Part shown: piece after piece, positions 1 to 35,370 of the stretch
Layout: each line of letters opens with the position of its first letter
Position numbering within the stretch: the stretch's first letter is position 1
Assembly: GCA_023645945.1 (NCBI GenBank)
Contig: JALAIB010000074.1
Coordinates: 1 to 35,370, forward strand
DNA: 35,370 nucleotides
Direction of reading: 5' to 3'
Source: Diploschistes diacapsis
Lineage: Eukaryota
Made by a program: the position numbers and the translations under genes
The notes under the pieces: generated by a model
Database searches by the model: none
What the model was told of the DNA's origin: nothing
Seen by the model: only the letters and a program-made list of their open reading frames with translations

Positions 1-324
1 TAAATTATTTTTTTAATTTTAATAATTTTAAAATTATTAAAATTAAAAAAATAATTTAAAATGTTTCGATGAATGCACGGACACGGATACCGTAATAAAG
101 ATTTTCTCGATACAGACATTAACACGAATACTATATTATAATAAAAACACGGACACGGACATTATAATTAAAAATTTTAAAATATTAATATTAATACGGA
201 CAATGCACTTCCGTGAATCCACGGACACGGACACCGCAGCTAAAAAATCTAAAACACGGATACTGACACTGTTAGTGTCCGTGTCACTGACACGGCCGTG
301 TCAGTGTCAGTGACGGCCAGCCTA
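1..324. mobile_element. RIP-decayed end of a putative hAT-like DNA transposon with subterminal hexamer repeats (truncated by window edge)
   Basis: Very AT-rich, with many copies of CACGGA/CACTGA (e.g. 76-90, 146-161, 220-234) that become denser towards 324 and a perfect 22-bp palindrome at 285-306. On the minus strand the end reads TAGGCTGGCCG, similar to the YAG start of hAT TIRs. The superfamily is inferred; only one end is visible. Confidence 0.5.
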
Positions 325-1001
325 ATATATATAACGACCTTCGTACGTTCTTTAACGCCGAATTAGATCCCTTTCTCGTCTATATTCCAGATATTTCTAA
401 AAATAACGTCGTATTGAACGCGAAATTTCTAAAAACGTTCTAAAAACGGGCGTAAAATTTCCGACGCCGCGGCGTTAGCTCTCTTATTTAAAAGAAAATT
501 ATTCTAAATTATACCTAGTTTTAGATACCTTTTTAAGAAACGCTGCAGTTAATAACGGCTTAGCTAGCGTTGGTTATTCGGTTCGGAAGTATTCCAGATT
601 TCCGCCGCTAAATTTTTAAATATTACGACAAAAATAAAGAATCTTTCGACCTACAAACGCTCCATATACCTCGCGAGGACATTCTCTTACTTAATAATTA
701 AAAACTACTACGATTAATGGCCAGCAAACCTCTCAAAACGGCCATTAAACTTGTCGAAAAAGGAGGAGAAAGGGACGCCGTTACGTCGAACGACTTCACG
801 GAACGATAGCAGGAGGGATTAAATTTTCGCTTCGATGAGAGCATTTTCCATTATCGAGAATATCTAGGTTTAAATTAACAAAAAATAAAAAAATATATGG
901 AGCTTACAATGGATGAAAAAGGGAAGGGCATTTTAGGTGTAAAAAGCGCTTATAAATAATCGGTTACTAGGGTCCGCTCGGTTACTAGGGGCAACACTCT
1001 A
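325..1001. mobile_element. RIP-decayed Tc1/mariner (Fot1/pogo-like) transposon remnant with one TIR
   Basis: CpA/TpG visibly depleted, TpA abundant, CpG retained, no ORF. It ends in about 40 bp carrying a 13-bp direct repeat TCGGTTACTAGGG (960-972, 978-990) followed by TA (1000-1001). The GTAACCGA repeat on the minus strand resembles Fot1-type TIRs. Base composition returns to normal right after. Confidence 0.6.
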
Positions 1002-1372
1002 GTTGTGAATTGTAATTTGCAACTTGTATCTGTGGGCAAAGATCCCTTACCGAAGTTTATTCAGTTTATGGCTTAGCTCGCTGACAACCCCTCTGACGGC
1101 GGTTGATCGACAACTTCAATTGGCCGGGAGTGCTTTACTGGGTGGCCACACCCCCAACCCTTCTTGTCGAATGGACTTCTCCCAATCGAAAGGCCCAGCA
1201 CGCTGGCGCCCGCTTCGGTCCTCTCAAAAAGGCCAAGACCGTAGGTTGCTTCTGTTTTCCTCTGATCCTCCTGCTTCATCCTCTTTCTGAAACTCTGAGG
1301 TTCATTTATAGCGTTAAGAGCGCAATCCTGATACAAGGAGCCGACCAACTCGCGGGCCAGCACCAGTTCAAG

Positions 1373-2365
1373 ATGCTCTCAGGAAAGTGGAAGCTGCCGT
1401 GGTGGTGCAAGCTGAGCTGGCGGAATGCCAAAGTCCTCCCGATACTCTTCATCGTTGAGTTCCCCCTTACTGTCGCCTGTCTTGCGCTCTTTGGCATCGC
1501 CGACCCAGACACATATCGGACATCACTATGGCAGGAGGGCGCAAACCATGGATGGAATAGCGACCCCATCGAGATCCTGTACGCATATGCCAACTACAAA
1601 CCGATCCCAGTCCCAGCCCCATGGAATCAATTGTACGTACGACGGACGGTTGATGGAGGCATAGAAGCATAAGGACTAATTGGAATCAGCATCACCGACT
1701 GGAACGTTGTGATCTGTGTTTTGTCCATGTTCATCCTTCTCGCAAAGGTCGTCATGTACATTACACACATCTTTCCCCCAGTGCTTTCGGTAATCATCCA
1801 CACCGTGCTCATGATCTTTTACGCCGTGAGCATATCGCAGCAAGCGGCCTCAGACTATAGCGATCCTGACCACCCTTCGGCCGTTCCCTGGTATCTGACT
1901 CGGGGCTGCGGAGCGCCCGTTAGTCCCAAGCTGCAGTCTTCTTGTCAGCAAGCAAAGGCGTCCTTCTCCGTGGCATGCTTGATGACGTAAGAACAAACGC
2001 TATCCTGTTATTGTGATGCAAGACTGATTCATTGATTCGTCTACAGTGCGCTTTTCTTCGCCTACAGCTCGTTTTCCATCTACTCCGCCATCCCCACAAA
2101 GGCTCAAAAGACCGAAGCTACGGTCCAAGGGGAGGAGGACATCGAATCGCCCACCAGCTACTTTGATGATAAGAAGTGGGAGTACGAGATGGACAGAATC
2201 CCACAAACGCCTCGCTCGCCGGCATTCGGCAGGACGCCGATGACTCCGCGAACAGTCGCTTTCAACACGCTGGAAGGGAAGATGCCGAGCAAGCCAAACC
2301 GAGACCTTCCGTTGAGGCACCACATCTCCATGGGTACGGAGACCTACAAAGGTCGCTTCGTCTGA
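1373..2365 (+). CDS. Conserved-type fungal multi-pass (about 4 TM, possibly MARVEL-like) membrane protein, 291 aa; exons 1373-1632, 1690-1986, 2047-2365
   Basis: Two GT-AG introns (GTACGT..CTAAT..CAG; GTAAGA..CTGAT..CAG) join the ORFs in frame (876 nt). Hydrophobic segments are followed by a Pro/Thr-rich tail (PQTPRSP, TPMTPRT). Confidence 0.8.
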
Positions 2366-3169
2366 TCTGGGCATCGCTTTTCTATTCTTGTATAACATTG
2401 ATGGAGAGATCTGGCATCATTGAATTTTTCGCTACCTAGAATATGCCGAGGGGTTCAGGGGATACATCCCTGACGTTAACATGTTTATGGATCCATCTGC
2501 CTTTTCCCACTTGTTCAATGAACATGATATTTTAAATGCAAGGAAGCGTAACGCTGTCTACGAACTGTGGCTCTAAACTGCACATGCTCCAGTTACTACA
2601 ACCGTACAGGCAGCCTCCCGACAGCACCAGGTCTTGGCAATGGCGGGGTGATTACTCGAGGAACTTGAACAAGATGCTTGACGAACAGATTGTTGCTTTC
2701 CATCTTATCTGACTTCTAGTATGGAGCGCCTGAGCATGTCATCCGAAAGCATAGGAAGTGTGACTTGAAATCTGAAGCCGATGGCATACGGCACGAGGGG
2801 TACAGCCTACTAGTACCATATACATATATCCCGCTTGCGTGTGTTTCGTACACACCTACAGCCATCTTGCACCTGACTCGACCTCTACATCAGCTTCTAC
2901 GCCTACTAGGTAGCTCCTACCCTCGAGCTCTGGAATTGTCGTTGTAGGTTGCTGTGTTGGTATTTACTAATCATATCCTGTCTTTCACATCACGGGTACT
3001 CTGATACCTGTGCCTTTTAACATAGGCAGCTTCCATTCGTTGTGTTATAGTACCATATCCTTCGCAGCCCATCCTACCATCTTCCATTCTGCAACATTCT
3101 ACAACCATTTATCATACTCGAACTTTTGAGCCATTCTTCGAAACTATCGTATAGACACTAAATTTGTGA

Positions 3170-6100
3170 ATGCCCCCATCGTCCTCGCATCGTCCCACGA
3201 CCTCCCCTCCCTTGGACCCCTTTGATCCCGGTCCAGCCGAAGACATTCCCAAGATCCGGGCAAAGGCAGAGAAGAAGCGCAGAAAGCATGAAGCGGCGTC
3301 GACAGTGGATCAACGGTACAAAGAGGAGGTCATTGCAGATATAGAGGCTGAGGCGTTAGTACTCAGCCAGGCACCTGCCGATTCAGACCATAACTCTGGT
3401 TATAGAAATGCTTCACTATCTGGCCCATCAACCCGGCCGCAGCTCTCTCCATCTCAGAGTGAACATCCTGTGACATCTCCTATCTTTGCTACACTTGGTG
3501 AAGCATTTCGGGAGAAGCTTCCCCTAACCTCGAACACGCCTTTCGAGAATCCCATACACTCTTTACCTCCTGCCCCTGCCACTGCCCTTCCGGACCTGCC
3601 TCAAGCTGGCAGCTCCGCTAATGCCTCTCCACATTCGTTACCAGCCCGATTACCCTTCAACGAAGAAGTAAGAGGTGGGTTCAGCAGTCAGCCACCTTCC
3701 GCATCTCCCAGGCAAGCCTATCGTCTTCCAGTCCGGCGGACGAGTGGTTACCAAGCGTTGGTAGACGCACATGCAACCTCTCCGCGGGGACGACCGGTTT
3801 CGATGCCTTCGCAGTTCTATGGCATACCAACCCCTTCGGCGCTCAATCCCAATCAACTTCGTGGCGTTCGAGATACAGATACCGGCTTCGAGCCTTCAAG
3901 AAGCACGAGTCGAAAAGGGCTCGGCGATAGCTTCTTTGGTCTAGACAGTCTTGCTCTTGCTGCAGATGAGGCGACATCTGCTGCTGAAAATATCTTGCTC
4001 ACATCGTCCGGTGGCAATCTCCATGTATTCAAGCACGACAAGGACAAGACGTCCCACCTTGGATGTGTCGAAGGTTTAAGAGGTGTTGCTGTTTCTGCGA
4101 AAGTTATACCATGCACCCTCAAGCTGGATAGGCTCAAATATCTTCGGCCACTCATTGCAGTCATTATTCACGGACCACTCTTGCAATCGGGGTCACGATC
4201 TCGTCGAGGGTCCAACTACTCCAGCGACTCCCAGTTTGATCCGTCTCATCAACAACACGTACAACCTACAGCTACTTCCACGCAGTACCAAACGACTGTC
4301 GAAGTTTATTCACTCAGGACCCGAAGACATGTCTCTACTTTGTATGCTAGTCCGCCTGCAGAAATGGAGCCTCTTTTAGGTGGACGTGCTTTTGAAGCTC
4401 CACCGCCAATAGGCGCTCTTACTCTTCATGTGAAAGGAAAATTCCTTGTGGTATCTTCGGGTGTTAGCGGAGAAGTTTATATATACGATGTTGGCCGAAC
4501 ACCTATAAACCCCTTCCGTTGCATCGGTAAAGTTTGGACAAGCGTTCCGCAACGTAAGAGTAGGACGTGGTCATCATCGTCCGCCTCATCCGAAGCAGAA
4601 AACTACCAGGAGAAGTCCTTAGGTCGGCCTCCTCGCCCTGACAACGCGCTGCTATCTTTGAGTAGTAGGATGCTGGCCTACGTTCCGCCAGTGCCGCCTT
4701 CTCGCTCGACAATCTTTGGGAAGGTCAACCTCCCCCACACCGCACGAGGTCCTCCAGGGCTGACTTCGCATACCGCACCATCACAACCTCAGTCGACCTG
4801 CGAGCTGGATACACCTCTGGAGGACAGCCGCGTCAATAGGGTTGCCAGAGATGTCACGCAGGAGATGTTAAAAGGAGCAAGGTGGGTTGGCGACCAGGGA
4901 AAGCAGGCTTGGAGGAACTATTGGAGCAAACCCTCTGAGCCTACGCCGTACGAGCCTGCACATCAACCAGCGACTCAACAGTTCCCGCCTACCCATGCTT
5001 CAGACGACCAAAACCGAATTTCCCAACAGCCAGTAATGGTGTCCGTACTAGACCTTGAAAAGCTAGCAGAACATCAGGATTCAAAAGTTGCGACTGCCCT
5101 GCAACCTATCGCGACGTTTCCGCTTCCTGGAGGATGCAGCTTCCTTTCGTTCAACCCAAGCGGGCTAAGCTTGCTCACTGCCAGTAGCAAAGGTGACGTC
5201 CAGTACGTTTGGGATCTTATGCAAATGGTTTATCCACGAAGTAGCCTATTCTTCTCTTCGAACCAGGATGTCGGACCCATTGTTCGCCAAGTTGCGAGGT
5301 ATACACGCGTGACCATTGCAAATATCGTTGACGCCGTCTGGCTTGAACCGAGGGGAGAAAAGCTTGCGATTGTCACCGACCGTGGTACGGTCCATCTGCA
5401 TGACCTGCCTCAATCAGCCTTACAATGGCCCCCTCCTACACGTGCCATGCGCCCAGCAAACATGCAAAAAACGGTATCGGAAACGGTCGCTGCACGGCCC
5501 ACGTCGAGCGGTTGGAACTCTGCTTTCAGTGCTGTGAGTGGCGGTCTTGCTGCAGTTCGAACCAAGCCTCTCATAGGCTTCGGAGGGTTCAACCTGGCGC
5601 AAGCATCAGCCGGTGTCGGCGCACGAGGTAGCAAAATAATGGCGTCAGGTTTCAGCAAGTCTGTTGAGGCAGCTACGGGGATTGGAAACAGCTTGATACA
5701 CATGGGCGAAACTCGTCTCCACGTTTCTGGTTCTTCAAATCTTGTCAATCCCGGCTGTGTTCGCTGGCTGACCGGCAAAGACCCGGCAATTGCCATCGCC
5801 GGAAATGGTGTTGTTCGTGTCTATCGTATCGTCTTGCGCACACAAACTGATAAGAAGGGCAAAAGAAAATCGCATTCCGTAGTCGGTGAGAGACTTGCCG
5901 AGCTCAGCATACCGGATGCCAACAAGTACAATAAATACCAAGAGGATGAACTACCAAACGATGGGATCAACGTGGAGATAGCATGGCCGTCACTTCCCCA
6001 CGCTCCTCAGGCTTCTTATGGCAACAATACCTCGCTAAATCCGCTCTCATTCGCCGAGATTGATTCTTGCACTCCTTATCAACCTTTTCATATAGATCGC

Positions 6101-6739
6101 CGCGTAGGTATGTATGCTTATGCGGATACTAGGTATAGCTATGGTCCCTCCGACAAGTGGGTGTTTGGGAAAGAGATTCCCACCCGCCTCGTGCAAGATA
6201 AGAAAGGATTAGACAGTGATATGGTGAGCTTGGCGGAACCCAGCGTCAAAGAGCTTGTGGTATCGAGAGCGGTTGAGCCACAGCCGATAACCGAAGAATG
6301 GAAAGGGCAACAGCCCGAGGCAAACCTACAAATCGGACCTGTTCGAGAGCTCGAGCTCGAGCTCCATGCACCGATGAGAGAAGAACAAGCCGAGCCGGCA
6401 GGATCCTCGGATGCTTCCGCAGAGCAGCATGGAGTAAGCTTGGTACACAAGGACAGCCCTGAACCAAAGGGCAAGAAGAAGGGTAAGGGGAAGAAGAAGA
6501 GTGTTAAAGGGGGCAAGGTCGCCCATGCAGAACCAAGTCCCCCTATCCTCGAATCTGGTGCAGAAGAGGCTGCGATAAATCGTGATATGCATTTCCCTTT
6601 AGAGGGGGTTCCTGCGGAGACCATGTGCGAACCCTACGACGAATCTCACGAAAGACCCTGGAGAAACTGGGACTGGGACGAACAATTGCCCGAAGTCACT
6701 GCAGCTCCAGAAGGCGACGAAGAAGATGATCCTTGGTGA
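3170..6739 (+). CDS. BCAS3/Atg18-related WD40 beta-propeller protein, 1189 aa, intronless
   Basis: Long ORF with disordered termini and the motifs LSFNPSGLSLLTASSKG, VARYTRVTIANIVD and AIVTDRGTVHL, which resemble the conserved blades of BCAS3/PROPPIN proteins. Confidence 0.75.
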   Translation: MPPSSSHRPTTSPPLDPFDPGPAEDIPKIRAKAEKKRRKHEAASTVDQRYKEEVIADIEAEALVLSQAPADSDHNSGYRNASLSGPSTRPQLSPSQSEHPVTSPIFATLGEAFREKLPLTSNTPFENPIHSLPPAPATALPDLPQAGSSANASPHSLPARLPFNEEVRGGFSSQPPSASPRQAYRLPVRRTSGYQALVDAHATSPRGRPVSMPSQFYGIPTPSALNPNQLRGVRDTDTGFEPSRSTSRKGLGDSFFGLDSLALAADEATSAAENILLTSSGGNLHVFKHDKDKTSHLGCVEGLRGVAVSAKVIPCTLKLDRLKYLRPLIAVIIHGPLLQSGSRSRRGSNYSSDSQFDPSHQQHVQPTATSTQYQTTVEVYSLRTRRHVSTLYASPPAEMEPLLGGRAFEAPPPIGALTLHVKGKFLVVSSGVSGEVYIYDVGRTPINPFRCIGKVWTSVPQRKSRTWSSSSASSEAENYQEKSLGRPPRPDNALLSLSSRMLAYVPPVPPSRSTIFGKVNLPHTARGPPGLTSHTAPSQPQSTCELDTPLEDSRVNRVARDVTQEMLKGARWVGDQGKQAWRNYWSKPSEPTPYEPAHQPATQQFPPTHASDDQNRISQQPVMVSVLDLEKLAEHQDSKVATALQPIATFPLPGGCSFLSFNPSGLSLLTASSKGDVQYVWDLMQMVYPRSSLFFSSNQDVGPIVRQVARYTRVTIANIVDAVWLEPRGEKLAIVTDRGTVHLHDLPQSALQWPPPTRAMRPANMQKTVSETVAARPTSSGWNSAFSAVSGGLAAVRTKPLIGFGGFNLAQASAGVGARGSKIMASGFSKSVEAATGIGNSLIHMGETRLHVSGSSNLVNPGCVRWLTGKDPAIAIAGNGVVRVYRIVLRTQTDKKGKRKSHSVVGERLAELSIPDANKYNKYQEDELPNDGINVEIAWPSLPHAPQASYGNNTSLNPLSFAEIDSCTPYQPFHIDRRVGMYAYADTRYSYGPSDKWVFGKEIPTRLVQDKKGLDSDMVSLAEPSVKELVVSRAVEPQPITEEWKGQQPEANLQIGPVRELELELHAPMREEQAEPAGSSDASAEQHGVSLVHKDSPEPKGKKKGKGKKKSVKGGKVAHAEPSPPILESGAEEAAINRDMHFPLEGVPAETMCEPYDESHERPWRNWDWDEQLPEVTAAPEGDEEDDPW

Positions 6740-7805
6740 TGATGGTTGGTACGCAGGTTCCACTGTCAGTGATCCAGAGTGGCGTTTGTTGCAAGTAGCA
6801 AAAGCTGCTGCGGAAAGCCACCAGAGTGTGATGAACTTTTTTCTATTTTTTACTCATTCGGTGGGCTTTTTATAGCGTTTTGGAGAATATGGGCCCGGGT
6901 TGGATGTGCTGGTGGTGAATGATGTGGCGCTCTGTAACCTGGATGGTACGGGGGGTGCATGTCAAGGTTTGCATATATGGGAGGCGCAAGTGTATAATGA
7001 ACAGGGATAAGATACCTATGGGGAAGATAGCATTTGATGATACAGACTGGCGGGCAGGCGCTCTTTTATAACAACGGTGGCTGTCCATTACCTCGCACTT
7101 AGCACAAATGGGATATTACAATTCCCATTCCACGCTCGTAGTGGATATATGTGCCTCACATTTCAAAATATGACAAGTCGAAGATGCTTCAATGATCGAA
7201 CGGCCAAAAGCTCTTAGTATATTTAGCAGAGAGATGCATTTGGCAATACAACAGAGTCCCTTCGAGTCGTTATCGATAAGGGCTTGAGGTGCTCGTTGCC
7301 GGGAAACAAGGCTTGGCATGTCAACATGATTCAGCTCACCGCCCGCCCAGAATAGCAAGATGCACTAACGCAGCTTTCAGGTTCTCCACCTTCAACATCA
7401 TTTAGGGATTTTGGATTTTGGATTAGTTTTGTGTGACAAGCTGCCCAATCCATATGTATTCCATTTTTGTTCTTTGAATAGATCCCATTCTTCATACATT
7501 GCCTCCTTTAGCTTTATACCCATTAGGCCGAGTTGTACACCCTCCAACCGCTTACCCTCCCACATTTGCGCTATCCCCACTACACCTCCGGTAATTCGAC
7601 TAGGAGCGCTCTGTACCTCTGGATACACTCAGACTGCTCAGGAACGCTCTTCCTCTCTGGATAGATACTCCAGGAGCTGTCGCATGGTTGTCCGCTCTGC
7701 TGCAGAGGTCTGAGGATCTCCACCGGCTTCACACCCCCAAATTCAACCTCTTCCCGTTGAAGACTCGCAGCTGTCCGCTATAGTTCCCGATCGACGAAAT
7801 CTAAG

Positions 7806-10312
7806 ATGTCCACACAGGGTCTAACTGCCCCAGGCAGTGCGCAATACAACTCGCCGGAGATGACGGTCGGCGATGGAACTTGGGACTCACAACATAACAC
7901 TTTCCTGCTGCCAAACTTACAGGGCCTGAATCTTGCAATGACACAGTACAATGGCATGGGCAACCGGTTCGCACAGATGCCCGGATATACCAACCTCATC
8001 AAGGCGCACGGCATACTGGCTGCGATAGTTTTCCTCTTCATAGTACCTTTTGCGATCATGTTCAATCGGTTCTACGGCCGCAATCCCTGGACGGCGATAC
8101 GAATACATATTTGGTGCCAGATCATGACGATGTTTCTAACAACAGTTCTGTTGATATTGGGTTTCATGGCGGTTGGGCCGGAAAGGAGTTTAACGAATCC
8201 GCATCATGCTGTTGGAGTTGCGATTTACACCCTTATTTGGTGGCAATTCATTGTTGGGTGGTGGGTGCATAGGAGAGAAAAGAGGCGGAGGTTACCTTAT
8301 CCGACTGTGACGGCTGTGGTAGGTGTTTCTCCGCCATGTCAACACAAGCGCGCTAATACGTCTAGATACATAAGTGGAGCGGACGGGCGACGGCACTTTT
8401 GGGATTGGCGCAAGTACCCATGGGGCTTGCATTGTTCGGATCTCCAGAATATCTTTTTATACTTTATGCGCTTGTCGTGTTCGCCATCGTGGTAGTCTAC
8501 TTCATCTATTCCTACATGCAAGAGCGCAATCATGGCCGAGAGATGGACGACCACATCAGCGAGCACAGCTACCATTACGAAGACGGCCACGAAAAGCGAA
8601 CGCACCGCTTCAGCAATTTGGCAAAGGGCGCAGCGGCTGGAGTGGGAATCAGTGCATTAGCAAATCGACTGCGGCACCGACGTGAAGTAGCTTCCAGCAG
8701 ACACTCTGGATCCGACTCGGTTTCTGTAGAAGAGGATAAGTACTCGCAATACGGACAGAGACCAACAGAAGGCCTTGGAAGGAGAAACATTCTCGGGCTC
8801 GGCGCCTTGGCAGCTGTATCATACTGGTTTGGGAAGGTATTTGCCCGACGAAAGAACCGAAGAGATGCAGAGGACATGTCTTCGGGATACTCTGAGACTA
8901 GCGAGGATTCCACGGAAAGAATAGAAAGGGTAGAGGAGGGTCGGCCTTCCACAGCGGGACCGCCAGCGGTGGTGGCATCTCCGGGACCTTCGCCAAGGCC
9001 AAACCAGCCGTTGAACCCCACTGCGAGCCACGTCAGTCACGCCAGCCATCGCAGAACGGCCAGCGAGATGTCGGAGGAGAGCTACGTAAGTGGGAGTCCG
9101 AGCAAGGAGAGACGTGGGCATGGGGTTAGGAATGCAATTGCTGGCCTGGGCACTTTTGCGTTTGCGAGGAGCTACCTCAAGAGGAGGCAGGAGAAGAAGG
9201 AGCAGAAGCGCATTGACGAGCTAAGAGAACAGGACAGGGATGACGAGAGGATACAGAGAGCGAGTAGCAGGAAATATACCGGCGATGGGTACCTGCATCG
9301 ACCAGGGCGATTGGGATCGGTCACAAGTACAAACCTAACGGCGGATCCAGGGGGCCCAGAGGCAGCAGGAGCCCTAGGCGATGGAATTGCCGCTACTGCA
9401 GCCCACAACCGTGAGGTGGCTGCCGCAAACTCGCGCCTCGCGGTACAAAACACGAACGTCGCAGATCCCTTTGTCAGTGACCCCCTCCCTCCCCCACCCC
9501 CACCACACAGCGTTCACGGGTCCTCCGGCTCGGAAGTCTACGCATCCTCCGGCGGCCACGATCATCGCCGCCACCACAACCTCGCCGAAGTCGCGGCCGT
9601 GGGAGCCGGCGCATCGGCCGTCGGTCTCGCAGCCGGCGAAGCCCTCGCGCAACGGCGCCAGCGCTCCGAGAGCCGCCGGCGAAGCAACGGCGCCGACAGC
9701 ATGGGCTCGCAGCCGGTCAGCGTCAAGCTAAACATGCACAGCGACGGGCGACACGTCACGCTGCGGCGGCTGACGGAGGAGGAAGCGGCGGCGGAGCGGG
9801 CACGGCAGGCGCGGAACAGGAACAGACAGCGCAGGAGGGCGGGGAGCGCGAGCAGCCTGGGTAGTCCGGATGGTGGTGGCGATAGGTGGCGCAGGACGGA
9901 GGCGCAAAAGAGGAGGGAGCAACAGCAATTAAACCAGCAACAGCAGCAACAACAACAGGTACAACAACAGGTACAACAACAGCGGCCACAGCCGCAGCCA
10001 CAGCCGCAACAACAACTCTACGCACCCCCCGCAATACCGAGCGCTCCTCAGCGTCTCCAGCCTCAGCCGCACTATCCAAACAACAACGCGTCCTCGGTGA
10101 CTTTCTCGCCGCCACCGCCGCCTCCAATGCCGGGCTCGGATCCTAGATTGGCGAAACCGGGGCCCAGCAGCGTCGGCAGCCCCGGGACCTATGACGGGAA
10201 CCTGACGGAGACGAGCACGAACTACGAGAACAATCGGCGGCGGAGGAGGGCGGAGCGGGCGGCGGCGGCGAGGGAGAAGCAGGCCAGGGTTGCGAGGGGG
10301 GACTTTAGTTGA
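7806..10312 (+). CDS. Cytochrome b561/ferric-reductase-like transmembrane protein with long low-complexity C-terminal tail, 819 aa; exons 7806-8318, 8366-10312
   Basis: A phase-0 intron 8319-8365 (GTAGGT..GCTAAT..TAG) joins two ORFs. Four His residues at TM helix starts (AHGILA, IHIWCQ, PHHAVG, IHKWSGR) fit the b561 di-heme pattern. Confidence 0.8.
9920..10015 (+). repeat. CAA/CAG poly-Gln and Gln-Pro coding repeat
   Basis: Encodes QQQLNQQQQQQQQVQQQVQQQRPQPQPQPQQQ within the b561-like gene. Confidence 0.85.
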
Positions 10313-11933
10313 TTTTGGGCTTGGTTCTGGTTTTGAGGCTGATGAGGTGGCGGGAGCGGGACAGGGGGAGTTGGTTAGGGAAATGGATGGGTAATCGTGC
10401 AGGCTGGCGTTCCTTGCGTTCAAGCGGTCGTTGCCATTGCATTGCAATGGAAAGGAATGAGATGCATGGTATGGCGCGGAGTTCCCCAGAGGAAGCGGAA
10501 ATTGTAATGCTCCCGGTCGTGTCGAGCCAGCCAGCCGCGCACTTAGTTGCTTGCATGTACAGTATGCGATATCCTACGATCAAGTCCCGGGGCAATGGAA
10601 TGAATGTTCCTTGGGCTTTTTGGCCGCCTGGTTTCGAAAGCGCCGTGTTTCTTTTTTCCTCCGAGGAAGGAAGGGAAGGAAGGAAGGAAAGAAGACACCT
10701 CTCATTTTGCGTAATGTCTGCATTCAAAAAAACACGTCCTTGCTTCCTTTCCTTTCACCACATGCCTCGAATCAAAACCCAATCCAATCTACACCCAAGG
10801 TCTCGTCTACGTTAGATAAGGGGGGGGGCGCGCCTTGCAGACTACTGGAAAAAGCACTTCCACGAGAAGTTACGTACGTTACATAACCATCTCTAACCAC
10901 CCATCCATCCATACGATACCCCCCGATACGATAACCAGAACGAGACGGATAACGGGTACGATACATGCACTAACTACCAGACAGAACCCAGAAACTTACC
11001 CCCACAGCCAATAATCCCAACTTATCTGTCGCACATGTATAGAATAAATATATACCCTCTATTTTTAAAATAAAATGGAAAATAAAAATAAAACGCGGAC
11101 ATCGCGCCCCCCCTTCCTGCCTTGATCGACTGCCTCGGGCATAAGAAATGGGGCGTGATTGGGATCTCGAGCCGTGCATATCGAGCGTGCATATCGAGAG
11201 CGCGTCGTAGATGGTGGGGTGCAGTAGAGTCTGTCCGTCTATTTCTACTGTCCCGAAGGATTTAGGGGGGTTTTTTTTTATCCTTTTATCTTTTATCTTG
11301 TGGGGAAAGATGGGGCGGCGTGCGCATTGAGGGGAGAATCTGAAAAAGGGGGAATAGGGGACAGAAGGTACCGCGCGTGCTGAGCCAGCACAAGAGGCTA
11401 GCGGCGGGCGCAGTGGAGTGGTCTGTATCGGAGCTATGGGCGTTGCTACCGGGAGGTAAAGAGATAAAAAAGCAGGGTCGGTCTAGGAAGTCGTAAACTG
11501 GGGACGATGGCACGGGCAGAAATTGGGGGGGGGGGGGACAATGGCTGGGAATTTGAAGTTTGCTGTTGTGGTTTAACGGTACGGTACGGGGTTTTGTACC
11601 ACCACACCTGGTTATGGAGGGTTTGCTCCCGAAAGTAAGTGCGAAGGGGGTGAATGTGGAGCAGTATATACCTTGTAATGGAGCACTTTCTTGATCCCTT
11701 GCCCGATACTTGTCTGGACTCTTGGTTCCCAAAACGATGACGGGTATTATGAGCGAAATGGAATGGCGTCGTGATAGAACACAGTATGCGAAGTCAGAGA
11801 GCACAGTATGTAAAGTCAGCAGCTTCCTATTCGCGGCTACACAAGCTACCAATCCGCATGCCTACCCATCAATACCCAGCTCTTCCCTAGCATCTCCAGG
11901 CTCACGTAACCGAGGCTAGCAGGCACCCATGAC

Positions 11934-14878
11934 CTAACCCGCAGCGGGATTGTTCTTGCTCCTATGCCCTGTCGGCGGAACGTGCGGCACATGCGGGCTT
12001 CCGCTGCCGCTGCTCCTCCCGTCGCTTCCCTCGCGTACCATGCCGACGGCGGTCTTGCGCTTGTGCTGAGCCGGGATTGGGTCCTCGTCGTCCTCCTCGT
12101 AGCTTTCGACGTGCAGGCTGTTTCCGCTGAGGGCACTCTGCGAACGGCGGCTGCGGCCGGACATGTTGCGTGCTATGCCGTTCGTTCCCGCGCTGCCGAA
12201 GCCGCTGGCGGGAAGAACGGAATGAGACTCGGGCGTGTGGAAGGCTGCGAAACGGCTGTACCCGGTGGTGCCGTGGCAGTTGGACGCGCTCGGGTTCGTG
12301 CCTGGCAAATCACCTTCGGGAGTAATGGGCCGGCTGCCGTACTGCTGTTGAGATTGCTGTGCCTGCCGGGCCCTTTCGTTCTGCTGCTCTTGATGCAATA
12401 TGGCCATGCGCTGCGAGTTGATGGCCTGGAAGCGGATCGTAGCTTCTTGAAAGGCACGCTGGAGCGCATTGATCTGCTCCTGGTAGTGGCCTTCGATGTG
12501 CTCTCGCTGCACGCTTCTGAGGGACGGATCCAATTGGGTGCGGCGATGGTCCGGACCTGCCGTCGAGCTGAGCCTCTTGTACTGGTCAAGGAGCTTGTTC
12601 GTCCGAGCCTGCAGTCTTTCCTTCTTCTGCTTTGCAGTAATGGACTCGGCTTGCAGAGAAGTGTGATTTCGGCGGTTATCTTCTTTGGTTCGTTGAAGAT
12701 CCTCTTGGACCCTGGACTGCTCGTTGCGCGTCCGTTCCCAGCTTGACTTCTGGTCTTGCCATTCCGCTCGAGCGTCGTCCGGCACTTCTGTGAACGACTC
12801 CAATTCCTCCGTCAGCGCGGCGTGCGTGTCCTCTGCTTGACGAATGTTCTGGCTCAGTTGCAGCTGGCGGGACGTCAAGCCCTTGTCGCTGTTGGCAAGC
12901 CGAGCGAGTTTTTCTGTGAGAACGTCGAGCTCTTTTTTCAAGGCCATTACATTGGCTCTGCTGTCCTTGCGCATGCGCCGTTGTTGCGATTGGGTATCGT
13001 TCACGCTGGACTCGAAGGCGGCAATCGAAGTCTTGAGGGTCGCTACTGGAGAAGCCGGTGATGAGGGGCGCATGGTTGGGGGAACTATAGGATTCGATGG
13101 CGAAGCTGCCCGACGTTAGAGAGCGACAACTCAAAGCAGAGGCCAAGCTTACCTTGCTCGGGCGCTTGCGGAGATGGCGTGACAACGACTTCGGAATGAA
13201 GCTCGACGCCATCTCCGCATCGCGAGAAAGAAACGCGGTAGGTGCTGGCGGGCGACAGCCCGTAGACCTCGCCAACCCACTGCCGCATGGGTTGTGGTTC
13301 TTCATGGACCGAAGCTTCTTGGATCTTGACCGACGCCCAGTTGGCGCCGTTGATCCGTATATAGAAAGACTTGGTGCGGTCAATTCCGGCTTCGTCCTCA
13401 AGCTCTTCCTCCCTTCGCCCCTCGTCGCCGCTGGCATCGTGGCAGGGCATGGGCCCTGTTTCGAAGTAGAACCTGTCCTGACGTATCGCCGTAATCCAAA
13501 TCCGATTCACCTCCCCAGCAAAGGGAGCACTCCCCAAATCCTCAACCCCCTCCGCCTTAGACCCTCGTGCATCCCGGGTGGCTTGTGATTGTTCGTATTC
13601 ACGTATGATGGTAGCTTTGGTGGACGCAAACGCAGCCCAAAGCGGCTGCTGGCTCCGTACATAGGTCGCTTGCTTCCTCCTTCTTTTCCCGCTGGATATT
13701 TTATCTCTAACGTCTCGTAAATTCTGCAACGAACTTTTGGATTTCAAGATCGAAGGCGAACTGGGTGGATTGTGCGAGCTCTCCGAAGCCTCGCCTGCTC
13801 CCTGCACGTTCCCAACCGCTTCCGGGTCCATGGTTCTGGAATGCGAAGAGAAAATAGACGTGCCTCTGGAGCTATGCAGGGACCTGCGAACCATCCTCGT
13901 AAGGCCCTGGAAGAGAATATGAATCGCGACCCATATCTTGATGGTGTCCAACCATGTCCTGTTCGCACCCAGCACGTACGAAGGCCGCGGCGGCAAGTCA
14001 TCGAAAGAGTCAACCATAGGAAGCCATTTCGCCAGCCATGTCTTGTGCAGCCACCGTAAGGTAGTCTTGCGGTATCTCCCCAGGTGCGTGACGAGCACCA
14101 CCATGACCATGACGAGTATATTGTCCGAAGCACCGGCCCTGTAGTCATACCCGCCCCCCAAAGTCGTTGCTACGGTAGCTTGTGCGCAATCGAGCAGCAT
14201 GCCCTGCAGCTGCGGAAAGGGTATCAGGTACCATAGGCTGATCGCCAGGAAGTCGATGAGAACGAGGACGATGAAGGAGGGTGTGGCGGGCGAAAAGGAC
14301 GAGGTGATGTCGGTCAGGCTGGGCAGAGTGGTGAAGGAGCCCGACGGGGGGACGAAAGTCAGCATAGCGAACATGGCGTTGGTGAGGTTCAGAAAGGTCG
14401 GCGGAAGGGATAGCAGGAAGATGAGAATAGCGAGAGTGTCGCCGATAGGACAGGATCTCAGAATGGTCAACGCCAGGGACAGAGCTCCGCCTTCGGACGC
14501 GGACGCCTGCTTGGCGGAGCTGACGTCTATCCTACGATGGTGGTGCTCCCCCATTTTGACGCCGTCTGCCGAGTCGGTCCCTTCCACCTCATCCGAGACG
14601 GCCACCGTCAGATCTTTGCCCGCAGCCTGTTCGGAGACGCTTAGTGTTGACACCTTCGTGGCTGAAGCGTGGGCATTACTCGCTGTGTCGTTGGAAACGG
14701 TCAGATTTCGAGGTGCGATGGCGGGCACGGACGGGGCGTTGTCCTGGGACCGTCCATCGACGGAGCCGTTGATGTGGCCGTTTGACTTCTGCTTGGTAAC
14801 TTTCTTGTATGGGGCGACTACACCATTTTCATGCTTTGTATCACGTTGATTGGCAGGCTTTTTGGAATTGCGGCCCAT
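11934..14878 (-). CDS. acrB: Ubiquitination network signaling protein AcrB homolog, 965 aa; exons 14878-13153, 13105-11934
   Basis: The N-terminus HENG...KKVTKQKSNGH matches my recollection of Aspergillus AcrB. It has TM segments (DTLAILIFLLSLPP) and a C-terminal coiled coil. A 47-nt intron (GTAAGC..CTAAC..CAG) joins the two ORFs in frame (2898 nt). Confidence 0.85.
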
Positions 14879-15259
14879 AGAGGCGCAACGAGCTGACAAG
14901 CGTCCCAAGCCAGGCTGAAACTATGGCCAACCGTGTTACTGGAAGAAGAGGCAGAGGAAGTATGATGGAAGGGGGCAGAGAGAATGCGGAGGAAAATGCT
15001 CCAGTACGATGCTGTGGCCTAGATGTCGCGTGAAAACATAACAAGCAATAGAGTAACTTAACAGAGTGAATGTGGGAGAGGGGAAAACTGAGTTTGTGCA
15101 GAGATGCAAGTTATGTGGAGATGTGAAGTTACTAGGTAGGTACCCGGGTAGCCGCTAAGTGAGTTAGTCAGCGTGTGACAAGGGCGTTTCTGTGGGTGTG
15201 GTGAGAAACGAAGCAACCGAATCGGGATGCTTTGTGGGCGGCTCTTGGGGGGAGTTTGC

Positions 15260-15304
15260 AGTAGTAGTAGTAGTAAGTAGTAGTAGTAGTAGTAGTAATA
15301 GTAG
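15260..15304. repeat. Imperfect (AGT)n microsatellite upstream of acrB
   Basis: Run of AGT units with two interruptions, read directly from the sequence. Confidence 0.9.
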
Positions 15305-15592
15305 CCTCAGTAGCCCCCGCCAAACCCCCCACTACAGTCGTTGATTGCTCGGCATCCCACCCCCCACTGGGAAACCCGCCGTTTCTACTGCTTTGGGCAA
15401 AAACTCTTGGCATCTGGCGTCTGGAGGCTAAAAGACTAGGTGCATGTGCCCAGCCTTGTCCAACCGTTAGCACTTTGGATCAGTTCTTGCAGGCGCTCAC
15501 CCCTAGGATCATCTGAGTGAGCTAACAGTTGGTAATCTCTTAAGCCAATACACACATTTTCACTTCATCCGCTGCAAGACATTCATTCTCTA

Positions 15593-15778
15593 ACGTATTC
15601 CACTAGTCAGTGACTAACACAAGTCAGTGACTCACTTTGTACCTCTCATACAAAAATACATGTGATGGTACGTGATAATCGCGTGGGGGGCGACAGTTAA
15701 GTACCATCACATGTATTTTTGTATGAGAGATACAAGTGAGTCACTGACTTGGGTTAGTCACTGACTAGTGGAATACGT
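15593..15778. mobile_element. MITE of Tc1/mariner (pogo/Pot2-like) type, 186 bp
   Basis: Inverted arms 15593-15671 and 15701-15778 (2 mismatches, 1 indel) around a 29-bp spacer. It starts and ends with ACGT, has TA on both sides (15591-92, 15779-80), and carries AGTCAGTGACT twice per arm. Confidence 0.88.
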
Positions 15779-16041
15779 TAGCCCCCCCCCCCCCTTTTCT
15801 AATTATTCTTGGCTGCCCGTCGTTGGGTTGCATCGTATCTACGCATCTACGGAAGACAAAACTTAAAATCGATGTTCAGATGATGCTTGCTTCATAATGC
15901 TCATTACTGGTTACATGTATCTCGGAAGAGAACCTGTAAGTGATGACCTCTCAAGAATCTAGGCTTATACTACGGAGCAGCCCTATCCAAACTGGGGAAT
16001 ATTCTCTAGTATGTCTATGAGGATCTGCTAGACTCACTTTG

Positions 16042-17288
16042 CTATTGTTGGCCCACGTCTTCCGGCTGACCGCTCGACACAGAGCAGCTTTCGAGTCTTT
16101 CAATGCTGGCCTCTACATCGTGTCTCCTTGTTATCCAATATTCTCGGCTCTCCCCTTCTTTCGCTGCCGCTTTCCGGAGCACATCTTCTATCCACGGGGC
16201 CATGGCGACTTTCTTCGCAAGCCTATAGTCATACAATACAACGTCCTCCAGTATGCGGGCCGCCGGTCTTTGGTGGGTATGGGAAATCACGGAGCAGCGG
16301 AACTGGGCGCTGGTGACAGGCGCCGAAGGTGGCAGAGGAGCCAGAGAGTGGTGGAGTGAAACGCGATCAGGATATTTCAAGGGCTGAAGAGGTGTCAAAG
16401 GCTGTTAGCATGCATCAAGGTCATCGCAGTCGGGCGATCAGGCGGTGAACCGTTGGAAACTCTAGCAGCAGCAAGTGAGGGCGGACGACTTACAAAGAGG
16501 AAATCAACCATCGCGCTCTTGAGAATCAAGCCTTCGCCCTTGGGACCAAGCAGTTCGCCCCATTCTTTCCGCCTCTCTGGAGGAACATCGGATGCTAGAC
16601 GTCTGAAATACCATATCCGAGATGTCTCGGCATAGCGTAGATATTGAACATTATTTACGTGACCTGCGGGCGCGGGGACGAACCTGTCAGCGGGTCTCGA
16701 AATGGCGTTGAAGGCCTCCCGACAGGCACATACCCTGTGTCAAGTAAGCTTGAAACGTCATACTCTGGGCTTGAGTCGAAGAGCCTTCGAAGCCAAGGTG
16801 CAGATGAAAGTAGAATTAGCCGAGTGCCATACCATGCTGTCCTATCTCCTGCATCAGCGACAGTGTCCAGCTGCTGATGATAGAGGAAAGCCTACCATGC
16901 TGCCCCAAAGGACCTTCTCTTCCCAAGCCTCACCGGCTCGCTCCGCGCCAATGCAAAAACCTTCGGGGCCAGCGACCAGACCTTGCCATTCCTCGGCCAG
17001 TATACGTGCTATTCGCCCGGCTTCGCCAATCTGCGCTCCACTCAGGCCGAACATAATGCATTGCCCCAATCGTGCTTTCTGCTGAGAGAGCCATTTTGGA
17101 TTGCGGGCTGGAGGCGACGGGGAGGAATCGCTCTGGTGTCGAGAGGGGCTAGTGGTATAAGTAGCGACCAGAGTTTCGAGCGTGGACGAGCGTGCGGTAG
17201 GCTGCAATCGCCGAGGGAGCGGGCTTGGATAAGACCCGGCCAAGCGAAGAGCGTTGGATGAGAAGGGCAAGGTGGTTGCCGCGCGCAT
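16042..17288 (-). CDS. Hotdog-fold (4HBT-like) acyl-CoA thioesterase, probably mitochondrial, 304 aa; exons 17288-16896, 16841-16833, 16734, 16663-16494, 16383-16042
   Basis: The spliced product reads WGSM-DSM-G-HVNNVQYLRYAETSR, the DxxGHVNN motif, followed by GLILKS...DFLFPLKYPDRV. All four introns are GT-AG and the total is 915 nt. The N-terminus is Arg/Ser/Thr-rich and acid-poor. Confidence 0.85.
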
Positions 17289-20200
17289 TTGATTTGCGGG
17301 CAACGAGTCTGTTATCTCAAGATAATACGATGCGGTCTTTTTTGATTGAACTTTGAAAGCTCCCCGTCCACTAGGAGATACTCCAACTTTGAGAGATTCG
17401 AAATTCTATATCTGCAGGGCATGAGACCGGAGGGGGGCTCATGAGTTAACCAGCAGTAGCGTGCGGCGGTATTGAGCTAGGCTACTAGCACAAGAATGGC
17501 TTCTGCTGAGTTTGTCCGCTTAAATTTCGAACAGAGCCAATAAGAGCAGGCACTTGAAGAGAATATATGAGACTAAGCTAGTGGATGAGCACCGTCCCGG
17601 AGCTGTACTATTACTATCTGTGTCGATCCCAACTGGAATCCTTACTACAACTGACGACTCATCCTGAAAGGAAAGGAATCTCATTTTTCCGCCACACGCG
17701 CAACGTTGGCGAAGAATTCAGTTTAACATGGCAGAAGACTAATAGAAAAGAAAGTTTAGATCAGAGCCGTTGCCTCAGTTCGCTGGCAACCTGCATATCT
17801 GGGGCAAGAACACCTTTTGTCCAAAGAGCAGTATGTTTCCTGCTGCAGCGCTGTAGCAGATAAAGTGAAGTGAACACTGGGAAATCACTGAATGCAGTGT
17901 TCCGTGACTACCCCAGCAGCACCCCATCTGGACCTCAGGAACCGAATACGCAATCATGGGTATTATGGACCCTTCGCCTTGGCCCGGACTCTTTCATAGT
18001 CCTTTACAGTATCCTAGCAGCGTCAGCGGCTTCAGTGCCGTTGTGCTTGCTACCTGGTGGTACCCTCCGGCAGTTTGCTTCCGTCAAAATTTACTTTCCT
18101 ACGACCAAGGTTCAATATCTCGTTTGGGTGTATGAAGATGCCTATGTTCGTAATAAGAAGGCATCGCTTTAGAAGGCTTGCAGAAAGAGCTTTGAATACC
18201 GTTTTGAAGGGGACCTAATAGGGATATCTGTCTCCTACGCTTCGGGCTTCAGCCGGCAGCCGCCATGACTGAAAGGGAATTATAAGGTGCATAATGCTGC
18301 AAGATTAACTAGCAGTTTTTCAACAAATCTTGATACCTTCGAGCCATGTCAACAAAAGATGACCGGTGTGCATTCCTATGGAGTTAAGTTACAAAATCAA
18401 ATCTCCATCGGACCTTGTCGTATTAAGTATCATATTGAAGCACTTGGTGGTTCAACGAGAGATATTCCCTGCCCGACCCGATTGGGATTCGACGGTGCGG
18501 TGAGGCTCGTTCAAGATGGTTGGTTGGACATCCCTTATCAATATCGCCTGACCGCCCTGAACAGAGCTCAAAAGCACGACAGTCGATCACAGGCAGGACG
18601 AAGGTGTCGCCAAGGTTAGGTACAAATATACGATAGAAGAAGCGTGGCCTGGCAGGTCGGTCTCCAAGTAGATCTTGATTTCTCGAGTCTTCAACGTCCG
18701 TGGACTACAAGGTGGGCTTCAATGCGCATTGCAGTGTGCACCATGCGAGGCGAGCTTTAGCATCTGCAGGACTGGCAGCCTGCAGTATGTCGATGCAGCC
18801 AATTAAGCTTAATCAAAATGGGGGCCTCGCCGAGCCGGCATTGCATCATTTGGCATAACCTGTTTGCGAGAGAGATGTCTAATGGGAAGCAGAGTTGCTC
18901 GCTATGGTCGGGCAGTTACAGGCGCGCAAACGGCGAGTATATTTATATTTAAATAATCCGAGAGTGAGCAATCAAAGGTCAACAAATTACTCTCAATGCT
19001 TTATTATTGGGCCGGAGTGTCTTGTCCTATGTCAAGTTCGAAAGACTGGACATGAAAGGGCCAAGAAGATCGTCGAGCAAAGGGGCAGGATTATCGCCTC
19101 TGCATAGATTAGGCTTCTTGGATGTGTCACTATCTGAATATTGATAAGGACAACCGAATCGGGGCGATAAGGGAGCTCCAACAGGAAGACTGGGCATAAG
19201 ATTCATACCAAGGCCGGGTAGAATCGAGGCCATATCGCTGTCTCCTATGCCATAAAAGTGGTGGATCCCGCCATGCATAGAATCGTACAGGACCCAAGGG
19301 GTCTGAGATTGGTCATGCAGATATTTTGCTCTGACCCGCACAATAAGTACTTGCTCTTTCTTTGAATCTGCCCGTAACCACACACATTCGCAGTACCTGG
19401 GGGTTTCCGTGTAACTTGCAGATCGATCACTATAGGTATGAGACAGGGGAAATGCAAAATGGAAAATGGAAAATGGAAACCTTTTCCCCGAGACAGACAG
19501 GCGGTCCGTCGAAACAGGGCGGAGATAACAGATATAAAAGGTGGTGGAGGAGGCTTTGGAAAAAAAAGGGCTGAGAAGGGGGTTTTCGGCAACTACTTCC
19601 TCCGAGAACTTTGTTCTTTGTTCTTTGTTCTTTATTTGCCCCTCAACCCCTGCTGCTGCCCCCCTATCAGAATTTTCACTCTGCCCACTTTGCACTTCTA
19701 CAACATATTAGATACTCTGCACTATACTATCATCTCACATCTCACATCTCACATCTCACCTCTCACCTCCAGGGCTTTGTCATGAGTCATGAATCATCAT
19801 CAATCAACCAATTGTTTCCCTCATACCATCTGCCCTTGTGTGTTTGTACCATTGCTCCGATCTAGTGTTTCATCGCATCTACCATGTCCCATGTCCCTTG
19901 CCTCTAATTTCTTCTCAAGGGAGAATTCGAGAACGGCAATCATGCTTTCTACGCTGCACAGTGGGAAGGTGCCGAAGCAGGGCCGATTGGTCGGGAGATT
20001 GGCCGGCCACCTCGAGCCTCTATGTTTTTCTTTCTTTGATAAAGTGTAGAGTTGACGTCGAAGAGGGGGAAAGCAGCAATCGGCCAACAACCAAGCAGCT
20101 ACAAAAAGATAGCTCCCAGGAAACGACATGCAAATGGCGCAATGAAGAAAAACCCTAACTGCAAACCGTTTGGATTCCTTGCTTTTGATGTACCTTTGTA

Positions 20201-21490
20201 CGATGAGAACGCCACGTCGCCTAGTGAGCAGTAGTTGTCGATCTCCTTACCACGCCTTTTCCAACGATCCTCGAGGCCACTGCAGATGTTTCTCAACACA
20301 ATCGAGCCAATCCGTTTTCGCACTGACAGGCAGGGCGTTGCGGACATGTGAGGTAGTAGGGAACCGTTGAATGAGTAGTCAACGGGCAAGGATGGGGGTT
20401 GAGGGAGGTGTGGATTCCCCATTTTCGCCGCGTAACAAGATACTTTTTGACAGACACCATCTATCTCTTTGTCCGCCAGTTTTATGAAGGCGACTTGTTT
20501 TCCCTAGCGTTGGATCGTCGTTGCGATTAGGGTTATGACGAGGCCGAAGGAAAATCCTTCGTGGGGGGCGCAACCCACCATCTTCTCGTATTGCGAATTG
20601 TACCTTTCATTTTTATTCAATCTCCCTGAATTCCATTGGCATGGGGGGGGCATGGGCAGTACGAGCATTCGTATACGATGTTGACTTATTGACAAGACAA
20701 GCGAACGAGCGTTCACAAATCACGGGCTGACAAGTCTGTTTCGAAAAGCTTACCTTTGCCGTCAATGGTCGTTGACCTTTACCGGACAGTAGCTTATCCG
20801 CAACGGGGCGCTTTCCTTCAGGTTACAGGGAAGAGATCTTCAGGAACGCATCGGCTTATCATTCCGACAGGACCTCGTTCCGGGACTTGACATTATTATT
20901 ATTATTCTCGATTCTTGTTTTCTGTACTCTTCTCATATTTTTAGAAACCTGGTTCCTGCCTAACCATAGGTGAGCGTGGTTGAGCACATTACCGGTCTTA
21001 CTAGCCCTCCTCCCACTACGGTTCCTTGAACGACATCGAAGCAGAATCTTCCCGAGCCCTATCCACAGTCAGCCCCCTCCACTCTGCATGTTCCCATCCG
21101 AGGATTGTGATTACCTTTCTTTGATGCCCCCCTGCCTCTTGTTGGGGGTGGAGCCCGGGCACCCTCAAGGACCGGTTATGGATACAACTGGTTGGCGGTG
21201 CACGCCCCCTACGCAGGCAGCTAGACAAAGGATATCAGATTTTCAACATGGCTCCCGGAACGAAGCCTATCGCCACGATGGGTCTGCCCCTCGAGGAAAT
21301 GATGGGTCACCGGTTATGCCTTGATCGTGGAGAAGCCGTCCCGGCTGCCTATATCAGGATGCTGCATGCTTCTTGTTTTGTCATTCTATTTTACCTGTGC
21401 TTTTCTTAATCTACCTTCCTCTCTTTTCTCTTCTTTGCATACGTTATACATCCATGTGCGAGAGGGGTCGTCTGTTGCCCCGTGCGGAAC

Positions 21491-24400
21491 ATGATGATCT
21501 TGCTTGCTGCCTTCCTCGTTCTTTCGACCGGCGTGCTCGGTCTTGTATACGACCCCCAACAAGTGGGATGGAACTTGAACGAGAACCAAGCAGCCATCGA
21601 TCCTCTCGACTACTCGGGAGAATGGACGAACCACACTTTCAACCCTTCTCCTACTAACTGGCGCTTTCCTTTTTACATCCTGACCCTCGATCGATATGTT
21701 GATGGAGATCCCACGAACAACGAGGCGAATGGAACCCATTTCGAGCACGACCCGTTGTCGAACCAGTTCCGCTTCGGGGGAGATGCCAAGGGACTGACGA
21801 ACCATCTCGATTATATTCAAGGTTTCGGTATCAAGGTGTGTCGGGTCTCGGCACAGAAGCCTTGAGGATGTACTGACGTTGGGGGTCTGTAGGGTCTTTA
21901 CCTCTCGGGCAGTCCATTCATCAACATGCCCTGGGCAAGCGATGGCTTTGGCCCTTTGGATCTCACGCTGCTGGATCACCACCACGGCATCATCGAGGAC
22001 TGGAGGGCACTGATTACCGAAATCCATCGCAGGGGCATGTATGTGCTGCTTGACAACACAATGGCAACGCTGGGCGATCTCTTGGCTTTTGTGGGACACG
22101 AGAACGAGACCACGCCTTTCGTGTTCGACGAATACGACGTCACCTACAAAACGGATCGAGTCTATCACGACTTCCAGACGGGCTCGGTCCAGAACGACTC
22201 GTGCGTCTATCCGCGATTCTGGGGCGAAGATGGCTTCCCGCTCGGCTCCGATATCACCGACCTGATGCATTTTGGTTGCAAGGAAAGCGAGTTCGATCAA
22301 GTAAGAGCCTTGCGGTCGCGCAATTTGCGGACAACGGCTGACCCTTTTTCTTTTGTTTAGTATGGCGACATGATTGGTGTCGGGTCGGTACCTCCTGCCC
22401 AGAGCCAACTCGCAAAATTCGCCGGCGTTCAAGATCGTCTTCGGGACTGGCGGCCGGATACTCTAGCAAAACTAAAGCACTTTTCCTGTATGGAGATTTC
22501 GATGCTGGACATTGATGGTTTCCGCATGGACAAAGCTCTCCAAACAACGATAGACTCCAACGCGGAGTGGTCACAGTACGTTCGGGAATGTGCAAAGGGT
22601 TACGGCAAGGACAACTTTCTGATCACCGGCGAGTCGATCGGCGAGATGCCTTTTGGGGCCGTCTACTTTGGACGAGGAAAGCAACCTGACATGGCCTTCG
22701 ATAACCTGACCGAGGCCCAACTGGCGAGCGACACCACCAACTCGAGCACCTACATTCGCGAATTCGGGCTCAGCGCCCTGGATGGCGAAGCGTTCCATTA
22801 CCCCACGTACGGTGCGCTCACCAGATTCCTCGGCCTCGACGGCGAGATTGGACTTACTGGCATCGATTTCGTTAACCTATGGCACACGATGCTTTCGACC
22901 AACGACATGGTCAATGCCGCCACCGGTAAATTTGACCCCCGCCACATGTACGGCGTCACGAACCAAGACGTCTTCCGATGGCCCGGTCTGGCCAATGGGA
23001 CACAAAGGCAAAACCTCGGATTCTTCGTAACGATCATCGAAATGCCTGGCATTCCGATGCTGATGTGGGGCGAGGAGCAGGGGCACAAAGCTCTGGAGAA
23101 TATTGCTCCCAACTACATCTTCGGCAGGGCTCCCATGGCTTCGAGCCGCGCTTGGCAGATGCATGGCTGTTACAAGCTTGGCGCTGCCGGTAACGGCTAC
23201 TACAATCTTCCTCTCGACAGCGCGAACGAAACTTGCAGCGACGATTCGGTCAGCCTCGACCATCGAGATCCTTCTCATCCTCTTCGCAACATCCTCAAGC
23301 GAATGTACGAGATCCGACAGCAATATCCCGCCATCAACGATGGCTTTACTTTGGAAACACTGTCCACGCAGCTGGTTGATCTGCACCTGCCCGGCAGCGG
23401 CATCATCGCTACCCCGACCGGTCTCTGGAGCGTTTACAGAGGTCGCACGGAGGGAGTTCAAGATTTCACGGACGGACAAGGCAACCAAGGTGCTTGGCTG
23501 CTTATGTCAAACGACAACACTACGCGGGAGTACACATGCGACTGCGGTGCAAGCAATTCCAACGGAACCATCCTAGCGCCGTTCCCCCTTGGAACTACCG
23601 TAAAGAACTTGTTCTACCCATACGAGGAGCTCGTCTTGAATGCCTCAACGGCCAGAATGGGCATCGAGAACTCGACGGAGCTGAATGGCTGTTTACCTAA
23701 CCTGACGATGCCTGCTTGGGGATACAAAGCATTCGTTCCTGTTGACAAGTTCGTCGTGCCCGGGCCGACGATTACCAAACTGGATCCCGGTCATGATACT
23801 AGACTTCTAGCAACGGTACCTCTTGGCGAACAGCAGTCCGTTCCTTTCGAAGTTCAATTTTCCAGAGAGATGGACTGTCAGTCTGTTCTCCGAGGCATTA
23901 CGGTGGAGTCGACAACGGAGGATGGGACCACGATGCGGTTGGATGACTCTAGCGTGTCGTGCGCCTCCATGGCTGGGGCGGCATCGGATCTCATCGCAGC
24001 ACCCGTCTCGGCCTGGAGCTTCAGCGCCACGTTGACGAACGTCTCTCACGGCGTTCATACAATCATTCTCAGCAACGTGACCACGGCTGCTGCAGGGGAC
24101 TCGAACACCATCGCCGTGGATCGTTACATGTTCCGTCTGGGTGCCGCCAACAATCCAATCGTGTTCCCTTCGACTGCCAACTACACATCAGGTACGCTTC
24201 GCCAGGATCGGAACGGTTCGCTGTTCTACAACAAGACGGCGGCGGGGGCCGAGCTTTGGCGGTACTCCACAAACTGGGGCACTACCTACAGCGACTGGAT
24301 GGCCTACGATGCAGGAGAATCCCTCGTCGAGCTCCAGGCTTGGTCAGGAACCGAAGGGCAAGCCTGGTACGGAACCCACGTGATCTCTCAATATTGGGGC

Positions 24401-27400
24401 GATATGGTCGGCAGCAGCGACCACATCCAGCACACGGACCTCGGCGACATGCTTCCCCGCAGGTGGCCGCAGGCGCACGTCCAGGGCGAATGGAACCAGT
24501 TCGGCTTCGACGGAGGACTAAACGACTCGATGGTCCTGGGTGCTGATGGATGGTCTTTCGACCTCATGCAAGAATGGCCGTCCTACTACTCCATCAACAT
24601 CTGGGGCATGAACCCGGACGGGATGCCCGACAAGACAATGGCGTACGGCGACGTCGATGGCGACAACATTCTCGACAATCTTCCACCAAACACTCTTGCT
24701 CAGAACACCATCAATGTCACGGAAGGGCCCTCGATGCCACATGTTGGTTATCGACTGCTCATCGATGACGGGTCATATCGTTACACGCTTCAGCCGACCG
24801 GTTCCGCCTGGTCGCAGATTGCGATCTTCGTCTTGCTCTGTCTCGTTCCTATACTGTCAGGGACGGCCGCTGTGGTCACCTTCATGAAGTCGTTCTATCA
24901 AATCAAATTCAACGAGCTCGGTCTCGCAAAGTCGGTTCCGGAGTTTCCCAGGCCGATCGCTGCTTTCCTTGGTAGGTTCAGGAGATCGGCCCCAACTCCG
25001 AAGCCTGCTCCAGCGCCCGTCGATCTCGATGTGATCGGCACGGCCGCGCTTAATCTCAACTCTCGAACCGTTCTCATCGGCACCATGGAGTACGATATCG
25101 AGGACTGGAAGATAAAAATCAAGATTGGTGGCCTTGGCGTTATGGCATCCCTGATGGGCAAGAACCTTGGCCATCAGAATTTGATCTGGGTTGTCCCGTG
25201 CGTCGGCGGCGTCGATTATCCAACCGACACGCCAGCGAACCCGATGATCGTTACCGTCATGGGTGCCATGTACGAAATCTCTGTTCAATACCACAGACTG
25301 CGCAACATCACGTACGTGCTATTGGATGCCCCCGTCTTCAGAAAGCAAACAAAGGCCGAGCCGTATCCACCCAGAATGGACGATATCGAGAGCGCGGTGT
25401 ACTATTCAGCCTGGAACCAGTGCATTGCGCAGACGATCGTTAGATTTCCGGAGATCGATCTTTACCACATCAACGACTATCACGGTGCCGTTGCACCGCT
25501 CTATCTCCTGCCGCGACGGATACCTTGCTGTCTCTCCCTGCACAACGCCGAGTTCCAAGGCCTGTGGTCGGTGAGCACTCCAGAACGCATGAACGAGATC
25601 TGTCGTGCTTTCAACCTGGAGAAAAAGGTCGTGAAGAGCTACGTGCAGTTCGGTGAGGTTTTCAATCTGCTCCACTCCGGTGCCAGCATCCTGAGGAAAC
25701 ATCAGAACGGTTTTGGTGCCGTCGGTGTCTCGAAGAAGTACGGGAAACGTTCATATGCACGCTACCCCATTTTCTGGGGCCTGAACAAGATCGGCGCCCT
25801 TCCAAACCCGGACCCGTCCGATGTCGCCGAGTTCGACAAGATGTTACCAAGAGCGGATGTCCCAATTGACGACGAGGCCGAAGCTCAGCGCGGTCCCCTT
25901 CGGCGAGAGGCTCAGAAGTGGGCCGGTCTCAAAGTCGATGAAACGGCAGAACTCTTCGTCTTCGTTGGCAGGTGGTCGAAACAAAAGGGCGTCGACGTCA
26001 TCGCCGACGTTCTCCCCGCGATTCTAAAGGAGAACAAAAAGGTTCAACTCATCTGCGTTGGACCAGTCATCGATCTCTACGGCAAATTCGCTGCGCTCAA
26101 GCTCCAGAGTCTTATGGAAATGTACCCGGACCGGGTTTACTCCAAGCCAGAATTCACCGCCCTTCCACCTTACCTGTTCAGCGGCGCCGAGTTCGCACTC
26201 ATCCCTTCGCGCGACGAACCGTTTGGTCTCGTCGCTGTTGAGTTCGGTAGGAAGGGGGCTCTGGGCGTTGGCTCCCGCGTCGGCGGGCTCGGTCAAATGC
26301 CTGGGTGGTGGTTCACGATCGAGTCGACGGCGACAAAGCACATGATCGGTCAGTTCAAAGGAGCGATCAAAGGCGCGCTGGCCTCGTCACAGAAAACCAG
26401 AGCGTTGATGAGAGCCAGGTCTTCACTCCAACGCTTTCCCGTCGCGCAATGGATCGAGGACCTGGAGATCTTGCAGACAACTTCCATCAAGAATTTCAAG
26501 AAGGTGGAGGACAAGCGCAAGCAGGCTTCCACCTTGAGCTATGCCTCGGACGGTGGTTCATACGATGGCTTGCCCAGTTTCCCCGGGAGCATGCCGGTCA
26601 CTGCACCGCCCAGCAGGCCTGCAAGCACGCTGGTAAGCCCCACGGAAAGCCGAGCGGCAAGCCGTGCTCCCAGTCGCCCTCGGAGCAGAGCAGCTAGCCG
26701 AAACCACAGTCCAACGCGAGACTCTTATGCATCCAGTCAGTGGCAGGCCCTCCACAGCCGCTTGAGCGCCGTCAACAGGAACATGTCCAGCGGTACCACT
26801 TCGCTGAATAACTTGGGTGATGTGAGCGCAGCGGATTTCGCTCACAGCCGTCTATTCCCTATCGAGAGTCGCGGCAATATCCTTGACCAAGCAGAGTCTG
26901 CTTCGTCGGAAGACGGCGATGCTGTCCATATGGCACCGGAATCTCCCCGCTTTGACCGACCTCCAGCCACGATGAATTACAGCTACACGCGAGCGTCTTC
27001 CATAGCTTCGCCGTCCGCCTCGGGTACGGCCACCCCTATTGCATACGGCGCTGGCCTCGGCAACCCGCTGATAAGGGCCTCCGCCCTCAGTCTCCAGTCT
27101 GTTGTAGGTGAACAGAAAAACTTGAAGCTCCAGGATGTGGACCCATCCTTCACGGATGCCAATGGATTCTATACGAGGAGGTTTGAGAATATGCTGCGAG
27201 ACCTGGACGCTAAGACGTCGGAGGGCTCGCTGTGCATCGAAGACTATATCAACAAGAGCGAAAAGAACTGGTTTGCCCGTTATGCCGACGCAAAGCTTGG
27301 CAAATCGGGCGCTTCGGCGTCCAAGCTTCCTTTGCTGGCGCAGTGGTCTACCCCTAGCGATGGGTCAGCATCTGCCATGGAAACGGACAAGGAGGAATTC

Positions 27401-28744
27401 GCACTTGGGGAGGGCTACAAGCCACCTTCAGGTCCCCGAAAATGGTTGATGACCAAAGTCGGAGACTGGCCAATCTATGCCTTGCTGCTGGCATTTGGTC
27501 AGATCATTGCGGCGAACTCGTATCAAATTACGCTTCTCTCGGGACAGAACGGTCAGTCAGCAAACATGCTCTACTCCATTGCGTCCATCTACCTTGTCAG
27601 CTCCGTTGCGTGGTGGACGCTGTTTAGATATGTTGAATCCGTCTACGTGCTGTCGCTACCGTTCCTGTTCTACGGCGCCGCCTTCTTTATTCTAGGAATG
27701 ACGCCGTATGGGCCCTCGATGTACGGCCGAGGATGGATCCAGAACGTGGCTACCGGCCTCTACGCAATCGCATCGGCAAGCGGTGCCCTGTTCTTCGCTC
27801 TCAACTTTGGCAGCGAAGGCGGCACTCCTTCCCAAACCTGGGTCTTCCGAGCCTGCGTCATCCAAGGTACCCAGCAGATCTACGTCGCTGTACTATGGTT
27901 CTGGGGCGCTTACCTAACCGACCTCAGCTCCGCAGGCGTCCAAACGTCGGAGATGCTCACGTCCACTCCCATCGTCACCGCCATTACGACGCCAATCGCC
28001 ATCTTCCTCTGGGCCATTGGGCTGCTCCTCCTCCTTGGCCTGCCAAATTACTATCGATCGAGTCCGGGTAAAGTTCCATCCTTCTACCCTTCTCTATACC
28101 GACGCAAAGTTGTGCTGTGGTTTTTCATCGCTGTCGTCATCCAGAACTTTTGGCTTTCGGCTCCCTATGGCCGTAACTGGAGATTCCTTTGGTCGAGCAG
28201 TGTCTGTCCTCAGTGGGCTATTGCCATCGAGGTCATGGTCTTCTTCATCTTCATCTGGGCAGCTGTACTCTTGATCCTTGGACAGCTTTCGAGGGAGCAC
28301 TCTTGGCTTGTGCCTCTGTTCGCCATGGGTCTCGGTGCTCCGAGATGGTGTCAAATGCTATGGGGCACTTCGGGTATGGGCAACTACCTTCCTTGGGCCA
28401 GCACTCCGCTCATCGGGGTTCTCGTTGGCCGTGGCTTGTGGCTATGGTTGGGCATGCTGGATGCTCTGCAGGGAATCGGCTTCGGCATGATCCTGCTACA
28501 GACCTTGACTCGCTTCCACATCACCTTTGCCTTGATTGCTGGACAGATCTTGGGTAGCATTGCAACCATTGCAGCAAGAGCGGGGGCTCCGGACAATGTA
28601 GGACCCGGAAGTGTGTTCCCCAATCTGGCATTGAGCACAAGCGGCCTTGATGGTCCTTGGTTCTGGGTTGCGATGGGATTCCAGTTGATTGTGCCGATCG
28701 GCTTCTTCGTCTTCTTCAGGAAGGAGCAGCTTTTCAAGCCCTGA
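21491..28744 (+). CDS. ags1: Cell wall alpha-1,3-glucan synthase (GH13 + GT5-like glycosyltransferase + multi-TM domain), 2378 aa; exons 21491-21835, 21893-22300, 22361-28744
   Basis: Signal peptide; NWRFPFY..LDRYVDGDPTNN; GH13 catalytic motifs DGFRMDKA, TGE and NQD; single TM; MEYDIEDWKIKIKIGGLG, YHINDYH, FVGRWSKQKG, PSRDEPFGLVAVE; C-terminal multi-TM region ending FFRKEQLFKP. Two phase-0 introns. The paralog number cannot be assigned from sequence alone. Confidence 0.96.
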
Positions 28745-29487
28745 GAGAGAGAGAGAGAGTTCACGAGGGGGCAGGAGCAGTTACCGGGTGTAATTGATGT
28801 CCCATATAATTAGAATGTAGGATTTCATAGTTATTTAGATACCCATAACCGCATATAGATACTCATAAACGCACAAAAGATATAGATAGCAATTCAGCAT
28901 ATACTTTACCTTGTATGCATTGCCGACATTGTTCGATCAGGGTGAAATTCCCCTGGGGAAGCGCTCTATGCGCAGAATAAACCGGTCCCATAGCTAATAC
29001 CGAGCTATGGCATAGAAAACTATCTAGCATAATCTAAATAAAGCAAAAACGCAAACAGATTCCGTCCAGATTGTCAAGACGCAAAGAACAGCAACACAAA
29101 ACTTGAATCGAGCTGCAGATGCCCGGAGACACAAGGGATTATGAGAAATACACCGCCCTAAAAGCCATCTGAGATGTTTCGCTGCTTGCTCTCGATAAAA
29201 GGACTAAGGCCCCCCCCCCTCCTTCAGATTCTCCATCACGATGAATAGATATTCATACATCGTGGCCAACAATTCTTGCTCCCTTTTCTTCTTCAGTATA
29301 ATTCAAATAACGCGAAAATGACGTGAATTTAGTAGTCTAGTGTATCTCCCTTTTTAGTGGCTGCCATAACCTGAAGAGCTGCAGCTGTTCTATCTTTTGG
29401 AAAACCCCTCCAGCGGAATCTGGTTCGAGCTCTTGACTGTAAGCTCTGTATGTCCTCCATGGAATCATTTAACATACATCAGCCACC

Positions 29488-30228
29488 ATGGCGCCTCCTT
29501 CGAAACGAGGCCTAGCATGGCCGACCTCAAACAAGGAGCAGCCCTTTCTCTTCACTCGGCCCGGATCAAAGGTGTCATGGCTGTACAACTGGTCTCCGGA
29601 CTCGACTGCTGGCTCCTCCATGGACTTTGTTCCAATGCAGTGGAACCATGTCGACATCGATCGGCTTCATGACAGGATCGAAGCGACCAAAGCCTCGGCG
29701 ATCCTCGCTTTCAACGAACCCGAGCTGCGCGACCAAGCCAACATGCCCGCGTCGCTCGCAGCGCGCGAGTGGCTCCGCTGCATCGAGCCTCTCCGCCAAA
29801 AGGGCATCCGGTGCGGGAGCCCCGGCATCTCATCGGCTCCCCAGGGCGTGGCCTGGCTCCAGGACTTCATCCAGCAGATACGGGCCGGGGACAGCGACGT
29901 CGACTTCTACGCCTTCCACTGGTACGGCGAGACGCTGGGGCAGTTCTACGACTACATCTGGTCAACGCACCATCGGCTCGGGCCAAACAAGCCGGTGTGG
30001 ATCACGGAGTTTGCGCCGACGAACTGGAACGCCGCGCATCCTCTCGGCAAGGAGCATGTCGAGAACTTCATCGGGGAGAGCTGTGCGTATCTCGATACTC
30101 TGGACTGGGTCGAGAGATATGCCTGGTTCGGCGCGATGTCCGATACCGGCACCGTTGGGAGATGGGCGGCCATGCTTGGGAATGATGGACAGTTGACAGA
30201 GGCGGGCAGGATATACTGCGATAGATGA
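29488..30228 (+). CDS. Glycoside hydrolase family 128 (Glyco_hydro_cc) putative beta-1,3-glucanase, 246 aa, no signal peptide
   Basis: Motifs KRGLAW, SWLYNW, FVPMQW, FNEPE (acid/base), FHWY, VWITEF (nucleophile) and VERYAWFG. Confidence 0.9.
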   Translation: MAPPSKRGLAWPTSNKEQPFLFTRPGSKVSWLYNWSPDSTAGSSMDFVPMQWNHVDIDRLHDRIEATKASAILAFNEPELRDQANMPASLAAREWLRCIEPLRQKGIRCGSPGISSAPQGVAWLQDFIQQIRAGDSDVDFYAFHWYGETLGQFYDYIWSTHHRLGPNKPVWITEFAPTNWNAAHPLGKEHVENFIGESCAYLDTLDWVERYAWFGAMSDTGTVGRWAAMLGNDGQLTEAGRIYCDR

Positions 30229-30647
30229 GGAGCTGATTTGGTTTGCGATTTGGTTACAATATACGCTGCTCCAATCTTGACTTTTGCATTCCAAATTGCG
30301 GAACAGCACCGCCTAAGGAGAGATACTTGCCGTGATTGGTTCGACAGAGAGCTGTATCATAAAAAGCAGCCTCAGATGCGAACCAATTCCCTATAGTGGC
30401 GTTCCTTGGTGGCCTCATTATGATTCATTTCCATGTCACTTTGCTCCTTTTTCGACACTGGAGACAGAACAACAACAATAATGTTCTATGACTGCCTTCA
30501 TCATCGCCGTCGCATGCGAGGTATAAAGATTTTAAGAATGCCCTCCATGTGCACTCTTGTGACCTTGCCCACTTCTGCACTGGATGATGCCCCGAACACG
30601 ATTCTGCCTGCTCCCGATTGAAGGGAAAAAAGGAAAAAACGGCAACA

Positions 30648-32716
30648 ATGGCTTCACTCGCCTGATACCCAGAGAAGAGCTGGGGAGATATTCTTGCCCA
30701 GAGCGTCTTCCTTACTATTGGGATCTTTGTCACTTATGTGGGTAATCCAAAGGTCGGTCTTGTTTAATAGATTACTTGCTGACCCAAGTTAGCTGCTTTT
30801 ATTGATAGTATATCGGTTGTACTTCCATCCATTTGCCAGATACCCGGGTCCTTTCTGGGCAAGGATTTCCTACTTCCATGCCTTCTACCACGCTTGGATT
30901 GAAGACACCCAGCCGGATCAAGCAAGGCTGCACACCATCTATGGTAAGCCGCTCATGAATACTTGCTGCATTTCCTTTCTCAACACATGGCCCCAAGAAC
31001 GAAGGCTCATTGGGACCTACGTGCCCAAAGTTGACTGTACTGGAAGTCTACTACCATGGTCTATCACGTACTCCTGGGTTGTCATATACGTGGTATGAAG
31101 TTTGGTAGAAGACTACGTCTGATCCAGCTACCACCTCCACGCTCGTGCCATCCCCAAGCAGCCTTTTGGCAGTCGCATTTCAATTTATATAGAATTAGGC
31201 TAGAGCCATTTAACGCTCGACAGGTCCCATCGTCCGATACAACCACGATACGCTATTGTTCATGCAGCCCGATGCTATCAAAGGTATTGTTGCAATCTTC
31301 TGCGCTTTCGCACAGGCCTGGAGATCTGAATAGCTCCACAGACATTTACCAGACCGAGAAGAACTTCAACAAGGGTAAGACATACGCGCCCATGAACCAA
31401 GATGCTTCGCGCACGAACATGGTTTTTGCTCCAAACAAGAAAGAACACGGGCGCAGACGACGTATCATCCGTGCAGGTTTCACGGATTCGGCAGTGAGAA
31501 GGATGACGCCGATGACAGCGACGCACTTCTTGACCTTCTGCGACCAGATGCTCGACGGTGATGATGAGACAATCCAAGCCGGGACATGGGCCAGGCCAAA
31601 GGATATGGAACAATGGTGTATGTCGGTAATTACTCCGTTACGAAGGCTGCTGACTTCACCGGTTTTCTGGCTCGGTCAGGATATCAACACCGATCCTGTT
31701 GTGGGCCGTTCCTTCAATCTGCTGACCTCGGACGAGATGCGTAAACCCAGTAGCGTCATGCAGGATGGTTCAAGGCGGAGTAACTTGGTCTTTCAGTACC
31801 CTTACCTGTTTCGTCCTGGCCTCAACCACCCGCTGGACTTCGGCACTTGGTTTATTCCGAGCGTAATGGACAAGCTCACGCAATTTACTACTTTTGCATC
31901 CAGTTGTGCCCTTTCACGGTTGAGGAAGGAAAGGCCACCGAGTCTGGACGAGCAGATGTGCTCCAGAGCCTAATTGACACGAAAGATCCGGAGACTGGCT
32001 CAAACTTTACTCCCGAAGACATCGCTCTGGAAGCCAGCATTCCCCTCCTGGCAGGTGGAGACACCATCGGGACAGCCCTGCAGGTTCTCTTCTGGAGCAT
32101 CACACGCCCTTGGAATGCTGACGTGTTCGCCAAGCTCAAGAATGAAATTCGTACCACTTTCGGTTCGGAAGAGGAGATCATGGAAGGATCCAAGCTCAAG
32201 TCTTGCGTCTACCTGGAGGCCTGCCTTTCCGAAGCCCTACGGAGCTTTACTGCCTCGGCATTCTGGCGAGAAGCGGAACGGGGGGGCGGCACAGTGTGCG
32301 GCGAGTACATCCCAGAAGGCTACACCGTGGGATCCTGCCAGAGCGCCCTCAACCGCGACCCAAACATCTTTCCCGAGCCCTACAGGTTCGACCCGGAGCG
32401 GTATATCCTCGGCTCCGAATATTCTGACAAGCACGTGGCTGCTGCCACGGCCGCGAGCCAGCCTTTCCTCGTCGGACCCAGAAGCTGCATTGCCAAGACC
32501 CTGGCAAGAACTATGCTGACTCTGACGACCACTATAACCATCCTTAAGCTTGATGTCAAGCCTGCCTCGGACGCTGAAGGGGGCCATCTTGGAGGAGGCG
32601 GGCCTGGCATGGGGGCTTTGAGATGGAGAGAGGACGAGTTCCAGATGTATGGGAGCTTCGCTATTAGCGGCAGAGGACCAATACTTCAATTCAGGACTCG
32701 GACGGGCAATGCTTAA
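30648..32716 (+). pseudogene. Cytochrome P450 monooxygenase, disrupted; exons about 30648-30737, 30793-30943, 31224-31283, 31342-31617, 31663-32716
   Basis: P450 motifs FHPFARYPGP, GPIVRY, AGGDT, EALR, FDPERY and PFLVGPRSCIA. Lesions are a TGA at codon 6 (30663-30665), a frameshift near 31921, and an apparent AG>GG acceptor loss at 31661-31662. Confidence 0.8.
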
Positions 32717-33748
32717 GTCGTTAAGTCGATTGCATTGTAGATGCGGCCTGAAAATTGGGGGGGAGGTGTGACTCGATGCGCGCAAAACTTATAATTAATT
32801 ATCCCAAGTCTTCACATAGCCGCGCTAAATATTGTGTCCAAGGCAAAGTGGGATGATGCCCGTGAATCGACAGACTCATCTTGGATATAAAATCATGGAT
32901 TGAATTGGCTGGCTCACGCTACTTGGCCTCGTGTTCCCAGCGCAATAATCTGGGACTCTTACCGCCAACCCCCTCCCCCCAAATCAACGACACATCCGGA
33001 AACGTTACTCGTCCCACTTACCGCCACCGCCAAGAAATCTGCCGCATATGCGCGCTGAACGTGCTGTTAATATACCCATCTGACCGTGCAGTGAAGGATG
33101 GATCGTTTAAGCGCGTCTAGATCTGCGTTAATAGAATCAGCTATATCGGAGAGGGTATTGGCGGAAAGAATCTAACGTTCAATATAGGGGCAGCAGGCTA
33201 CAGAGCGTCTTGCGATTCAGGACAAGGGCCTTGCCCCATGATGGAGGGACACACACCACGCTTGGTAGAGAGATGCATCGCTTAGGATGCAAGAATCCTC
33301 ATCACTATTTTGATCCCGGCACGTTTCTTTTCGCGTTGCATCCTAACAAGAATCCGGCGTCATCAAAGACGTTAAATCCTCGGGCTGGAACGCGGCCGAT
33401 CCAAAAGCAACGAGACATGATACAATAAAATGTATCAGAAATCCCATCGGATGTCTTTGAGTTGAAACGATATCCAGACTTAAGATGTTTAAACCTACGA
33501 CCGGGGAAAATCATTCGCGAAGAGATTTCTTTGTTACATGTCCCAGAACGAAGAGACAGGGGGTATATGGGTATATAACGCGCGGTTCACCTGAATTCCG
33601 TATATCATGATGGGATCAGCTTCAGGGGGAAAAACGTTGAAAAGAAAGCATCGACATTTGGATATTCGGGCCACACTGCGCAAAAAAAGCATTACTTTTC
33701 CTCGACTTGCCTCGTTGAACCTTCGCCGCGTTGTCAGGAATCGTCATC

Positions 33749-33952
33749 ATGGAAGCCCCCACCGAAATCATCTACCTTGACACCATCAGCAAAGATCCTC
33801 TGCGAGGGGCCTGCATTTGCACGAACTGTGACTATAACAACACGCGCTGGTCAAGGTTTTGCAAGAACTGCGATAAACCGATGCCCTCGCCATCGCACCA
33901 TAAGAATTCGCCCCCGACCGGATCTGGAAGCCCTTTGTCGCCAGCAGGCTGA
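33749..33952 (+). CDS. Putative 67-aa RanBP2/NZF-type zinc-finger microprotein
   Basis: CTNC-DYN-N-TRWSRF-CKNC matches C-x2-C-x3-N-x6-C-x2-C. The usual Trp two residues before the first Cys is Cys here (TGC). The ATG context is ATCATGG. Confidence 0.5.
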   Translation: MEAPTEIIYLDTISKDPLRGACICTNCDYNNTRWSRFCKNCDKPMPSPSHHKNSPPTGSGSPLSPAG

Positions 33953-34259
33953 TCGCAATTTGACTTTGAGTTTTGCATACCCCAGCGCCGCAACCCAATC
34001 GCCAAGGATGGAATGGATTCTTTCCGGGACGTGGGACAGCAGCAAAGTCACTGTACTGAAACTGGAGGAACGAGCAATGGCGGTTGGATGTTGCAATGAT
34101 CCGGTCAAGTGTGATATGGGAAGTTATGTTTACGATGACGACTGCGATCAGTTTTATTACTGTGATTCCATACTCGCATGGGCCTGGTCTATCGGGATTG
34201 TTTTGAATAATTAACAAGGTCTCTCGGTCTTCCGTCCATAAATCTAATATCAATCCCTA

Positions 34260-35303
34260 CTAATCCGCCTTGTCTTCGTATTCATCGGCCCAGGAAGGTT
34301 CACCGGGATCATCGAAGCCCTGATCGATAAGAGCCTTTCGTAACAGTAAATCCCAACGCCCGTCGTCGTGCAGTCCCTTATCAATCCCGAACCATCTACG
34401 CGTCGGAGCAGCGGCAACCCACATTCGAGGATAATAAGCGACTAGTCCCAAGTCAATAATTCTTGATAATATCCATTTCTCGCTTCCTGGTTCTTTTTTA
34501 ACGAAGATATTGGCCGGATGAAGGTCCGGTTGATAAAGCACGAAGCGTTGTCCGATTTCGGGGAAGGGCCCGGTGGATCTCTGTTGGAAACGGGATTTCA
34601 GGGACATTGGATCAAGGACGGGAAAAAGGAACGGCGTTCCAATGGGCATTTTGAAGTGGCTATCCGGCGGAGGACCAAGAAACCGACCGTCTTCCAGACC
34701 GCATTTATTGACCGTCTGCAACAAATCCGACGTTTCCTCGGCCATATCAGCAACATGGAGGGCAACCTCTCTGGCGATGGCCATCCTCTGTTCTTGATCC
34801 ATTTTGAACCAGACATCATTGAGCAGTGAGCCTTCGGCTCTATACATCACCATGAAGCAACGAGACCAAGGTTTGTCCACCCACTCAACTATCTTGGATG
34901 TGATAGGGATGTTGGGATGATGTTTCCTGACGTGGTCTATCGTGTCGCCCTCGAGCTGCATGCCTTCCGTCCAAGCATAAGTTTTGATCATGGTACTAAC
35001 CCCGAATTGGAAGACGGAGATGCTGGAGTCGGCTTGTACCCTGGGTGAAGGCTCGCCCGGAATTTGCGCGGTCAAGGGAGAACTCCTTTCGCGTAAATAA
35101 AGGAAACTGTTTGGGCTATCTTGCCAGGACACCCAAGCTTCCGGTGGCACATCTTCCTCGCTCGAGCATTGGATGCATATATGCGTTGAACCTAATGACC
35201 AACTGTAAGGCTTTACCGATCCCGTCATGTGAGGGCTGATCTCCTTTCTCCCCATCCAAGGCTTTACCGGTTTCCCGGCCAGAGGGTTCGGATCCCTTCT
35301 CAA
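34260..35303 (-). CDS. Aminoglycoside phosphotransferase/choline kinase-like (APH family) protein; first in-frame ATG at 35255
   Basis: Intronless ORF with MIKTYAW..EGDTI (Lys/Glu pair), FMVMYRAEG, PDLHPANIFV (Brenner-like catalytic loop) and IIDLG. The start is uncertain near the window edge. Confidence 0.8.
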   Translation of the reverse strand: MRRDPNPLAGKPVKPWMGRKEISPHMTGSVKPYSWSLGSTHICIQCSSEEDVPPEAWVSWQDSPNSFLYLRERSSPLTAQIPGEPSPRVQADSSISVFQFGVSTMIKTYAWTEGMQLEGDTIDHVRKHHPNIPITSKIVEWVDKPWSRCFMVMYRAEGSLLNDVWFKMDQEQRMAIAREVALHVADMAEETSDLLQTVNKCGLEDGRFLGPPPDSHFKMPIGTPFLFPVLDPMSLKSRFQQRSTGPFPEIGQRFVLYQPDLHPANIFVKKEPGSEKWILSRIIDLGLVAYYPRMWVAAAPTRRWFGIDKGLHDDGRWDLLLRKALIDQGFDDPGEPSWADEYEDKAD

Positions 35304-35370
35304 TGGTTAGGACTATCTAGCAGCACAGTTGCAGAAGGGGGGGGGGGGGGGGGGTGTTCATGGCGGTCCA

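Follow-up and report, generated by a model that had tools for sequence, protein, structure and literature searches.

A predicted one-nucleotide exon in a hotdog-fold thioesterase-like gene of Diploschistes diacapsis and in homologous fungal loci

At recursive splice sites (ratchet points) in the long introns of Drosophila and vertebrates, an acceptor and a donor are juxtaposed and the intron is removed stepwise with no nucleotide left between the two steps. Systems in which a single base is retained have also been described. The CYP621A P450 genes of Fusarium contain a one-nucleotide exon whose splicing was confirmed by SRA reads (Nelson and Syed 2026, PMC12940212), and APC11 of Arabidopsis has a constitutive 1-nt exon that was shown experimentally with GFP fusions (Guo and Liu 2015, PMC4674806). 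A long-read annotation of Coprinopsis cinerea reports 13 one-nucleotide exons in 13 genes, with long-read support, and that leaving out micro-exons breaks gene models (PMC12230235). In a stwintron, one intron lies within the donor, branch site or acceptor of another, and the outer intron becomes functional only once the inner one has been excised; an alternatively spliced [D1,2]/[A2,3] stwintron has been proposed as an intermediate when an intron shifts by one nucleotide (Fekete, Flipphi et al. 2017, PMC5587772).

The gene described here lies on the minus strand of a 35,370-nt stretch of DNA from Diploschistes diacapsis (contig JALAIB010000074.1), which is referred to below as the window. We consider it very probable that this nuclear fungal gene has a true one-nucleotide exon, the G at position 16734, with the splicing itself deduced from DNA and protein sequences. 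Literature searches pairing one-base exons with thioesterases returned nothing on this protein family, although related genes could be listed in supplementary material to the Coprinopsis and Fusarium work.

Layout of the gene and its predicted splicing

On the minus strand, the outer junctions of the interval from 16832 to 16664, ATG/GTATGG (16832) and CGCAG/GTCAC (16664), are one base out of phase. The sequence from 16663 on is GTCACGTAAATAAT, and joining 16833 straight to 16663 gives DSMVT followed by a stop. Inside the interval is ACACAG-G-GTATGT, the central G of which is 16734, and when that G is kept the reading becomes DSMGHVNN and the frame stays open for 304 amino acids. The protein obtained with the G is hotdog-fold (4HBT_2) thioesterase-like and reads VLWGSMDSMGHVNN; its DSMGHVNN, of the form D-x-x-G-H-V-N-N, appears only when both a 9-nt exon and the 1-nt exon are included. 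All letters and coordinates that the original prediction had given for this site are present in the sequence.

The motif region, WGSM-DSM-G-HVNN, is cut by three short GT-AG introns of 54, 98 and 70 nt. Exon 1 (16896 to 17288) has a putative ATG at 17288, comprises 131 codons and ends in GGCAGCATG, encoding ...KVLWGSM, and is followed by intron 1 (16842 to 16895; 54 nt; GTAGGC..GATAG; branch-like GCTGAT at 16858-16853). Exon 2 (16833 to 16841) is the 9-nt micro-exon GACAGCATG, encoding D-S-M, and it includes the motif Asp, which we take to be the usual catalytic residue of the hotdog fold. Intron 2 (16735 to 16832; 98 nt; GTATGG..ACACAG) and intron 3 (16664 to 16733; 70 nt; GTATGT..CCGCAG) flank exon 3, the single G at 16734, which begins the GGT codon for the Gly of GHVNN. 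Exon 4 (16494 to 16663) begins GT CAC GTA AAT AAT and encodes HVNNVQYLRY...FLF; after intron 4 (16384 to 16493; 110 nt; GTAAGT..CTTCAG; branch site GCTAAC at 16409-16404), exon 5 (16042 to 16383) closes with the stop codon TAG at 16044-16042. The three plus-strand open reading frames over the region (16702-17085, 16644-16877 and 16039-16359) matched no Pfam family, and no Rfam match in the window reached its gathering score.

Each of the two introns flanking the G has its own donor (GTATGG and GTATGT), branch motif and acceptor (ACAG and GCAG). The branch site GCTGAC that had been named for the second of them was found at 16691-16686, with the branch A 23 nt from the 3' end of intron 3. Intron 2 has two candidate branch sites, GCTTAC at 16749-16744, whose A lies 10 nt from the 3' end, and CTTGAC at 16744-16739; both are weak, with CTTAC or TTGAC in place of CTRAY.

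In the mechanism that we propose, three U2-type GT-AG introns would leave the 9-nt and 1-nt exons between them, the G being at once position +1 after the intron 2 acceptor and position -1 before the intron 3 donor. Removal of both flanking introns, in either order, would give GACAGCATG-G-GTCAC, translated as D-S-M-G-H; the mature junction is expected to read GACAGCATG-G-GTCACGTA and the predicted product would be a hotdog-fold thioesterase-like protein (Pfam 4HBT_2) of about 304 amino acids. Introns 2 and 3 are each complete in the primary transcript, and so the sequence imposes no order of splicing on them. They would probably be removed one after the other, since their binding sites abut. 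The earlier suggestion of ordered, stwintron-like splicing was thus not borne out: the introns are not nested, and each has complete signals and can be removed leaving the other intact. Nor was support found for the idea that skipping of the exon acts as a switch through NMD; skipping would put a stop three codons on.

Protein relatives, intron chains and the choice of base

The spliced product is collinear with an uninterrupted relative, P0003, which reads VLWGEMDSMGHVNN and in which residues 94-97 are DSMG. Exon 1 matches residues 20-93 of P0003 (BLASTP E 4e-18), the match stopping exactly at VLWGEM, so that the exon ends at residue 93; the micro-exon matches residues 94-96, and exon 5 begins at residue 154 and matches residues 154-268 (BLASTP E 1e-28). 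Exon 4 is 84, 77 and 64% identical to P0001, P0002 and P0003, respectively, and the first two of these continue from ...FLF/FLL into V.., which fits a GT donor at the position of intron 4. A second uninterrupted open reading frame, P0157 (a Logan ORF of the same clade as loci L004 and L008, described below), reads GWGEMDSMGHVNN, and both P0003 and P0157 read DSMGHVNN. These two were treated as transcript-like on the sole ground that their reading frames are uninterrupted.

The exons were scanned one by one against Pfam PF13279 (4HBT_2; gathering score 25.5 bits). Exon 4 matched profile positions 11-56 (E 6.2e-5, 23.9 bits) and exon 5 positions 58-120 (E 0.012, 16.5 bits), each alone falling below the cut-off, and the two matches are collinear. 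Six full-length relatives scored 66.9-89.4 bits on the same profile. The fungal proteins resemble 4HBT_2 hotdog-fold thioesterases such as PDB 5byu, which carries the same motif (WGDMDALGHVNN), in the motif WG(D/E)MDxxGHVNN and in the collinearity of the domain, and differ from them by an N-terminal extension (RNxxWLSxxKxRLGxCIxFG...) outside the Pfam coverage.

The residue completed by the single G had been called the catalytic Gly, a description that the relatives do not sustain: in the 15 full-length relatives the position is occupied by Gly (13), Ser (1) or Ala (1), and shorter relatives have Asn or Gln.

To compare splicing solutions, 181,094 chains of one to three GT/GC-AG introns were enumerated and scored against P0003, and 25,739 of them were open into exon 4. 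The top-scoring chain was the one with the one-base exon at 16734 (score 163), which agrees with the two GT-AG introns and the DSMGHVNN reading originally proposed. Without a 1-nt exon the highest score was 151, for a chain that requires a GC donor and a 2-residue insert, and with no more than two canonical introns it was 145, for a chain carrying an 8-residue insert. Open-frame chains without a 1-nt exon were rejected as a group, all of them needing GC donors and/or 2-8 extra residues in the motif.

The second-best chain (157 versus 163) retains a different base, the A at 16764, from CCCAG-A-GTATGA within intron 2 (16758 to 16769), and would give DSMSHVNN. A Ser at this position is found in some relatives, for example P0086, which has exactly DSMSHVNN. 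Against the A are the absence of a YTNAY branch motif just upstream of it, the lack of any counterpart in loci L004, L007 and L008, the replacement of its GT donor by GC (16762) in the independent assembly X3, and the Gly found at this position in P0003, P0008 and P0116, which belong to the window's own clade and have the motif uninterrupted. We therefore regard retention of the A at 16764 as extremely unlikely, and retention of the G at 16734 is the reading followed below.

The interval holds two copies of a bare AG-N-GT, a pattern that also turned up in 1003 of 5000 dinucleotide shuffles and is not beyond chance; the weight of the case therefore rests on the relatives. With both sub-introns at least 40 nt long, AGGGT was present in 268 of 5000 shuffles of the window interval, and AGGGTA in 43, 8, 4 and 28 of 5000 shuffles for the window, L004, L007 and L008, respectively. 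A further indication came from 37 ORF fragments whose frames continue across the last intron: in 17 of them a peptide signature that fits AG-G-GTA, read from amino acids and not from DNA, was present 13-35 residues upstream (shuffle mean 4.8, with none of 2000 shuffles reaching 17), and the signature expected for ATG-G-GTA was present in none of the 37.

Homologous loci and independent assemblies

The original prediction had proposed that orthologous loci be aligned for an internal AG-G-GT, and such a site was found in three loci with out-of-phase flanks. Loci L004, L007 and L008 share the layout WGxM, intron, 9-nt exon, intron, G, intron, and in each of them the best canonical chain is that of the window (L005, a duplicate of L004 identical in the region, was not counted apart, and L009, a weak match of 21 residues, was excluded). 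Introns 1, 2 and 3 measure 69, 49 and 87 nt in L004, 84, 60 and 56 nt in L007, and 79, 56 and 62 nt in L008. The retained G lies in GAAG-G-GTACGT (L004:2414), GCAG-G-GTAATT (L007:2445) and TCAG-G-GTAATC (L008:2363), and a CTGAC, CTAAC or CTAAT branch site is present ahead of each acceptor in the three loci. The 9-nt exon is GATTCTATG in L004/L005 and L008 and GACAGCATG in L007; in L008 the one-base exon makes Ala instead of Gly. Intron 2 of the window (98 nt) is longer than that of the relatives (49-60 nt) and also holds the second AG-N-GT. The layout occurs in three clades, namely a Pezizales clade, the clade of the window and a third clade.

Other relatives (L001-L003 and L006) have a single in-phase intron with a phase-0 acceptor, AG/GGN, versus the phase-1 acceptor, AG/GT, of the window-type loci. 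Removing intron 3 from the window layout yields exactly this phase-0 single-intron form. L006 was also examined as a possible counter-example (out of phase with no inner site) and was rejected in that role, as the enumeration gives a plain phase-0 intron ending GAAG/GGT.

These loci bear on the alternative that one non-canonical intron, 168 nt long, is excised in one step, for example as ATGG/TA...AG/GT or ATG/GT...CA/GGT, with the internal AG-G-GT irrelevant. Its mature mRNA would be identical to that of the two-intron reading, since a G follows ATG here too. Such an intron requires TA-AG or GT-CA ends, however, and leaves two regularities unexplained. AGGGTA, with a branch motif preceding it, is present in all four out-of-phase loci, the introns of which are otherwise not alignable (24-44% identity between loci), versus AGGGT in none of the four in-phase loci (L001, L002, L003 and L006); and the out-of-phase intervals span 117-169 nt versus 72-105 nt for the single introns of the in-phase relatives. 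A single non-canonical intron is thus very unlikely in our view, and two canonical introns separated by the G are preferred.

Two further assemblies, X2 (depth 79) and X3 (thin, with a depth of about 3), derive from two other runs of different studies and are ~97-98% identical to the window. Each spans 16633-16848 and differs from the window there by 4-5 substitutions and a 2-nt deletion, all within introns, and neither has any change at 16732-16736, 16832/16833 or 16663/16664. In intron 1, one of two X2 contig variants (depth 72.9 of 152.2) has a 2-nt insertion; in intron 2, X2/X3 substitutions lie at 16762, 16778 and 16821, with none at the intron ends; and in intron 3, both assemblies lack 2 nt at 16670 and have substitutions at 16679 and 16725, with a further one at 16714 in X2. 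Intron 3 can thus take an indel whose length is not divisible by three.

An assembly or sequencing error that dropped a G at either outer junction would also produce the phase mismatch, and there is a run of G at the donor (ATGG); the window, moreover, is fully matched by a lichen-metagenome assembly. Such an error is made unlikely by the retention of every junction base in X2 and X3, which agree with the window at both outer junctions and differ from it elsewhere, and the same mismatch is present in three distant loci. We consider this explanation practically negligible.

The possibility of a frameshifted pseudogene in the window's lineage, with the internal AGGGT a coincidence, was also weighed. 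Differences between the window and X2 fall at 5 of 469 exon and 8 of 332 intron positions, which is not a significant difference (Fisher p = 0.16), and therefore no claim of purifying selection is based on the comparison; likewise, a query with exon 1 among longer proteins scored none of 1191 candidates in the large database, although the exon aligns pairwise with P0003. Both results are compatible with a pseudogene. On the other side, the 304-residue frame is open with its motif intact, the X2/X3 changes in exons 4 and 5 are all synonymous (3/3) while both indels are intronic, and the same "frameshift" would have to recur in L004, L007 and L008, the genes of which gave full-length tblastn matches. 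A pseudogene is accordingly judged highly improbable, and a one-base exon is retained as the explanation of the locus.

Annotation, possible intron movement and comparison with described systems

The expectation that gene predictors miss such exons was confirmed: ten NCBI gene models, drawn from the Pezizales and lichen fungi Tricharina, Trichophaea, Sphaerosporella, Tuber, Rhizina, Peziza, Letharia, Pleopsidium, Candelaria and Psora, were all wrong at the junction. The mis-modelling appears to be caused by 9-nt and 1-nt exons that predictors cannot place. The ten models of these 4HBT_2-like thioesterases of Pezizomycotina lose or corrupt the stretch with the putative catalytic Asp. The natural variants (four donors, four acceptors, and Gly or Ala), found beside relatives with a plain intron, form a ready comparative set that is suited to the question of what the spliceosome does when a single base separates an acceptor from a donor.

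We infer that the layout is old, with the qualification that its age is uncertain because its three clades might be paralogues. A broader reading is possible, though somewhat less likely than not: the AG/G/GT exon and its 9-nt neighbor, occurring in three well-separated clades, may be ancient and family-wide and predate the split between Pezizales and the window's lineage, and the arrangement may at the same time be an intermediate of a one-base intron move and a substrate in which two abutting introns are obligatorily removed in succession. Were this true, loss of intron 3 would give the phase-0 form of L001-L003 and L006 and loss of intron 2 a phase-1 form, providing a second route to a single-nucleotide intron shift that is independent of stwintrons, and the locus would be a natural substrate for the successive removal, by necessity, of two abutting introns. 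A single component intron is all that separates the two intron forms, and a one-base intron shift is therefore directly testable here.

Of the described systems, ratchet points share with the window the adjoining acceptor and donor and the stepwise removal, but differ in that the window G must stay to maintain the frame; with that G needed between AG and GT, the site is not a recursive splice site with a zero-length exon. Stwintrons and the arrangement described here are both complex intervening sequences of Pezizomycotina that involve two splicing reactions; the canonical introns of relatives lie one base apart, and losing one component intron converts one form to the other. In a stwintron, however, there is no base between the introns (PMC5587772), whereas the window introns are separate and complete and leave one exonic base, and they are not a stwintron.

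Fusarium CYP621A offers a close likeness: in both, a fungal gene carries AGGGT, in which one G stands between a canonical acceptor and a canonical donor, the G belongs to a Gly codon in a conserved motif, and the exon was found via out-of-phase exons, confirmed against an intron-less relative and conserved across orthologues (PMC12940212). In CYP621A the G takes the second codon position (PMC12940212) and in the window gene the first, and the evidence differs, being SRA reads for the former and DNA and protein sequence for the latter; in addition, the window exon adjoins a 9-nt micro-exon, its layout extends across very divergent lineages, and it belongs to another protein family. APC11, a plant gene unrelated to this one and with experimental proof, likewise has its 1-nt exon between two spliceosomal introns and was missed by annotation (PMC4674806). 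The Coprinopsis cinerea cases are from a basidiomycete (PMC12230235), and the 13 genes may or may not include the thioesterase family. One-base exons are already published as a kind, and the window gene is a new, widely conserved case, which extends known biology and does not form a new kind.

Gene model of the thioesterase and test of splice chains

Comparative evidence supports the prediction that the G at 16734 in this minus-strand gene is a one-base exon between two introns. In the gene model, exon 1 (17288-16896) is followed by a 9-nt exon 2 (GACAGCATG, 16841-16833), which encodes D-S-M including the Asp of the motif and is flanked by introns of 54 and 98 nt, the latter being intron 2 (GTATGG...ACACAG, 16832-16735). 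The single G of exon 3 is followed by the 70-nt intron 3 (GTATGT...CCGCAG, 16733-16664), which contains GCTGAC at 16691-16686 with its A 23 nt from the 3' end, then by exon 4 (16663-16494), opening GTCACGTAAATAAT, and exon 5 (16383-16045), directly followed by the stop codon (16044-16042), all on the minus strand. The letters and coordinates of the original prediction were all confirmed as correct in a script check of the minus strand. The proposed exons join into a 304-codon open frame, in which ten coding bases (the 9-nt exon and the G) are dispersed across 232 nt together with three introns. Joining 16833 directly to 16663 gives D-S-M-V-T-stop, and with the G retained the reading is D-S-M-G-H-V-N-N; retention of intron 2 or intron 3 also leads to early stops. 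Exons 4 and 5 are collinear on Pfam 4HBT_2, at profile positions 11-56 (E 6.2e-5) and 58-120 (E 0.012), with scores that fall below the gathering score when each exon is taken singly, and six full-length relatives score 66.9-89.4 bits against the same profile. The closest solved structure by sequence is the thioesterase 5byu, which carries IAWGDMDALGHVNNARY. The plus-strand ORFs overlapping the region had no Pfam match, and an Rfam search of the window had no match.

Splice chains were tested against the related protein P0003, an ORF of 387 aa that runs uninterrupted in a contig of 1628 nt and reads ...HRVLWGEMDSMGHVNNVNYMRY. Exon 1 aligns to P0003 residues 20-93 (E 4e-18), its end falling precisely at VLWGEM; the 9-nt exon supplies the counterpart of residues 94-96 (DSM), and G97 is matched by the single G together with the first two bases (GT) of exon 4. 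Exon 5 begins at residue 154 (E 1e-28), and the gene model aligns gap-free throughout. Exhaustive enumeration of GT/GC-AG introns between 16958 and 16604, taken one to three at a time, produced 181,094 chains; 25,739 of them were open into exon 4, and the top score (163) was that of the chain with the one-base exon G. The best chain lacking a one-base exon scored 151 and requires a GC donor and two inserted residues. The runner-up, at 157, retains a different base, the A at 16764 (CCCAG-A-GTATGA, 16758-16769, minus strand, inside intron 2), and could in principle give DSMSHVNN, but a substitution at 16762 in X3, one of the three runs listed as matching all or part of the window (all of them DNA), changes the donor of that exon from GT to GC.

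Of the three runs, X1 matches the window exactly and may be its source; X2 and X3 belong to other studies, and their contigs span 16633-16848 (16300-16881 for X2). Their substitutions in introns 2 and 3 are at 16679, 16714, 16725, 16762, 16778 and 16821, and both lack 2 nt of intron 3 at 16670. For X2 and X3 no change is listed at the inner AG-G-GT, nor at the two outer junctions; an assembly artefact is unlikely, as both runs are unaltered at these sites despite differences elsewhere. Both indels are intronic, the three exon 4-5 changes are synonymous without exception, and the density of substitutions in exons versus introns (5/469 versus 8/332, p = 0.16) is not significantly different.

Taken together with their donors, the end of exon 1 (GGCAGCATG followed by GTAGGC, 16896-16904, minus strand) and the 9-nt exon (GACAGCATG followed by GTATGG, 16833-16841) are identical at 13 of 15 positions, a likeness that may be chance or a trace of local duplication. 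Elsewhere in the window, composition outliers were seen at 1-1000 (GC 0.355), 9001-10000 (AT skew +0.39, GC 0.636) and 12001-13000 (AT skew -0.36), along with a CAACAACAGCAA repeat at 9938-10016 and an (AGT)n microsatellite (about 15 copies) at 15260-15304, which begins ~740 nt beyond the stop of the thioesterase gene.

Two forms of the locus in related DNA

Scanning metagenome contigs with the alignment of exon-4 relatives identified nine loci. Seven (L001-L004 and L006-L008) were analyzed with the window by identical chain enumeration, scored against a 14-residue motif; L009, a weak 21-residue match, and L005, indistinguishable from L004 over the stretch concerned, were left out. Two forms were apparent. 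In the in-phase form, a single phase-0 intron of 94 nt in L001 (22-140), 105 nt in L002 (640-770), 87 nt in L003 (1158-1270) and 72 nt in L006 (263-360) occupies the position of the window's intron 2, G and intron 3, with the junction DS(F/M)-GT...AG-GGN CAY. Its acceptor is one base upstream of the window's, a one-base difference in intron position within the family. In the one-base-exon form, found in L004, L007, L008 and the window, WGxM is followed by an intron, the 9-nt exon (common to all of these and to L005), an intron, the G, an intron and NN CAY. An internal AG-G-GT is present in L004 (GAAG-G-GTACGT), L007 (GCAG-G-GTAATT) and L008 (TCAG-G-GTAATC), which share the site with the window (ACAG-G-GTATGT). 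In these three loci CTGAC, CTAAC or CTAAT lies 9-17 nt upstream of every intron 2 and 3 acceptor, and introns are unrelated in sequence between loci (24-44% identity in global alignment). In 5000 dinucleotide-preserving shuffles per interval, with both sub-introns at least 40 nt, AGGGT arose in 268 shuffles for the window, 49 for L004, 74 for L007 and 101 for L008, and AGGGTA in 43, 8, 4 and 28, respectively. The four in-phase loci all lack AGGGT. In L008, CA follows the G as the start of the next exon, making the codon GCA (Ala), and therefore the constant feature is the G between splice sites, not the amino acid.

Related proteins and public gene models

An exhaustive HMMER search with exon 4 found 166 proteins at E <= 0.001, of which 150 were listed. 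Among the matches listed, the motif is uninterrupted in 15 proteins of at least 230 aa, with Gly in 13, Ser in P0086 and Ala in P0098, and shorter relatives have Asn or Gln. The Gly is conserved, not invariant, and its designation as catalytic was an overstatement, given also the Ala of L008. Many matches are short ORFs that run through the last intron into GHVNN. Among the matches listed, 37 such fragments extend 18 residues or more upstream; in 17 of them a signature that AG-G-GTA could encode (R-V, x-G-Y or [QKE]-G-x) occurs 13-35 residues upstream (shuffling mean 4.8; 17 reached in 0/2000), and none of the 37 had that expected for ATG directly before G-GTA. Read from amino acids and not DNA, these signatures suggest a wide distribution of the one-base-exon layout that takes in the closest relatives, P0001, P0002 and P0005.

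A quick maximum-likelihood tree with SH-aLRT support was made from the part downstream of HVNN (53 rows, omitting L005, L009, proteins of at least 450 aa and those that continue for <120 residues past the motif). P0157, L004, L008 and six Pezizales models fall within one starred clade (98), the window forms a starred clade of five with P0003, P0008, P0010 and P0116 (97), and L007 is in a third (99); thus, the one-base-exon form is found in three well-separated clades. The in-phase L001-L003 form their own starred clade (98), with L006 placed elsewhere.

Searching with the part of L004 that corresponds to exon 4 returned 13 proteins, ten of them NCBI models (P0152-P0156, P0158, P0159, P0161, P0163 and P0164) from Tricharina praecox, Trichophaea hybrida, Sphaerosporella brunnea, Tuber magnatum, Rhizina undulata, Peziza echinospora, Letharia columbiana, Pleopsidium flavum, Candelaria pacifica and Psora crenata. 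WGxMDSMGHVNN is absent from every one of these ten models: the motif is omitted, intron sequence is translated or the start is placed within the last intron. P0157, a Logan-assembly ORF, has GWGEMDSMGHVNN. The 1955-aa model P0163 of Psora crenata is an apparent fusion of several genes. The conserved one-base exon has a practical consequence for annotation of this thioesterase family in Pezizales and lichen-forming fungi.

Splicing mechanism and comparison with known systems

In the window a single G separates two GT-AG introns, each complete in itself, and removal of either spares the other's signals. Fungal introns of such a length are recognized across the intron, and therefore introns 2 and 3 should each be definable independently. 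We propose that each would be defined on its own and both removed, with the G kept, and that the intron 2 acceptor and intron 3 donor are probably used successively because they are one base apart. The stwintron-like order put forward originally is not supported, as no order is fixed by the sequence and neither intron interrupts the other's signals. Nor is an NMD switch: a skipped G leads to a stop three codons on, but nothing indicates regulated skipping.

In the literature searched, nothing relevant to one-base exons or micro-exons in this thioesterase family came up. The exon predicted here is an unusually widely conserved new case of a kind already described. One-base exons are reported for Arabidopsis APC11 (PMC4674806), for Fusarium CYP621A, where SRA reads back the exon and, as in the window, AGGGT completes a Gly codon in a conserved motif (PMC12940212), and in thirteen instances in a long-read annotation of Coprinopsis cinerea (PMC12230235). 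Stwintrons, as defined in PMC5587772, have an internal intron that interrupts a signal of an external intron, whereas no such interrupted signal occurs here. The successive removal proposed for the window is similar to recursive splicing, but one base remains. Without intron 3, the one-base-exon form is exactly the in-phase form, and without intron 2 it would have a phase-1 intron one base away. Single-intron deletions yield positions one base apart, and therefore, judging from sequence, the layout could be an intermediate of a one-base intron shift, in parallel to stwintrons.
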